This document shows, piece after piece, positions 1 through 64,000 of a DNA stretch of 64,000 nt. The stretch's first letter is position 1. Each line of letters begins with the position of its first letter. The DNA is from Candidatus Poribacteria bacterium (GTDB taxonomy: Bacteria; Poribacteria; WGA-4E; GCA-2687025), in contig OY762492.1 of assembly GCA_963665845.2 (NCBI GenBank), forward strand, positions 3,360,001 to 3,424,000, read 5' to 3'. The position numbers and the translations under genes are program-made. The notes beneath the pieces are model-generated. The model saw only the letters and a list, made by a program, of their open reading frames with translations, did no database searches and was not told the DNA's origin.

Positions 1-389
1 CCACGCGCGACAAGGGCGGAACGCAGCGCCGTCACCCCGACCTCGCGCAGCGCCATGACCAGAAGCATCCAGAGCGGAATCAGCTCGCCCCAGCGTTCGA
101 ACGCAAAGAGCGTCCCAAGAATCAGCAGCTTGTCGGCGATCGGATCGGCGAATTTGCCAAAGTCGGTCACGCCGCGCTTGCGCGCAATCCGCCCGTCCAG
201 ATGGTCAGTCAACGCGGCAATCCCGAACAGTCCCAACGCCCCCAGATAGAACCAGACGGCGCTGCTCTCGGCAGTTTTTGCCCGATCATAACCGCGCATA
301 AAAAGCATCAGCAGAAACGGAATGATGCATATTCTGAGGATCGTGAGCGCGTTCGCCAGCCCTTTAGGCGTCCAAGTCGGTTTTTTCAT
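1..389 (-). CDS. pgsA: CDP-diacylglycerol--glycerol-3-phosphate 3-phosphatidyltransferase (3' end outside window)
   Basis: Manual minus-strand translation from ATG at 389: MKKPTWTPKGLANALTILRI...TDHLDGRIARKRGVTDFGKFADPIADKLL, the CDP-alcohol phosphotransferase motif; directly downstream of rimO, a common synteny. Confidence 0.9.
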   Translation of the reverse strand, partial: MKKPTWTPKGLANALTILRICIIPFLLMLFMRGYDRAKTAESSAVWFYLGALGLFGIAALTDHLDGRIARKRGVTDFGKFADPIADKLLILGTLFAFERWGELIPLWMLLVMALREVGVTALRSALVAR

Positions 390-417
390 TGATGCCTCGC
401 TTCATTGTGTCCCCACT

Positions 418-1794
418 TTATACCGGAACGGCGAGCAGGTCAAACTCGAACGCGTCCACGACGCGCGCATGAACGAACTCCCCGCAGGCAATATCGGCGG
501 AAGCCCCGCTGTTTTGGATCAGCGTCAGGTCATCGATTTCAGGCGCTTGCGACGCGGAACGCGCCTCAATCAGCGGCGTTCCCGGTCGGCGTCGATCCGC
601 CAATACTCTAAGCGTGTCGCCGACCCGCTTTAAGCGCATGCGCTTCGCTACTTCATACTGCGTCGCTGTCAGCTCCAGCATCCGCTCCTGCTTCGCCTTC
701 TCGCTGATCTGATTTGCCCATGTGGAGGAAGGCGTCCCGTCCTCCGGCGAGTACTCAAAGACGCCGCAATGTTCAAATTCAGACTCTACTATAAAATCGA
801 GCAGTTTGCCAAACGCCTCCTCCGTCTCGCCGGGGAAACCGACAATAAACGAGGTGCGCAGCGCCGCGTCGGGAATGCGGCGCCGAATGCGCTCGATCAA
901 GCGGCGGATGGACGCCTCGGAGGTTGCCCGCCCCATACGTCTTAATACGGCGTCGTCGATATGCTGAAGCGGTATGTCAAAATAGGCGCACACCTTCTCC
1001 TCCGACGCGGCGGTTTCAATGAGCGCGTCGTCCACGAGCGTCGGGTAAAGATACAGCATGCGTATCCACTCGATGCCGTCCACGCGCGCGAGCGACCGAA
1101 GCAGCTGCGGAAGCCTGCATTCGCCGTAAAGATCGCGCCCGTACCAGGTCGTGTCTTGGGAGATGAGAACCAGCTCCTTGACGCCCCCGATGGCGAGCTG
1201 CCGCGCTTCTTGCACAAGCGTTTCTATGGGGCGCGACACATATTTTCCCCTAAAGGACGGAATCGCGCAGAACGTGCAGCGGTGATCGCACCCTTCGCCG
1301 ATTTTTAAATAGGCGTAATGCATCGGCGTCAGCTGCAGGCGCGGAAACGGCTGCGTGTACTGATACGCCGGATGAGAAACCTTGATAACGCGCCGCTCCT
1401 CGACGCGCGTCTCTTGAATGACGCCGCCGATGTTCATAAACTCGCTTGTGCCGACGAAGGCGTCCGCTTCAGGCATCTCTTCAGAAAGCTCTTGGGCGTA
1501 ACGCTGCGCGAGGCATCCCGCCACAATGAGGCGGCGCGACGAGTCTTCCTCTTTCCAATGACCCGCTTCGATGATCGCGTCTATCGACTCCTCTTTCGCC
1601 TTGTCGATGAAGGCGCATGTGTTGACGACGACCGTATCGGCGGAGGCGGCGTTCTCGGTCAGCTCATACCCGTCCTGTTGAAGAATGCCCATCATCGCTT
1701 CAGAGTCAACCGTGTTTTTTGGACATCCAAGCGTGACGATTTTGACGCGCTCTCTGCTCTTCTTTTTTGCCAAAAGCGGAACCCTTTCTTTCAT
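418..1794 (-). CDS. rimO: Ribosomal protein S12 methylthiotransferase
   Basis: LGCPKNTVDSE, NTCAFID, radical SAM CDHRCTFC, APEIDD TRAM-type C-terminus. Confidence 0.95.
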   Translation of the reverse strand: MKERVPLLAKKKSRERVKIVTLGCPKNTVDSEAMMGILQQDGYELTENAASADTVVVNTCAFIDKAKEESIDAIIEAGHWKEEDSSRRLIVAGCLAQRYAQELSEEMPEADAFVGTSEFMNIGGVIQETRVEERRVIKVSHPAYQYTQPFPRLQLTPMHYAYLKIGEGCDHRCTFCAIPSFRGKYVSRPIETLVQEARQLAIGGVKELVLISQDTTWYGRDLYGECRLPQLLRSLARVDGIEWIRMLYLYPTLVDDALIETAASEEKVCAYFDIPLQHIDDAVLRRMGRATSEASIRRLIERIRRRIPDAALRTSFIVGFPGETEEAFGKLLDFIVESEFEHCGVFEYSPEDGTPSSTWANQISEKAKQERMLELTATQYEVAKRMRLKRVGDTLRVLADRRRPGTPLIEARSASQAPEIDDLTLIQNSGASADIACGEFVHARVVDAFEFDLLAVPV

Positions 1795-1807
1795 TTGCGG
1801 CGGAAAA

Positions 1808-3100
1808 CTAGGCGTTCAAATATTGACGGTAGATGTCGACCGTCGCCGCCGCCATCGCCTCGTCGTTGAACCGTTCACGGACCGCTTCGGCGCCTTGCCG
1901 CCCCAGCTGTTCCCGTTCGTCTGGATGGTCGCGCAGATGCGTCAACGCTTCCTCCGCCGCCTCCGCGGAATTCGGCTCAAACAGAATTCCGCCGCCCGCC
2001 GTTTCGATCATCTCCGGGAAGGCGCCGTGTCGGGGAACGGCGGCGGGCGTCCCGTTCGCCATCGCCTCCAGCGCGTACAACCCCTTCGGATCGCGGTAGA
2101 CAGCCGGAACGCACAGCGCATGCGCCGACCGCAGCAGCCGTATTTTTTCGGGGCGGGTCACTTCGCCATGCCACTCAAACGACGCTCTCAACCCCGCGCT
2201 TTCGATCCGCTCAACCTGATTCCGAAAATACGGCTCATCCCGTTTGCCGAGATAACCCGCCGCTTTCAGCTTCAGTTCAGAGCCGCCCAGCTTCGTTGCC
2301 ATCGACAGAAACGCCTCAACCAGCAGATGAAACCCTTTTTCAGGACACATGCGCGCCAGATAAGCGATCGTGAACGGGCCGCTGTCGGACGGCGGCTCCC
2401 CCTCGCCATGCCCCTCCATACGAATACCAAGCGGGACGACATGGAACTTCTCCCGCGGCGCGTTCAGCGACTTGGACATGTAATCGGCGTAATAGTCGCA
2501 CGGCGCGATGAACCCGTCCAGATCCTGCGCCCGCTCCTGAAGAAGCGCGAACGCCTCGTCCCTGTACGGCTCGATCAGATCCTCTAAAAAAATGTCCTCC
2601 CCCTGAACGGCGCACAGAACGGGAACGCCCGTCCTTTCTTTGATGAGCCGCGCAAATCCGACATACATCGAATTCGTCAGTTGAACAATCTCCGGCTTCG
2701 GCTCGATCAGCATCCAGTCGATCAGCTTTTCCAGCTCGGGGCGTTGGACGCCTTCTTCTCCTTTTAAAGTAGAGACGGTCAGCGCGCCCAGCTCCTGCGC
2801 GTTCGTAGAGGTACTGAAACGGGAGATGAAATTCAACAGCGCGGGCGAATCGAGCAGGTTATGGATAAACGCCGGCGCGCGGCGATACAGCCGGCTTTTC
2901 AGACGAAGATAGACGTTCATACCGCCGAAGAAAACGCGGTTGACGCTCACATCCTCCTCGTCGGTGCGTATCGGGGTGTAGGTCGGCATGAGCGTTACCT
3001 CATGCCCCTGACGCATCATGGCGGCGGCAAGCGTGTTGTCATGAATGCAGGAGCCGCACAGCATGCCGGCGGCTCCCGCGGCGATGTAAGCGATCCTCAT
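1808..3100 (-). CDS. Glycosyltransferase family 4 protein
   Basis: GT-B motifs ARMCPEKG and KGLYALEAMANGTP; N-terminal GAAGMLCGSC. Confidence 0.85.
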   Translation of the reverse strand: MRIAYIAAGAAGMLCGSCIHDNTLAAAMMRQGHEVTLMPTYTPIRTDEEDVSVNRVFFGGMNVYLRLKSRLYRRAPAFIHNLLDSPALLNFISRFSTSTNAQELGALTVSTLKGEEGVQRPELEKLIDWMLIEPKPEIVQLTNSMYVGFARLIKERTGVPVLCAVQGEDIFLEDLIEPYRDEAFALLQERAQDLDGFIAPCDYYADYMSKSLNAPREKFHVVPLGIRMEGHGEGEPPSDSGPFTIAYLARMCPEKGFHLLVEAFLSMATKLGGSELKLKAAGYLGKRDEPYFRNQVERIESAGLRASFEWHGEVTRPEKIRLLRSAHALCVPAVYRDPKGLYALEAMANGTPAAVPRHGAFPEMIETAGGGILFEPNSAEAAEEALTHLRDHPDEREQLGRQGAEAVRERFNDEAMAAATVDIYRQYLNA

Positions 3101-3101
3101 C

Positions 3102-4556
3102 TCACTCCTTCGCTTCGGGGAAGAAACGCGCGAGCCGCTCCTCGCCGGGCGGCTGCGTCAACAGCGAGACGACAATCATCGCCAGCGCCGACGCGGCGAA
3201 CATGGCGGTCACCGGCATGACGCCTGACTCATAGAAGGTGTACTCCTTGCCGCCCTGATAGAAAAACAGGACCAGCCAGGAAGCGATCACCGTCGCGACA
3301 GACGCCAACGCGCCCCATTTGGTGCTGCGTTTCCAGAAGAGAGCCGCGATGACAACTGGGAACAGAGACGCGAACCCTGAAAAGCACCAGATGCCCAACC
3401 CAAAGATGCTGCGCGGCGTGAACTGCGCCAAAAGGAACGTAGCCCCCAGAACGACCGCCAAAAAGACGCGCCCGATCATCACCTGCTGCTTGTCGTCCAT
3501 CTCGCCCTTGCGGTAATGCTTCACGATGTCGTTCGTGAACATGCTGCCGATGGAGAGCGCCTGCGAGTCGAGCGAGGACATGATCGCCGCAAAGACGCCC
3601 GCGCACAGCAGACCCGCCAACACGCCCGGCGTGTACTGATTGATCATCTGTATCAAGACGTAATTGGACTGCGGGCCTTTGAGACCCGCAAAGTCGACCG
3701 TCCCTAAGACGCCCAGCAGGACGCTCGGTATCCACACCGCGGCGATGCAGACAGGGTAGAGCATGAGCGGGCGCTTGAAGGTGGACGCTTTCTCGGCGGT
3801 GAGCCAGTGCATGAACATATGCGGGAACATGCCGACCGAGAGCGGAATGAAGGTGTAGGTGAGAAGGTGAAGCGGCTGGAAGTTGCCCTCCCGCACCAGG
3901 TATTTTTCGTTCACCTTGTTGAGCGCGTCTTGAAGCCCGCCCATGTTTTTCACAATCACATAGACCGTCACGCCGCCCAGTATCATGAAGACGAGCGTTT
4001 GGAAGGCGTTTGCCCATGCGGTTCCGCGCAAACCTCCAAAGCAGACGTAAGCGAAGACGACAGCCGTCACGAGCGCGCCGCCGACCCATTGAGGAACATC
4101 CCCGCCGGTGATGCGGTTGAGCGCGCCGCCGCCGCCCATGACGCCGATGAGCAGATACGGTATCAGAAGGAGAACGACGACGATAAAGAGCAGCAGACCG
4201 ACCATGTCGGAACCCCAGCGGTCGCGCACAAACTGGATCTGCGTCAGGTAGCCATGTTTTTTGCCGAGCGCCCAGACGCGCGTCCCGACAAAGAAAAAGA
4301 CGGCTGGAATGACAATGGCGGAGATGGAGGGCATCAAGGCGAAGACGCCGATACCTTCATGGTACGCCTTGCCGGAGCCGCCGAGAATGGCGAACGCCGT
4401 CATGTTCGTCCCGAAGAGCGACATCAAAAGAAAGAAAGGGCCGATGGTGCGGCTTGCGACGAAGTAATCTTCGCCGGTGCGCCGGAAGAGGCGGTTGCTC
4501 ATGCTCCCAACGAGCAGAACAAGCGCGAGATAGATGATGATAATGGTCAGCGTCAT
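3102..4556 (-). CDS. Sodium:solute symporter family protein (PanF/PutP-like)
   Basis: Many TM segments; EDYFVASR, GGLRGTAWANAFQ, AAIMSSLDSQ motifs. Confidence 0.93.
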   Translation of the reverse strand: MTLTIIIIYLALVLLVGSMSNRLFRRTGEDYFVASRTIGPFFLLMSLFGTNMTAFAILGGSGKAYHEGIGVFALMPSISAIVIPAVFFFVGTRVWALGKKHGYLTQIQFVRDRWGSDMVGLLLFIVVVLLLIPYLLIGVMGGGGALNRITGGDVPQWVGGALVTAVVFAYVCFGGLRGTAWANAFQTLVFMILGGVTVYVIVKNMGGLQDALNKVNEKYLVREGNFQPLHLLTYTFIPLSVGMFPHMFMHWLTAEKASTFKRPLMLYPVCIAAVWIPSVLLGVLGTVDFAGLKGPQSNYVLIQMINQYTPGVLAGLLCAGVFAAIMSSLDSQALSIGSMFTNDIVKHYRKGEMDDKQQVMIGRVFLAVVLGATFLLAQFTPRSIFGLGIWCFSGFASLFPVVIAALFWKRSTKWGALASVATVIASWLVLFFYQGGKEYTFYESGVMPVTAMFAASALAMIVVSLLTQPPGEERLARFFPEAKE

Positions 4557-4768
4557 TCGGGCGCGTCCGTTTCTTCTTCGTCCTCAAGGGACGGGGGCCA
4601 AGCGAATTTGACAAGCAGCGTCATCATGACGGAGCCTGCAACGCAGTAAAGAATGTGGTAGGTGAATCCGATCGGAAGTCCCAGGACGCGCCGCGCGTCG
4701 TCCCAGTACCAGAGGTCGTTGTGAAGCAGGATCAGCGCAGCCAGCGCTAGGTAAAGCAGTATTTTCAT
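4553..4768 (-). CDS. DUF3311-like small membrane protein (symporter accessory)
   Basis: 71 aa, LHNDLWYW...LGLPIGF, two TM helices, 4-bp overlap with the symporter start. Confidence 0.8.
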   Translation of the reverse strand: MKILLYLALAALILLHNDLWYWDDARRVLGLPIGFTYHILYCVAGSVMMTLLVKFAWPPSLEDEEETDAPE

Positions 4769-4835
4769 ATCGCATATCCTCCCGTGCGGAGATATTTATA
4801 CCACAGCGCGCCGAGCGATTCAAGCGGCAAAAGCG

Positions 4836-5056
4836 GTACGCTTATACGGAGGTTTTCATTTTAACCCTAAAAGCGTCTGCGTCGCCGGTCGTCATTCCCG
4901 CGCAAGCGGGAATCCAGAGTCTACCCTTGCGGCTAAAACCCCCAGCCCCCTTTTCAAGGGGGGGAGTCCAGAAACCGCGCCCCAACCGCTGTTATTGGGC
5001 TATTCGTTCCCCGCTTCCGCGAGGACATGCATTCCCGCGCAAGCGGGAATCCAGAG
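4836..5056. repeat. Composite intergenic palindromic repeat cluster
   Basis: GTACGCTTATACGG at 4836; GTCATTCCCGCGCAAGCGGGAATCC at 4891 and a related copy at ~5030; CCCCCAGCCCCCTTTTCAAGGGGG at ~4939. Confidence 0.85.
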
Positions 5057-5139
5057 TTTTCCCATAGAGCCTTCGCATTCCAAAACAGCGCTCTAAAATC
5101 GAAATCATCGCCTATAGAGACTGCCATATCTGCCGCCCG

Positions 5140-5167
5140 TTGACGGCTGCTCAAAAACGTCTATAAT
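5140..5167 (+). promoter_or_regulatory. Putative sigma70 promoter of first WD40 gene
   Basis: TTGACG-N16-TATAAT, followed by RBS AAGGAG and ATG at 5204. Confidence 0.55.
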
Positions 5168-5203
5168 CAACATGAAAGCGAAATGCGCAGAAAGGAGTAA
5201 CCC

Positions 5204-6259
5204 ATGAACGCGTATCGAAACCGAGTCGTCATGACGGCGGTCGCGGCGGCGCTGCTCATGGGTAACGCCCGCGCGCATGAAGACGCCGTTTCCTATCCCA
5301 GCGTCATGCTGATTGGACATACCGCGTCCGTTCGGGCGGTTGCGTTCTCGCCGGACGGCAAGACGCTTGCCAGCGGCAGTTTCGACGCGACGATTCGGCT
5401 GCGGGACGTCAGCGCCTATAAAGCGACAGCGTTGAAAGGGCATGAATACGGCGTGTACTGCCTCGCCTATTCGCCGGACGGCAAGAGGCTCGTCAGCGGC
5501 GGCATCGATTCGACGGCGCGCGTCTGGGATCCGAAAACAGGCAAAACCATCCAAACCTACGCGGAGCATCGAAACACGATCATGCGCATTGCGTACTCCC
5601 CTGACGGAAAAAAGATTGTCAGCGGCGATCTTGATGGTACCGTCCATCTTTGGAAGGTCGGCGCGGGAGAGACGATCCATCGCTGGAGCGTTGAAGCGGA
5701 AGACGAGAAGGAAAAGAACAGCTATATCCAAGCGATTGCGTATTCGCCGGACGGCAAAACGATCGCCGCCAGCCGAGGCGTATGGGAATCGGTCATCCTC
5801 CTATGGGATTCAGAGACGGGCGAGTTGAAACGAACCTTCACGGCGCATCGTTCGGACGTCAACGCCGTTCAGTTTTCGCCCGACGGAAAGTTCATCGCCA
5901 GCGCCGGCGGCAACGCCGTTTTGGTCTGGGGCGTCAACACTGATCAGAAGTTCAAGATTCAGGTCAACCCGCAGGACAAGCCTGATCAGAAGTTGAGCGA
6001 TCGGATTTACGCCTTGGCGTATTCGCCGGACGGCAAGACGCTCGCCAGCGGAGGAGCCGACACCATCATACGCCTTTGGGACCTTGAAACAGGGCTTTTG
6101 AAGGCGGAGCTGGAGGGGCATACGGGAACGGTCTATTCGCTCGCGTTCTCGCCGGACGGCAAGACGCTCGCCAGCGGCGCAGGGCAGACGCAATGGAATC
6201 GCCCCAAAGACCATACGGTACGCCTCTGGCGTCTAGACGAAAACGGCGGCGGGAGTTGA
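5204..6259 (+). CDS. Secreted WD40-repeat beta-propeller protein
   Basis: Signal peptide (ARA cleavage motif); about 7 GH...AFSPDGKTLASG...W repeats. Confidence 0.93.
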   Translation: MNAYRNRVVMTAVAAALLMGNARAHEDAVSYPSVMLIGHTASVRAVAFSPDGKTLASGSFDATIRLRDVSAYKATALKGHEYGVYCLAYSPDGKRLVSGGIDSTARVWDPKTGKTIQTYAEHRNTIMRIAYSPDGKKIVSGDLDGTVHLWKVGAGETIHRWSVEAEDEKEKNSYIQAIAYSPDGKTIAASRGVWESVILLWDSETGELKRTFTAHRSDVNAVQFSPDGKFIASAGGNAVLVWGVNTDQKFKIQVNPQDKPDQKLSDRIYALAYSPDGKTLASGGADTIIRLWDLETGLLKAELEGHTGTVYSLAFSPDGKTLASGAGQTQWNRPKDHTVRLWRLDENGGGS

Positions 6260-6316
6260 CCGACAGACAGCGTATCATCAACATGAGACGTAAGGCGCAG
6301 AGATTAGGAGACATCC

Positions 6317-7387
6317 ATGAAAGCATTTTGGAATCGAGCAGTCATGACAGCGGCCGCGGCGGCGCTGCTGGCGCTCAACGCGCAGGCGCACAACCCCCCG
6401 GAATCCTACCGAAGCTCCATCTTGATTGGGCATACGGGGACTGTTCGGGCGGTCGCGTTCTCGCCAGACGGCAGGACGCTTGCCAGCGGCAGCTTCGACG
6501 CGACGATTCGGCTGCGGGATATGAACGACTATAGGGCGGCAACGCTGAAAGGGCATGAATACGTCGTGAACTGCCTTGCATATTCCCCGGATGGGAAGAC
6601 GCTCGCCAGCGGCGGCGGCGGCGACGCAGCAGCGCGCGTCTGGAACGTAGCGACTGGAGAGACCGTCCAAACCTATACCGGCCATGAAAACGCGGTAACG
6701 AGCCTTGCATATTCCCCTGACGGCAAAACGATCGTCACCGGCAGCTACGATAAGACGATCCATCTATGGAAGGTCGGCTCTGGACAGGTCGTCCATAGCT
6801 GGAACTTCAAATCGGAAGATAAAGAGGACGACAAGAATACCCGCACAAACGAGGTACATAAGGTCGCGTTCTCACCGGATGGCAGCATCATCGCCGGCTG
6901 CATCGAAGGAAAGACGTCGCCAGTTTATCTATGGGACGCCGAAACCGGCGAAACAAAACGAACCTTCCATGAGCATCAGGATGACGTGAACGACTTTGTA
7001 TTCTCGCCCGACGGAAAGTTCATCGCCAGCGCCGGCGACGACGAAGGCAAAATACTGGTCTGGGGCGTCGAAACCGACCAGATGATCGTTCTCCAAATCG
7101 ACCCTTCGGAAATACAGAGCGTCTATGCGAGCGCCGATATTCTGTCCTTGGCGTTTTCGCCGGACGGCAAGACGATCGCCAGCGGCGGACGCGACTATTT
7201 CGTACGTTTGTGGGATGTCGAAACGGGCGCCTTGAAGGCGAAACTGGCTGGTCATACAGGCGTTGTTAACTCGCTCGCGTTCTCGCCGGACGGCAAGACG
7301 CTTGCCAGCGCCGGCGGCATCTCGCAGAACCCCAATCAACGCGACGACAGAACCGTTCGTATATGGAACCTGACCGAAGGCGAGTGA
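6317..7387 (+). CDS. Secreted WD40-repeat protein, tandem paralogue of 5204..6259
   Basis: Signal peptide (AQA); near-identical first blades (LIGHT..VRAVAFSPDG.TLASGSFDATIRLRD). Confidence 0.93.
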   Translation: MKAFWNRAVMTAAAAALLALNAQAHNPPESYRSSILIGHTGTVRAVAFSPDGRTLASGSFDATIRLRDMNDYRAATLKGHEYVVNCLAYSPDGKTLASGGGGDAAARVWNVATGETVQTYTGHENAVTSLAYSPDGKTIVTGSYDKTIHLWKVGSGQVVHSWNFKSEDKEDDKNTRTNEVHKVAFSPDGSIIAGCIEGKTSPVYLWDAETGETKRTFHEHQDDVNDFVFSPDGKFIASAGDDEGKILVWGVETDQMIVLQIDPSEIQSVYASADILSLAFSPDGKTIASGGRDYFVRLWDVETGALKAKLAGHTGVVNSLAFSPDGKTLASAGGISQNPNQRDDRTVRIWNLTEGE

Positions 7388-7390
7388 ACG

Positions 7391-8721
7391 ATGCATAAAG
7401 CGGCGCGTCCATTTTTAAAACGAGCGCGGATGCGGGCTGCCTTGCGCGGCGCGTTATACGGTTCTTTTCTCGGCTCTGCGGCTCTTTTTGCCGCGTTGAC
7501 GGCTGGACGGCTCATGCGTTTTCCGTCCGCTTTTTTAGGCGCGGCGCTGTTTATAGCATGCGCCGCTGTCGGCGCCGTTTTCTTTTTTAAAAAAGCGCGC
7601 CGCGCGCCGCCGACACTGGCGGAAATCGACCGCTTTTACGACCTGAAAGACCGCGTCCAGACCGCCTACGCGCTTGAAACGGACGGCGCCTCTACGCCTA
7701 TGGAAGAAGCGCAGATCGCCGACGCGGTGGAGCGGCTCTCCAACGCGGACGCGAAGGCATGGATTCGGCGCCTCTTGCCGCGCTGGGCGTGGATGCCGCC
7801 GTGCGCGCTGATTCTGGCGTGCGCTCCGCTGCTGACGCCTCCGCCCGCGCCCGACCCAAACGCGATGACCGACAACGAACGTACCGCCGCGCTTGAAGTT
7901 GCCAACGCCCTCTCCATGGACAGCGAAGCTCATCAAAAGCTGAAACGCGCCGAGACGCTCCGCGAAGCGTTTGCGGCGCTGGCGGAGGCAGAAAAGCGGG
8001 CTGAAGAGGCGGCGCAAAGCGCGGAGGCTCTTGCGGCGGCGCAAAAAATACTGGCGCAAGACAAGCCGCTTTCAGACGCCCTGCGCGGCGCGGCGGCGGA
8101 CCCTCCTCCCGACATCGCCGAACGGCTGCGCGCCCTGCGCGACGCGCTCGCCTCCAACCGGTCGGCGGGGGCGGTTTTGGACGCGCTTGACGGCATCGAA
8201 ACGGCGGCCGTCTCGGCGGCGAAGCTGAACGCCATCGCCGACGCGCTGCGTCAACTGGAACAGCGCGCCGACCCGAACGCCGCCGACACCTTGAAACGCA
8301 TACGGGCGCAGAAACGCAAACTTGCCGCCGCCGCTCTCAACGCTCCCCCTCAAAACGGCAGCCGAAGCGGACAGACCGCCGGCGGAAACAACGCAGGTAC
8401 CGATCACGACAACAACCCTTCCGCGCGGACGCCGGCAGCTCTTCCTGAAGAGGCGCCTCAAAACAGCGCGCAGCTCCTTTTAGAAACGTTGGAAAACGCC
8501 GGCGCGCGCCAAGAGACGGTCTACTCTTCCAAAAAAGAGAGCGGAAAACCGAACGCAGAACCAGAACTGCTTCCGTTCAAACAGGTTGCGCTGAACGCAT
8601 CCCGCGCCGCCCTGGAAAACGCGGACGCGGAAGCCGTCAACTCCGAGAGGCTCCCCGCCGCTTACCGCGACCGCATTCGAAGATATTTCAAGGCGGTCGA
8701 AGCGGCGGCGCGGAACATGCC

Positions 8722-8725
<4 letters not shown>
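7391..8725 (+). CDS. MoxR-associated membrane/coiled-coil hypothetical protein
   Basis: N-terminal TMs, IDRFYDLKDRVQTA, Ala-rich helical region, C-terminal LPAAYRDRIRRYF; 4-bp overlap with the MoxR gene. Confidence 0.7.
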
Positions 8726-9708
<983 letters not shown>

Positions 9709-9766
9709 ACTTTCCCTTGAAAATGGGGCTGGGGGAGGGTTTGAGCGCGGGTTGCGCTTATCTTTT

Positions 9767-9837
9767 GAACTAAGATTGAAGGATGATTAAGATTGCCAAG
9801 ACAGCGGCTCGCGAGAATTTCTTGGGAATCCTAGTTC
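9767..9837. repeat. GAACTA(G/A)GATT...AATCCTAGTTC palindromic element, copy 1
   Basis: Inverted termini with an internal AAGATTGCCAAGA unit; related copy at 50439-50527. Confidence 0.75.
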
Positions 9838-9850
9838 CGACAACGGCGAA

Positions 9851-10015
9851 GATTCCCGCTTGCGCGGGAATGACGCCGGGCGGCAAGACGCCTAAGATTC
9901 CCGTTTTCACGGGAATGACGCCGGGCGGCGGCAAGACGCCTAAGATTCCCGTTTTCGCGGGAATGACGCCGGGCGGCGGCAAGACGCCTAAGATTTCCGC
10001 TTGCGCGGGAATGAC
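9851..10015. repeat. Four tandem REP-like palindromes (GATTCCC-N8-GGGAATGAC)
   Basis: Copies start at 9851, 9896, 9944, 9992 (period 45/48/48) with near-identical linker GCCGGGCGGC(GGC)AAGACGCCTAA. Confidence 0.9.
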
Positions 10016-10048
10016 GACGGGCGGCGCATGCGCGTACTGCCTTCTAGG

Positions 10049-11011
10049 TTATTTCTTTTTCTTCCTGAATATATCTTTTCCGGTAATCCAAACAAAGAAA
10101 TAGAGCAGTGCGAACATCCCAGCGAACTCAATGACGCACAATAGAGTCGCGTTCAACGGGCGGCCTACGCCCGCTTCGATCAACAGCAGCGCTATTTTTC
10201 CGCCGTCCAGCGGCGGTATCGGCAGCAGGTTGAACGCTCCCAGCGCGACGCTGATCCCGCCGGTCAGCAGGCAGAGAAAAGTCAACCATGACCAGCCCCC
10301 TGTCACCTCTTTTTGAGTCTCGTTGACAATGCCGATCATCTCGCGAAGCGAATCGGTCGATTCCTTGCGCGCGATAGCGCTTCTCATGCTGGCGGCAAAG
10401 GTCTCTTTAAGAATGCCTGCGGTCATTGAAACGGTCTCGACAGAGGATGAGTCGGATTTGTCCCGCTCTGGAGGCGGAGGGGGGCCGTCGGATTCATTCT
10501 CTGCGGGTCCGACAGGGGGCAATTCGGATATTTTCCACTGCGGCGGCGGGGAGTCGGCGGTTTCATTCTCCATCGACAGCTTCCTCTTCTTTTTCTTTCC
10601 CGCCGAATCTAACTTGTTGAAAAGCGCGACGGCTGCGAACAACAGAGCCGCGAACAGAACGCTGCTGATCGGACCCGCGCCGATTGCCGTCAACCGCTTC
10701 CAGACGGGCTGCGACTTGAAAGGCGTCTCTCCTTGCTCAACCTTGCCAGGAAAACGCACATATCCGCCCGCCGGAATCCAGGAGAGACAGTATTCCGTGC
10801 CGCCGATCTCTGTTTTAAACAGAATAGGTCCAAAGCCGACAGAAAAGCGGTCTGCATGGATTCCGACCGCTTTTCCAGCAAGCAGATGCCCAAACTCATG
10901 GGCGCTCACCGCCGCGCTCAACATGAGCAGCGCCGCAAGGATCTTCAACAAACCCAACGCCCAACGCCGCAGCGTCCGCTCGTCAGAAGCGCGGGGGTCG
11001 GTCGAGTTCAT
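10049..11011 (-). CDS. Site-2 protease (M50) paralogue without PDZ domain
   Basis: HEFGH zinc motif, FSVGFGP, IPAGGYVRF, NLLPIPPLDGG; Lys/Pro/acidic low-complexity stretch where PDZ is expected. Confidence 0.85.
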   Translation of the reverse strand: MNSTDPRASDERTLRRWALGLLKILAALLMLSAAVSAHEFGHLLAGKAVGIHADRFSVGFGPILFKTEIGGTEYCLSWIPAGGYVRFPGKVEQGETPFKSQPVWKRLTAIGAGPISSVLFAALLFAAVALFNKLDSAGKKKKRKLSMENETADSPPPQWKISELPPVGPAENESDGPPPPPERDKSDSSSVETVSMTAGILKETFAASMRSAIARKESTDSLREMIGIVNETQKEVTGGWSWLTFLCLLTGGISVALGAFNLLPIPPLDGGKIALLLIEAGVGRPLNATLLCVIEFAGMFALLYFFVWITGKDIFRKKKK

Positions 11012-11020
11012 GCGGTTGAT

Positions 11021-12877
11021 TTACCAGTAGAGAATGTCTTTTAAGGTGATGACCGCAAAGAGCGCCATCAAAGCCCATATGCTGACATTTTGAATAGCCG
11101 CTTGAATCTTCAAGCTCAACGGGCGCCCGCGCGCGCCTTCATATAAAAAGAACAGAATCTGACCCCCGTCCGCAATCGGTATCGGCAGCAGGTTCACAAT
11201 CGCCAAGTTGATGCTGATCCAAGCCATCAGCCGAAGCACCGAGTAGACGGTCGTCCATGTCCAGCCGTCGCCGAGCATCTTCTGCGTCACATTCACAATG
11301 CCGACCGGCCCGCTCACAAACTTTGGCGACACTTCTCCAGAGACGAGCCGCTTCAAAAAGGAGACGATCTCCTTGACCGAATCGCCCGCCATGGAGACGC
11401 CCTTGCCGATGGAGCCGATAGCGCCGTGCCGTTCCGTTTTCGGGGGAGCCGCGCCGACCAGATACCGCTCCGACGCGTCGGCGTCGGTCAACACAAACTG
11501 CTCCGCAAGCGCCAAGCCGTTCAGCTTCAGATAAGACGGATTTTCGGCAAGGTTGGACCGCAGCGTCAAGCCTTCGATCTGGACGCGCCCGTCCCGAACG
11601 ACCGCCTCCGTTTCGATCTGAATGCCGCCGCCCAGAACGGCAGAATCGCGCGCAAACTCTAAGGTCGACAACCTGCCCTCGGCGGAAGCGCGCTCAACCG
11701 ACGCGAGCGCGCCGTCATAGTCGGAGACGGGAACGCCGTTCACGGAGATCAGCCGGTCCCCCAAGCGCAGCTTCTCGACGGCGGGGTTGACCGCGGCGTC
11801 CGCCTCCGCGGCCGTAACGGAGATCGACAGGGCAAGCTTCGCGTACAGCGGCTGAAGCTCTTCTCCGTCTTTTTCAAAGGTCAGTCGGCGCGTCTCTTGA
11901 TCTGCGCCGCTCAAGATAAGAGCGCGGGCGTCCGCGGCGGAACGTATCGGCTTTCCGTCAATCTCGGTCAGATAGGAGCCGAGCGCGACGCCTTTTTCCG
12001 CATACGCCTCTGCAGGTTCCTGCGCAACCGCCACGCGCGTCAGCGCCGTGAAACGCCCCGTCCCGCCGTCCTCAAACGCCACCTCGGTTTCCTTCCCCGC
12101 CGAGTTGCGCAGCGCCTCTCCGAGGTACCCCTCCACTCCGCCGATGGACGCGATGACGCGAGGCTTCGCTGTTTTATCGCCTTCTTTGTAGGCGGCTAAG
12201 GAAAACATCCGCCGGACGCCGATCTGCCCCATCTCCATTTTGTCGCGCATGACAGGTCTTGGGGTGAGGTTGATCTCCATCTCGGCGCCTTCCCGCAGCG
12301 CCTTGATGGTGGTCGGCTTGTCGGGGCGCAGCATCACCTCTTGGGTCAATTCGTTGAAGGAGTCGATGGGGCGCCCGTTGACTTCTAGGACGCGGTCGCC
12401 TGGGCGCAAGCCCGCCATGGCGGCGGGGGAGCGGTAGGACGGGTCGTCCCAATAGGCGCCTTCTCCCGCTTCCGTTTCGGTCACCTCGCCGATGAGCGGC
12501 TCCGGTTCAACAGGGATTCCGCCCGCCGCCAGAACTGCAAAGAGAACCGCGCCGAGCAGAATGTTGCTCAACGGTCCGGCGCCGACGACCGCGAGACGCT
12601 TCCAAACAGGCGCTTGATGAAACTCCCCCTCTAGCCGTTCTTCGTCTTCAGAGTATTCGCCGGGGAATTTCACATATCCGCCGGCGGGTATCATGGAGAG
12701 TCGGTATTCGGTGCCGCCGCGCGTGAATTTGATCAATGGACGGCCGAAGCCGATCGAGAACACCTCCGCATGGATTCCGACCGCTTTTCCCATCAAAAAA
12801 TGCGCAAGTTCATGAATAAAAATGAGCGCGCTCAACAGCAGCAGCGCAATCAGGATCGTCAATACGCTTCCAAACAT
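11021..12877 (-). CDS. rseP: RIP metalloprotease RseP with expanded PDZ region
   Basis: HELAH, FSIGFG, SPAAMAGLRPGDRVLEVNG (PDZ), SGPVGI, NLLPIPIADGG; follows dxr. Confidence 0.92.
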   Translation of the reverse strand: MFGSVLTILIALLLLSALIFIHELAHFLMGKAVGIHAEVFSIGFGRPLIKFTRGGTEYRLSMIPAGGYVKFPGEYSEDEERLEGEFHQAPVWKRLAVVGAGPLSNILLGAVLFAVLAAGGIPVEPEPLIGEVTETEAGEGAYWDDPSYRSPAAMAGLRPGDRVLEVNGRPIDSFNELTQEVMLRPDKPTTIKALREGAEMEINLTPRPVMRDKMEMGQIGVRRMFSLAAYKEGDKTAKPRVIASIGGVEGYLGEALRNSAGKETEVAFEDGGTGRFTALTRVAVAQEPAEAYAEKGVALGSYLTEIDGKPIRSAADARALILSGADQETRRLTFEKDGEELQPLYAKLALSISVTAAEADAAVNPAVEKLRLGDRLISVNGVPVSDYDGALASVERASAEGRLSTLEFARDSAVLGGGIQIETEAVVRDGRVQIEGLTLRSNLAENPSYLKLNGLALAEQFVLTDADASERYLVGAAPPKTERHGAIGSIGKGVSMAGDSVKEIVSFLKRLVSGEVSPKFVSGPVGIVNVTQKMLGDGWTWTTVYSVLRLMAWISINLAIVNLLPIPIADGGQILFFLYEGARGRPLSLKIQAAIQNVSIWALMALFAVITLKDILYW

Positions 12878-12880
12878 TGA

Positions 12881-14050
12881 TCAAACAACGCCTTCCATTA
12901 GTGATTGTACCTCTTCTTTCGCCCATTCGTCCGCCGCCAGCGCCTCTTTTAAGGTCGGCGAGGCGATGGAGTCGTGCCGCCGCATCGCCTCTGACAAGAG
13001 GGTCGGAATCTGATCGAATCGTATTTTTTTCTTTAAAAAAGCCGCCGCCGCCGCTTCGTCCGCTCCGCTCAACGCCGCCGGCATCGTTCCGCCCGCTTTT
13101 CCCGCCTCATACGCCAGACGCAAACACGGGAACCGCTCTAGGTCGGGCGGCTCAAAGGTCAAGGAGCCGATCTCGGCAAGCCGCATACGCCCGACTCCGC
13201 TCGGAAGATGACGGGGGTAGGTCAACGCATACTGAATCGGGACGCGCATGTCGGGCAGACCCATCTGCGCCAGGACGGAGCCGTCCTTCAACTCCACATA
13301 AGAATGCACAATGCTCTGCGGATGCACAACCACATCGATTCTGTCCATGTCCATGTCGAACAGCCAGCGCGCCTCAATCGCCTCAAAGCCCTTGTTCATG
13401 AGCGTCGCCGAGTCGATCGTCACTTTGGCGCCCATGTCCCAGTTTGGATGGTTCAGCGCCTGTTCGGGGGTGATTTCTTTAAAGCGTTCGCGCGGCGTTT
13501 CGCGGAAGGGGCCGCCGGAGGCTGTTAATCCGAGGCGCGCCACATCGCCGCGGTTTTGGACGCCTTCTAAGCATTGAAACACGGCGCTCATTTCGCTGTC
13601 GACCGGCAGAATGCGCGCGCCGCTTTGCGCCGCCGTTTTCATCAGCAATTCGCCCGACAGCGCCAGCGCTTCTTTATTCACAAACGCGATGTCAATCCCC
13701 GCCCGCGCCGCTTCAAAGGTCGGGATCAGCCCTGCCCGTCCGCCGATGCCGCATAGCGTCATATCCAGATCCGGAAGGGAGGCGGCTTGGGCGAGGCTGT
13801 CTTCGCCGGCGGCAACCTGTATGTCCAGCCCGCGCAGCCGATCCGCCAGTACAGCGGCGGCGTCCGGATTCGACATGACCGCAAGGCGCGGTTTAAAACG
13901 GCGCGCCTGCTTTTCCAGCAGGTCCACATTTGAATGCGCCGACAATGCGGTCAGCTGAAACAGGTCGGGATGCAGCCGCGCCGTTTTGAGCGCGCTGCGC
14001 CCGATGGAACCTGTTGAGCCTAAAATTGCGATCCGCTTTTTCGGAATCAT
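12881..14050 (-). CDS. dxr: 1-deoxy-D-xylulose-5-phosphate reductoisomerase
   Basis: ILGSTGSIG, LPVDSE, LTASGGPF, HPNWDMGAKVTIDSATLMNKG. Confidence 0.97.
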   Translation of the reverse strand: MIPKKRIAILGSTGSIGRSALKTARLHPDLFQLTALSAHSNVDLLEKQARRFKPRLAVMSNPDAAAVLADRLRGLDIQVAAGEDSLAQAASLPDLDMTLCGIGGRAGLIPTFEAARAGIDIAFVNKEALALSGELLMKTAAQSGARILPVDSEMSAVFQCLEGVQNRGDVARLGLTASGGPFRETPRERFKEITPEQALNHPNWDMGAKVTIDSATLMNKGFEAIEARWLFDMDMDRIDVVVHPQSIVHSYVELKDGSVLAQMGLPDMRVPIQYALTYPRHLPSGVGRMRLAEIGSLTFEPPDLERFPCLRLAYEAGKAGGTMPAALSGADEAAAAAFLKKKIRFDQIPTLLSEAMRRHDSIASPTLKEALAADEWAKEEVQSLMEGVV

Positions 14051-14069
14051 CGCCTCAGTTCGTTCATTT

Positions 14070-14849
14070 TTAAACGTTGGACAGCCAGTACCAGTAATAA
14101 TACAGCGCCGGGAACGTAAAGACGAAGCTATCGAACCGGTCTAAAAAACCGCCATGCCCCGGAAACAGCGTTCCCGAATCTTTGACGCCGCCGCTGCGTT
14201 TCAACGCCGAGGCGAACAGGTCGCTCATTGGGGCTGTTAGCCCGACAATCATTCCCGCGCCCAGCGCCGCCTTCCATTCAACGGCTCCGAGCCATGCGCC
14301 GGCGAGCCAGCCGGCAACGGCGGCGCCCGCAAACCCTGCCGCAAACCCCTCCCATGTTTTCCGCCCGCTGATGTTCGGCGCCAGAGGCAGCTTGCCCAAA
14401 TACCGCCCGACGAAATACGCCGCCGAGTCGCATATCCAGACCGTCAAGGCGGTCAACAGAAGCCAGCGCGCTCCCTCCAGGCGATGCAGCCGAATGCCAT
14501 GCCAGCCAAAACACCAGCCGAACAGAACGACCCCGAACAGAACGCAGCTGGACCGCTTCAAAAACGTATCGACCGGACCTTTGAAGACGACAGGGATAAG
14601 CGAGCCTAACGCCAGCAAGCCGATCCAGCCGCCGAAGAGCGACGCCGCCCCCGCCGCGAGAGCCGCCCATGCCCGTTCTATGCGGTTGAGCGGCGCGCCC
14701 GCCTCGGACGCGATTCTGCCGTACTCCCAGCACATTCCCGCCGAGAGCGCGCATAATAGCCCCGCCGCCGAAACGCCCCATGGGTCGAACCATAAAATAT
14801 ACAGCCCGATCGGGAGCAGTACCGCCGCTGTCAACAGACGCCGGCGCAT
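14070..14849 (-). CDS. cdsA: Phosphatidate cytidylyltransferase
   Basis: DSAAYFVG, ISGRKTWEG, KRSGGVKDSGTLFPGHGGFLDRFDS. Confidence 0.95.
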   Translation of the reverse strand: MRRRLLTAAVLLPIGLYILWFDPWGVSAAGLLCALSAGMCWEYGRIASEAGAPLNRIERAWAALAAGAASLFGGWIGLLALGSLIPVVFKGPVDTFLKRSSCVLFGVVLFGWCFGWHGIRLHRLEGARWLLLTALTVWICDSAAYFVGRYLGKLPLAPNISGRKTWEGFAAGFAGAAVAGWLAGAWLGAVEWKAALGAGMIVGLTAPMSDLFASALKRSGGVKDSGTLFPGHGGFLDRFDSFVFTFPALYYYWYWLSNV

Positions 14850-15595
14850 CAATCCGCGCCGACCCGCGAAGCCTCTACCAATGCGCGAAACAGGCGCCGC
14901 GCCTCTTCCAGCGAGTCGCCCATCGATTCAGGGTGCCATTGAACGCCCGCCGCGAACCGATGCGCCCGGCTCTCAATGCCCTCAATGACGCCGTCAACGG
15001 CATGCGAGACGGCATGAAACGGCTCTGGAACATTCGCGGCGGCTTGATGATGAAACGAATTGACGCGGAAGGTCAGCGAGCCGAACGCTTCAGCCAGCAG
15101 GCTGCCGCTTTCAACCTTCACCATATGGACTCCCAGCCAGACAGGCGCTTTTTGAACATGCTGTATCGGCTTTGGAACGACCGAGGGGATGTCCTGGATG
15201 ACAGAGCCGCCGGCGGCGACGTTCAATATCTGAATCCCCTTGCATACGCCCAAGACAGGCATGTCCCGTTCCAGCGCGAGGCGGCACAGGTTCAGCTCAA
15301 ACAGATCCCGCAGCGGGTCAACCGCCCCCAGCCCCTGCGCCGGTTCCTCGCCAAACAGATGCGGGGCGATGTCCCCTCCGCCTGAAAAGAGGACGCCGTC
15401 TACCGCGTCCAAGTACGCCTTCGCCGCTTCAGGGTCGGTCGCGGTCGGCAGGAGCAGCGGCGTTCCGCCCGCCGTCCAGACGCTTTGCGCATAATCGTCC
15501 TTCAGGCGATGCGTTCCGTTCATGCGGTTCGGGTCGCGCACCCCCTCGGCGGGGTCCAGCTGGCAGGTGATTCCGATGATGGGTCGGTTTGGCAA
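14849..15595 (-). CDS. Gamma-glutamyl-gamma-aminobutyrate hydrolase family (peptidase C26)
   Basis: FSGGGDI, LGVCKGIQILNVAAGG, VNSFHHQA, GVQWHPE. Confidence 0.92.
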   Translation of the reverse strand: MPNRPIIGITCQLDPAEGVRDPNRMNGTHRLKDDYAQSVWTAGGTPLLLPTATDPEAAKAYLDAVDGVLFSGGGDIAPHLFGEEPAQGLGAVDPLRDLFELNLCRLALERDMPVLGVCKGIQILNVAAGGSVIQDIPSVVPKPIQHVQKAPVWLGVHMVKVESGSLLAEAFGSLTFRVNSFHHQAAANVPEPFHAVSHAVDGVIEGIESRAHRFAAGVQWHPESMGDSLEEARRLFRALVEASRVGAD

Positions 15596-15630
15596 ATTTG
15601 CCTCCTATAAAGCAAACAACACTCTAGACC

Positions 15631-15917
15631 GTCATTCCCGCGTAAGCGGGAATCTAGAGGCGGCACAGAAACCGTCCGCATCCGCCCGCCGACATGTCCC
15701 AACTAAAGCCTCAAGGTCAGCAATTAAAGATGACAAAGCGGCTCCATTGGGGCAATATTAACACAAAAGAGAATGGAACGCAAGAGAGGGTAGTACGCTC
15801 ATACGGGGATATCTGCGGCGCCGCGTCCGATTCCCCCTTGAAAAGGGGGCTAGGGGGGTTTAAAGAACGGGCGCGGCTGCTGCGACGCCTTAAGATTCCC
15901 GCTTACGCGGGAATGAC
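15631..15917. repeat. Composite repeat cluster in divergent intergenic region
   Basis: REP at 15631 and ~15893; TGTCCCAACT...GGTCAG at 15695-15720; GTACGCTCATACGG at 15793; CCCCCTTGAAAAGGGGGCTAGGGGGG at ~15833. Confidence 0.85.
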
Positions 15918-15999
15918 GACAAGCGGCGCGGGCGCTTAGAGTCAAAATGAAATCCCCGCATGGGCGTATCACCCAAGAGAGAGCGGAAGGACGAAAACG

Positions 16000-16743
16000 A
16001 TGACGATCTATCCAGCGATCGATATGCTGGGGGGGCGGTGCGTGCGTCTTCAGCAGGGGGACCCGAATAAGGAAATTGTTTTTGCCGACGATCCGGTGAG
16101 TATGGCGCGCAAGTGGGCGGAGCAGGGCGCGGAATGGCTGCATATTGTGGATCTGGACGGCGCCTTTTCGGGTCAGCCCCGCAACGCCGAAGCGATCCGA
16201 AACATAGCCCGGTCGGTCGATAGGCCGATGCAGCTCGGCGGCGGGCTTCGGAATCCTGAACAGGTCGAGGCGGCGTTTGACGCCGGCATTCAGCGGGTCA
16301 TCATCGGAACCGCCGCCATTGAACAGCCGCAGATGGTCGCCCAGGTGGCAAAGAGGTTTCCGAATCGAGTGGCGGTCGGCATTGACGCGCGGGACGGGTT
16401 CGTCGCGGCGCGGGGATGGCGCGATGTGACCGACATTCCCGCTGTTGAATTCGCTCAAGACGCCGAACGGCTCGGAGCCGCCGCCATCATTTATACGGAC
16501 ATCGGGCGCGACGGCATGCTCACCGGGCATAACATTGAGGCGACCGTCAAGATCGCCGGCTCCGTCTCGATACCGGTCATCGGTTCGGGCGGCGTCAATT
16601 CGCTTCAAGATATTGAAAACGCCGCGAACGCCGACTCGCCCGGCATTGAGGGACTCATCACCGGCATGGCGCTTTATCAAGGCGTTTTCACCTTGAGAGA
16701 AGCCATCGAAACCGCCCAAAAAGCGGCGCGCAGCCGCTCATAA
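16000..16743 (+). CDS. hisA: ProFAR isomerase
   Basis: IYPAIDMLGGRCVRLQQG, LHIVDLDGA, QLGGGLR, YTDIGRDGML. Confidence 0.96.
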   Translation: MTIYPAIDMLGGRCVRLQQGDPNKEIVFADDPVSMARKWAEQGAEWLHIVDLDGAFSGQPRNAEAIRNIARSVDRPMQLGGGLRNPEQVEAAFDAGIQRVIIGTAAIEQPQMVAQVAKRFPNRVAVGIDARDGFVAARGWRDVTDIPAVEFAQDAERLGAAAIIYTDIGRDGMLTGHNIEATVKIAGSVSIPVIGSGGVNSLQDIENAANADSPGIEGLITGMALYQGVFTLREAIETAQKAARSRS

Positions 16744-16768
16744 ATCGAACCTTTCCTTTTAGAAAGCA

Positions 16769-18604
16769 ATGCCGCCAAGCAACCTGATCGAACGCATGCG
16801 AACGGAAATACTTGTCGGCGACGGCGGAATGGGCGCCTATCTCCATACGAAAGGTCTGCCGTTGGAAACCGCGTTTGATCAGTTGAATCTGACCCATCCG
16901 CGGCTCATCATGGAGGTTCATCAAGAGTATATCGAGGCGGGCGCGCAGACGATTGAGACGAACACCTTCGGGGCGAACCGCGTCAAGCTCTCTCTGGCGG
17001 GGCATGCTGATCAAACGCGACAGATCAACATCGCCGGGGCGCAGATTGCGCGGGAGGCGGCGGGAGGACGCGCCTATGTTCTCGGCTCCATCGGACCGAC
17101 CGGCGATCCGAAGGCGCAGGAGAGCCGCCCTCCGTCCGATGTGTTTGAGGAGCAGGCGGACGCGCTTGCCGAGGGAGGCGCGGACGCTTTTATCATTGAA
17201 ACCTTTGTTCGCCTGGACGAATTGACGGCGGCGGTCTCCGCGGCGAAGCGGGCGGCGGATCTGCCGGTCATCGCGCAGATTGCCGCGAGCGCGCAGGAGG
17301 AGGCGGAGCCGAAGCGCATTGTGGAGGCGCTGCTGAAGGCGGGCGCGGACGCGGTCGGCGTCAACTGCGGAACGGGCGGACCGAACGCGGCGCTCAAAGC
17401 GGTTCAGGCGTTCGCCGCGTCGACAACGGCTCCGCTTGCCGCCCACGCGAACGCCAGCTTTCCGACCTATGTTGAGGGGCGGTATATTTACGCGAACAAT
17501 GTTCCGTATTTTGCTGATATGGCAAAAAAAATGGCGGAGGCGGGCGCCAATCTTGTCGGCGGATGCTGCGGCACAACGCCTGAACATATCCGCGCCGTTC
17601 GGCTTCAAATCGGACAGCGCGCGCCGACGCCGAGGCAAAAGAAAAGATCGGCAAGCGTCTCCAAAACAGGGGCGCGAAGCAAAAGCAAGCGGCTTAACAT
17701 CGCCGTTCCGCCGCCGCCGAATTTTCTGGAACGCAAAGATCGGGATGTGAAGATCATCGTGGAGGTGGACCCGCCGAAGGGGTTGAATGTCGACAGCGCC
17801 GTGCGCGCCTCCGAGAAGTTGGCGGCGGCGGGCGCGGACGCGGTGAGCGTCGCCGAAAACCAGCTCGCCTCCCCAAGAATGAGCAGCTGGGCGTTGAGTC
17901 GAATTATTCAGCGCGTCGCGGGCATTCCCGCCATTTGCCACTGCACCTGCCGCGACCGGAACCTGATTGGGCAGCAGTCGGAACTGATGGGCGGATACAT
18001 TCTCGGCATCAACCATGTGCTTGCGATCACCGGCGATCCGATGTCGCTGGGCGGGCATGAAGGCTCCTCCGTGTTTGACACCAACTCGTTTGGGCTGATC
18101 GATATGATGAGCCGTTTGAACGCCGGCGAAAACCTGCGCGGCGAATCGATCGACAAGCCGACTCGGTTCATCATCGGATGCGGCGTCAACCCGAATCGGC
18201 GCAAGCTGGCAGGCGAAATACGCCGCCTTGAAAAAAAGCGGAGCCTCGGCGCCGTCTTTGCCATGACGCAGCCGCCCGCCGACATCCATATTCTGCGCGG
18301 CCTAAAGCGACAGACGGCGGAGATGGAGATCGAAATGTTCATCGGCGTCGTTCCGCTGGTGAGCGCGCGGAACGCCGAATTTCTTCATAACGAGGTGCCG
18401 GGCATCAACCTGTCAGACGAAACGCGCAGGCGCATGGCGAACGCCAAAGACCCGAAAGCCGCCGTCCAAGAAGGCGTCCAGATTGCTAAAGAGCAGGTCG
18501 GCCAGATCCTTGAGATCGGCTTCAAGGGGATTTATATCATACCGATGCTGCGGCGGTACAGCATGGCGCTGGAGCTGATCGAACATATACGGCTCCAAAC
18601 TTAA
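16769..18604 (+). CDS. yitJ: Bifunctional homocysteine S-methyltransferase / methylenetetrahydrofolate reductase
   Basis: GDGGMG, ETNTFGAN, GGCCGTTPEHI; C-terminal MTHFR part (EVDPPKG, CRDRNLIG, AEFLHNEVPGI). Confidence 0.9.
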   Translation: MPPSNLIERMRTEILVGDGGMGAYLHTKGLPLETAFDQLNLTHPRLIMEVHQEYIEAGAQTIETNTFGANRVKLSLAGHADQTRQINIAGAQIAREAAGGRAYVLGSIGPTGDPKAQESRPPSDVFEEQADALAEGGADAFIIETFVRLDELTAAVSAAKRAADLPVIAQIAASAQEEAEPKRIVEALLKAGADAVGVNCGTGGPNAALKAVQAFAASTTAPLAAHANASFPTYVEGRYIYANNVPYFADMAKKMAEAGANLVGGCCGTTPEHIRAVRLQIGQRAPTPRQKKRSASVSKTGARSKSKRLNIAVPPPPNFLERKDRDVKIIVEVDPPKGLNVDSAVRASEKLAAAGADAVSVAENQLASPRMSSWALSRIIQRVAGIPAICHCTCRDRNLIGQQSELMGGYILGINHVLAITGDPMSLGGHEGSSVFDTNSFGLIDMMSRLNAGENLRGESIDKPTRFIIGCGVNPNRRKLAGEIRRLEKKRSLGAVFAMTQPPADIHILRGLKRQTAEMEIEMFIGVVPLVSARNAEFLHNEVPGINLSDETRRRMANAKDPKAAVQEGVQIAKEQVGQILEIGFKGIYIIPMLRRYSMALELIEHIRLQT

Positions 18605-18621
18605 ACGCGGAAAGCGAACCG

Positions 18622-21600
18622 ATGGCTGTTTGGAAAACGCGCGACATCGAAGAGATGTTCAACGAACGGGCGATGCTCATCGACGGGGCGATGGGAACAA
18701 GCATACAGGCGCTGAATCTGTCGCCCGGCGATTTTGGGGGGGCGAGTCTGGACGGCTGCAACGAGCATTTATGCCTTGTCTTGCCGAACGCCATTGAGCA
18801 GATTCACCGCGACTATCTGGCGGCGGGCGCCGACATCATCGAGACGAACAGCTTTGGCGCGACCAGCATTGTTCTGGCGGAATACGAGCTTGAAGAGCAG
18901 GCGTTTCAGATCAACCGCGCGGCGGCGCAGATCGCGCGCCGCGCCGCAAACGCTTATTCCGATTCGAAGCCGCGCCTTGTCGCCGGGTCGATGGGTCCGG
19001 GGACGCGCTCCATCTCGCTCACAGGCGGCGTTACATGGGACGAGGTGGAGGAGGCGTACCGCGAGCAGGCGCTTGGGCTGCTGGACGGCGGCGCCGATAT
19101 GCTGTTTCTTGAAACGGCGCAGGACGCCCTCAACCTGAAGGCGGCCGCGCTGGGAGTCATGAGGGCGATGAATGAAACGGGCATACAGGCGCCGATCATG
19201 CTCTCCGGCACCATCGAAATGATGGGTACGGCGCTGGCGGGTCAGACGATAGAGGCGCTGATTGCGGCGGTTGAACATCTGCCGGCGTTCAGCGTCGGTC
19301 TCAACTGCGCGACCGGTCCGGCGTTTATGACCGACAGGCTGCGCGCCGCCGCCGAGCTTGCCAAGACGCGCGTCACGGTCGTCCCGAACGCGGGCTTGCC
19401 GGATGAGAACGGCAACTATCTTGAAACGCCTGAAAGCATGACGAAAACGCTGGAGCGGTTTGTCGACAACGGCTGGGTGAACGCTCTCGGCGGATGCTGC
19501 GGCACAACGCCCGCCCATATCGCCGCCTTCGCCGAGATGCTGGAGAACAAGCCGCCGCGCCGCGTCCCTCAATACTCCAAAACGCATGTGTCGGGGCTTG
19601 AGTATCTTGAGATTGAAGAGGACGGGAAGCCGTATCTTGTCGGCGAGCGAACGAATGTGCTTGGGAGCCGGCGGTTCAAGCGGCTTATCGCGGATGAAAA
19701 ATATGAGGAAGCGGCTGAAATCGGACGGAAGCAGGCGCGCGGCGGCGCCAATATCTTAGACATCTGCCTGCAAGACCCTGACCGAGACGAGCAGGAGGAC
19801 ATTCAAGCGTTCATGACCCGCTTAACCAAAATCGTCAAGCTGCCGCTCATGATCGACTCAACCGATCCCGCTGTCATCGAAACGGCGCTGAAGATGTGTC
19901 AAGGGAAATCGATCATTAATTCGATCAACCTTGAAGACGGGGAGGAGCGGTTTGAGCAGGTTGTCCCGCTTGGAAAGCGGTACGGCGCCGCCTTTATTGT
20001 CGGGACGATTGACGAGGATCCTGAGCAGGGGATGGGGGTTACGGTTGAGCGGAAGCTGGAAATTGCGCGCCGTTCGTATGATCTGTTGACGCGCAAATAC
20101 GCTGTTCCTGAAGAGGATATTATATGGGATCCGCTCGTGTTTCCCATCGGCGCGGGCGATGAAAATTACGCGCATGCGGGCAAGTACACCATTGAGGCGG
20201 TTGAACAGATCAAGGCGGAATTTACGCAAACGAAAACAGTTCTCGGCATCTCAAACGTCTCCTTCGGTTTGCCGACGGCGGGGCGGGAGGTACTGAACGC
20301 CGTTTTTATGTACCACTGCGCGGAGGCGGGGCTTGACCTAGCGATCGTCAACACGGAGCGGCTTGAGCGTTACGCCTCCATACCCGAAAAGGAGCGGCAG
20401 CTGTCGGAGCGGCTGATATTTGACAATTCGCCCGACGCGGTCGCCGAATTCACCGACTTTTACCGTAAAAGAAAAACGAAAAAACAGGCGGACGAATGGA
20501 GCGGCATGACGCTGCACGAACGGCTGGCGCGGCGCATTGTCGAAGGCGTCAAGGAGGGCATGCAGGCAGATCTGGACGAGGCGCTGCAGAGCCGCGCGCC
20601 GCTGGAGATTGTGAACGGTCCCCTCATGAGCGGAATGGACGAGGTCGGCCGTCTCTTCAACAACAATGAGCTGATTGTGGCGGAGGTTCTCCAGAGCGCC
20701 GAGGCGATGAAAGCGGCCGTCTCTCATCTGGAGCCGCATATGGAAACAGACGGCGAAGCGAGCGCGCGCGGCGCCGTACTTCTCGCCACGGTGAAGGGGG
20801 ATGTCCATGACATCGGCAAAAATCTGGTCGACATCATTCTCACGAACAACGGCTACCATGTGCATAACCTCGGCATCAAGGCGCCGCCGGAAGCGATCAT
20901 TCAGGCGTTCCATGAGAGCGACCCGGACATCATCGGCTTGTCGGGGCTGCTGGTGAAATCGGCGCATCAGATGGTCGCGACGGCGGAGGACCTTGCCAGC
21001 GCCGGCGTGTCGATACCGATACTGGTCGGCGGCGCGGCGCTGTCGAAGCGGTTCACCGAGACGCGCATCGACCCCGCCTACACAACAGGGCGCGCCTTTT
21101 ACGCCAAGGATGCGATGGAGGGGCTGGCGCTCGCCAACGCGCTCATGGACAAAGAGAAACGCGAACAGCTTCTTCAACCGACCGAGAAAGAGGCGCCGGC
21201 GAAGCGTGTCAACATCGAACGAACGGCGCCGACAAAGCCGAGAACGCGCAAGGCGGTTCAGCCTGTCGACCCGCCGAATCCGCCCAACCTGAACGCGCAT
21301 ATCGTGGAGGACGATCTGGACGCGCTGTTTGAATGGATCAACCCGCAGACGCTTTACGGGCGGGCGCTCGGTTACCGCGGCAACTTTGAGCGCAACCTGG
21401 CGGAGGGCGACCCGAAGGCGCTGGAGCTGCGCGGCATTGTGCGCAAGACGCTGGATCTGGCGTCGGTCAACAACTGGATACAGCCGAAAGCGGCGTATCA
21501 GTTTTTCCGCGCCGCGGCGGACGGCGACGCGATTCTCATCTTCAACCCGTCCGAAGAGGACGCGGTTGAACGGTTTGAGTTTCCGCGCCAGCAGGACCGC

Positions 21601-22077
21601 GACAGGCTCTGCCTTGCCGACTATCTGCGCCCTGTCGGGTGGGAGGGCGGCTTAGACAACATAGCGCTGTTCGTGACGACAGCGGGCGAGGGGGTCATGC
21701 GTCAAGCGGAGGAGCTGAAAGAGGCGGGCGAGTATTTGCTGTCGCACGCGCTCGGCGCGCTGGCGTATGAGACGGCGGAGGCGTTTGCGGAGAAGCTGCA
21801 TAGCCGCATCCGCGCCATGTGGGGCTTCCCCGACCCGCCGGACATGACCATGAAACTGATCATGCAATCGCGCTACCGCGGGCAGCGGTACAGCTTTGGA
21901 TACCCCGCATGCCCCGACATGAGCGATCAGACAAAGCTATGGCGGCTGCTCAAGCCGGAACGCATCAACGTTCATCTGACGGAACTGCATATGATGGATC
22001 CAGAAGCGAGCGTGTCGGCGCTGACGTTTCATCATCCGGAAGCGCGCTACTTTAAGGCGGGGGCGGAGGCTGAATAA
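18622..22077 (+). CDS. metH: Cobalamin-dependent methionine synthase
   Basis: DGAMGT, GGCCGTTP, VGERTNVLGS, VKGDVHDIGKNLV (B12-binding), RYSFGYPACPD. Confidence 0.97.
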   Translation: MAVWKTRDIEEMFNERAMLIDGAMGTSIQALNLSPGDFGGASLDGCNEHLCLVLPNAIEQIHRDYLAAGADIIETNSFGATSIVLAEYELEEQAFQINRAAAQIARRAANAYSDSKPRLVAGSMGPGTRSISLTGGVTWDEVEEAYREQALGLLDGGADMLFLETAQDALNLKAAALGVMRAMNETGIQAPIMLSGTIEMMGTALAGQTIEALIAAVEHLPAFSVGLNCATGPAFMTDRLRAAAELAKTRVTVVPNAGLPDENGNYLETPESMTKTLERFVDNGWVNALGGCCGTTPAHIAAFAEMLENKPPRRVPQYSKTHVSGLEYLEIEEDGKPYLVGERTNVLGSRRFKRLIADEKYEEAAEIGRKQARGGANILDICLQDPDRDEQEDIQAFMTRLTKIVKLPLMIDSTDPAVIETALKMCQGKSIINSINLEDGEERFEQVVPLGKRYGAAFIVGTIDEDPEQGMGVTVERKLEIARRSYDLLTRKYAVPEEDIIWDPLVFPIGAGDENYAHAGKYTIEAVEQIKAEFTQTKTVLGISNVSFGLPTAGREVLNAVFMYHCAEAGLDLAIVNTERLERYASIPEKERQLSERLIFDNSPDAVAEFTDFYRKRKTKKQADEWSGMTLHERLARRIVEGVKEGMQADLDEALQSRAPLEIVNGPLMSGMDEVGRLFNNNELIVAEVLQSAEAMKAAVSHLEPHMETDGEASARGAVLLATVKGDVHDIGKNLVDIILTNNGYHVHNLGIKAPPEAIIQAFHESDPDIIGLSGLLVKSAHQMVATAEDLASAGVSIPILVGGAALSKRFTETRIDPAYTTGRAFYAKDAMEGLALANALMDKEKREQLLQPTEKEAPAKRVNIERTAPTKPRTRKAVQPVDPPNPPNLNAHIVEDDLDALFEWINPQTLYGRALGYRGNFERNLAEGDPKALELRGIVRKTLDLASVNNWIQPKAAYQFFRAAADGDAILIFNPSEEDAVERFEFPRQQDRDRLCLADYLRPVGWEGGLDNIALFVTTAGEGVMRQAEELKEAGEYLLSHALGALAYETAEAFAEKLHSRIRAMWGFPDPPDMTMKLIMQSRYRGQRYSFGYPACPDMSDQTKLWRLLKPERINVHLTELHMMDPEASVSALTFHHPEARYFKAGAEAE

Positions 22078-22094
22078 CCACTCCGCCCCGACCG

Positions 22095-22292
22095 CTCATA
22101 GCCTGCCCCCGTGAAAACGGGGGCCATTCCCGCGCCCCCTCCTCGTCATTCCCGCGCAAGCGGGAATCTTAAAGGCATCGCAGCCCGCCGCGCTTTAAAC
22201 CCCCCTAGCCCCCCTTTTCAAGGGGGGGAATCGGACCGCGCCCTTGAAAAGGGGGAATCGGACGCGGCTTTCAAGGGGGAATCGGACGCGGC
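22095..22292. repeat. Composite repeat cluster between convergent genes
   Basis: CTCATAGCCTGCCCCCGTGAAAACGGGG; REP at ~22145; CCCCCTAGCCCCCTTTTCAAGGGG; three tandem AAGGGGGAATCGGAC(C)GCG units. Confidence 0.85.
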
Positions 22293-22309
22293 GCCGCCCC
22301 TTAAGAGCT

Positions 22310-23590
22310 TTATTCTATGCCTGTTACAACGCGCGCTTCGTTCCGCAGCGCCTCCAGCGTCAACTCCCCTGCCGCGAACCGATCGATAGAATCCTTTGAA
22401 ACGCGGAACGCCATGAAGGTGTCGGTCAACGCATGCCCTGACAGAATCGTCGCGGATGAGCGGTACTGAACCCCGTCCTCGGAGCGGTCATGCGTCTCCG
22501 CCGTTGTCGTTTCATAGGTCGGGGCGCCGAGAACGGCGACAGCGACCGTCTCCGCCGGCTCAAGCCGCAGCCTTACGCCATGCTTCAACGCCTCCATGAG
22601 CCGCGCTGTCAGCGCTTCCGCCTTGCCGGCGTCGTATGGGCGTGGAAACGCGGACGGATCCATCTTTTTCGCAATGTAGTCCATCCGTTCTTTTAGAAGA
22701 CGTTTGAAATCTTCCCTCAATTGGAAAGGTTCGAAATCTATGTCCAGCTCTGGAAACTCCTCTAGGCGCGGAAAGAGAGGGCGAACCGCCAAATCTTGCG
22801 GCAAGTTCTCCTCCCAGAAAACGCGCCATAGATTCTCTAAATCTGAAAAGCGGCGCTGCGCTTCGAGCGTTCCAGGATCAAGCGGCGGCGGCGCGGCGTC
22901 GGTTTGCGGCGGCGCGGACAACGGCAGCTTCGCATCGGCTAAAAACAGAACGCCGTACCCCTCAATCGGAACGCCGCGGATGTTGTAGACGGAGTTGTCC
23001 GCGCCCGCCGTCTTTTCTAAGACGCGCGCCATGACCGCCGCATCCTCTAGCGCCGGGGAATCCTCCAGCGTCTGAAACTGTACAGAGACATCCTTCGACC
23101 TGCGTACGGTCAGGATCGAATGCCGCTTGCCGACCGCAACGGCGGCGATCGGACCGAGAGTCTTGACATCCCAGTCGGCGTTTTGGACCGCCTCCGTCAG
23201 CGCCGCTTTCAACAGCCCTGTCATTTCCGCGTTCTTGTTGAAGCCGTCAGTCAAATCGCGCAGCGCCTCGTCCCATGCGTCGCCTGGATCGCCTGACGAG
23301 TTTGCCGCTTCGCCGTTCAAAACGAATGGAACCCTCGCGGCAAAAACGACTCCCGCGCTTCCGAGGTAAAAAGCGTCGCCGTTGAAAAACGGCTCGTTGA
23401 GCGCTTGCCGCAGGCGTTTTTCAAGGCGCGTTTCCAGGGACGCCGTAGCGTCGGCGGCCGTTCGCGCCTCCTCCGCCGACAGCGCCGCGGCGTCCATGAG
23501 CGCGAGCGGCTTCGGCGCCGACTCCGCCAAAAGAGAACCGGGCGCGCACAGCGCCAACGCAAGCAGCGCCGACCAAAACAGATGTTTCAT
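22310..23590 (-). CDS. Exported hypothetical protein, paralogue 3 in ECF sigma operon
   Basis: Signal peptide MKHLFWSALLALALC; motifs AVMARVLEK and IEGYGVLFLADAKLPL shared with neighbours. Confidence 0.75.
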   Translation of the reverse strand: MKHLFWSALLALALCAPGSLLAESAPKPLALMDAAALSAEEARTAADATASLETRLEKRLRQALNEPFFNGDAFYLGSAGVVFAARVPFVLNGEAANSSGDPGDAWDEALRDLTDGFNKNAEMTGLLKAALTEAVQNADWDVKTLGPIAAVAVGKRHSILTVRRSKDVSVQFQTLEDSPALEDAAVMARVLEKTAGADNSVYNIRGVPIEGYGVLFLADAKLPLSAPPQTDAAPPPLDPGTLEAQRRFSDLENLWRVFWEENLPQDLAVRPLFPRLEEFPELDIDFEPFQLREDFKRLLKERMDYIAKKMDPSAFPRPYDAGKAEALTARLMEALKHGVRLRLEPAETVAVAVLGAPTYETTTAETHDRSEDGVQYRSSATILSGHALTDTFMAFRVSKDSIDRFAAGELTLEALRNEARVVTGIE

Positions 23591-23620
23591 CGTCTCATCT
23601 CCTTCCAAAAGCGGCTGTCT

Positions 23621-25135
23621 CTACTTCTGCCGCAACTTTTCTTGAAATTGTTCGCGCGTTAATTCGCCCTTGCCGTAGGCGTCCAGATCGCGTTTCAAGG
23701 CGCGGAACGAGATCTGGGTGCCTTCCGCGCCGCGTATCAAAACGGCAACATACTCCTCCGCGTCCATGCCCTGTATGCGCGAGGCGTATTTGAGCGCGTC
23801 CCAAACCCCCTCCGTGAGCAGATCCTTTAACTGCTTCTCGTTTTCAGAGGTTGAAAAGCCGCCGCCTCTTACAATAACGGGGGAGCCTGACGGTTGGATG
23901 ACAGGAGTTACGACAGCGGTGTATGTCTTTCCGTCGTCGCTAACTGTCCATTCGCTGACGTCTGGGGCTCTCCAGCGGTTGGCGCGTCTGCCGCCGCGCA
24001 GTTCCCGCGCCGACTGCTCCCACAGGTCGTCTTCCCTGCGCGGAGCCAGGGGGAACCGAACATCGGCGACGAACAGGACGCCGTACCCCTCTAGATAGAC
24101 GCCGCGCGCGCCCTTGCCGGGATGCGCTCCTGATGCGCCGGCAGACGGGTTGCCCGTATAAAGCCGCCCTGGCCGCCCCATGCTGTATTTGCCGCCCAGC
24201 TTCCCATGGAGCGTTTTATCCAGTACGCGCGCCATGACGACGGCTCCGCCCTGCGCCGTTGAAACGTCTATGCGTCCAGAGGCGGTTGAGGGGCTGGCGA
24301 GGCTTCCAAACTCGGCGCGGGCGGAGAAGTAGGTCGGCGCAAGACCGCCGCCGCTCATGGCGTAGACGGCGAGGAGATCGGCGTCCGCAAAATGGCGCAT
24401 GTTCGACGCATGTTTGAGCGCCGACAGAACCGCGTTTACGAATTTGGACGCCCTCTCGGCGTCGTAGGTTTCATCCGAAGAGTCGGAAGAGCCGACCCCC
24501 ATCCTCTGCCGCGCCGCCTCCCAGACCGCGTCCGTTTCGGCGTCCGCCCTGGACGGGCGCGAGTCGACAAGCAGGGACGGAAAGTCCACTAGATAGAGGC
24601 AGCCGCGCCCTAGATACACGGAATGAATTCGCAGCCTGATCGGCAAAATATAATCTTCCGGGAACTCCTGCTCAATCAGATCGGACAGCACCGAATAAAA
24701 CACCCTCATGTCCTCAAAGATTTCGAGCGTCTGCGTTCGGTTCCGCCCGTCCTCTACGCCGACAAGAAGCGGCTGCGCCATGTCAATCGCCTGAAGAGGG
24801 ATGACTTCTATCGTATCCGAAAAAGTGAATGGCACATTGAAAGGTCCGCCTCCGCTGAAAGATTCGCCAGGCGTAACGGTCTCTATAATAGGATGCCCTT
24901 CCGTATCCTCCGCCGCCCAAATCGAAGAAATCTTGCCGTCGTCTCCCACTACGAAGCGCAGTTTGTCCGCAGAAAAATCTTCTACAGCTTCGTCAAAAGT
25001 GAATGTCACAGTGAAAGAATCGTCAGGCGTAGTTTCCTCTATAGTAAGAACTTTCTGCCATACCGTATCTTCCGCCGCCAAAACCGAAGCGCATGCCGCC
25101 AGCGCCAGCAGCGCCGCAACCCATATTCGTCTCAT
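23621..25135 (-). CDS. Exported hypothetical protein, paralogue 2, with Ig-like-domain fragments
   Basis: Signal peptide; VVMARVLDK and YLEGYGVLFVADVRFPL; FTVTFTFDEAVEDF and SDDGKTYTAVVTP segments. Confidence 0.75.
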   Translation of the reverse strand: MRRIWVAALLALAACASVLAAEDTVWQKVLTIEETTPDDSFTVTFTFDEAVEDFSADKLRFVVGDDGKISSIWAAEDTEGHPIIETVTPGESFSGGGPFNVPFTFSDTIEVIPLQAIDMAQPLLVGVEDGRNRTQTLEIFEDMRVFYSVLSDLIEQEFPEDYILPIRLRIHSVYLGRGCLYLVDFPSLLVDSRPSRADAETDAVWEAARQRMGVGSSDSSDETYDAERASKFVNAVLSALKHASNMRHFADADLLAVYAMSGGGLAPTYFSARAEFGSLASPSTASGRIDVSTAQGGAVVMARVLDKTLHGKLGGKYSMGRPGRLYTGNPSAGASGAHPGKGARGVYLEGYGVLFVADVRFPLAPRREDDLWEQSARELRGGRRANRWRAPDVSEWTVSDDGKTYTAVVTPVIQPSGSPVIVRGGGFSTSENEKQLKDLLTEGVWDALKYASRIQGMDAEEYVAVLIRGAEGTQISFRALKRDLDAYGKGELTREQFQEKLRQK

Positions 25136-26631
25136 TTCTCTTCTCCTTTCGTGACGTTGGGCTTCCCCGCCTCTATTGCGAGACCGATATTCTGAATGTC
25201 AGCCTGGTTCGCCAAATCCATCGCCTCCACGATCCGCTCATGATGTACTTTGGGGCTGGATCGAATGATGAGCTGTTTTTTCTTTTCTGCAGGCGCGCTG
25301 TTGAACCGCTCCTTCAGCTGCTCCATCGTCGCCGTTTCGCCGTCCAGCGTCATGCTGCCGTCTTCGCTGATGGTCAGCGTCAGCATTTTATCCGACCAAG
25401 CAAGCGACTGCGCAAGCTCCTCCCAGCTCAACGAGAGCATGTCGATCTTAATCGACACTTTTTCTCGAAACGCGCTGATGTCCAGAGCGCCGCCGCCGTA
25501 AGCGTCCGCATGCCGCTTCAAGGTCCGAAACACGAGATTGGAACCGTCGTAGCCGCGTATCGACACGATCAGCGCCTCGTCCGGATCCATGCCGCTGATG
25601 CGCGATCCGTAGCGCAGCGCTTCAAGGATCGTGTCCACTGTTCGGCTTCTGAGAAAGACCGCTTCATGCGGGGTCGGGAGCTTATCGCGATCCAAGCGAT
25701 GCGCTCCGAAGTCGGGGCGGATTTGAGATCCGCTCCGCAGCTCGCTGAGCGATTCCTGCCACAGATCCGCAGGCAGTTCGTTGTCCGCCTCATCTGCGCC
25801 GACCGGGTAATGAACGTCGGTGAAGAAAAGCGCGCCGTACCCCTTCAGGTAGAGGCTGCGGACGCCCTCGCCTACAGGAACATATAAGGTGGAGGAGGTT
25901 ACCATGGTAATGCCGTCTTCGACGCTGACCTCCATCGGTCCGCCGCTGAATCGACTGCCCAGTTTAGCGCGCAGGAGTTTGTCGATCACGCGCCCCATCG
26001 CCGCCGCGTCGCCCTGCGTGGAGGGGCTGCCCGTCCATTCCGCTGCGAATTGAACGGCGGATAGGTCTTTGAAAGAGGCTCTTGCGGTCAAGATCGATTT
26101 TGCGGGGGGGATCGCTATGCCGACTGCCGCGACCGCGATGAAATCGTCCGTTTTAAAATGGCGAATGTTTTTTGCCAGAGCCAGCGCGGTCTGCAGCGTC
26201 TCTTTGAGCCGCTCCGCTCTGTCGGGCGGGACATCTGCGCGCGGCGCGTAACCTAACTTTCGGCGCGCCGCGTCCCATGCCTCGTCCGACGGCTGATCGG
26301 GGCTTTGCGTTTCGGCGCCGGCGACATGAAACGGCAGATCCGCCAAAAAGAGACAGCCGCTCCCCAGATAATAGGAGCGTATCATGACATGCCGTATATG
26401 CGGATTGTCAGGGAAGGCGTCGGCGATCAGCTCCCCCAGCGCGGACGTCATGACGCGCATGTCCTCCAAAATGTCATGGACATGCGCCGACGGGCGGCTC
26501 TCTGTGTTCAGCAGAGCGATTGGCGCCTTATGAAAAAAATCGGGATCGATTTCCACCTTCGGTACTTCCTTCGAAGACGCCTCTGCCGCCGTCCAGCAGA
26601 TGAGCAGCGCCAGGATTGTGAGCGTTCGCAT
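25132..26631 (-). CDS. Exported hypothetical protein, paralogue 1, with C-terminal ExbD/TolR-like domain
   Basis: ATG at 26631 with AAAGGA RBS; signal peptide; C-terminus LTISEDGSMTLDG...LIIRSSPKVHHERIVEAMDLANQADIQNIGLA. Confidence 0.75.
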   Translation of the reverse strand: MRTLTILALLICWTAAEASSKEVPKVEIDPDFFHKAPIALLNTESRPSAHVHDILEDMRVMTSALGELIADAFPDNPHIRHVMIRSYYLGSGCLFLADLPFHVAGAETQSPDQPSDEAWDAARRKLGYAPRADVPPDRAERLKETLQTALALAKNIRHFKTDDFIAVAAVGIAIPPAKSILTARASFKDLSAVQFAAEWTGSPSTQGDAAAMGRVIDKLLRAKLGSRFSGGPMEVSVEDGITMVTSSTLYVPVGEGVRSLYLKGYGALFFTDVHYPVGADEADNELPADLWQESLSELRSGSQIRPDFGAHRLDRDKLPTPHEAVFLRSRTVDTILEALRYGSRISGMDPDEALIVSIRGYDGSNLVFRTLKRHADAYGGGALDISAFREKVSIKIDMLSLSWEELAQSLAWSDKMLTLTISEDGSMTLDGETATMEQLKERFNSAPAEKKKQLIIRSSPKVHHERIVEAMDLANQADIQNIGLAIEAGKPNVTKGEEK

Positions 26632-26678
26632 GTTCGTTCCTTTCGTTGTTTGCCGATGCCGTTTCATCCATTCGCCTC

Positions 26679-27350
26679 TCATTCTTGTTGGGCGGCGTAG
26701 AGCCTCATGTTCGCTAGGCGGAGAACGCCGCTCTGCAGCGCTTCGATGTCTTGGACATATTGCCGGTCTCGGCTGTTTGCCCATTCCGCTAAAAAGCTTT
26801 CTTTATGCGCTTGGTCTTCGATATAGTCGTAGTTGAATCGGTCGAGCCAGCGCTGCAGCTCCTTCTGCGTTTCGGTTGAGAACGCCGCCATGTCCCTGCG
26901 CGAAGCGGCGTACAGGTCGGCGTAGATCTGGCGGCGGGCGGCGTCCATGGTGACGACCATCTCATTCGCCATCTCTTGCGTCAGCTCTTTTTTTAAAGAG
27001 ACGCGCAGTTCGTCATGAAGGGAGGCGCGCAGGCTCTCTACAGCCGCCTCGTCCAGCGGGCGCGAATCGGCATGTTTCACCGCCAGCGCCGCCCCTGCAT
27101 ATCCGAGCCCCAGCGCCAAGCAGGCGGCGGCAGCCCAACGCAGCGCCGTTCTCCAAGGGCTTCGCGCTGGGCGTTTTGGCGAAGATTCCGACTCCCACTG
27201 ATGCAGCGCATACATCGTCTCGCGCCAGCCGTCCACTAGAGAGCGGCACTCGGCGCAGTTTCGCAGGTGAACCGTCCGCTTTTCCTGTTCAGCTTCAACC
27301 GCTTCGCCGTAAAGATACTCCGCCCATTCTTCATGCGTCGGACAATTCAT
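26679..27350 (-). CDS. Zinc-binding (ZAS) anti-sigma factor
   Basis: N-terminal C...HLRNCAEC (HxxxCxxC), single TM, helical C-terminal region; follows ECF sigma. Confidence 0.85.
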   Translation of the reverse strand: MNCPTHEEWAEYLYGEAVEAEQEKRTVHLRNCAECRSLVDGWRETMYALHQWESESSPKRPARSPWRTALRWAAAACLALGLGYAGAALAVKHADSRPLDEAAVESLRASLHDELRVSLKKELTQEMANEMVVTMDAARRQIYADLYAASRRDMAAFSTETQKELQRWLDRFNYDYIEDQAHKESFLAEWANSRDRQYVQDIEALQSGVLRLANMRLYAAQQE

Positions 27351-27378
27351 GAACGCTCCCTTTCTTTTTAACGCCTTT

Positions 27379-27945
27379 CTAACGCCCGCGCAGCAGCGGT
27401 TTCAAACGCCGCGCCAACTGGTTCAGCGCCTCCGCCATGCGCGATTTGACCGTTCCGACCGGTATGTCTAAAATCTCCGCGATCTCTCGAAACTTCAGCT
27501 CCTCGTAATGCCGAAGCGCGACGACCGCGCGGTACTTCTCATCCAGCGACATGACCGCCCTTCGCGCCGCTTCCGCCTCCTCCCGCTGAATCAGCTCCCT
27601 TTCGACGCTGGGGGGAACGAAGGTCGGCAGCTCCATGCGCTCCATCGCTTCCGTTTCGCGCCGTTGGCACCGCAGTTCGTCCAGGCAGCGGTTGACCGCG
27701 ATGCGCCAGATATAGGTTGAAAACTTGGCGCGGCGCGTATATCGGCTTCGGGAGGCGAACAGCCGCGCGAACGTCTCCTGGCGCATATCCTCCGCCAGAT
27801 GCGCGTCGCCGAGCATTCTATAACACAACCTCTCCACCGGCGCCTCCCACCGCTTCATCAACAGCGCGAACGCTTGATGGTCGTCATGGTCGCGCGTCCG
27901 CTCCATCAGCGCTTCGTCGCTTGCGCGAAACCGATTCCATGCCAC
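27379..27945 (-). CDS. ECF RNA polymerase sigma factor
   Basis: AEDMRQETF, FSTYIWRIAVNRCLD, EIAEILDIPVGTVKSRM. Confidence 0.95.
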   Translation of the reverse strand: MAWNRFRASDEALMERTRDHDDHQAFALLMKRWEAPVERLCYRMLGDAHLAEDMRQETFARLFASRSRYTRRAKFSTYIWRIAVNRCLDELRCQRRETEAMERMELPTFVPPSVERELIQREEAEAARRAVMSLDEKYRAVVALRHYEELKFREIAEILDIPVGTVKSRMAEALNQLARRLKPLLRGR

Positions 27946-28012
27946 ATACGGCTCCCGTCCTGCCTATCATCTATGAAACGCCGCAGAGCGGAAAAGGATC
28001 GGTCTATTTTCG

Positions 28013-28456
28013 TTAAATTCCGAATTTCACTTTGACGCAAAAGAAAACGGCGATGAACGCGAGCAATCCCAGAGCCATTGAGACCGCAAACCCGACGCGC
28101 CTGGGCGCCTCTCCCTCTTCAAACGCCGCCGTCCATTTGCGCAGGCGGCGCGCATCCAGTATGAGCAGAACGTAGATCAGCAGAAACGCGGTCAGCTTCG
28201 CGTGGAACCAGCCCTGCGACCAGATCTCTGGGCGCATTATGCTGAGGAGTATGCCGAAGAGCGGGGCGATCGCCGCGAGCGGCATCTCCACGCGCAGCGT
28301 CAAGAAGCGGGCGAGGCGCGCCCGTTCCAGCGTCAAACCGCCGCAGCATAACGCCCGCGCCGATAAATACGCGCCGAACCAGCCCGCCGCCGCAATGAGA
28401 TGGATCAAAAGCAGCGCCGTATGCAGATAAATCGAAGTCTTTGTCGTCAGCAACAT
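28013..28456 (-). CDS. HemJ/CopD-family membrane protein
   Basis: Four TMs, IHLIAAAGWF and QGWFHAKLT motifs; start inferred at MLLTTK. Confidence 0.6.
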   Translation of the reverse strand: MLLTTKTSIYLHTALLLIHLIAAAGWFGAYLSARALCCGGLTLERARLARFLTLRVEMPLAAIAPLFGILLSIMRPEIWSQGWFHAKLTAFLLIYVLLILDARRLRKWTAAFEEGEAPRRVGFAVSMALGLLAFIAVFFCVKVKFGI

Positions 28457-28657
28457 CGCAATGCCCTTCTGTAGCGTTTGTTGAAGCGTCGCCTCTATTG
28501 TATCCGAATTGCGCAGTATCTGAAGGCGGCGGCATTTGATGAAGGCGTGCAGGGCGCGGGTTTCTGGACTTCGCCCTGAAAAGGGAGGCTGGGGGGTTTT
28601 AGCCGCATGCGCATACAAGCGCTATCATTAAAGAAAACGCTGTCTAAGGAGTTCCGC

Positions 28658-30721
<2,064 letters not shown>

Positions 30722-30747
30722 ACATTAAAACAAAAAGGAGCGGAAAA

Positions 30748-32733
30748 GTGAGCCTGCATCGACGCGCGATTCTTTGGGTCATGGTCAGTCTCGTATCGGC
30801 GGGAACCGCGGCGTCTGACAGGAATGCGCCGACTCGCGCTCCTCAATATGCGCCTTCTGCGACGTTTCTTGAAAGAGGCGTCGGTCCGTTTGATGAAATG
30901 GACTATTCGCCCGATGAGAACAAGCTGGCGATCCAAGCGGCAGACGGCGTCTGGATATACGACGCGCAAACCTTTGAAAAAATCGAACGGCTGCAGGGCG
31001 CGCGCCCATTAAACGATTCCTATACGCACATCATTTTTCAGACCTATTCGCCGGATGAAACGCTTGCCGCAGGGAGTACCGTCGCCGGCCATCTTCTCAT
31101 CTGGGATATGGAGTCGGACCGACTGAAACATGCGCTGAAGGAGCAGTCGGGTCGGGTTGTAGGTGCGGCGTTTTCACCTGACAATATGTCTTTTGCCGCT
31201 TCTGTACGAGACTATAAGATACGCCTGTGGAATGCGCAGACGGGCGAACTGCAGCATACGCTGGAAGGCGATTTTGGATGGGTGGATGCGCTGCAATATT
31301 CGCCGGACAGCCGCGTCCTCGCCGCCGGCGACGGCAGAAACCATGCGATTCTGCTTTACGACGCGCAGACGGGCGAACTCAAAAAGAAGCTGACCGGACA
31401 TACGGGCGACATCGACGCGCTCGATTATTCGCCCGACGGCAAAACGATTGCGAGCGGCAGTTGGGACGGGACGATACGGCTTTGGGACGCTGAAACAGGC
31501 GACCCTCTCTCCGTTCTACAGGCGCCGCCCAAGGATATTGTCGAAACGCTCGATTATTCGCCCGACGGCAAAACGATTGCGAGCGGAGAAAGCCGCAGAG
31601 TTCGCCTATGGGACGCGCAAACGGGTCGACTGAAAACGACGCTGGTCATGCCTAGATTTGTCAGCTCGGTTCGATTCTTGTCGGACGGGAACACGCTTGT
31701 TGTTGTGGACAGCTTTTACGCCATGCTCTGGGATTTAAAGACGGGAGCGGAGGTTGTCCCTTTGCAGGGTCATACAGGCGCGGTCGCCTCAATAGCGTTT
31801 TCTAAAGACGGCGCGGCTGTCTTGACCGGCAGCCATGACAATACGGCGCGCCTATGGAGCGCCGAGACAGGGGAGATGATTCGCGCATTTGAAGGGCATA
31901 CCGCGCGCGTCAATTCCGCCGCATATTTGAAAGACGGAGAATCGGTATTGACCGGCAGCCATGACAAGACGGTACGCCTATGGGACGCCGAAACAGGCGC
32001 CGAGATTCGAACCTTGAAAGGGCATGCGGGACCGGTGTTGTCAGCGTCGGCTTCACCAGACGAGCAGACGATCGCAAGCGGAGGGCATGACAAGACGGTT
32101 CGCCTATGGGACGCCGAGACGGGCGCGCTCATCCATACGCTGGGCGGACATACCGACTGGGCGACCTCGATCGCCTTTTCGCCGGACGGCAAAGCGGTTA
32201 TGAGCGGCAGCCTCGACTCAACCGTTCGGGTATGGGACGCGCAAACGGGCGGTCTGATACTGGAAACGAACCTGCTGCCCATGAATATCTACTCGGTCGG
32301 CTATCTACAAAACGGCGACATGTTCGTTTCGGACGCAGCGCTGATACAGACGCTAGACCGAAAGAGGGGGCATCGGATCCAATGGATCGAAAGCCATATG
32401 GCCGGCGAGGATGGGCTTCATGGCAACGCGCTCACGGGCGAGTATATCCCTCTTGACATCCCGAATAGGGTCTCGAATAGGGAGTATTACGAAAACTGGT
32501 ATTTGGCGGCGGCCGTCTCGCCGGACGGCAAAACGGCCGCCGCCGGCGCCGTTGACAGCCTCCTCATTTTGATCGATATGGAGACGCGGAAATATAAGCG
32601 GCTCTTCGGAGGGCATTCGTCTTCTGTCAAGTCGGCCGCATATTCGCCGGACGGGACGCGCCTCGCCAGCGGAGGGGAGGACGGTTCCGCTCTGATTTGG
32701 CGTCTGCCGAAGACTGTTCAGGAGGTTGAATGA
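30748..32733 (+). CDS. Secreted WD40-repeat protein (probable double propeller), paralogue 1
   Basis: GTG start after AAGGAG; many WD repeats; ends QEVE. Confidence 0.9.
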   Translation: MSLHRRAILWVMVSLVSAGTAASDRNAPTRAPQYAPSATFLERGVGPFDEMDYSPDENKLAIQAADGVWIYDAQTFEKIERLQGARPLNDSYTHIIFQTYSPDETLAAGSTVAGHLLIWDMESDRLKHALKEQSGRVVGAAFSPDNMSFAASVRDYKIRLWNAQTGELQHTLEGDFGWVDALQYSPDSRVLAAGDGRNHAILLYDAQTGELKKKLTGHTGDIDALDYSPDGKTIASGSWDGTIRLWDAETGDPLSVLQAPPKDIVETLDYSPDGKTIASGESRRVRLWDAQTGRLKTTLVMPRFVSSVRFLSDGNTLVVVDSFYAMLWDLKTGAEVVPLQGHTGAVASIAFSKDGAAVLTGSHDNTARLWSAETGEMIRAFEGHTARVNSAAYLKDGESVLTGSHDKTVRLWDAETGAEIRTLKGHAGPVLSASASPDEQTIASGGHDKTVRLWDAETGALIHTLGGHTDWATSIAFSPDGKAVMSGSLDSTVRVWDAQTGGLILETNLLPMNIYSVGYLQNGDMFVSDAALIQTLDRKRGHRIQWIESHMAGEDGLHGNALTGEYIPLDIPNRVSNREYYENWYLAAAVSPDGKTAAAGAVDSLLILIDMETRKYKRLFGGHSSSVKSAAYSPDGTRLASGGEDGSALIWRLPKTVQEVE

Positions 32734-34667
32734 TGCGCTTGCGTTTGCTTTTTTGCGCCGCCGTTTGGATGTTAGCGGGCGTTGTTTCCGCTCAACAGTA
32801 TGCGCCCGCCGCGACCATTTTTAATAAACACAAAAGTTATTCCGGCGGCGCGGCGCTCTCTGAAGACGGAAACATTCTGGCGCTCATAGGGCGGGAGGGG
32901 GTCTGGCTTTATGACGGCGACACCTTTGAGACAATCAAGTTGTTGAGCGTCCCTGAAAATTTAGCCCCGCCCTTTAAAAATATCGCCGCGGCGGCGCTGT
33001 CCCCTGATGGAACGCTGGCTGCCGGCGGCTCCTTTTACGGCGCGGTTCTGATCTGGGATGTTGAATCGGGTCGGCTGCTGCATGCGCTGGGCGGTTCTAC
33101 AGGCAAGGTCGGCGCGGCGGCGTTTTCGATGGACGGCAAGACGCTCGCCGTCTCAGGCGACTCCAATAACAAAATACAGCTCTGGGATCCGCTGAAGGGT
33201 CAACTTAAAAAGACGATCAACGCGGAAATCAGCGGCGAGAAATCGATGGCGTTTTCGCCGGACGGGCGGACGATTGCGAGCGGACGTTGGGACGACTCGA
33301 TACAGCTCTGGGACGCCGAGACGGGCGATTTGAAAAAGACGTTGACTGGACATACCGGCAGGGTTTCTTGCCTCGCCTATTCTCCCGACGGCAAGACGTT
33401 GGCGAGCGGAAGTTGGGACTACACGGCGCGTCTCTGGGACATCGACACGGACAAGCCGCGCTCAACCGTTTTAGAAGGGCATTTGGAGATTGTCGAGTCG
33501 GTCGCTTTTTCTCCAGACGGCACAACCCTCGCCGCCGGCGCCGGCAGAGCGGTACGGCTCTGGGACGCCGAGACTGGACAGCTGAAGAAAACGCTGGTTG
33601 GAACGATGCCGCTTGAAAAGATACGTTTCTCTTTGAACGGCAAAACGCTTGCGGTGGAAGGGCGTTATGAAATACTGCTCTGGAATTTAGAGACCGGGGC
33701 GGAGATTATGCCGCTGGAGGGGCATACGGACGCGGTCGCCTCCATCGCATTTTCTAAAGACGGCGCGCTTGTTTTGACCGGCAGCCATGACAAGACGGTA
33801 CGCCTATGGAGCGCCGAAACGGGAGAGGCGGTCCGAACGCTGGAGGGGCATACAGAGAGAGTCAATTCCGCGGCGTTTTCGCCGGACAGCAAAGCGGTTT
33901 TAAGCGGAAGCCATGACAAGACGGTACGCCTATGGAGCGCCGAAACGGGCGAACTTGTCCGAACTTTAACAGGGCATACGGCGCCGGTATTGTCGGTTGC
34001 GTTCTCTCCTGACGGACGGACAGCGGCAAGCGCAGGGCATGACAAGACGGTGCGGATCTGGAATGTCGAGACGGGCGCGCCGCTTCATACGCTGGGCGGG
34101 CATACGGACTGGGCGACATCTGCCGCGTTCTCGCCGGACGGCAAGACGGTATTGAGCGGCGGGCTTGATATGACGATACGAGTCTGGAACGCGCCGACAG
34201 GCGAATCCATACGCGCCGAGAAACCGTACTTTGAAATTTTCTCGGTCGGCTATTTGCAGGACGGCGGCATGTACGCCTCAGGCGGCTCCCAGATTCTGTT
34301 CATGTATTCGGACGGCAGAAACAGAAACATGCTTGAAAGCCATATGCAAGGCGAAGACCATATGAATAGCGACGCGCTCACAGGAGAATGGGTTCCGATC
34401 GGGATCCCGAACGCGGATTTTTATGAAAACTGGTACCATGCCTTCGCTGTCTCGCCGGACGGCAAAACGGTCGCGGCAGGCGCGCGGGACAGCCTGGTTG
34501 TGTTGATCGATGAAGCGACTCACAAAAATAAAATGTTTTTCGGCGGGTTTTCGGCGCCTATCAAGTCGCTCGCCTATTCGCCGGACGGGCGGCTTCTTGC
34601 CGGCGGCGCCAAAGACGGTTCCGCTATGATTTGGCGGCTGCCGAAGCATGTTCAGGAGGTTGAATAA
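32730..34667 (+). CDS. Secreted WD40-repeat protein, paralogue 2
   Basis: Signal peptide, WD repeats, ends QEVE; overlapping stop/start with neighbours. Confidence 0.92.
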   Translation: MMRLRLLFCAAVWMLAGVVSAQQYAPAATIFNKHKSYSGGAALSEDGNILALIGREGVWLYDGDTFETIKLLSVPENLAPPFKNIAAAALSPDGTLAAGGSFYGAVLIWDVESGRLLHALGGSTGKVGAAAFSMDGKTLAVSGDSNNKIQLWDPLKGQLKKTINAEISGEKSMAFSPDGRTIASGRWDDSIQLWDAETGDLKKTLTGHTGRVSCLAYSPDGKTLASGSWDYTARLWDIDTDKPRSTVLEGHLEIVESVAFSPDGTTLAAGAGRAVRLWDAETGQLKKTLVGTMPLEKIRFSLNGKTLAVEGRYEILLWNLETGAEIMPLEGHTDAVASIAFSKDGALVLTGSHDKTVRLWSAETGEAVRTLEGHTERVNSAAFSPDSKAVLSGSHDKTVRLWSAETGELVRTLTGHTAPVLSVAFSPDGRTAASAGHDKTVRIWNVETGAPLHTLGGHTDWATSAAFSPDGKTVLSGGLDMTIRVWNAPTGESIRAEKPYFEIFSVGYLQDGGMYASGGSQILFMYSDGRNRNMLESHMQGEDHMNSDALTGEWVPIGIPNADFYENWYHAFAVSPDGKTVAAGARDSLVVLIDEATHKNKMFFGGFSAPIKSLAYSPDGRLLAGGAKDGSAMIWRLPKHVQEVE

Positions 34668-36607
34668 TGCGCTTGCGTTTGCTTTTTTGCGCCGCCGTTT
34701 GGATGTTAGCGGGCGTCGTCTCCGCTCAACAGTATGCGCCCGCCGCCGCCATTTTTGATGAACACAAAAGTTATTCCGGCGGGGCGGCGTTCTCTAAAGG
34801 AGGAAACATGCTGGCGCTCATAGGGCGCGAAGGGGTCTGGCTTTATGACGGCGACTCCTTTGAGACAATCAAGATGTTGGAGATTCCTGAAAATTTAGCC
34901 CCGCCCTTTAAAAATATCGTCGCGGCGGCGCTTTCCCCTGATGGAGCTTTGGCTGCCGGCGGCTCCTTTTACGGCGCGGTTCTGATCTGGGATGTTGAAT
35001 CGGGTCGGCTGCTGCATGCGCTGGGCGGTTCTACAGGCAAGGTCGGCGCGGCGGCGTTTTCGATGGACGGCAAGACGCTCGCTGTCTCAGGCGACTCCAA
35101 TAACAAGATACAGCTTTGGGATCCGCTGAAGGGCCAACTTAAAAAGACGATTGACGCGGAAATCAGCGGCGAGAAATCGATGGCGTTTTCGCCGGACGGG
35201 CGGACGATTGCAAGCGGAAGTTGGGACGACTCGATACAGCTCTGGGACGCCGACACGGGCAATTTGAAAAAGACGTTGACTGGACATACCGGCAGGGTTT
35301 CTTGCCTCGCCTATTCTCCTGACGGCAAGACGTTGGCGAGCGGAAGTTGGGACTACACGGCGCGTCTCTGGGACGCCGACACGGGCGAACCGCGCTCAAC
35401 CATTTTGAAGAGTCATATGGAGATTGTCGAGTCGGTCGCTTTTTCTCCAGACGGCAAAACCCTCGCCGCCGGCGCCGGCAGAGCGGTACGGCTCTGGGAC
35501 GCCGAAACTGGACAGCTGAAGAAAACGCTGGTTGGAACGATGCCGCTCGAAAAGATACGTTTCTCTTTGAACGGCAAAACGCTTGCGGTGGAAGGGCGTT
35601 ATGAGATACTGCTCTGGAATTTGGAAACGGGGGCGGAGATTGTACCGCTGGAGGGGCATACCGACGCGGCCGCCTCAATAGCGTTTTCTAAAGACAGCGC
35701 GGCCGTTCTGACCGCCAGCCATGATCAAACGATACGCATATGGAGCGTCGAAACTGGAGAGACGATTCGAACGCTGGAGGGTCATACCGACGCGGTCCAT
35801 TCCGCCGTATTTTCTATAGACGAAAAACATGTGTTGAGCGGCGGGCATGACAAGACGGTACGGCTCTGGAACGCGGAAACAGGAGAGTTGATACGGACGC
35901 TGAAAGGGCATACGGCGCCTGTGTTGTCGGCGGCGCTTTCTCCTGACGGACGAACGGCGGCAAGCGCAGGGCATGACAAGACCGTACGACTCTGGAATGT
36001 CGAGACGGGCGCGCCGCTTCATACGCTTGGAGGGCATACCGATTGGGCGACCTCCGCCGCGTTCTCGCCGGATGGCAAAGCGATTTTGAGCGGCAGCCTT
36101 GACCGCTCCATACGGCTCTGGAATGCGCAGACGGGGGAGCCGATAGAATCGATGCATTCGCATGTGCAAGAGGCGCTTTCGGTCGGCTTTATGCGGAACG
36201 GAAACCTCATCGCGTCGGGCGCCACTCTCATTAACATTAGCAACGCGCGGCGGAATTATTCCTGTCATTGGGTTCAAGGACATATGGCGGGCGAGGACGG
36301 GATGAACAACAACGCGCTTACGGGCGAGCTTTTTCCGTCTGAAATTACGACAGCGGAGCTGTATGAGAAATGGTTTATGGCGGCGGCTGTCTCTCCGGAC
36401 AGCAAAACGGCCGCCACTGGGACGGTGGACGGACTGATTCTGTTCATCGATGTCAAGACGCGCGCTTATCAAACACTCTTGGGCGGGCGGCTGTCGGCTG
36501 TCAAGTCGTTGGCGCATTCTCCTGACGGGCGGCGCCTCGCTGTAGGGTACGAGGACGGTTCCGCTCTGATTTGGCGGCTGCCGACGACTGCCCAGGAGGT
36601 TGAATGA
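34667..36607 (+). CDS. Secreted WD40-repeat protein, paralogue 3
   Basis: Near-identical N-terminal half to paralogue 2; ends QEVE. Confidence 0.92.
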   Translation: MRLRLLFCAAVWMLAGVVSAQQYAPAAAIFDEHKSYSGGAAFSKGGNMLALIGREGVWLYDGDSFETIKMLEIPENLAPPFKNIVAAALSPDGALAAGGSFYGAVLIWDVESGRLLHALGGSTGKVGAAAFSMDGKTLAVSGDSNNKIQLWDPLKGQLKKTIDAEISGEKSMAFSPDGRTIASGSWDDSIQLWDADTGNLKKTLTGHTGRVSCLAYSPDGKTLASGSWDYTARLWDADTGEPRSTILKSHMEIVESVAFSPDGKTLAAGAGRAVRLWDAETGQLKKTLVGTMPLEKIRFSLNGKTLAVEGRYEILLWNLETGAEIVPLEGHTDAAASIAFSKDSAAVLTASHDQTIRIWSVETGETIRTLEGHTDAVHSAVFSIDEKHVLSGGHDKTVRLWNAETGELIRTLKGHTAPVLSAALSPDGRTAASAGHDKTVRLWNVETGAPLHTLGGHTDWATSAAFSPDGKAILSGSLDRSIRLWNAQTGEPIESMHSHVQEALSVGFMRNGNLIASGATLINISNARRNYSCHWVQGHMAGEDGMNNNALTGELFPSEITTAELYEKWFMAAAVSPDSKTAATGTVDGLILFIDVKTRAYQTLLGGRLSAVKSLAHSPDGRRLAVGYEDGSALIWRLPTTAQEVE

Positions 36608-36629
36608 CGGCGCGCCGGCGCGGTTCGGG

Positions 36630-38594
36630 TCATGATTCCGTTTCGGCTTCTTTGGCGGAGTTGCGCCTCATAATAAAAAAGAGGCCCGCCAAAAGAAGCA
36701 GCAAGAGAGCCGCCGCTCCGCCCATCAGCAGCTGCAGACGATTTGCGCTTCCCTGTTTGGCGCTCGGCATCTTCAGCGCCGCCATCAGCTTGGGCGGAAA
36801 CTCAAACACGATAGGGGCGCCGGCGCTGTCAACGATTGTACCGCCGGCGTCGCGGAACGGGATTTTCACAGAGTCGCCCACAACCTGAACCTCCAGCCCG
36901 ATATACTCGACTTCTCGGATGATTTCAAAAAAAAGGCGCCGCAGCTCCTTGGCGCGTTCCTCGCGCGCCGCCTCCCGCTCCGCCAGCTCCACATCCAGTT
37001 TCGTCAGCTCATATACGATCTGGTCCATGAGACTTTCAATGCCTCTATTGGACCGGGACCGCCGCATCTGGGTAGGGGTCAATCCTCTCCGATTGGGGCG
37101 GACGATCGCCCTCTCGACAATATGATGGATTTTGTCCATATGGCTGAATTCAAAATCCACCCACTCCCACGGGAGATCCCACAATGCCTCCGTAAGATCC
37201 TTCGCATATGGGTCGCCGTTGATACTCTTCCTTATCTTGAGCAGCGATTCCAACTCCGATGTGAACTTGTTGCCGCCGCCTCCGCCGCCTCCGCCTGAAG
37301 GATCGTTATAATGAAAATACAGCGTCTGGTGGCGCTCATTGTACCGCGCCATGGAATTGCTGTCCGGCGTCATCTTATGGATTTGGCGCATCTGCTGGAG
37401 ATACAGCTGGCGCAGGATCGGTATGCGCTCATCAACCGGCGTCTTTTCCGCTTCCATCTGTTCATTTCGGAGCAGCAGCTGGGAGCCAACCTCCGAGAAC
37501 AGATTGGAAAGGTTATACGCTATGACAGATTTTGGAGCTTCGGCGACGAGTTCCCGCCCATGTTCAACCAGCGGATGGATCGCCTTTTCCAGATACGCCG
37601 CGAAGTTCAAGGAGGGAGGCGGCGCGGACGGTTTAGCGGAGTCAGGTTGTACGTCCGCATCCAGCCCTAGAATGCGCATCAACGAATACGGATATCTGAA
37701 GGCCATCGGGTCGCCGGCGGCGTCAACCCTCTGCCCGCCGATATTCCGGTCTAAAAAGACAATCCAACCAAGATCCTCATCGTAGTGAACAATCGGCCAT
37801 ATCTCGCCGACCCGCTGAACGGTTTCTAAAAACCGCTCGCGCAGTTTCTGGGAGCGCTCCTCGTCGGTCAGATTCTGTTCGCCCAGCTGAATATCCAGTT
37901 TAGCGAGCTCATAGACGACAGCGTCAACCATGGAGCCGGCGCCGGCTGGAAACTCTAGTTTAAGCGCGACACGGGATGCCGTATCGTCTACCGGCAACTT
38001 CGGCTTTGCGCGGCGCAGATTGAGATAATCATGGTTTGCGAAGGAGAAATCGTTCCATCTGCTGCTCAGCGTCTTCAAAGCGAACAACAGATTCTCCGAA
38101 TATGAATCGTAGCCTTCGATATGATATTGCCCGATATTGAGCAATTCCTGCAGTTTTAAAGAGAGACTGACGGCGCCGCCCCCGCCGGAGTACTCGCCGG
38201 ACGATCGGACATTGTAATGGTAAAATTTCAGCGATTGCATCTGCTCATTGTAGAACGCCGCGGAGGCGCCGTCCGTCTTCATCTCATGGATTTTGCGCAT
38301 CTGCTGGAGATACAGCCGGCGCAGGATCGGGACGCGCTGATAAACCGGCGTATCTTCCTGGCGCAGCCGCGCGTTCTCTTGAAGCAGCTGTTGCCCGACA
38401 TCCGTAAACAGGGCGCTCAAGTCTTTCGCTATGGACGAGTTTGGATCGTCTTCGGCAAGTTCCTCCCCCTCTTTTTTCAGCTCTTCAACGCCCGCTTTCA
38501 GCTCGCGGGTGAAAGAAGCGTCGTCGGCGCGCAGCGGCAGGCATACAAACGCCAGCATAACAAAAACGGCGGTCGTCCAGGCGGTTCGGGTCAT
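36630..38594 (-). CDS. Hypothetical exported protein with duplicated domain and C-terminal membrane anchor
   Basis: Signal peptide; PILRRLYLQQMRKIH vs PILRQLYLQQMRQIH duplication; C-terminal TM followed by RR. Confidence 0.8.
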   Translation of the reverse strand: MTRTAWTTAVFVMLAFVCLPLRADDASFTRELKAGVEELKKEGEELAEDDPNSSIAKDLSALFTDVGQQLLQENARLRQEDTPVYQRVPILRRLYLQQMRKIHEMKTDGASAAFYNEQMQSLKFYHYNVRSSGEYSGGGGAVSLSLKLQELLNIGQYHIEGYDSYSENLLFALKTLSSRWNDFSFANHDYLNLRRAKPKLPVDDTASRVALKLEFPAGAGSMVDAVVYELAKLDIQLGEQNLTDEERSQKLRERFLETVQRVGEIWPIVHYDEDLGWIVFLDRNIGGQRVDAAGDPMAFRYPYSLMRILGLDADVQPDSAKPSAPPPSLNFAAYLEKAIHPLVEHGRELVAEAPKSVIAYNLSNLFSEVGSQLLLRNEQMEAEKTPVDERIPILRQLYLQQMRQIHKMTPDSNSMARYNERHQTLYFHYNDPSGGGGGGGGNKFTSELESLLKIRKSINGDPYAKDLTEALWDLPWEWVDFEFSHMDKIHHIVERAIVRPNRRGLTPTQMRRSRSNRGIESLMDQIVYELTKLDVELAEREAAREERAKELRRLFFEIIREVEYIGLEVQVVGDSVKIPFRDAGGTIVDSAGAPIVFEFPPKLMAALKMPSAKQGSANRLQLLMGGAAALLLLLLAGLFFIMRRNSAKEAETES

Positions 38595-38766
38595 GACGTC
38601 TCCTTACAATCGATGCGGTCAACCTTTGACGCAACGCTGTATAGCAACATTCGTGCCAAGACGCATCCGGCAGCGGAAAATGCGTTGTAATCGACCGCCT
38701 AATGCGCATCAACCCGCTTCAATACAGGCGCGGAGCGTCATACCGCAGCCGACCGCAGCCGAAAAC

Positions 38767-38820
38767 CAAAACGTACCATATGGTTACGTCTCCGCCTCAA
38801 AACGTACCATTTGGTACGTC
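38767..38820. promoter_or_regulatory. Tandem palindromic operator candidate (2 x ACGTACCA-NN-TGGTACGT)
   Basis: 38771-38789 (one extra T) and 38802-38819 (perfect 8-2-8), 31 bp apart, in a divergent intergenic region. Confidence 0.6.
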
Positions 38821-38841
38821 CGCCGCTGAAACAGATCGGCA

Positions 38842-39072
38842 GTACGCTTATACGGGGATATTCGCGCCGCCGCGTCCGATTCCCCCTTGAAAAGGGGGGC
38901 TAGGGGGGTTTAAAGGGCGGGCGCGGCGTCTGCGCCGCCTAAGATTCCCGCTTGCGCGGGAATGACGGCTTGGTTGGCGACGCCTTTTCCCATGAATAAA
39001 GGTTTTGTTGGTTCAGATGTCCCAACTTTAGGCATGAGGTCAGAACCCCCTAGCCCCTTTTCAAGGGGGAAT
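38842..39072. repeat. Composite repeat cluster
   Basis: GTACGCTTATACGG (38842), G-rich palindrome, REP (~38943-38966), TGTCCCAACT...GGTCAG (39018-39043); first ~125 bp closely match 15793-15917. Confidence 0.85.
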
Positions 39073-39188
39073 GAGCCGCGCCCGCGCCGCCCTTCTCGCC
39101 GCCCTTCTCAAGGAGCGGTTGCGGTTTAAACCAAAATAGACGATCATGGCGCCGCTTCAAAATGCGACTCAACCGAAAAGGAGAACGA

Positions 39189-40667
39189 ATGAAAGCGGTC
39201 ATGGTCATGTTCGACTCGCTCAACCGGCATATGCTGCCGCCGTATGGATGCGATTGGACGCATGCGCCCAATTTTCAGCGGCTCGCCGAGCGTTCCGCCG
39301 CGTTTGACCGATCCTACATCTGTTCAATGCCTTGCATGCCCGCCCGGCGCGACCTCCACACCGGGCGCCCCAACTTCCTTCACCGCAGCTGGGGACCGCT
39401 GGAGCCGTTCGACGACTCGGTTCCGCGCATGCTGCGTCAAAACGGCGTCAGCTCCCATCTCATCAGCGACCATTACCATTACTGGGAAGCGGGCGGCGCC
39501 ACCTACCACACCCAGTACAGCACATGGGAATTCTTCCGCGGACAGGAAGGCGATCCGTGGAAAGGGCAGGTTGCCGATCCGCCGAAAGTGGACGCCGCCG
39601 GACGCAACGCCGCCGACAATGTATGGCATCGACAAGACCGCATCAACCGCGAATTCATGCGCAGAGAGCAGGATTTCTCCCAAGCAAAAACTTTTGACGC
39701 CGGCGTCGAATTCATCAACCGAAACGCAAACGAAGACAACTGGTTTCTCCAGATCGAAACCTTCGACCCGCATGAGCCGTTTTACGCCCACCGCTCCTTC
39801 AAAGACCGGTACCCTGAACATTACGCCCACTACGACGGGCCGCTCCACGATTGGCCGCCGTATTCAAAGGTGACCGAAACGCGCGAGCAGGTTGAACATA
39901 TGCGGTATGAGTACGCCTCGCTGCTGACGATGTGCGACTCAAAACTGGGCAATATCCTTGACCTGATGGACGAACACGGCATGTGGGACGACACGATGCT
40001 GGTCGTCTGGACTGACCACGGCTTCCTGCTGGGCGAGCATGATATGTGGGCGAAATGCTGGATGCCGTTTTATGAGGAGGTGGCGCATACGCCGTTCTTT
40101 GTGTGGGACCCGCGCTCCGGCGTTCAAGGCGAACGGCGGCAAAGCCTCGTTCAGCCCTCCATCGACCTCGGTCCGACGCTGCTGGATTTCTTCGACTTAG
40201 AGCCGACCGAGGACATGACCGGCAAGCCGCTGACCGACGTTGTCGCCAAGGATGAGCCGCAGCGCGAAGCGGCCATCTTCGGACAGCACGGGCATCAGGT
40301 GAACTGCGTCGCCGGGCGGTATGCATATATGCGCGGACCCGCCGCCGAAGACAATCAGCCGCTTTACGACTACACGCTCATGCCGACGCGCATGCGGGCG
40401 CATTTTTCGGTGAATGAGCTGCGCGGAAATGTGGAACTCGCCGACCCGTTCTCCTTCACCAAAGGATGCCAGACGATGAAGATACGCAGCGGCGGACGCA
40501 GCGGAATTCATCGATACGGCTCGCTTCTGTTCGATCTGGAAAACGATCCGAAGCAGGAAAACCCGCTGGACGATCCGGCGGTTGAGCGGCGCATGACCGC
40601 GCATATGCAGCGGCTCATGCAGGAGTGCGCGGCGCCCGAAGAGCAGTATGAGCGGCTTGGGCTGTAA
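39189..40667 (+). CDS. Sulfatase (Cys-type formylglycine-dependent)
   Basis: VMFDSLN, CMPARRDLHTG (CxPxR), FDPHEPF, TDHGFLLGEH. Confidence 0.93.
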   Translation: MKAVMVMFDSLNRHMLPPYGCDWTHAPNFQRLAERSAAFDRSYICSMPCMPARRDLHTGRPNFLHRSWGPLEPFDDSVPRMLRQNGVSSHLISDHYHYWEAGGATYHTQYSTWEFFRGQEGDPWKGQVADPPKVDAAGRNAADNVWHRQDRINREFMRREQDFSQAKTFDAGVEFINRNANEDNWFLQIETFDPHEPFYAHRSFKDRYPEHYAHYDGPLHDWPPYSKVTETREQVEHMRYEYASLLTMCDSKLGNILDLMDEHGMWDDTMLVVWTDHGFLLGEHDMWAKCWMPFYEEVAHTPFFVWDPRSGVQGERRQSLVQPSIDLGPTLLDFFDLEPTEDMTGKPLTDVVAKDEPQREAAIFGQHGHQVNCVAGRYAYMRGPAAEDNQPLYDYTLMPTRMRAHFSVNELRGNVELADPFSFTKGCQTMKIRSGGRSGIHRYGSLLFDLENDPKQENPLDDPAVERRMTAHMQRLMQECAAPEEQYERLGL

Positions 40668-40682
40668 AAGCGGAGGCGGACG

Positions 40683-41879
40683 ATGGCGCATCTGAAAATG
40701 CCTGTGATGGCATGGTACGGCGACAAACAGGCGTCGCTGTCGATACCGGACAGCTGGCGGACGGAGAGACGCGTACCGCCGTTCAGCCCGCCGTTGACGC
40801 GGGAGCAGATGCGCGCCGCGCTTCAAAATCCGATCGCGACGCCCGACCTGCGCGAAATGGCGCGGCTGAAGTCGGCGCGTTCCGCCGCGGTGGTGGTGGA
40901 GGACATGACCCGCCCGACGCCTGCGCGTCTCTTCATACCGCTTCTGCTGGAGGAGCTGCGCGCCGCCGGTTTGGGGGAAGACGCGGTTCGGTTCGTCTTC
41001 GCCTTAGGTTGCCACCGCCAGGCGCCGCGCGCCGAGATGGTCAAAAAGCTGGGGCATAATGTCGTCGGACGGTATGAGACGCTGAACCATGACCTGACCG
41101 GCAAATTCCGCGATTTAGGCGTCTCCGAACGCGGCGTCCCGATACGCATCAGCGAGGCGGTCATGTCAGCCGACCTGAAGATACTGATCGGAACCGCCTA
41201 TCCGAGAGGCGGCACCGGCTACGGCGGCGGCGCCAAATGCCTTGCGCCTGGAGTCGCCTCATTTGAAACGATCAAGGCGTACCATGGGCTGCGCGGCGGA
41301 GAGCATCTGCAAACGGACAGCGACATGCGCCAGGAGATTGAACAGATCGCGCGGACCGCCGATATCGATTTTATCGTGAACGCCGTTTTGAACGGGAAAC
41401 GGCAGATCATCGGTCTCTTTGCGGGCGATGTCGTCCGGGCGCACCGAGCGGCGGCAAGATGCGTCAACAAAACGGCGCTGACGCCCATGGCGGAGGAGGC
41501 GGATGTTGTCATTTCAAACGCCTACCCGTTCGACACCAACCTGCGCTACACATGGCGCGGAACATGGGCGTTTGAGGCGCATCCGAACGCGCTGCATATT
41601 CTGGTCGACTATTCGCCGGAGGGGTCGGGTTACCATCAGCTGTATAAGGCGGGGGGCGTTCCGTTTGCGCCGCCGCCGAGCGGGGAGCCGTCGTTTCATC
41701 TGTATTCGCCGCTGGTCGGCGCGCGGGAGGTGAACGAAGTCTTGGCGAATGTTCAGCATCATGCGTCTTGGGAGAGCGTCCTTCAGCTTGTCCAAGAGAA
41801 GAAGGGGGAGACGCCCAGAATCGCGTTTTATCCGTATGCGGGCGTTAGTTGGCGGGCGGATTTCGGATTCCCTCCTTGA
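40683..41879 (+). CDS. Lactate racemase (LarA)-superfamily protein
   Basis: EDMTRPTP, ALGCHR, LNHD, GYGGGAK, DFIVNAVLN, GLFAGD. Confidence 0.8.
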   Translation: MAHLKMPVMAWYGDKQASLSIPDSWRTERRVPPFSPPLTREQMRAALQNPIATPDLREMARLKSARSAAVVVEDMTRPTPARLFIPLLLEELRAAGLGEDAVRFVFALGCHRQAPRAEMVKKLGHNVVGRYETLNHDLTGKFRDLGVSERGVPIRISEAVMSADLKILIGTAYPRGGTGYGGGAKCLAPGVASFETIKAYHGLRGGEHLQTDSDMRQEIEQIARTADIDFIVNAVLNGKRQIIGLFAGDVVRAHRAAARCVNKTALTPMAEEADVVISNAYPFDTNLRYTWRGTWAFEAHPNALHILVDYSPEGSGYHQLYKAGGVPFAPPPSGEPSFHLYSPLVGAREVNEVLANVQHHASWESVLQLVQEKKGETPRIAFYPYAGVSWRADFGFPP

Positions 41880-41976
41880 GAAGGGGCCGCGTCCGATTCC
41901 CCCTTGAAAGGGAGCTAGGGGGGTTTAAAGGACGGACGCTTGGGGTTAAAAAATGAAGTTCATCGCATAAGCGCGC
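41865..41976. repeat. Repeat cluster between convergent genes
   Basis: GATTCCCCCTTGAAAGGGAGCTAGGGGGG; ~41933-41976 is a reverse-oriented relative of 4836-4878. Confidence 0.7.
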
Positions 41977-42006
41977 CGGTCCTGAAATAGCGCGGCAAAC
42001 CGCGTT

Positions 42007-42861
42007 TTAGGTTAAATGGAAGAGCCGCTCTAGGGCGAGGGCGGCTCCGTCCTCGTCGTTTCCGCCTGTGACGAAGTCGGCGGCGCGGCGCACTTTTTCT
42101 GGCGCGTTTGCCATGGCGGCGCCGCATCCGCAGGCGCGCAGCAGATCTATGTCGTTCAGGTTGTCGCCGACCGCCGCCGTCTCTTTGAGCGTGAAGCCGT
42201 TCGACGCCGCATAGGTCTGCGCCGCAAACGCTTTGGAGGCGTCCGCATGGAGCGCTTCTAAAAACCAGTGGGATCCGTCGTAGAGTCCGCCGGAGGTCAT
42301 CAGCCGGACGCCGGGAAGGCGAAACCCGGACGCAAGCGCCGCCTCCACCTTCTCTCTCGGTTCAATGGCGACCGCTTGAAGCGGAATCCAGCCCGCCCGC
42401 TCCGACAACGGCGCCTCGTCCGCGCGCGCCTCCTCCGCATTCGCGTCTAAATAACGGGCGAATACATCGTTTGGAGAAACGCCGCGCCAGCGCAGCTCCG
42501 CCGTTCCGTTGGAAACGCCGTATGCGAACGGGTCGCAGTCCCAGGCGGCGAAAGCGTCTCGCAGCGTCTCCAGCGCGCCGCTCGGCAGCGGCTTCATGAA
42601 CAGAATTTTGCCCGTCTGTCCGTCGGCGGCGGCGGCTCCGTTGTGCGCAATGAGCGCATAGGGTCCTTTGAAGGCGGACATCGCGCGGCGCGCCGCCGTC
42701 AGGTTGCGCCCCGTCGCAATGAGCAGCTGTACGCCGCGGTCGGTCAGGCGGTTCAAGACGCGCAGGGTACGCTCGGAGAGACGCTTCTCGGTCGTCAGCA
42801 GCGTGCCGTCTAAGTCGAGCGCCGCCGCTTTAAACCGTCTCATCTTTTTCGCCGCCTTCAT
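42007..42861 (-). CDS. Cof-type HAD-IIB hydrolase
   Basis: LDLDGTLL, IATGR, AVGDNLNDIDL, AMANA, NDEDG. Confidence 0.93.
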   Translation of the reverse strand: MKAAKKMRRFKAAALDLDGTLLTTEKRLSERTLRVLNRLTDRGVQLLIATGRNLTAARRAMSAFKGPYALIAHNGAAAADGQTGKILFMKPLPSGALETLRDAFAAWDCDPFAYGVSNGTAELRWRGVSPNDVFARYLDANAEEARADEAPLSERAGWIPLQAVAIEPREKVEAALASGFRLPGVRLMTSGGLYDGSHWFLEALHADASKAFAAQTYAASNGFTLKETAAVGDNLNDIDLLRACGCGAAMANAPEKVRRAADFVTGGNDEDGAALALERLFHLT

Positions 42862-42910
42862 TCAACTTCCTGTTCTGTCCGCCGTTCGAAGCGGCGTCTG
42901 CCCGCTGTCT

Positions 42911-43088
42911 GCCATTCCCGCCCACGCGGGAATCTAGAGTATAACAGACGACGTCCGCGCCCGGCTCTCATGCCCGTCCCCACTCCTCGTCCCCCGCTTC
43001 CCCGTTTTCACGAGGACATGCATTCCCGCGCCTCATAGCCTGCCCCCGTGAAAACGGGGGTCATTCCCGCGCAAGCGGGAATCTTAGT
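42911..43088. repeat. Nested REP cluster
   Basis: CCATTCCCGCCCACGCGGGAATC; CCCCGTTTTCACGAGG; CTCATAGCCTGCCCCCGTGAAAACGGGGGTCATTCCC...; reverse relative of ~50590-50712. Confidence 0.85.
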
Positions 43089-43182
43089 ACCTTGAACAGG
43101 TTGCGCCGCCCTCCGCGCTCGTGTATGATCTTTATGAAGATGTTTTGAAATCGCAGGAGATGAGTACGGAAAGGACGCCGAC

Positions 43183-44382
43183 ATGATGATCTGGACGCCG
43201 CAAGGCGCTGACACAAAACGATTCGCTCTCCGCCTGACGCTGATTGCCGCCGCCCTTGCCGCAGTTGCGGGCGGCGCATGGTTCCTGTCCACTACCGCGC
43301 ACAGCGCCGCGCCGAAGCCAAAAAAATGTCAATGCATTCCTGAGAATGGTCTGGAGTTCAAGGACTGGCAAGCGGGGCCGGAGCGTGTCCACTACATTCC
43401 GGAGCGGAGACCGAGGAAGACCTTCATCACAAACCGGCAGACGTTTTGCAAAGTTTATGCAGAAGCTGGGACTGTATGTCCCGAAGATGCCGACATCCCC
43501 CCGATAGAGTGGTATTGGTTTCCATCAATGACACATGGTTTCAAGTTGCGGCCGAGAGGCATGTTTGCAGGGCTATGGATGGAGGGGCGCTTCATTTATT
43601 GGGGCTCAGGCTTTGGGGACAGACATGAGCCCCAGAGCTGCGCAGGCAACGGACGGGGCAATACTCCGATGCGCATTGACCTCACTTTAGAAGCCTTATA
43701 TGAGTGTCCTTCTTTCTGCGGGCGTTGCGGGGCATTTCCTGCGTGTCCTATGTGGGGAGTAAAGCGTACTTATACCGCCAATCTTGTCCTGACCCAGGAC
43801 CCGATAGACGAGATTCGGCAGGAGTATGTCGACCATGATGACCATCCTAAGTTAGGCGCAATTTCCGTTCCCAGCCGCGGCGATTTTAAGGCAAAAGTCG
43901 ATCTCTATGCGCCGACCTCGGACCCGCCCAACTGGATGGTGGATACGGGGAGTGGGCGCGCCGAGTACCATGCCAGCTGGGCGAAACACTGCACGGATGT
44001 ATTGAGAGAAAAGGTGAAAGAGCGTCTGAAAAAACAGGGGATGGGAGAAAAGGAGGCGAAAGAGAAGGCGGACACGTATACGCTCACGGTGGATGATCTG
44101 CCGATCAACAGTGGTTACCGAAATCCCGAGCACAACTGGGAGCATGTGAAGGCGCAGAGTAAAAAGTATAAACCGGCTTGGCACAGTGAGCATCAATACG
44201 GCACTGCGCTGGACGTTAACGCCCGCAATATCGATATGGACGACGACGGAGAAAGCGGCACGGATGCGGACAAAGACCTAATGATGAAAGCCGCGGAAGC
44301 GTCGTTTGCTGCTTTCGGCGTAGGCGGCCACACACAAAGATACGGCAACACCAACCATGTCCATGCGGATTGGAGGCCTTAG
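43183..44382 (+). CDS. Exported Cys-rich protein with C-terminal peptidase M15 (Zn D-Ala-D-Ala peptidase-like) domain
   Basis: N-terminal hydrophobic segment; INSGYRNPEHN, SEHQYGTALD (Hx6D), NHVHADW (HxH). Confidence 0.8.
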   Translation: MMIWTPQGADTKRFALRLTLIAAALAAVAGGAWFLSTTAHSAAPKPKKCQCIPENGLEFKDWQAGPERVHYIPERRPRKTFITNRQTFCKVYAEAGTVCPEDADIPPIEWYWFPSMTHGFKLRPRGMFAGLWMEGRFIYWGSGFGDRHEPQSCAGNGRGNTPMRIDLTLEALYECPSFCGRCGAFPACPMWGVKRTYTANLVLTQDPIDEIRQEYVDHDDHPKLGAISVPSRGDFKAKVDLYAPTSDPPNWMVDTGSGRAEYHASWAKHCTDVLREKVKERLKKQGMGEKEAKEKADTYTLTVDDLPINSGYRNPEHNWEHVKAQSKKYKPAWHSEHQYGTALDVNARNIDMDDDGESGTDADKDLMMKAAEASFAAFGVGGHTQRYGNTNHVHADWRP

Positions 44383-44384
44383 AA

Positions 44385-45143
44385 ATGACGACTCGCGCGC
44401 TCGCAAAAATCATGTTGGCGGCCGGGGTCTGTGTTTTGTTGGCGTTTGGATACATGGCGCTCAAATACGGAGGCAAACCGGAGCCGGAGCCTGAGTTCAT
44501 TCAAACGCCGAAGGCAGAGCCGCAAGCCCCCGTTCCCGAGCCGGAGCCGCAAAAGCCCGCCCCCGCGCCTTTAAAAGAAGAGGTCAAACCGTCGGTTGAT
44601 TCCACAGAAAGCGCCAACGCCCCAGACACGCCGTTGGATCCTGACGCGACTGCCTGGGACAAGGTGGAGCATATCCGCAACAACCTGCATCTCTACGGGA
44701 CTTTCCACCCAGACGCCGACGCCATCATCGCGCAATTGATGCCTCCCCCCGACGGATTTTTGAACGCAAAATCGGGGTTTACCGAATGCGGCGAATTCAT
44801 TCATGACGAGGCGGGGTCAGAACAGGTGATCGCGCTGTTCAAGCAGCTGATCCCATTGAAGGACCCTCGCACCGCAGAACTGCTCGTACGATACAGCTAC
44901 GAGTACGGCACTAGAAGCGCCACGTGGTCGCGCGCTCTGGTGACTTTGGGCGCGCCCAGCATCCCGTTCTTATTGGAGCATGCGGATGACAAAGTGTGGG
45001 GCGATTCTGTGGCCGTGCAGTTGAAAAGGATTGTCGACCGCCATCCTGATTTGGACCCCGACATCGTGACCGATATCCTTGAGCCGCTGTTTGAGAAGCA
45101 TAAAGGCTGGATCCAGCAGCATCAGGAATGGGGTACACTGTAA
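44385..45143 (+). CDS. Membrane-anchored helical hypothetical protein, paralogue 1
   Basis: N-terminal TM, Pro-rich linker, KVEHIRNNLHLYGTFHP, RHPDLDPDIV; ATG 2 bp after the M15 stop. Confidence 0.8.
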   Translation: MTTRALAKIMLAAGVCVLLAFGYMALKYGGKPEPEPEFIQTPKAEPQAPVPEPEPQKPAPAPLKEEVKPSVDSTESANAPDTPLDPDATAWDKVEHIRNNLHLYGTFHPDADAIIAQLMPPPDGFLNAKSGFTECGEFIHDEAGSEQVIALFKQLIPLKDPRTAELLVRYSYEYGTRSATWSRALVTLGAPSIPFLLEHADDKVWGDSVAVQLKRIVDRHPDLDPDIVTDILEPLFEKHKGWIQQHQEWGTL

Positions 45144-45167
45144 CTCTGATACCGGGCGGATTTAGAG

Positions 45168-45926
45168 ATGAGGACCCGCGCGCTCGCAATGATCATGTTG
45201 GCGGTCGGAGTCTGCGTTTTGTTGGCGTTTGGATATGCGGCTCTCAAATACCGAGGCAAACCCGCGCCGGAACCTGAAATCATCCAAACGCCGAAGGCGC
45301 AGTCCCCCGCCCCTGAACCAGAGCAGCCGCAAACGCCTGTCTCCGCGCCTTTAGAGGAGGTCAAGCCGTCGGTTGAGCCTACAGAAAGCGCCGACGCGCC
45401 AGTCGCCCCGTTGGATCCTGACGCGACTGCCTGGGACAAGGTGGAGCATATCCGCAACAACCTGCATCTCTACGGGACTTTCCATCCGGACGCCGACGCG
45501 ATCATCGCGCAATTGATGCCCCCGCCCGACGGATTTTTGAACGCAAAGTCGGGATTTACCGAGTGCGGCGAATTTATTCATGACGAGGCGGCTGATGAAC
45601 TGGTGATCGCGCTATTCAAGCAGCTGATCCCGTTGAACGATCCGCGGTCTGCAGAACTGCTCGCGCGGTACCTATACGAGTACGGCTCGGGGGGTACTTC
45701 GTGGACACGCGCTCTGGTGAACTTGGGAGCGCCGAGCATTCCCTTCTTGTTGGATCATGTAAAGATGGAGGATGGCGCGTCTAGGTCTTCCGTGGTCGTT
45801 GAGTTGAAAAGTATCGTCAACCGTCACCCCGATTTGGACCCCGACATCGTGACCGATATTCTTGAGCCTCTGTTTGAGCAGCACATATCGCTGATCCAGA
45901 AGTATCAGGAAATGGGCATACTGTAA
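45168..45926 (+). CDS. Membrane-anchored helical hypothetical protein, paralogue 2
   Basis: Same motifs; long DNA identity with paralogue 1. Confidence 0.8.
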   Translation: MRTRALAMIMLAVGVCVLLAFGYAALKYRGKPAPEPEIIQTPKAQSPAPEPEQPQTPVSAPLEEVKPSVEPTESADAPVAPLDPDATAWDKVEHIRNNLHLYGTFHPDADAIIAQLMPPPDGFLNAKSGFTECGEFIHDEAADELVIALFKQLIPLNDPRSAELLARYLYEYGSGGTSWTRALVNLGAPSIPFLLDHVKMEDGASRSSVVVELKSIVNRHPDLDPDIVTDILEPLFEQHISLIQKYQEMGIL

Positions 45927-45954
45927 TCCTGATTCCTCCTTGGGAGCCTTAGAA

Positions 45955-46722
45955 ATGACGACCCGCCGCCTCGCTGTGATCTTGGGTTGCGTCGGAGCTC
46001 TTGTATTCTTGGCGTTTGGATACGCGGCGCTCAAATACCGAGGCAAACCCGCGCCTGCGCCTGAGATCGTTCAATCGCCTGTGGTTCAGACCCCAGAACC
46101 CTCGCCGCCCGTTTTCGAACCGCCGAAGACGCCGCCGCCTGAACCGAAGACGCCTGAACCGCTGGCAGACGCGGAGATTAAACCGAAGGCTGCGCGAAAA
46201 GAATCGGCAGCGGAGCAGAAGGCTCCGTTGGATCCCGCGCGCGTCGCAGCCGCCCGAGAGAAGGTGGAGCATATCCGCAACAACCTGCATCTCTACGGAA
46301 CTTTTCATCCCGAAGCGGACGAGATCATTGACCAATTGCTGCCTGTTCCGGTGGAAGGTGTGGACGAGGCGGAGGCAGAGGAGGCGCTTGTTTTGTTCGA
46401 GCGGCTCATCTCTTTGAACGATCCGCGCGCTGCAGAACCGCTCGTGCGATGGCAAATCGCGGGACCTGCGAACAGCGGCGCATGGGGGGACGCTATGATA
46501 GAGTTGGGCGCGCCTTGCATTCCGTTCTTATTGGAGTATGCGGATGACGATTTGATGGGTACAGATGTTGCCATAGATTTGAAAATGATCGTCAACCGCC
46601 ACCCCGATTTGGACCCCGACATCGTGACCTATATCCTTGAGCCGCTGTTTGAAAAGCACAAACGCTGGTTCGAGCTTCGCCAGGAATGGGGCATACTGCC
46701 GAGCGGCATACTAGAACCTTGA
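45955..46722 (+). CDS. Membrane-anchored helical hypothetical protein, paralogue 3
   Basis: Same motifs, more diverged core. Confidence 0.8.
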   Translation: MTTRRLAVILGCVGALVFLAFGYAALKYRGKPAPAPEIVQSPVVQTPEPSPPVFEPPKTPPPEPKTPEPLADAEIKPKAARKESAAEQKAPLDPARVAAAREKVEHIRNNLHLYGTFHPEADEIIDQLLPVPVEGVDEAEAEEALVLFERLISLNDPRAAEPLVRWQIAGPANSGAWGDAMIELGAPCIPFLLEYADDDLMGTDVAIDLKMIVNRHPDLDPDIVTYILEPLFEKHKRWFELRQEWGILPSGILEP

Positions 46723-46761
46723 TTCCTCCTCGGAAGGCGTTAGAAGGACTCCCCGCCCATT

Positions 46762-48987
46762 TCACAGCGCGCTGATCGGATCCATGTCAACCACAATAGA
46801 CGCGGGTCCTTTCGCCGTTTGAAGCGCCGCGCGCGCCGCCCGCCGAAGAGCGCGCGCGTCCTCATGACATAAAAAAAGATGCCAGCGAAACTGATTGCGC
46901 AGCTTCGAAAAGCGCGCCGGCGCCGGACCCTTGACAACAACGCCCGTCTCCTCCGCATGCGCCTTCAGCGCGTCGCCGAGCTTGTAGGCGGTCTCCCTTG
47001 TCCGATCTTCGATCTCATCATGAATCAAGAAACGCAGCGCATGCGTGAACGGCGGATACCCGTATTCGCTCCGCGCCTCCATTTCCTCCTGTTGAAACGC
47101 TTCATAATCGTGCCGGCTTGCCGCTTCGATGCTGTAATGCCCCGGCTGATACGATTGAAAGATCGCCTCGCCGCCCAGCTCGCCGCGCCCTGACCTGCCC
47201 GCCGCCTGCGTCAACAGGTTGAACGAACGCTCGCTCGCGCGAAAATCGGGCAGATGCAGCGCCGTCTCTGCCAGAATCACCCCGACCAGCGTCACGCGCG
47301 GAAAGTCCAGCCCCTTCGCAATCATCTGCGTTCCGACCAGTATGTCGATCTCCCCTGCGCGAAACGCGGACAAGATGCGCGCATGCGAATCGCGCCCTGA
47401 AGTGGAGTCGGCGTCCATCCGTTGAACGCGCGCCGCCGGAAACGCCTCCTGCGTCATCTGCTCAATCTGCTGCGTTCCGAGTCCGAGTTGGCGGATTCGC
47501 GCGCTGCCGCATCTGCCGCACCGTTCAGGCATCCTGCGCGTATGGCTGCAGTGGTGGCACAGCATCAGCCGGCGCCAATTATGGTAGGTCAAGGTGATGT
47601 GGCAGTTTTTGCAGATTTCGGGCTGTCCGCAGTCTCGGCAGAACACGTAGGTGGAATGCCCGCGGCGGTTCAAAAGCAGCAGCGTCTGCTCGCGCCGTTT
47701 CAGCCGCTGTTCAACCGCCGAGCGCAGCTCCCTTGAAAACGGCGTTCGGTTGCCCGCCTTCAGCTCCTCGCGCATATCAACGACGCGCACGGGCGGAAGC
47801 GGTATGTCCAGAACCCGCTTTTTGAGGCGCAGCATCCGATCCGTTCCCTCTAACGCGCGGCGCATGCTTTCCAGCGACGGCGTCGCGGAGCCTAAGATGA
47901 AACAGGCGTTGGACTGTTCAGCGCGGCGGCGCGCCGTTTCGCGGGCATGGTAACGCGGCGCCGGCTCCTGCTGCTTATAGCTTTCCGCATGCTCCTCGTC
48001 GATGATCAGGATGCCGAGGTTTGAAAGCGGCGCAAACACCGCCGAGCGCGGACCGACGACGATGTCCGCTTCTCCGCGCCGTATGCGCATCCATTCATCG
48101 CGCCGCTTTGCGTCGGACAGCCTGCTATGGAGAACGGCGACTCGGTCGCCGAAACGCGCTCTCAAACGGCGCGAGGTTTGGGGAGTCAGGGCGATCTCCG
48201 GCACCAGGACGAGCGCCGAACGCCCCCGCGCGACGGCCTCCTGCATCGCCTGCATATACACCTCCGTTTTGCCGCTGCCGGTGACTCCGTAAAGCAGGAA
48301 ACGGGAGGCGGTCTCCGACAGGACAGCGGCGCGCAGCGCTTCATACGCGGCAGCCTGCTCTGGGTTCAGCTGAAGCGGGGAATCGTTCAATTCAAACGAC
48401 GCGCTCTGCTCAGGCGGCGCGCCGCTTTCTTTAGGGAGAGGCTCCACAATTGCCAGCCCCAGCGCCTGCAGAGCGCGCGCCGTATTATGGGACGCATCCG
48501 CCGCCCGTACTGCAGACGCGGCGGGTATCGGCTCCGCCTGTCTGCATAGGTACTCCAGCAGGGCGGCTTGCTTCGGCGCTTTTTTCTGTTTCAGTTCCGC
48601 CTGCTCCAGCGCCTGTTCGGGCGCAACGGCGAGCCGTATGCCGAGGGGGCGCCGCGGTTGTCGCCGCGCGCTGGACGGGGACGCCGCGGCCAGCGCCTCC
48701 CCCCATGAACAGAGATAGTAGCCGCCGACCCAGCGGCACAGCTCCAGCATCTCCCGCGAAAAAAAAGGCGTCTCATCCAGACAGCTCAACAACGGCAGCA
48801 CGCGCGCCGCCTCCACGCCCGCCTCGCCGCTCAAACCGACCGCGGCGCCCTCCAAACGCCGCCCGTTGAACGAAGCCGTCACGCGGCATCCTTCCTGTAC
48901 GGTACCGATCAGCTCGTCGGGAACGCGGTAAGAAAACTGCCGGTCGACAGGCACCGGAAACGCGACCGAAACGTATAGTTCGGACAT
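46762..48987 (-). CDS. priA: Primosomal protein N' (replication-restart helicase)
   Basis: YGVTGSGKTEVY, LVPEIALTPQ, IIDEEH, four CxxC zinc knuckles, GTQMIAKGLDFP; start inferred at MSELYV. Confidence 0.97.
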   Translation of the reverse strand: MSELYVSVAFPVPVDRQFSYRVPDELIGTVQEGCRVTASFNGRRLEGAAVGLSGEAGVEAARVLPLLSCLDETPFFSREMLELCRWVGGYYLCSWGEALAAASPSSARRQPRRPLGIRLAVAPEQALEQAELKQKKAPKQAALLEYLCRQAEPIPAASAVRAADASHNTARALQALGLAIVEPLPKESGAPPEQSASFELNDSPLQLNPEQAAAYEALRAAVLSETASRFLLYGVTGSGKTEVYMQAMQEAVARGRSALVLVPEIALTPQTSRRLRARFGDRVAVLHSRLSDAKRRDEWMRIRRGEADIVVGPRSAVFAPLSNLGILIIDEEHAESYKQQEPAPRYHARETARRRAEQSNACFILGSATPSLESMRRALEGTDRMLRLKKRVLDIPLPPVRVVDMREELKAGNRTPFSRELRSAVEQRLKRREQTLLLLNRRGHSTYVFCRDCGQPEICKNCHITLTYHNWRRLMLCHHCSHTRRMPERCGRCGSARIRQLGLGTQQIEQMTQEAFPAARVQRMDADSTSGRDSHARILSAFRAGEIDILVGTQMIAKGLDFPRVTLVGVILAETALHLPDFRASERSFNLLTQAAGRSGRGELGGEAIFQSYQPGHYSIEAASRHDYEAFQQEEMEARSEYGYPPFTHALRFLIHDEIEDRTRETAYKLGDALKAHAEETGVVVKGPAPARFSKLRNQFRWHLFLCHEDARALRRAARAALQTAKGPASIVVDMDPISAL

Positions 48988-48988
48988 A

Positions 48989-50116
48989 TCAGGCGCGTTC
49001 CAGTTCCGTTTTGACAAGCGCCATATGCATCTTTCCCTCCCTGTCCATGCGCGTTCGGGCGTTGGCCGGGGCGTCCAGATCCATCATGAGCTGACTTCCG
49101 TCGATCCAGGTAACGCGCCGTTGAAACGCGCTGGAGGGCGGACCTTCCAGGGGGTGCGTCGGCATGACGCGGACGCCGTTGACCTCCGAAAAAACGCCCA
49201 GCTCAAACTCCGCCTCGATCAGCGCCGACGCCGCCTCCTCGCCCAGCGCGACAATCACCCGCGGCTGAATGCGCTCAATCTGCCGAAGCAGATACGGACG
49301 GCAACGCTCCGTCTCCCGCCAAAACGCGCGCCCGTCTGTCGACAAACGGCATTTTAAAAGGTATGCTACATACACATCCTCTCGGCGCAGGTCCGCCGCT
49401 GCGATCAGGCTTTCCAAGCGCGTTTTCGGCTCCGGCATCTGATACGGCTTCCCTTTTCGATCCTCCGCTCCGCCTGGCGCCAGCCCAATCAGCATGAGGT
49501 CGGCGTCCGGCTTGCCTTCTCCAAAAACGACATGCTTTCGTTCAAGATGAAGCCGGCAGCGCCGGCAGCCGCTCGCCTCTTCAGCCAGCGCGGACAGCTC
49601 CATGCCGGCAAACGAAATCTCGGCGTCGAGAGTAAAGGCGGAATCGCGCAGCGGAAAGGAGCGGTTTCGGAACGATTCAACATCGCCCTTGGCGTCCGCC
49701 GCGCCGATCATGCCTAAAGCCTGCGCGATCCATGTTAAATAGGAGCGCGCCAGCTCTTTGTCCATATCGCTGTCGCCGGGGTGGGCGGCGGCGTTTCGCG
49801 CCGAGCGGATCAGATAGGTCAAGCTTTGGAACATGCGGTCGGTTCCGAAATCGTTCTCAAACGCCTCGCGCCAGTAGGTTCGGACAATGTCAGGAAAGTC
49901 GCCGATGTCGAGCGCGGCGCCGACATTTCCGCCGTTTTCCAGCAGCGTTCGGTTGAATTGGCTCGCGCGGTCTCGATGCATCGCGTCGCTGACGAGCGTT
50001 TGCAGGTTGCCGCGCCCCTGGATTCGCTTCAGCGCTTTTGGAATAAAGACGCGCATCTCGTCTCGGTACACAGTTAGAGCGTCGTTTAGAACGGCGATGT
50101 TGGGCGTTTGCGGCAT
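48989..50116 (-). CDS. Swt1-like HEPN domain fused to family-4 uracil-DNA glycosylase-like domain
   Basis: N-terminal [18 protein letters not shown]...[10 protein letters not shown] (RxxxxH); C-terminal CRRCRL...[42 protein letters not shown]; ATG at 50116 with GGAG RBS. Confidence 0.8.
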
Positions 50117-50196
50117 GGCTCTCTCCAAGAGCGTCGCGGCATTTGCCCATTCTAACACAGACGCCCCGCCCGTTCGATGCGCCTTCCGTCGGGTTC

Positions 50197-50712
50197 GTCA
50201 TTCCCGCCCTTGCCCTGCGGTAAAACGCGCGGGAATCTTAGGCGCTGCCGAAACCGCCCGTGTTCGCCCCAGGCGTCCATCCTACCCGCCGTCATTCCCG
50301 CCCTTGCGGTAAAACATGCGGGAATCCAGAGTCTACCCGAAACCGTCCGCGTTCACCTCAAACGTCCATACCGCCCGCCGCGCGGAAACCCCCAGCCCCC
50401 TTTCAAGGGGAGTTTAGCCGCCGCCGCTGTTGTCGTCTGAACTAGGATTGCCAAGATTGAAAAGATTGCCAAGAAATTTCCGTGCGCCGCTATCTTGGCA
50501 ATCTTAGTAATCCTTTCATCCTAGTTCAAACCGACTTCAGCCCGCGCGCCCTTTAAGATTCCCGTTTTCACGGGAATGACGGGGAGGAGGCGCGGGAATG
50601 ACCCCCGTTTTCACGGGGGCAGGCTATGAGGCGCGGGAATGACCCCCGTTTTCACGGGGGCAGGCTATGAGGCGCGGGAATGCATATCCTCGTGAAAACG
50701 GGGAAGCGGGGG
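50197..50712. repeat. Large composite repeat cluster
   Basis: Expanded REPs at 50197 and 50291, G-rich palindrome at ~50388, GAACTAGGATT...CTAGTTC at 50439-50527, REP at ~50557, two 41-bp tandem units containing ACCCCCGTTTTCACGGGGGCAGGCTATGAGGCGCGGGAATG. Confidence 0.9.
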
Positions 50713-50769
50713 ATGAGTCGCCGGCGCGGGCATGATTGCCGGACGCGCACGGCTTTTGCGCCGCCTTGC

Positions 50770-51708
50770 TTAAAAGAGAAGGTCCCGTTTTGGAACGGCG
50801 CCGTTCTCTGACGGAGCGGAGGCTGACATTTCGGCAACGCCCGCCGCTTCGTTCGATGTATCCGACTCTTCCGACTCTTTATGAGACGCGGGCGTTTCGG
50901 GAGCCGTTTCTTTCGGTTTAGAAACGCCGCCTGTTTCCTCCTGCGCGCGCAGTATCTGGCGCGTCTTCGCCGCCAGCTCCTTAAACAGACCGGCGTCCCT
51001 TGACGCCGCCGCCAGCTCCGCCGCGAGCTGCGCCCAGTGATCCTCGCGCATGTCGTTGCGCGATTCCACATGAAAACGGCGCCGCACATAGTTCCAAAAA
51101 TCGTCCTGCGACACGCCTTCGTTTTCAAAACGGCTGCGCAGCTTTTGCGCCGCCGCAAACGCCGCCTTCTGATGATTCGTGATCTTGTCGTTCAACGGTT
51201 TCTTCGGCGCCGTCTGAACCGGACGGCTCCCCCGCCCCTTCGCCTGACGGTAAAAATCGATCACCTCCAGAATGACCGGCGTCGGCAGCAGCTGCTTGAC
51301 CGCGTTGCGCTGCGCCTTGTGAACCGCCTTCGTGAACGCATACGGATCGTCGCGCCCGCCCTGTTTTTTCGGCTGTTCGCAGGCGCCGTAGCGGGAGTTG
51401 CCCGTCAGCGTGTCGGTCGCCTTCACTACGGCGATCCAGGAGTTCTCCCGATCCTCGTACTCCGCCTCTTCGACCTGGATGCCGCCGCGCCGGTTCGCCG
51501 CCTCGTTGATGCCCGCCAGCGTCAGCGCCTCCACCGTCCTGCCGCTCTGTCGAAACGAGTACACATAGGCGTCGATCGCCTGCCCCGTCATCATCTGGAC
51601 AATCTCCTGATCGTCCCGCTGATCAATCTGATCAGGGCTTTCGATGACGACGACCGCGTCTGCTGTTTCGTTGCCGCGCGTTTTGTCGTTCCGTTCCTCT
51701 ATGCTCAT
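50770..51708 (-). CDS. Hypothetical protein, possible Rad52/Sak-like ssDNA-annealing fold
   Basis: Real-looking ORF with RBS; AVVKATDTLTGNSRYG...AFTKAVHKAQRNA pattern; low-complexity acidic tail. Confidence 0.5.
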   Translation of the reverse strand: MSIEERNDKTRGNETADAVVVIESPDQIDQRDDQEIVQMMTGQAIDAYVYSFRQSGRTVEALTLAGINEAANRRGGIQVEEAEYEDRENSWIAVVKATDTLTGNSRYGACEQPKKQGGRDDPYAFTKAVHKAQRNAVKQLLPTPVILEVIDFYRQAKGRGSRPVQTAPKKPLNDKITNHQKAAFAAAQKLRSRFENEGVSQDDFWNYVRRRFHVESRNDMREDHWAQLAAELAAASRDAGLFKELAAKTRQILRAQEETGGVSKPKETAPETPASHKESEESDTSNEAAGVAEMSASAPSENGAVPKRDLLF

Positions 51709-51777
51709 CGGCTTTCTCCCGCGTTTGTCTGATTGTTCATGGGGCGCCTGCCGTTTTTGTCAAGGGTCAATGCTGTT

Positions 51778-52656
51778 TTATTGCAAATTAATCAAAAACG
51801 AAGCCGCCGCTGCCGCCCAAAAGACAACGCCGGCGACAATCAGATCGTAAGCGAGCCAGAACGGAGCGCCTCCCGGAGCGTCCATCCCGCCGACCTCCTC
51901 CCAAAACCGCAGCAGCAGTTTGGAACGGACAAGCCGCCGGTATCCGATCCGCCGCGCCGCAAGCCATGGAACGATCATCGCCAACGCCAAGAGAAGGACA
52001 GCGACGAAGATCAGCTTATCCTCCATTGGCCGCTCATCCGCCAACTCTGTTGTTAAAACGAGGATCAGAAAGGCAAAGACAACGCATCCGACAAGCGCTG
52101 TCAACAGCGCCGCCCAGTAACGCCAGCTTTTTCGGTTCGGCGTCGAAATGTCCGCATGCGGCTCGGCGATGCGCAGCTTCGCTATTCCGACGCTCATCAG
52201 AAAAAGCGCGCCGTACGCCCAGGCGTCCCAGCGCCAGATGAAAACGTTGTCCGAGGCTCTAAGCGGGCTGATATATGCCGTTTCAAGATAAGCAATCAGC
52301 GCCGCAGGAAAGCAAGCGGCGCCGAAAGCCGCCAGTATGCGTCCAAACCAGAAGGAGGCGCCTTGGCGCGGGGTTTCGGGCATGTTCCCGCCGTTTTCAG
52401 ACGGCTGCGCAAACGCGGCGAGCGCCTCGCCCAGCTCCGCCGCTTTTAACCCGATGCGCAGCTTCGCCGCGCCGAGGCTCAACAGCAAGCCGCCCAAAAC
52501 AAGCCAGCCGATCCCGCCATACCGGACGCCGCCCAGCAGCAGATAGAGCAAGACAACGCCGACCGCCGCCAAAAGCATGAGCCAGCGCAGGCGGTCTAAA
52601 TGGCGGTAAGTTTCATACCGCTGCTTGTAGATTTCCAGATCGTTTTGATCCGCCAT
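51778..52656 (-). CDS. Multi-pass membrane hypothetical protein with internal repeats
   Basis: About 7 TMs; AKLRI occurs twice plus ARRI; N-terminal EIYKQRYETYRHLDRLRW. Confidence 0.7.
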   Translation of the reverse strand: MADQNDLEIYKQRYETYRHLDRLRWLMLLAAVGVVLLYLLLGGVRYGGIGWLVLGGLLLSLGAAKLRIGLKAAELGEALAAFAQPSENGGNMPETPRQGASFWFGRILAAFGAACFPAALIAYLETAYISPLRASDNVFIWRWDAWAYGALFLMSVGIAKLRIAEPHADISTPNRKSWRYWAALLTALVGCVVFAFLILVLTTELADERPMEDKLIFVAVLLLALAMIVPWLAARRIGYRRLVRSKLLLRFWEEVGGMDAPGGAPFWLAYDLIVAGVVFWAAAAASFLINLQ

Positions 52657-52787
52657 CTATTCGCCCTCCGCTCCTTTGCCGCGTTTGATTAGCATACTTC
52701 AGGGCTGCGGGCGCGTCAAGAACCGCTCTCGTTTTTCAACGCCGCAGCCGCCATTTCATCTGCGGAGGCTGCCGCGGAAGAAGCGAT

Positions 52788-52914
52788 TTGATTTTTTCAA
52801 CGTCTTCAGGTATATTAATTACGGGGCGTATCATGCGCCTCAACTGAAGACGATGTCCGGGCGAAATCGACATGAGCCGACGCTCTGTGTACCGGTTTCG
52901 TTGAAAGGAATGGT
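52788..52914 (+). promoter_or_regulatory. Putative promoter plus structured leader of Na/Pi symporter 1
   Basis: TTGATT-N17-TATATT; three hairpin stems conserved in the copy at 54325-54450. Confidence 0.6.
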
Positions 52915-54003
52915 GTGAAGAATTTACGCCCCATTGGCGGATTCGTTCTCGGTCTAGCGCTTTTCTTCCTGAGCATTGAGCTGATGGGAGACGCTTTTGA
53001 ACTTTTCAGCGAAGGCGCCGCAGACCATCTTCTCAAGAGCGCGAGCAATCCGTTTGTCGGACTGTTTATCGGGATACTTTCTACGGCGCTGGCGCAAAGC
53101 TCCGTTGCTGTCATTTCTGTAACGGTTGCCGCCGTCGGGAGAGGATCCATCCCCGCCGCTGTCGCCATTCCGATCGTTATGGGCGCCAACATCGGCACGA
53201 CCGTCACGAACACGCTCGTTTCGCTCGCGCATATCCGCAACCGGGAGGAGTTCAAGCGCGCCATCGGCGGAGCGACCGTCCATGACTTTTTCAATATCAT
53301 TGTCGTCGCGATCCTTTTCCCGCTGGAGCTGATAACCGGCTTCATGGATCACATCTCCCGTTACTTAGCCGAAGCGTTTCAAAACTTCGGCGGTCTCGAT
53401 ATTGCCAGCCCGCTCCAGCAGTACTTCACCGGCCCTGTCAGCAAGACTTTTATCGAGTATGCCGGCAGAGAAGGGTGGATCGTTCTGATCATCGCCGCCG
53501 CGTTCCTTTTTTCCGGGCTGTTCATCCTTGTTCGCTCGCTCAAGAGGCTGGCGCTGGATCAAGCGGACAACGTGATCGAGAGGTATATCTTCAAGGCAAG
53601 TTCCGGCAGCTTGCTCTTCGGCGTTGTCATCACGATCCTTGTTCAAAGCAGCTCCATCACCACCTCGCTTGCGGTTCCGTTTGTGGCGACGGGCGCGCTC
53701 TCGGTCGCGCAGATCTTTCCCTACGTCTGCGGCGCCAACATCGGCATCACCTTCACGGCGCTTTTAGCCGCTTTAGCCGTCGGGAGCACCGAGGCGCTGG
53801 CAGTCGCGCTTGTGAATTTCTTTTTCAACGTGATAGGCGTTCTCATTGTGTTTCCGATCAAGCAGCTGCGGAAGATTCCGATCTGGCTGGCGGAGCGGTT
53901 CGGCGAGCTCGCCAGCCGATACAGGCTGCTCGCCATCGCTTATATGGTGGTGCTGTTTTACGCTATTCCGCTCGCGGTCATCATGCTCAGTCGGCTGTTT
54001 TAA
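52915..54003 (+). CDS. Na+/phosphate symporter (NptA/SLC34-like)
   Basis: LAQSS, MGANIGTTVTN, GATVHDFFN, LVQSSSITTS, GANIGITFTA. Confidence 0.92.
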   Translation: MKNLRPIGGFVLGLALFFLSIELMGDAFELFSEGAADHLLKSASNPFVGLFIGILSTALAQSSVAVISVTVAAVGRGSIPAAVAIPIVMGANIGTTVTNTLVSLAHIRNREEFKRAIGGATVHDFFNIIVVAILFPLELITGFMDHISRYLAEAFQNFGGLDIASPLQQYFTGPVSKTFIEYAGREGWIVLIIAAAFLFSGLFILVRSLKRLALDQADNVIERYIFKASSGSLLFGVVITILVQSSSITTSLAVPFVATGALSVAQIFPYVCGANIGITFTALLAALAVGSTEALAVALVNFFFNVIGVLIVFPIKQLRKIPIWLAERFGELASRYRLLAIAYMVVLFYAIPLAVIMLSRLF

Positions 54004-54017
54004 AGCGGCGGGCGGTT

Positions 54018-54313
54018 GAGTTGGGCATGCCTGCGCGTCATTCCCGCCGTTGCGGTAAACGCGCGGGAATCCAGAGCCGCCGAAGACGACGTCCGCATTC
54101 GCCGAAACCGTCATTCTACCGGGCGTCATTCCCGCGCAAGCGGGAATCTTAAGGCTCCGCGCCCTTTAAACCCCCCTAGCCCCCCTTTTCAAGGGGGGAA
54201 TCCAGAGGCCCCGCCCCAATCCCGTCATTCCCGCGCAAGCGGGAATCCAGAGGCGGCGCAGACGACGTCCGCGTTCACAACCAGAATTGTCCCAACTTTA
54301 AGGATAAGCTCTG
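54018..54313. repeat. Composite repeat cluster between the symporter paralogues
   Basis: REPs at ~54037, ~54125, ~54224; G-rich palindrome at ~54171; AGTTGGGCA on the left and TGTCCCAACT at 54288 on the right. Confidence 0.85.
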
Positions 54314-54324
54314 TCAAAAAACAT

Positions 54325-54450
54325 TCGATTCTTCCATCGCTTTCGGGTATGGTACTGATCGGCGTTTCAAACGCCTCAATTGAAAGCGAGATCCGGACGA
54401 AATCGACATGAACCGCCGTTTTGTGTACTGGTTTCGTTGAAAGGAATGGT
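54325..54450 (+). promoter_or_regulatory. Putative promoter plus structured leader of Na/Pi symporter 2
   Basis: TCGATT-N17-TATGGT; stems show compensatory changes relative to copy 1. Confidence 0.55.
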
Positions 54451-55587
54451 GTGAAGACTTTACGCTCCATTGGCGGACTCGTTCTTGGGCTGGCGCTTTT
54501 CTTTATCAGCATTGAGCTGCTGGGCGACGCGTTCAAACTTTTCGGCAAAGAAAAAGCGAATGAGTTTTTGAGCGCCGCCAATAACCCGTTTATCGGCTTA
54601 TTTATCGGCATTCTTGCCACGACGCTCGCTCAAAGCTCCTCCACCATCACCTCCTCGACGGTCATTCTTGTCGGAACGGGAGCCATTCCCGCCGCTGTCG
54701 CCCATCCGATCGTCATGGGCGCCAACATCGGCACGACCGTCACGAACACGATCGTCTCGCTCGCCCATATCGGCGACCGGGAGGAGTTCAAGCGCGCTAT
54801 CGGCGGCGCGACCGTCCATGACTTTTTCAACATCATTGTCGTCGCGATCCTTTTCCCGCTGGAGATGTTGACAGGCTTCATGGACAAAATCTCCCATGTT
54901 TGCGCCGGCGCGTTTCAATCGTTCGGCGGGAGGGAGATGGGCAGTCCGCTCAAAGATTATTTCACCGGACCCGTCAGCGATTTCATGATCAACCGAGTGG
55001 ACGGATTTGCGCCTGCATCGATCAAAACATGGCTGGTTCTGATCATCGCCGGCGCGTTTCTCTTCTTTGGGCTGCGCATTCTGGTTCGCTCGCTCAAGGC
55101 GCTCGCCCTTGATCAGGCGGACAATGCGATCGAGAAATATATCTTCAAAGCGAGCTGGGCAAGCCTGATCTTCGGCGTCGGCGTCACCATTCTTGTTCAA
55201 AGCAGCTCCGTCACCACCTCGCTTGCGGTTCCGTTTGTGGCGACGGGCGCGCTCACCGTCGCGCAGATCTTCCCTTACATCTGCGGCGCCAACATCGGCA
55301 CCACCTGCACCGCGCTGCTGACCGCTTTCTATTTAGTCAGTACGGGCGCAGACCTGTCCGATCCTGAAAAGCTAGCCGTGCTGGTCGTCGCGCTGGGGCA
55401 TTTCTTTTTCAACCTGACCGGCGTTCTGATTGTGTTTCCGTTTCAGCGGCTGCGGAATATCCCTGTCTGGCTGGCGGAGCGGTTCGGCGAGATCGCCAGC
55501 CGATACAGGACGCTTGCCATCGTCTATACGCTGGCGCTGTTTTACGCCGCGCCGCTCGGCGTCATTTTGATTGCGGGTCTCTTTTAA
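54451..55587 (+). CDS. Na+/phosphate symporter, tandem paralogue
   Basis: LAQSSSTITS, MGANIGTTVTN, LVQSSSVTTS, GANIGTT; GTG start equivalent to the paralogue. Confidence 0.92.
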   Translation: MKTLRSIGGLVLGLALFFISIELLGDAFKLFGKEKANEFLSAANNPFIGLFIGILATTLAQSSSTITSSTVILVGTGAIPAAVAHPIVMGANIGTTVTNTIVSLAHIGDREEFKRAIGGATVHDFFNIIVVAILFPLEMLTGFMDKISHVCAGAFQSFGGREMGSPLKDYFTGPVSDFMINRVDGFAPASIKTWLVLIIAGAFLFFGLRILVRSLKALALDQADNAIEKYIFKASWASLIFGVGVTILVQSSSVTTSLAVPFVATGALTVAQIFPYICGANIGTTCTALLTAFYLVSTGADLSDPEKLAVLVVALGHFFFNLTGVLIVFPFQRLRNIPVWLAERFGEIASRYRTLAIVYTLALFYAAPLGVILIAGLF

Positions 55588-55706
55588 AACTTAAAGAAAA
55601 TGACCAGCTCTTGCAGCAGTCGTCGTCAGAACGTCCCGTAGAGGCGCCGTCTGTCCGTTGCGCCGCCGCCTGCTTTGCGGTAAAATGATGCAAGCGAGGG
55701 GCATGT

Positions 55707-58700
55707 ATGGACGTCAAAGCGTTTCACGTCACCATTTCGCTGATGCTCGCGGCGGCTGCCTGGGTCGGGTGCTGGTTCATCGGCATAACGTATCTGTCGC
55801 GCGGATGGCGCGAGCGGGACAAGCGCGCCCGCGCTGTCGGGCTGCTCTGGTTCCTCATACCGACGCTGATCATGGCGGTTTGGACCTGGCCGCACATCGC
55901 CTATCTATGGACCGAGTATCAGTGGCGCGCCCATTTTTCCAACCCTGACGGCGACCTTGCCAGCTACGAAAAGGTGTTTGAGCGCATGCTTGCCATGCGG
56001 TGGCAGGTGTTCGGCATCTATTTCGGGGTCGGCTTTGCGTTTCTGTTTCTGAATCTGCTCATTGCCCGTTTCGTCTGCCGGCTGCGCGGCGACATCGAAC
56101 ACTGGGCGGTGACGCAATCGAGACTGATGCATCGGCTGCTGACAGCGGTATGTTTGGCGGCGTCCGGCTTGCTGGCGTTCATTGTCATGTGGCAGTGGGA
56201 GGCGTACTGGAACGCGGAAGCGTACGACAAGGAGGGGGTCGGCCGCGTTCAGGCGATTGTTCAACATCAACCCGCCCTTTTTGGGACGCCCGACCATCCC
56301 GCGACCGCCGCGCCATGGACAGACGCGTCGGCGCTGGAGACCTTCACCGAGGAGATGGAGGCGGCGCTGGAGGCGCGGTTCGCCGACAATCCGAACGTTC
56401 AGTTTCTCCGCATCGAAGGGGAGGAGAAGACGGGAGCGAAACAGGCTCCTGAACCGCCGCACTACTTCCTGCGCGGGTTTTTGTCGGTTGAGCCGGACGG
56501 CAAATCGTTTGGCAAATCGGTTTCTCTGGAGCTGACAGGCGGAACCGTCCTTAAGCGCGACGACACGATGCCTAGAAACTCTGAAGACAGCCACAAAAAG
56601 AGAGTTTCATTCGAAGCGGCGGCGACTGAAGACGAAGCGGCGATGACTGAAGAAGAGAGAAGAGCCGCCGACTTAGCCAGTTTGACCGAGCAGGCGGCGA
56701 AGTCGGATTATCTGAAGGACGGGTTCTGCGACCCGATTTTTCATAAAAATGTCGGCTATTACCTGTTCAGATTTCCGCGAACGCGCTATGAAAGCATGTG
56801 GATTCTGGCGGTTCTCTTCGCGGCGCTGGGGCTGATCGCATATCAGTACCGCTACTACTACCATCGAGACGCGAATTCGATGCCGCGCGCGTTGAGAGGC
56901 GTCGCGGCGCAGGGGACGCTGCTATGGATTGCGATACTGGGCGCGTCGGCTTGGAAGGCGGATGTGGACCGCCAGTCGATGCTGTATCTCGACCCGATGA
57001 TCAATTTGAACTTTTCCGATACGAAGTTGAGCGTCGACTACTTTTACATACTCCAGAACGTTCTGACGGAGTACTATATTGGGGCGTTGGCGGTTCTGGC
57101 GTTGGCGCTGCTGGTGAATGTGTTTTGGCAAAATCGGCGGCTGTGGTGGTGGGTCGCGGTTGGATGGGCGTCCTCGTATCTGCTGATCCTCTGGGCGTCT
57201 CCGACGGTTTACAACATTTTTTGGATTAAACCGAACCTGCGGAATTATGACCGTCCGTATCTTGAACGGCACATCGCCATGACGCGGCGCGGTTACAAGT
57301 TGGACGCGATTCAAAAAAACACGCTGATCCAGGAAACGTCCACCATGCAGGATGTTTTAGCGCGTCCTGAAGTCCTGAATAACGTGCAGCTTTGGAACCG
57401 CGTCACCGCCTGGAAATGGATCGAATCCGAGCATGTGTTCAATTTGCTGTCGCACACATTCCACAAGTATATGGACGTGGATCGGTACCATGTGGACGGC
57501 GAAATGCGGCAGCTGCTGCTTGGCGTTCGGGAGTTGGATCGGAAGTTCGTATCTGGGCGCGACTGGTGGACAAAGCGGCTGAAATATACGCATGGGTACG
57601 GGGTTGTCGCCTCTCCCGTCAATGAAACGGACAAGGATCAACCTAGAATTTGGACAGATAAAACGTTCGACATTCGCCGCCCTGAAGTGTATTTCGGCGA
57701 ACTGAACAACGACTATGTTTTTGTGGGAGCGTCAAGGGACGAAATCACCCTCAACATCACGCAATCAAATGAAGCGAAACCGTCGACGACACGGTACTCC
57801 GGACGCGGGGGCGTCGAGATCGGGCAGGGACTGGAGCGCTGGGCTTGGGCGACTCGGCTGTTGAGACCGATTCGCATCGGATTGTCCGGTGAGCTGGACG
57901 CCAACAGCCGCGTCTTGCTCCATCGGCATGTCAAAAGTAGAGCTGAGATACTGGCGCCGTTTCTCAAATTTGATAAAGACCCGTATATTGTGATCGGAGA
58001 AGAGTCCGGGAAATTATGGTGGGTGATCGACGTCTATACAACGACCGGAAGGTACCCGTATTCCGAAAAAAGACGCGCCTTGAACATTGAAGGGAAGCCG
58101 ATCCGCGATCTCGGCGGCGGCGTTTATTCGGAGCCGGATTTCAAGGGGTTCAATTACATACGCAACTCCGCCGTGGCTGTCGTGGATCCGTACAACGGCG
58201 ACGTCTTCTTTTACGTCACCGACTCGCACGATCCGCTCATCAAGATGTACCAGCATCATTTTGGCGCGCTGTTTCATCCGATAGAGAAGATGCCGAGAGA
58301 AATCAAAACGCACCTCCGTTACCCCGACTATCTGCTTTGGACGCAGGCGTATATGTACGGGCGGTACCATGTGGACGACGCGGAAACTTTCCGAGACGGC
58401 GCCCAGCAATGGGGCGTTCCGTTTGAATATATCTACAATCCGGATCGGAAGGTAGACGGAAAGTCGAAGCCTGATAACGAGAAGCAAGCGATGATGCCGT
58501 ATTATACGGTGTTGACGCTTCCAGGATCGGACAAGCCGGAATTTGTCAGCGTACTTCCGATGGCTCCTAAGAAGGAAGCGTCTCGCAATTTGCTTTCCGC
58601 ATGGCTTGTGGCGCGCTGCGACGGGGAAAATTACGGCGATGTCGTCTGTTATACGCTTCCCGTGTCGCCCGAAGAAAAATTGGACGGCCCCTTCGGCATT

Positions 58701-59570
58701 GAACATCGAATCGACACCGAAATGAGTAAGGTGTTCGAGCTTTGGGGCACTGATAAAGCGAAAGTTATTCGAGGCAGCCTGCTTCTGCTGCCAATACAGA
58801 CCAGGAGCGGCAATACGGCGCTGATCTATGTAGAGCCTGTTTATTCGCAGCCGTTGACCGAAAACGAAAGCGAAGGCGAACCGAAGAAAGGCAAACCGAC
58901 ATTAAAAGCGGTGTTTGTCAGCGCCGGCGGCGAGATCGCATACGACGACAGCTTTCAAAAGGCGCTTGACAAGTCGCTTCGGGCGGGGCTGAACGCCTCC
59001 ATCGCCGGCGTCGTTTCTGACGAGGAGGGAAATCCGATCAACGGCGTCGGGGTTCAGATCGCCGATAAAGAAAACGCGATCATGGACGCTGGGTTGTTCA
59101 CCAATCGGGACGGCGAATTTGAGTTTAATCAGCTGGAGGCGGGGGAAAATTACACACTCCATCTGGGCAAATCGGGTCTTGAGGCGAAAAGCGTACCGAT
59201 CACAACCCTGGTCGGCGAAGAAACGATCCAAAACGTGACGATGTCGCCGCCCGCGCCTGAAAAGCAGGAACGGACGCTCGCCGACATGATTCTCTCGGCG
59301 AAGCAGCAGCTAGACCTGTACAAAGACTCCAAAGCTGGCTTGACGACGCTTGAAAGCGATCTGAACCAGCTGATCCAGCGCGCCCGTTCAAAGAACGACC
59401 TTGTCCTTCAAGATCTGGCGATGTCGGCGAACGCGGCGCTTTCCAACTACAAACGAAGCAAACGAGAGGGGCTGACCGTCGACGCGGGGGAGCAGCGCGC
59501 GCAGCTCGAAGCGGACATACAGGCGATCTTCAAGCTAGCAACCGAAGCGGCGGCGAATGGCCAACCCTGA
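55707..59570 (+). CDS. UPF0182-family membrane protein with extra domains
   Basis: DVDRY, YTHGYGVV, RPEVYFGE, APFLKFDKDPY, YPYS, NYIRNS, HLRYP, IYVEPVY; C-terminal SIAGVVSDEEGNPINGV...TNRDGEFEF (carboxypeptidase-regulatory-like). Confidence 0.88.
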   Translation: MDVKAFHVTISLMLAAAAWVGCWFIGITYLSRGWRERDKRARAVGLLWFLIPTLIMAVWTWPHIAYLWTEYQWRAHFSNPDGDLASYEKVFERMLAMRWQVFGIYFGVGFAFLFLNLLIARFVCRLRGDIEHWAVTQSRLMHRLLTAVCLAASGLLAFIVMWQWEAYWNAEAYDKEGVGRVQAIVQHQPALFGTPDHPATAAPWTDASALETFTEEMEAALEARFADNPNVQFLRIEGEEKTGAKQAPEPPHYFLRGFLSVEPDGKSFGKSVSLELTGGTVLKRDDTMPRNSEDSHKKRVSFEAAATEDEAAMTEEERRAADLASLTEQAAKSDYLKDGFCDPIFHKNVGYYLFRFPRTRYESMWILAVLFAALGLIAYQYRYYYHRDANSMPRALRGVAAQGTLLWIAILGASAWKADVDRQSMLYLDPMINLNFSDTKLSVDYFYILQNVLTEYYIGALAVLALALLVNVFWQNRRLWWWVAVGWASSYLLILWASPTVYNIFWIKPNLRNYDRPYLERHIAMTRRGYKLDAIQKNTLIQETSTMQDVLARPEVLNNVQLWNRVTAWKWIESEHVFNLLSHTFHKYMDVDRYHVDGEMRQLLLGVRELDRKFVSGRDWWTKRLKYTHGYGVVASPVNETDKDQPRIWTDKTFDIRRPEVYFGELNNDYVFVGASRDEITLNITQSNEAKPSTTRYSGRGGVEIGQGLERWAWATRLLRPIRIGLSGELDANSRVLLHRHVKSRAEILAPFLKFDKDPYIVIGEESGKLWWVIDVYTTTGRYPYSEKRRALNIEGKPIRDLGGGVYSEPDFKGFNYIRNSAVAVVDPYNGDVFFYVTDSHDPLIKMYQHHFGALFHPIEKMPREIKTHLRYPDYLLWTQAYMYGRYHVDDAETFRDGAQQWGVPFEYIYNPDRKVDGKSKPDNEKQAMMPYYTVLTLPGSDKPEFVSVLPMAPKKEASRNLLSAWLVARCDGENYGDVVCYTLPVSPEEKLDGPFGIEHRIDTEMSKVFELWGTDKAKVIRGSLLLLPIQTRSGNTALIYVEPVYSQPLTENESEGEPKKGKPTLKAVFVSAGGEIAYDDSFQKALDKSLRAGLNASIAGVVSDEEGNPINGVGVQIADKENAIMDAGLFTNRDGEFEFNQLEAGENYTLHLGKSGLEAKSVPITTLVGEETIQNVTMSPPAPEKQERTLADMILSAKQQLDLYKDSKAGLTTLESDLNQLIQRARSKNDLVLQDLAMSANAALSNYKRSKREGLTVDAGEQRAQLEADIQAIFKLATEAAANGQP

Positions 59571-61068
59571 GCATTTAAAGCGGATCGCCGCCGGCGCGGA
59601 CGCTTGGAACGCTTGGCGGCAAGAGAACCCCGCCGTTCAACCCGACCTGTCGAACGCCGATCTGCGGCGGATCGATCTGATAGGCGCCCATCTTCAGAAC
59701 GCCGAGATGCAAGGCGCCGACCTGAACGGCGAAACGATTGCGGACGCCGACCTGTCCGGCGCGAATCTAGAGAACGCAAACTTTGAACGCGCCGTACTTT
59801 CCATGTCCCTGATGAACGACGCGCGCCTCAAAGCCGCCAACTTCAGAGACGCGAATCTGCGCCAAATCGACCTGTCCGGCGCCCATCTGGAAGGCGCTGT
59901 TTTCCGCAGGGCGTCCCTAGACCAGGTCGGCTTTGAGAACGCGAATCTGACCGGCGCCTTCTTTTTCGGGGCGCGGTTTCGATATGCGCGGTTTTCAAAC
60001 GCCGTTCTGCGCGACGCCAACCTGTTTCAGACGCGCCTCGCCAACGCGCCGTTTTCGGACGCGGAGCTGATTGGGGCGAATTTGCGCAATGCCGACCTGA
60101 CCGGCGCCGATTTTTCGCGGGCGGTTCTGCGCGGAGCCGACATCAGCGGCGCCGACCTGACCAACGCGATCCTCGCCGAAGCGGACCTGCGCGGAGCCGA
60201 AGCGGAGGGAGTCGTTTTGAACGGCGCGAACCTGCAGAACGCGCGGCTTGAGCGCGCCCGCCTCTCGTCCGCCCGCTTGGAACGCGCCGACTTGTCGAAC
60301 GCAGGGCTGGCGGACGCGAACCTTGCCGGCGCCGTCCTTGAAAAAACGATCTTGACCGGCGCGACGATGCGCGCCGCAAATCTGGAGAAGGCGCGCCTCC
60401 AGGACGCGCAGATATACGGCGCGGCGATGTGGGGCTTGCGCGGCAGCCCCGCCGCCGAGGAGCGGTTGATCTTGACGCCGGCGGACGGGCCGCTGGTGAG
60501 CGTGGACGGGCTGCCGCTGGCGCAGTTCATCTATTTTTTACTTCACACCCCCGACGCGCAGAATTTTATCCAGTCGGCGTCGCTCAAAACGGCGCTGATA
60601 TGCGGCAGGTTCAGCGAGCATTCGCAGCCGTTCTTGGCGGCGGCGCGGGCGGCGCTTCAAGAACGCGGGCTGCATCCGATCATGTTCGATATGCGCGGAC
60701 CGACGATACGCGCCTTAGGGGGCGGATTTTTAAATCTGGCGCGTATGTCGGCTCTCACGGCGGTCGATATGACCGGCATCTCAACGCTGCCGGAGCCGAT
60801 GGCCGCGGCGGTCGAAGAAGGCGCGCTCATGCAGCCGGTCGTGGATAAAAGCCGCTGGACAGAATGGCGCGAAATGCCCCAACTGCGCGCCCGCTTCCGC
60901 AACGCGCTCCCGACCCGCGCTTACGATTCGTCTAAGCCCAAACCGGACGCCTCCTTTTTAGGCGACTCGCTTCGGCGAACGACCGCGGCGGCGCCTATAG
61001 ACGCGACTTCAGCCGACCCCAAGAGAGCGCCATCCGCCCCTGCGGATTCACCGACAGGAACTGCCTGA
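59557..61068 (+). CDS. Pentapeptide-repeat protein with C-terminal globular domain
   Basis: MANPEHL...WNAWR leader, long A(D/N)Lxx repeat run, C-terminal LICGRFSE domain. Confidence 0.9.
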   Translation: MANPEHLKRIAAGADAWNAWRQENPAVQPDLSNADLRRIDLIGAHLQNAEMQGADLNGETIADADLSGANLENANFERAVLSMSLMNDARLKAANFRDANLRQIDLSGAHLEGAVFRRASLDQVGFENANLTGAFFFGARFRYARFSNAVLRDANLFQTRLANAPFSDAELIGANLRNADLTGADFSRAVLRGADISGADLTNAILAEADLRGAEAEGVVLNGANLQNARLERARLSSARLERADLSNAGLADANLAGAVLEKTILTGATMRAANLEKARLQDAQIYGAAMWGLRGSPAAEERLILTPADGPLVSVDGLPLAQFIYFLLHTPDAQNFIQSASLKTALICGRFSEHSQPFLAAARAALQERGLHPIMFDMRGPTIRALGGGFLNLARMSALTAVDMTGISTLPEPMAAAVEEGALMQPVVDKSRWTEWREMPQLRARFRNALPTRAYDSSKPKPDASFLGDSLRRTTAAAPIDATSADPKRAPSAPADSPTGTA

Positions 61069-61765
61069 TTCCCGACTCGGCTAGATCGGCAATCTCCGCG
61101 TCTTCCAAGACGACGTTCCAGATGGAGATTTCGTCCAGCGCGCCTTTCCACGCAAAGCCGCGGTTCGCGTCCAGCTCGCCGATCCAGACGGGAGACGGGT
61201 CGGCGTTTGTCATCGGGTCGCCGTGGACATTGACCCCTTCCTCCTGTCCGTCCAGGAGCAGGCGCGTCGCCATGTCGCCGCCGTTCGCGTCAAAAAGATA
61301 CGCCAGATGGTACCATTTGCCGTTCTCAATGGCGGTCGGACCGATGATCTGCCCTTTTCCGTTGACGCGCGCGTGAATTTTCCCGCCTCCCCAGAGAAAA
61401 ATGTTGAAAGCGTCCCCGTTCTGATGCCCGATCCGCTTGGAGATTATCGACATGCCTTCCAGGTCGCCGACGCCCTCGCACTTGAACCAGGCGGCGATCG
61501 TGAACGCTTCTAGCCCCGCCAGTTTGTCGGCATGCTCAATCTCGATCAGGTTCTGGTTGTTGCCGTCAAAATCGATGGCTTTTCCAATTCTTCCTGTTGT
61601 GGAACCCAAGGCTCCTTTCACCGCCATGGCGGTCGGATTTTCCGAGATGTCTTCAGGGCTGTCGGCGTTTTCCATGAGCAGCCCTAACGCTAAGTTCTCT
61701 ATTTCTGCGGCATGGGCGCAGATCGTCAGCGCCGCCGCGATGAACATTGCCGCCGCATTTCTCAT
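60995..61765 (-). CDS. Secreted LamG/concanavalin-like domain protein
   Basis: Signal peptide; GKAIDFDG, FTIAAW, GKWYHLA, WKGALDEISIWN. Confidence 0.88.
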   Translation of the reverse strand: MRNAAAMFIAAALTICAHAAEIENLALGLLMENADSPEDISENPTAMAVKGALGSTTGRIGKAIDFDGNNQNLIEIEHADKLAGLEAFTIAAWFKCEGVGDLEGMSIISKRIGHQNGDAFNIFLWGGGKIHARVNGKGQIIGPTAIENGKWYHLAYLFDANGGDMATRLLLDGQEEGVNVHGDPMTNADPSPVWIGELDANRGFAWKGALDEISIWNVVLEDAEIADLAESGIRQFLSVNPQGRMALSWGRLKSRL

Positions 61766-61859
61766 TTAAGTACGCTCCTTTCAACGTCAAACGCGGTGCG
61801 AGGCGGCGCTTGAGTCCGCGGACCGCGCGCCGCCTTCTGGATTCGTTTCAGCGGTTCGG

Positions 61860-62630
61860 CTAGCGCGTCCACTTCAGCCGACCCCAAGAGAGCGCGAGAC
61901 GCCCCTTTGGATCAACGGATGTGAACTGGTTGAGGCCGTTGTCCGCCACATTGGCGATTTCGCCTTCTGTCAAGGCGCCGTTCCAGATGGAGACCTCGTC
62001 GATGGCGCCTTTCCATGCGAAGCCGCGGTTCGCGTCCAGTTCGCCGATCCAGATAGGAGACGGGTCGGCGTTTGTCGCCGCGTCGCCGTGCGCGCCGGCG
62101 CCTTCTTGCTTTCCGTTTATGAAGAGGCGCACCGCCGCGTCCCCGCCGCTTGCGTCAAACACATGGGCGAGATGGTACCATGTTCCGTTTTCAACGGCGG
62201 TGGAGCTGATCAGCTGCCCCTTTCCGTTGACGCGCGCGTGGATTTTTCCGCCCGCCCAGAGAAAGATGTTGAAGGCGTCCCCGTTTTGATGCGCGACCCG
62301 CTTGGAGATGATCGACATGCCTTCCAGCTCGCCGATGCCCTCGCATTTGAACCACGCGGTGATCGTGAACGCTTCTAAGCCTGCCAATTTGTCGGCATGT
62401 TCAACCTCAACCACGTTCGCGTTGTCGCCGTCAAACTGGATCGCTTTGCCAAATTTGCCTGCGGCGGAGGCAAGCGTTCCGTTCACCTTCACCGCGGTTG
62501 GATTTTCTGAAATGTCCGTCGGGCTGGCGGAGTTTTCCATGAGCAAAGTCAGAACCAGCTCCGCTGCGTCGGCGGATTGAATGCCGAACGCCAGGGCGGA
62601 CATGACGCATATTGCCATCGCTTTTTTCAT
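61860..62630 (-). CDS. Secreted LamG-like protein, tandem paralogue
   Basis: Signal peptide; GKFGKAIQFDG, FTITAW, WYHLA, GAIDEVSIWNGALT. Confidence 0.88.
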   Translation of the reverse strand: MKKAMAICVMSALAFGIQSADAAELVLTLLMENSASPTDISENPTAVKVNGTLASAAGKFGKAIQFDGDNANVVEVEHADKLAGLEAFTITAWFKCEGIGELEGMSIISKRVAHQNGDAFNIFLWAGGKIHARVNGKGQLISSTAVENGTWYHLAHVFDASGGDAAVRLFINGKQEGAGAHGDAATNADPSPIWIGELDANRGFAWKGAIDEVSIWNGALTEGEIANVADNGLNQFTSVDPKGRLALSWGRLKWTR

Positions 62631-62726
62631 CAAACGCTCCCTTGACATAAAGATAGGAATCGAACATCATGCCGAGTATAAACGCAATGAAACGGGAACG
62701 CAAGAGCAATTTGCTAAGGAAGGTTG

Positions 62727-63563
62727 ATGATGAAACAGCGCGCGATCCTATGCGCCGTTTTCTTTGGGATGGCGGCGCCCGCATTCGCTATCGAATTCAC
62801 CCTCGCATTTTTGACGGGCGGGGACGGGCTGGCTGACGAAGTCGCGGAAGCGGCGTTTGAGTGGGCGTCGGCCGATCTGGGCGCCGCGCATCTGACCGCG
62901 GACGGCAACGGCGGATTCACCCAGAACGGCGCCGCGCGGCCGCTGGATCAATACGCGGTCGTCTGGATACACCACTCCGCATCAAACACGACGCCGGCGG
63001 AGATCGTCTCGGACAACACGATGGACGCGGCGATGAATTATCTGGAGGCGGGCGGGTCTCTGTTTTTGTCGGCGCAGGCGGTTCGTTATGTGAACGACCT
63101 GGGCGTGGAAACGAACGGCAACCTGCGCGTTTTTCAGCCGCTAGGCAAAGGGCCGCCGGAGATCGGCGTCCGTCCCGCCGACGGCGAAGAGAACCATCCC
63201 ATTTTCAGCGGCTTTGACGCCGCGGAGCCGATTTTTCTATGCAGCATGGACCAGCCGGGCTTCACCGCCGATTTTCACGGACGGCCCGCCTTGGACGGAA
63301 AAGTGATCGGTACGAAAACGCGCGGCGGAGGAGGCGGAGGAGGCGAACGCCCGATCGTCGAATACAAGGTCGGGGAGGGGCTTATCTTGACGCTCGGACA
63401 TCACAACGCCGTTTATTCGGACGCCGACTCGGACGAAGGCGGGAACCTGCGTCAACTGACCGTCAACATTCTCGCCTACCTGGCTGAAAACTCCGCCTTC
63501 TTTTCGGTGGAGCCGCGCGGGAAGTTGAGCCTCGTTTGGGGGAAGCTCAAGTCGGAAGGCTAA
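62727..63563 (+). CDS. Secreted hypothetical protein (DUF4960/GATase-like fold possible)
   Basis: Signal peptide; LDQYAVVWIH, YLEAGGSLFLS, HPIFSG; same C-terminal tail as the LamG proteins. Confidence 0.7.
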   Translation: MMKQRAILCAVFFGMAAPAFAIEFTLAFLTGGDGLADEVAEAAFEWASADLGAAHLTADGNGGFTQNGAARPLDQYAVVWIHHSASNTTPAEIVSDNTMDAAMNYLEAGGSLFLSAQAVRYVNDLGVETNGNLRVFQPLGKGPPEIGVRPADGEENHPIFSGFDAAEPIFLCSMDQPGFTADFHGRPALDGKVIGTKTRGGGGGGGERPIVEYKVGEGLILTLGHHNAVYSDADSDEGGNLRQLTVNILAYLAENSAFFSVEPRGKLSLVWGKLKSEG

Positions 63564-64000
63564 CCGCCGCCGGCGCTCTCGGCGGCGGAGACGGCTGACA
63601 AGGTGCGCGAGACCTCCTCATGCGTGAAGCAGATCAGAACGTCGCCCTCCTCATAGGCGCTGAATCCGTTGACGGCGATGCCGCACTCGTACCCGGAGGA
63701 AACCTCCTGGACATTTTCGCGGAACCGGCGCAGCGAGTCGACGGAGCCTTCATGGACCACCTGTTCGCCGCGCATGACGCGCAGATTGGAGCCGCGCACA
63801 ATTTTGCCCGCGTTCACATAACTTCCGGCGGCGAGTCCCAGTCTAGAGACCTCAAACACCTGCCGCACCGTCGCGCGCCCGATGACGCGCTCCTCAATCG
63901 CCGGCTCCAGTAAGCCTTCCAGCGCCGATTTCACATCGTTCACGATGTCGTAGATGATGTTGTAAAGGCGGATGTCCACGCCTTCCCGCTCGGCTGCCTG
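63560..64000 (-). CDS. infB: Translation initiation factor IF-2 (C-terminal part; start outside window)
   Basis: DIRLYNIIYD, GRATVRQVF, SLRRFRENVQEVSSGYECGI. Confidence 0.95.
   Translation of the reverse strand, partial: QAAEREGVDIRLYNIIYDIVNDVKSALEGLLEPAIEERVIGRATVRQVFEVSRLGLAAGSYVNAGKIVRGSNLRVMRGEQVVHEGSVDSLRRFRENVQEVSSGYECGIAVNGFSAYEEGDVLICFTHEEVSRTLSAVSAAESAGGG

Follow-up and report, generated by a model that had tools for sequence, protein, structure and literature searches.

In the E. coli ompA-type 5' UTR stabiliser, a 5'-terminal stem-loop is combined with a second stem-loop beside the ribosome-binding site. Other close points of comparison are the Na+ and Li+ riboswitches, the DUF1646 and nhaA-I motifs, respectively, of Rfam, and the leader-peptide coupling and attenuation systems. 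To our knowledge, gene regulation is essentially unknown in the uncultured Poribacteria-like sponge symbionts, and a literature search returned nothing on Na/Pi symporter leaders or on Poribacteria regulation. In the 64,000-nt stretch of Candidatus Poribacteria DNA analysed here (the window), tandem Na/Pi symporter genes are each preceded by a promoter-like site of their own and a predicted structured 5' UTR of ~92 nt. A preliminary description of this DNA had seen three covarying stems upstream of both genes and proposed a Na+- or phosphate-responsive leader; its observation was partly confirmed and its interpretation partly supported. The reading preferred here, with a probability of about 0.45, is a genus-specific mRNA-stabilising or translation-tuning leader and not a ligand sensor. 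Taken by itself, the stabiliser or tuner function appears likely, by analogy, and ligand sensing unlikely.

The first symporter gene (52915..54003, + strand) encodes a 362 aa Na_Pi_cotrans protein lacking the PhoU domain. It starts with GTG at 52915-17, preceded by the Shine-Dalgarno (SD) sequence GAAAGGA at 52903-09 (start region 52903..52917), and the N-terminus, VKNLRPIGG, is common to the ortholog. The second gene (54451..55587, + strand) encodes 378 aa from the GTG at 54451, with its GAAAGGA at 54439-45, and its product is 72% identical to that of the first. PF02690 matched gene 1 with E = 1.2e-38 and 132.7 bits and gene 2 with 138.9 bits (Pfam cutoff 29.1), and NCBIfam NF037997 matched them with 105.4 and 87.8 bits, respectively (cutoff 50). 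By these curated cutoffs both are members of the Na/Pi symporter family; the substrate is predicted.

The two leaders are products of a tandem duplication, with a mean column identity of 84%, and much of the shape that they have in common is therefore shared ancestry. Between the duplication units lies a genome-specific spacer insert (54044..54318, + strand) that carries REP-like palindromic repeats, with copies at 54125 and 54224, and is absent from the sister genome. The BLAST alignment to that genome stops at 54043 and resumes at 54319 with ~10 nt between, and one metagenome contig connects 54003 directly to 54319. Fourfold-degenerate sites are 0.72-0.80 identical across all six pairwise comparisons of the copies; because divergence is this low, many of the leader matches are inherited.

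The promoter-like site of copy 1 (52788..52816, + strand) consists of a -35 hexamer TTGATT (52788-93), a 17-nt spacer and a -10 hexamer TATATT (52811-16). It has 9 of 12 consensus matches, and was one of 2 sites found by a promoter scan over 1.9 kb in which 0.9 were expected. The corresponding site of copy 2 (54325..54353, + strand; TCGATT at 54325-30, 17-nt spacer, TATGGT at 54348-53) aligns with it, has 8 of 12 matches and is absent from the scan output. All four genome copies have T(T/C)GATT and, after a 17-nt spacer, TATnnT, in which the fourth and fifth positions vary; in three L1-type metagenome loose ends the -10 hexamer reads TATATT, TATATT and TATGAT. In a BLAST comparison of the window with the sister genome, similarity begins at 52788 for copy 1, exactly at the -35 hexamer, and at 54319 for copy 2; the stretch 52400-52787 gave no match to the sister genome, the DNA upstream of the -35 hexamer having diverged beyond detection between the two species. 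With hexamers spaced within the 16-18 nt of sigma-70-type promoters and key positions kept in relatives, the sites are putative promoters, and transcription of copy 1 would start near 52821-52824, ~7 nt past the -10 hexamer. The -35 hexamer was also compared by eye with the Pho box consensus, and a Pho box was dropped.

Downstream of this putative start the leader contains two hairpins, P2 and P3. P2 of copy 1 (52823..52841, + strand) is GC-rich with the core GGCGTA-TCA-TGCGCC and would lie at the 5' end of the transcript. It starts 7 nt past the -10 hexamer, and its counterpart in copy 2 (54361..54375, + strand; GGCGTT-TCA-AACGCC) starts 8 nt past it, the mRNA 5' end being an estimate in each case. 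All four genome copies retain P2, with four invariant G-C pairs and one pair changed from A-U to U-A on both sides. P3 is a predicted 39-nt hairpin (copy 1, 52862..52900; copy 2, 54398..54436; both + strand) that ends 2 nt upstream of GAAAGGA in both window copies. In copy 1 its lower stem (8 bp) and middle stem (4 bp) are separated by an AC internal loop, and a bulged U leads on to a 4-bp apical stem capped by the loop CGAC. All four copies are predicted to fold in this way, at -8.9 (copy 2 of the window) to -15.3 kcal/mol, and for P3 alone the folding z values are -3.3, -1.2 (again copy 2), -1.8 and -1.1. The P2 sequences and the P3 positions were re-read and found to be as the preliminary description gave them, with P3 ending just before the ribosome-binding site.

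Of the 16 pairs of P3, twelve never vary among the four genome copies. Its lower and middle stems are identical at 25 of 26 positions between the window paralogs vs 0.72 at fourfold sites (binomial P = 0.002), and are invariant in all four genome copies except for one C/T difference that exchanges G-C for G.U. The last 61 nt of the leader, including the start codon, are identical at 53-56 positions in all six pairs. Sponge metagenomes (Logan contigs of four runs, with a usable variant table spanning 54300-54470) supplied roughly nine further leader variants, phased indirectly by contig depth and, where the depth is 3-10, possibly carrying errors. Among these the apical pair 54412/54419 is A-U, G.U or G-C, and one-sided changes at 54431 and 54423 convert U.G to U-A; in two variants, with 54429 T>A and 54408 A>T, a P3 pair is broken. 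The apical stem of the G001 copy 2 type has shifted register and yet keeps a hairpin. The wobble pairs, which the preliminary description had also stressed, are consistent with RNA of the + strand, because a transcript of the opposite strand would have C.A mismatches in place of the conserved G-U pairs; a minus-strand RNA was dropped for the same reason. An intrinsic terminator or attenuator was dropped as well, since no U-tract follows P2 or P3.

In the preferred reading, each gene would be transcribed from its sigma-70-type promoter-like site into an mRNA with a ~92-nt 5' UTR, with P2 at the very 5' end and P3 two bases upstream of the SD. P2 may shield the 5' end from decay, and P3 may keep the surroundings of the SD constant or be a binding site for a trans-acting factor. 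The third element, P1, would lie outside the promoter-initiated transcript and form only in RNA read through from upstream.

The first alternative is that the stems have no structural function: they would simply be relics of a tandem duplication of fairly recent date, with selection acting only on the promoter, the SD and the context of the start codon. The low divergence at fourfold sites speaks for it, and so do the statistics of covariation and folding. Changes on both sides of a pair occur at 4 of 31 pairs over the four copies (only one of them in P3 and one in P2), a count reached by 32 of 500 shuffles, and the covariation measures overall were attained by 24-64 of 500. Covariation on these four sequences is indistinguishable from that of shuffles, and the earlier argument that it implies selection on RNA structure does not stand. 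When the P1 5' arm is included (stretches of 126-127 nt), the folding z is -3.25 for leader 1 and +0.17 for leader 2; leader 2 folds no better than shuffles, with z values of +0.17 and +0.38. P1, moreover, has decayed in the sister species. Against these points stand the near-identity of the lower and middle P3 stems well above the fourfold level, the loss of detectable similarity immediately upstream of the -35 hexamer, and the survival of the apical P3 hairpin through the register shift. An absence of structural function is on this balance doubtful.

P1 is an inverted repeat placed across the promoter. In copy 1 (52801..52852, + strand) it is a perfect 9-bp repeat, CGTCTTCAG/CTGAAGACG, with arms at 52801-09 and 52844-52 that enclose the -10 hexamer, the putative transcription start and P2. 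In copy 2 (54338..54388, + strand) the arms, CGCTTTCGG/TTGAAAGCG at 54338-46 and 54380-88, form 9 pairs, 2 of them G-U. The two compensatory swaps and two changes to G-U first noted between the window copies are indeed present. The P1-P2 domain folds at -23.7 kcal/mol (z -6.7) in copy 1 and -15.1 kcal/mol (z -2.1) in copy 2. As the preliminary description had cautioned, the 5' arm sits inside the 17-nt promoter spacer; because it lies between the -35 and -10 hexamers, it is probably outside the primary transcript. The spacer holds a conserved core, TTC(G/A)G, which is the inner part of P1 and is not explained by promoter function. Of the three stems said to be kept, P2 and P3 are, in all four copies, but P1 keeps only 6 of its 9 pairs in each copy of the sister species, from which all 6 unpaired P1 cells come. 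Among 10 distinct sequences with both arms, 9 pairs are kept in four, 8 in three, 7 in one and 6 in two; the outer pairs fail in 6 of the 10, and none of the four genome copies has lost the inner pairs, TTCRG/CTGAA. In the window genome each 3' arm has a G that matches a C of its own 5' arm, at a different position in each paralog, where most relatives have A. The window-lineage changes each strengthen P1: C.A became C-G at two different positions, and G.U became A-U. The own-arm fits look like selection for pairing and are unaccounted for by the preferred reading.

Two further alternatives make use of P1. In one, P1, P2 and P3 would form a single ligand-binding fold through which Na+, phosphate or another solute would control symporter translation. 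The following features agree with such a sensor: i) there are three stems, with both-sided changes at some pairs; ii) the sequence from P2 to the SD is strongly conserved; iii) a UCC upstream of P3 is able to pair with the GGA of the SD in three of four copies; iv) the P1 3' arms of the window genome carry two position-specific A-to-G fits; and v) no known family matches, so that the sensor would be new. The location of the P1 5' arm and the loss of P1 pairs argue against it, and in the variable junction between P1 and P2 only TATnnT is constant, as one would expect of a -10 box rather than a binding pocket.

The distribution of the leader is also unlike that of a sensor. It is confined to this genus, with four genome copies (two species, two paralogs each) besides the metagenome variants, and lies upstream of one gene family only. 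A covariance model of P2+P3 (R1) was searched against 151 phylum-sampled genomes (G000 included) and scored only the four known copies, at 113-119 bits. The next-best match, 23.6 bits in G008, was rejected, as it falls within a 504-aa ORF on the opposite strand. No new copy was found in all 8 genomes of the order, and no match upstream of a symporter among 78 homolog loci from genome contigs. In 42 metagenome homolog loci the best score was 13.5 bits, within a coding region, and in the three other phylum members with the symporter, searched with filters off, it was 10.9 bits, ~420 nt upstream. The closest homolog outside the genus (55% identity) has no leader at all, and none of the 123 searched loci of more distant homologous symporters carries one. 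A protein scan of metagenome contigs returned no close relative (best full-length match 50%) and therefore added no leaders.

Rfam was compared by cmscan (4227 models, E threshold 10) with positions 50000-58000 and with each leader alone, the Na+ and Li+ riboswitch models included, and no relevant match was obtained. Leader 1 had no match at E <= 10; leader 2 matched only CRISPR-DR6 (14.2 bits) and isrC (11.8 bits), which are noise against gathering scores of 39. At the Rfam gathering thresholds, 40 homolog loci showed no cis-regulatory RNA placed to control the symporter; their matches were tRNAs, tmRNA, the Acido-Lenti-1 RNA and, at L040, a cobalamin riboswitch on the opposite strand. The proposal of an unannotated conserved leader upstream of both symporters is borne out by these searches, and that of a Na+- or phosphate-responsive one is not. 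A Na+ or phosphate switch is not supported, and neither the wide taxonomic range nor the significant covariation of riboswitches in general was observed. A sensor of any ligand is quite improbable.

In the other alternative, P1 would be real only in read-through RNA, which for copy 2 would come from gene 1. The P1-P2 domain would then serve as an RNase site or insulator by which polycistronic transcripts are marked or processed, and the promoter-initiated mRNA would lack the 5' arm. A sequence scan found no terminator-like site between gene 1 and leader 2, and in the sister genome only ~55 nt separate the gene 1 stop from the -35 of copy 2. The retained inner pairs and the strengthening of P1 in the window lineage fit as well. 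Copy 1, however, is preceded by a divergent gene, with no other + strand promoter-like site found in 52600-52788, and the intergenic REP-like hairpins of the window genome may stop or trim read-through; the broken outer pairs also tell against such a role. Its chances are likewise small. A bolder version, to which we give a still slimmer chance, takes P1 as a genuine RNA helix straddling its own promoter. Because only transcripts from upstream contain both arms, read-through and promoter-initiated mRNAs would fold differently, letting the tandem symporters distinguish the two transcript classes, possibly together with a P1-P2-P3 fold, specific to the genus, that senses an ion or phosphate.

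P1 might also act as DNA, with a repressor bound to the inverted repeat occluding the promoter. Its arms, one in the spacer and one at ~+22 to +30, flank the -10 hexamer and the putative start at a centre-to-centre distance of 43 bp, or about four helical turns, and the conserved spacer core is unneeded for the promoter. A 34-bp gap between half-sites is unusual for dimeric operators, however, and the two G-U positions in the copy 2 arms are mismatches in DNA. A BLAST search of the whole genome with the leader found no further match better than E = 0.15, and these were of 17 nt or less; there is no neighbouring regulator gene, and neither of the two ORFs upstream has a Pfam or NCBIfam match. 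An operator is very improbable.

A 10-codon uORF lies inside P3: MSRRSVYRFR* at 52872..52904 in copy 1 and MNRRFVYWFR* at 54408..54440 in copy 2 (both + strand). It is open, in frame and without indel in all four genome copies, and its TGA overlaps the SD of the symporter. Codon 3 varies at the third position only (CGA, CGC, CGT, CGT) and codon 4 mostly so (CGC, CGT, CGA, one TGC), and the C-terminal VY(W/R)FR is conserved. A smaller candidate, the two-codon ATG-GTG-TGA at 52910-18, was dropped, as it is missing in G001 copy 1. Control by a leader peptide, in which translation of the uORF would open P3 and couple to the symporter start 10 nt past the uORF stop, has only a remote chance, since the frame is broken in three of about nine metagenome variants (TGG>TGA at 54431, codon 8; ATG>TTG at 54408; a loose end in which the T of that start codon is missing) and does not appear as a conserved coding frame in relatives, synonymous changes are absent from the six 3' codons of the four genome copies, which fits constraint on the RNA better than on a peptide, the hairpin loop is where the variable codons fall, and the sole SD-like GGA/GGG is 10 nt before an ATG that is itself paired within P3.

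The preferred reading, a stabilising or tuning 5' UTR, is a modest, lineage-specific find, because a salt- or phosphate-sensing switch is not supported. If functional, the leader would be among the earliest cis-acting mRNA elements reported from sponge symbionts of the Poribacteria-like kind, and it sits on transporters relevant to phosphate handling in the sponge holobiont. As a small genus-restricted element with weak statistics, it is mainly a marked candidate for future metatranscriptomes and genomes of the genus. The negative result matters too: the leader is no new widespread class of Na+ or phosphate riboswitch.

Compared with the known systems, the leader shares with leader-peptide coupling and attenuation a short ORF in a hairpin whose stop overlaps the SD of the main gene, but differs in that the uORF is broken in variants, has no well-placed SD and is conserved at the nucleotide and not the peptide level. 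With the Na+ and Li+ riboswitches it shares a position in cis, ahead of a gene for an ion-coupled transporter; unlike them, it has no Rfam match, is not widespread phylogenetically and lacks a conserved multi-stem junction. It has no sequence relation to the ompA-type UTR, occurs in one uncultured genus, and has a 5' end placed from the promoter-like site alone. The probable layout is nevertheless that of the ompA type: a hairpin that would lie a few nt from the 5' end (P2), a single-stranded linker, and a second hairpin (P3) 2 nt before the SD, in a leader that, like the ompA-type UTR, has neither a terminator nor an anti-SD switch.

The two tandem Na/Pi symporter genes (gene 1, 52915-54003; gene 2, 54451-55587; both on the + strand with GTG starts) encode short proteins that are 72% identical, score above cutoff against PF02690 (Pfam) and NF037997 (NCBIfam), and carry no PhoU domain. 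A related ~125-nt stretch, the leader, precedes each gene, with a mean column identity of 84% in an alignment of the two copies. In the sister species (G001) the two genes likewise stand in tandem, each behind a leader of its own. The short PhoU-less symporter is patchy, being found in 5 of 176 phylum genomes at E <= 1e-40, and its next relatives, at 40-50% identity, belong to Acidobacteriota, Planctomycetota, Bacteroidota and other mostly marine MAGs; lateral acquisition by this genus would fit such a pattern. Directly downstream lies a 1287-aa ORF (55707-59570) in which a UPF0182 membrane-protein domain is followed by a CarboxypepD_reg-like domain at the C terminus; in the sister genome a UPF0182 gene occupies the syntenic position.

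The ~275-nt spacer between the symporter units (54044-54318) is filled by copies of a 24-nt REP-like palindromic repeat, GTCATTCCCGCGCAAGCGGGAATC. With up to 3 mismatches allowed, the window contains 15 copies of this repeat where 0 are expected; besides the spacer there are 13 other sites, for example at 4891, 9851-10015, 15631, 22145, 38943, 43060 and 50557. Between the spacer copies, at 54168-54200, six C and six G flank TTTTCAA in a run-rich hairpin, with a further C-run just ahead of it. The spacer is missing from the sister genome and from one metagenome contig that links 54003 to 54319. Its summed contig depth in sponge metagenomes reaches ~130,000, so the element is highly repeated in those communities.

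A scan of 1.9 kb found two promoter-like sites. One, TTGATT-N17-TATATT at 52788-52816, lies in leader copy 1, and the second serves the divergent upstream gene. The elements T(T/C)GATT, a 17-nt spacer and TATnnT are kept in all four copies from the two genomes, with -10 positions four and five free, as is typical of a -10 box. BLAST similarity to the sister species begins, and synteny with it breaks, exactly at the -35 hexamer of copy 1 (52788; position 2875 of the sister locus, L036); in copy 2 similarity runs from 54319, 6 nt ahead of the -35 hexamer. The adjoining 52400-52787 gave no match to the sister genome. Thus the functional and duplicated unit starts at the promoter. The divergent 292-aa membrane-like ORF (51778-52656) has no Pfam or NCBIfam match, nor does it or the rest of 52400-52787 have a BLAST match in the sister locus, where a 228-aa ORF and a GlnE-like gene stand upstream instead. 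Farther upstream, a uracil-DNA glycosylase superfamily domain occurs in a 389-aa ORF (48989-50158, - strand) whose N-terminal part gives a Swt1-like HEPN match at E 4.7e-5, short of Pfam's cutoff.

We infer that transcription begins ~7 nt past the -10 hexamer, so that the RNA would start at the base of stem P2; from such a start the 5' arm of stem P1 (52801-09, 54338-46) would fall outside the transcript. The three stems per leader named in the preliminary description, P1 to P3, were all found in place, and P1 differs between the copies just as it had claimed, with both partners replaced in two pairs and a change to G-U in two more. Over the four genome copies 83% of P1 cells are paired; all six failures are in the sister species (6/9 pairs per copy), and the predicted fold of its copy 1 has no P1. 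Further leader variants came from Logan contigs of four sponge-metagenome runs, phased by contig depth, so that the comparisons rest on four genome sequences and ~9 indirectly phased contig variants. Among 10 distinct sequences with both arms known, four pair at 9/9 (both window copies, X5 record 4 and X9 record 15), three at 8, each with one C.A mismatch, one at 7 and two at 6. The 3' arm is CTGAAAACG in most relatives. Window copy 1 has a 3'-arm G that faces the fourth base, a C, of the 5' arm in the same copy; in the copy 2 type the G faces the C at position 3. These two different position-specific fits are the best argument that arm pairing may be selected, at least in this lineage. Because of them, and because a TTC(G/A)G core conserved inside the promoter spacer needs explaining, P1 is treated here as a candidate: read-through RNA, an operator or chance may each account for it, and it is not an established stem. 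Its straddling of the promoter is the leader's one curious feature.

P2 has four invariant G-C pairs and one swap from A-U to U-A among the genome copies. All four are predicted to fold into P3 (-8.9 to -15.3 kcal/mol), with z against shuffles just -1.1 to -3.3. The lower and middle stems of P3 hardly vary, being identical between paralogs at 25 of 26 positions, versus 0.72 at fourfold-degenerate sites (P = 0.002), which serve as the estimate of the neutral rate and may themselves be constrained. Changes among genome and metagenome variants mostly preserve pairing: C/T at 54429 turns G-C to G.U, G>A at 54431 and at 54423 turns U.G to U-A, and the apical pair 54412/54419 is A-U, G.U or G-C. Two metagenome changes, 54429 T>A and 54408 A>T, break pairs, and the copy 2 type of the sister species retains the apical hairpin through a register shift. 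The riboswitch-grade covariation claimed earlier was not borne out, formal covariation being weak: across the four sequences four pairs change on both sides, which 32 of 500 shuffles matched. Conserved G-U pairs speak for a + strand RNA and against both a palindrome acting as DNA and an antisense transcript. The sole anti-Shine-Dalgarno contact is a 3-bp UCC:GGA pairing, lost in one copy. P3 also encloses a 10-codon ORF (MSRRSVYRFR* in copy 1, MNRRFVYWFR* in copy 2) whose TGA overlaps the Shine-Dalgarno GAAAGGA, which makes constraint at the peptide level a rival reading. None of the four genome copies interrupts this ORF, and most variation in codons 3 and 4 falls on third positions. It is broken in three metagenome variants, by a TGA at codon 8, by ATG>TTG and by a loose end without the T of the ATG. 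Its 3' codons have no synonymous variation, so a peptide-level constraint is unlikely.

A covariance model of P2 and P3 scored 113-119 bits on the four copies. It found nothing credible beyond them in 151 genomes sampled across the phylum (the window genome included), in all 8 genomes of the order, in the three other symporter-bearing genomes among the 176 of the phylum searched, or at 78 genome-contig loci and 42 metagenome loci of homologous symporters (32-62% identity). A whole-genome BLAST with leader 1 returned the two copies and no others, Rfam matched neither leader, and on 40 homolog loci Rfam placed no cis-regulatory RNA to control the symporter. The leader is thus confined to one genus and accompanies a single gene family. 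The closest out-of-genus homolog (55% identity), in genome G011, is without it. In the region L011:111-2559 that genome's only symporter homolog shares 14 nt with the tail of a sigma-54-dependent response-regulator gene (Response_reg, Sigma54_activat, HTH_8), an arrangement that suggests a different, protein-based control of the symporter in that lineage.

An attenuator is ruled out, since no U-tract follows P2 or P3. In the main reading, to which we give slightly less than even odds (about 0.45), each symporter gene would have its own promoter and a ~92-nt 5' UTR with P2 as 5'-terminal hairpin and P3 as hairpin next to the Shine-Dalgarno; this UTR would likely set mRNA stability or translation efficiency, or alternatively be the place where a trans-acting factor binds. 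No known RNA family matches the leader, but its kind is a familiar one, the lineage-specific structured 5' UTR. The proposed role in stability or translation is drawn by analogy with the ompA 5' UTR, a 5'-stem-loop stabiliser.
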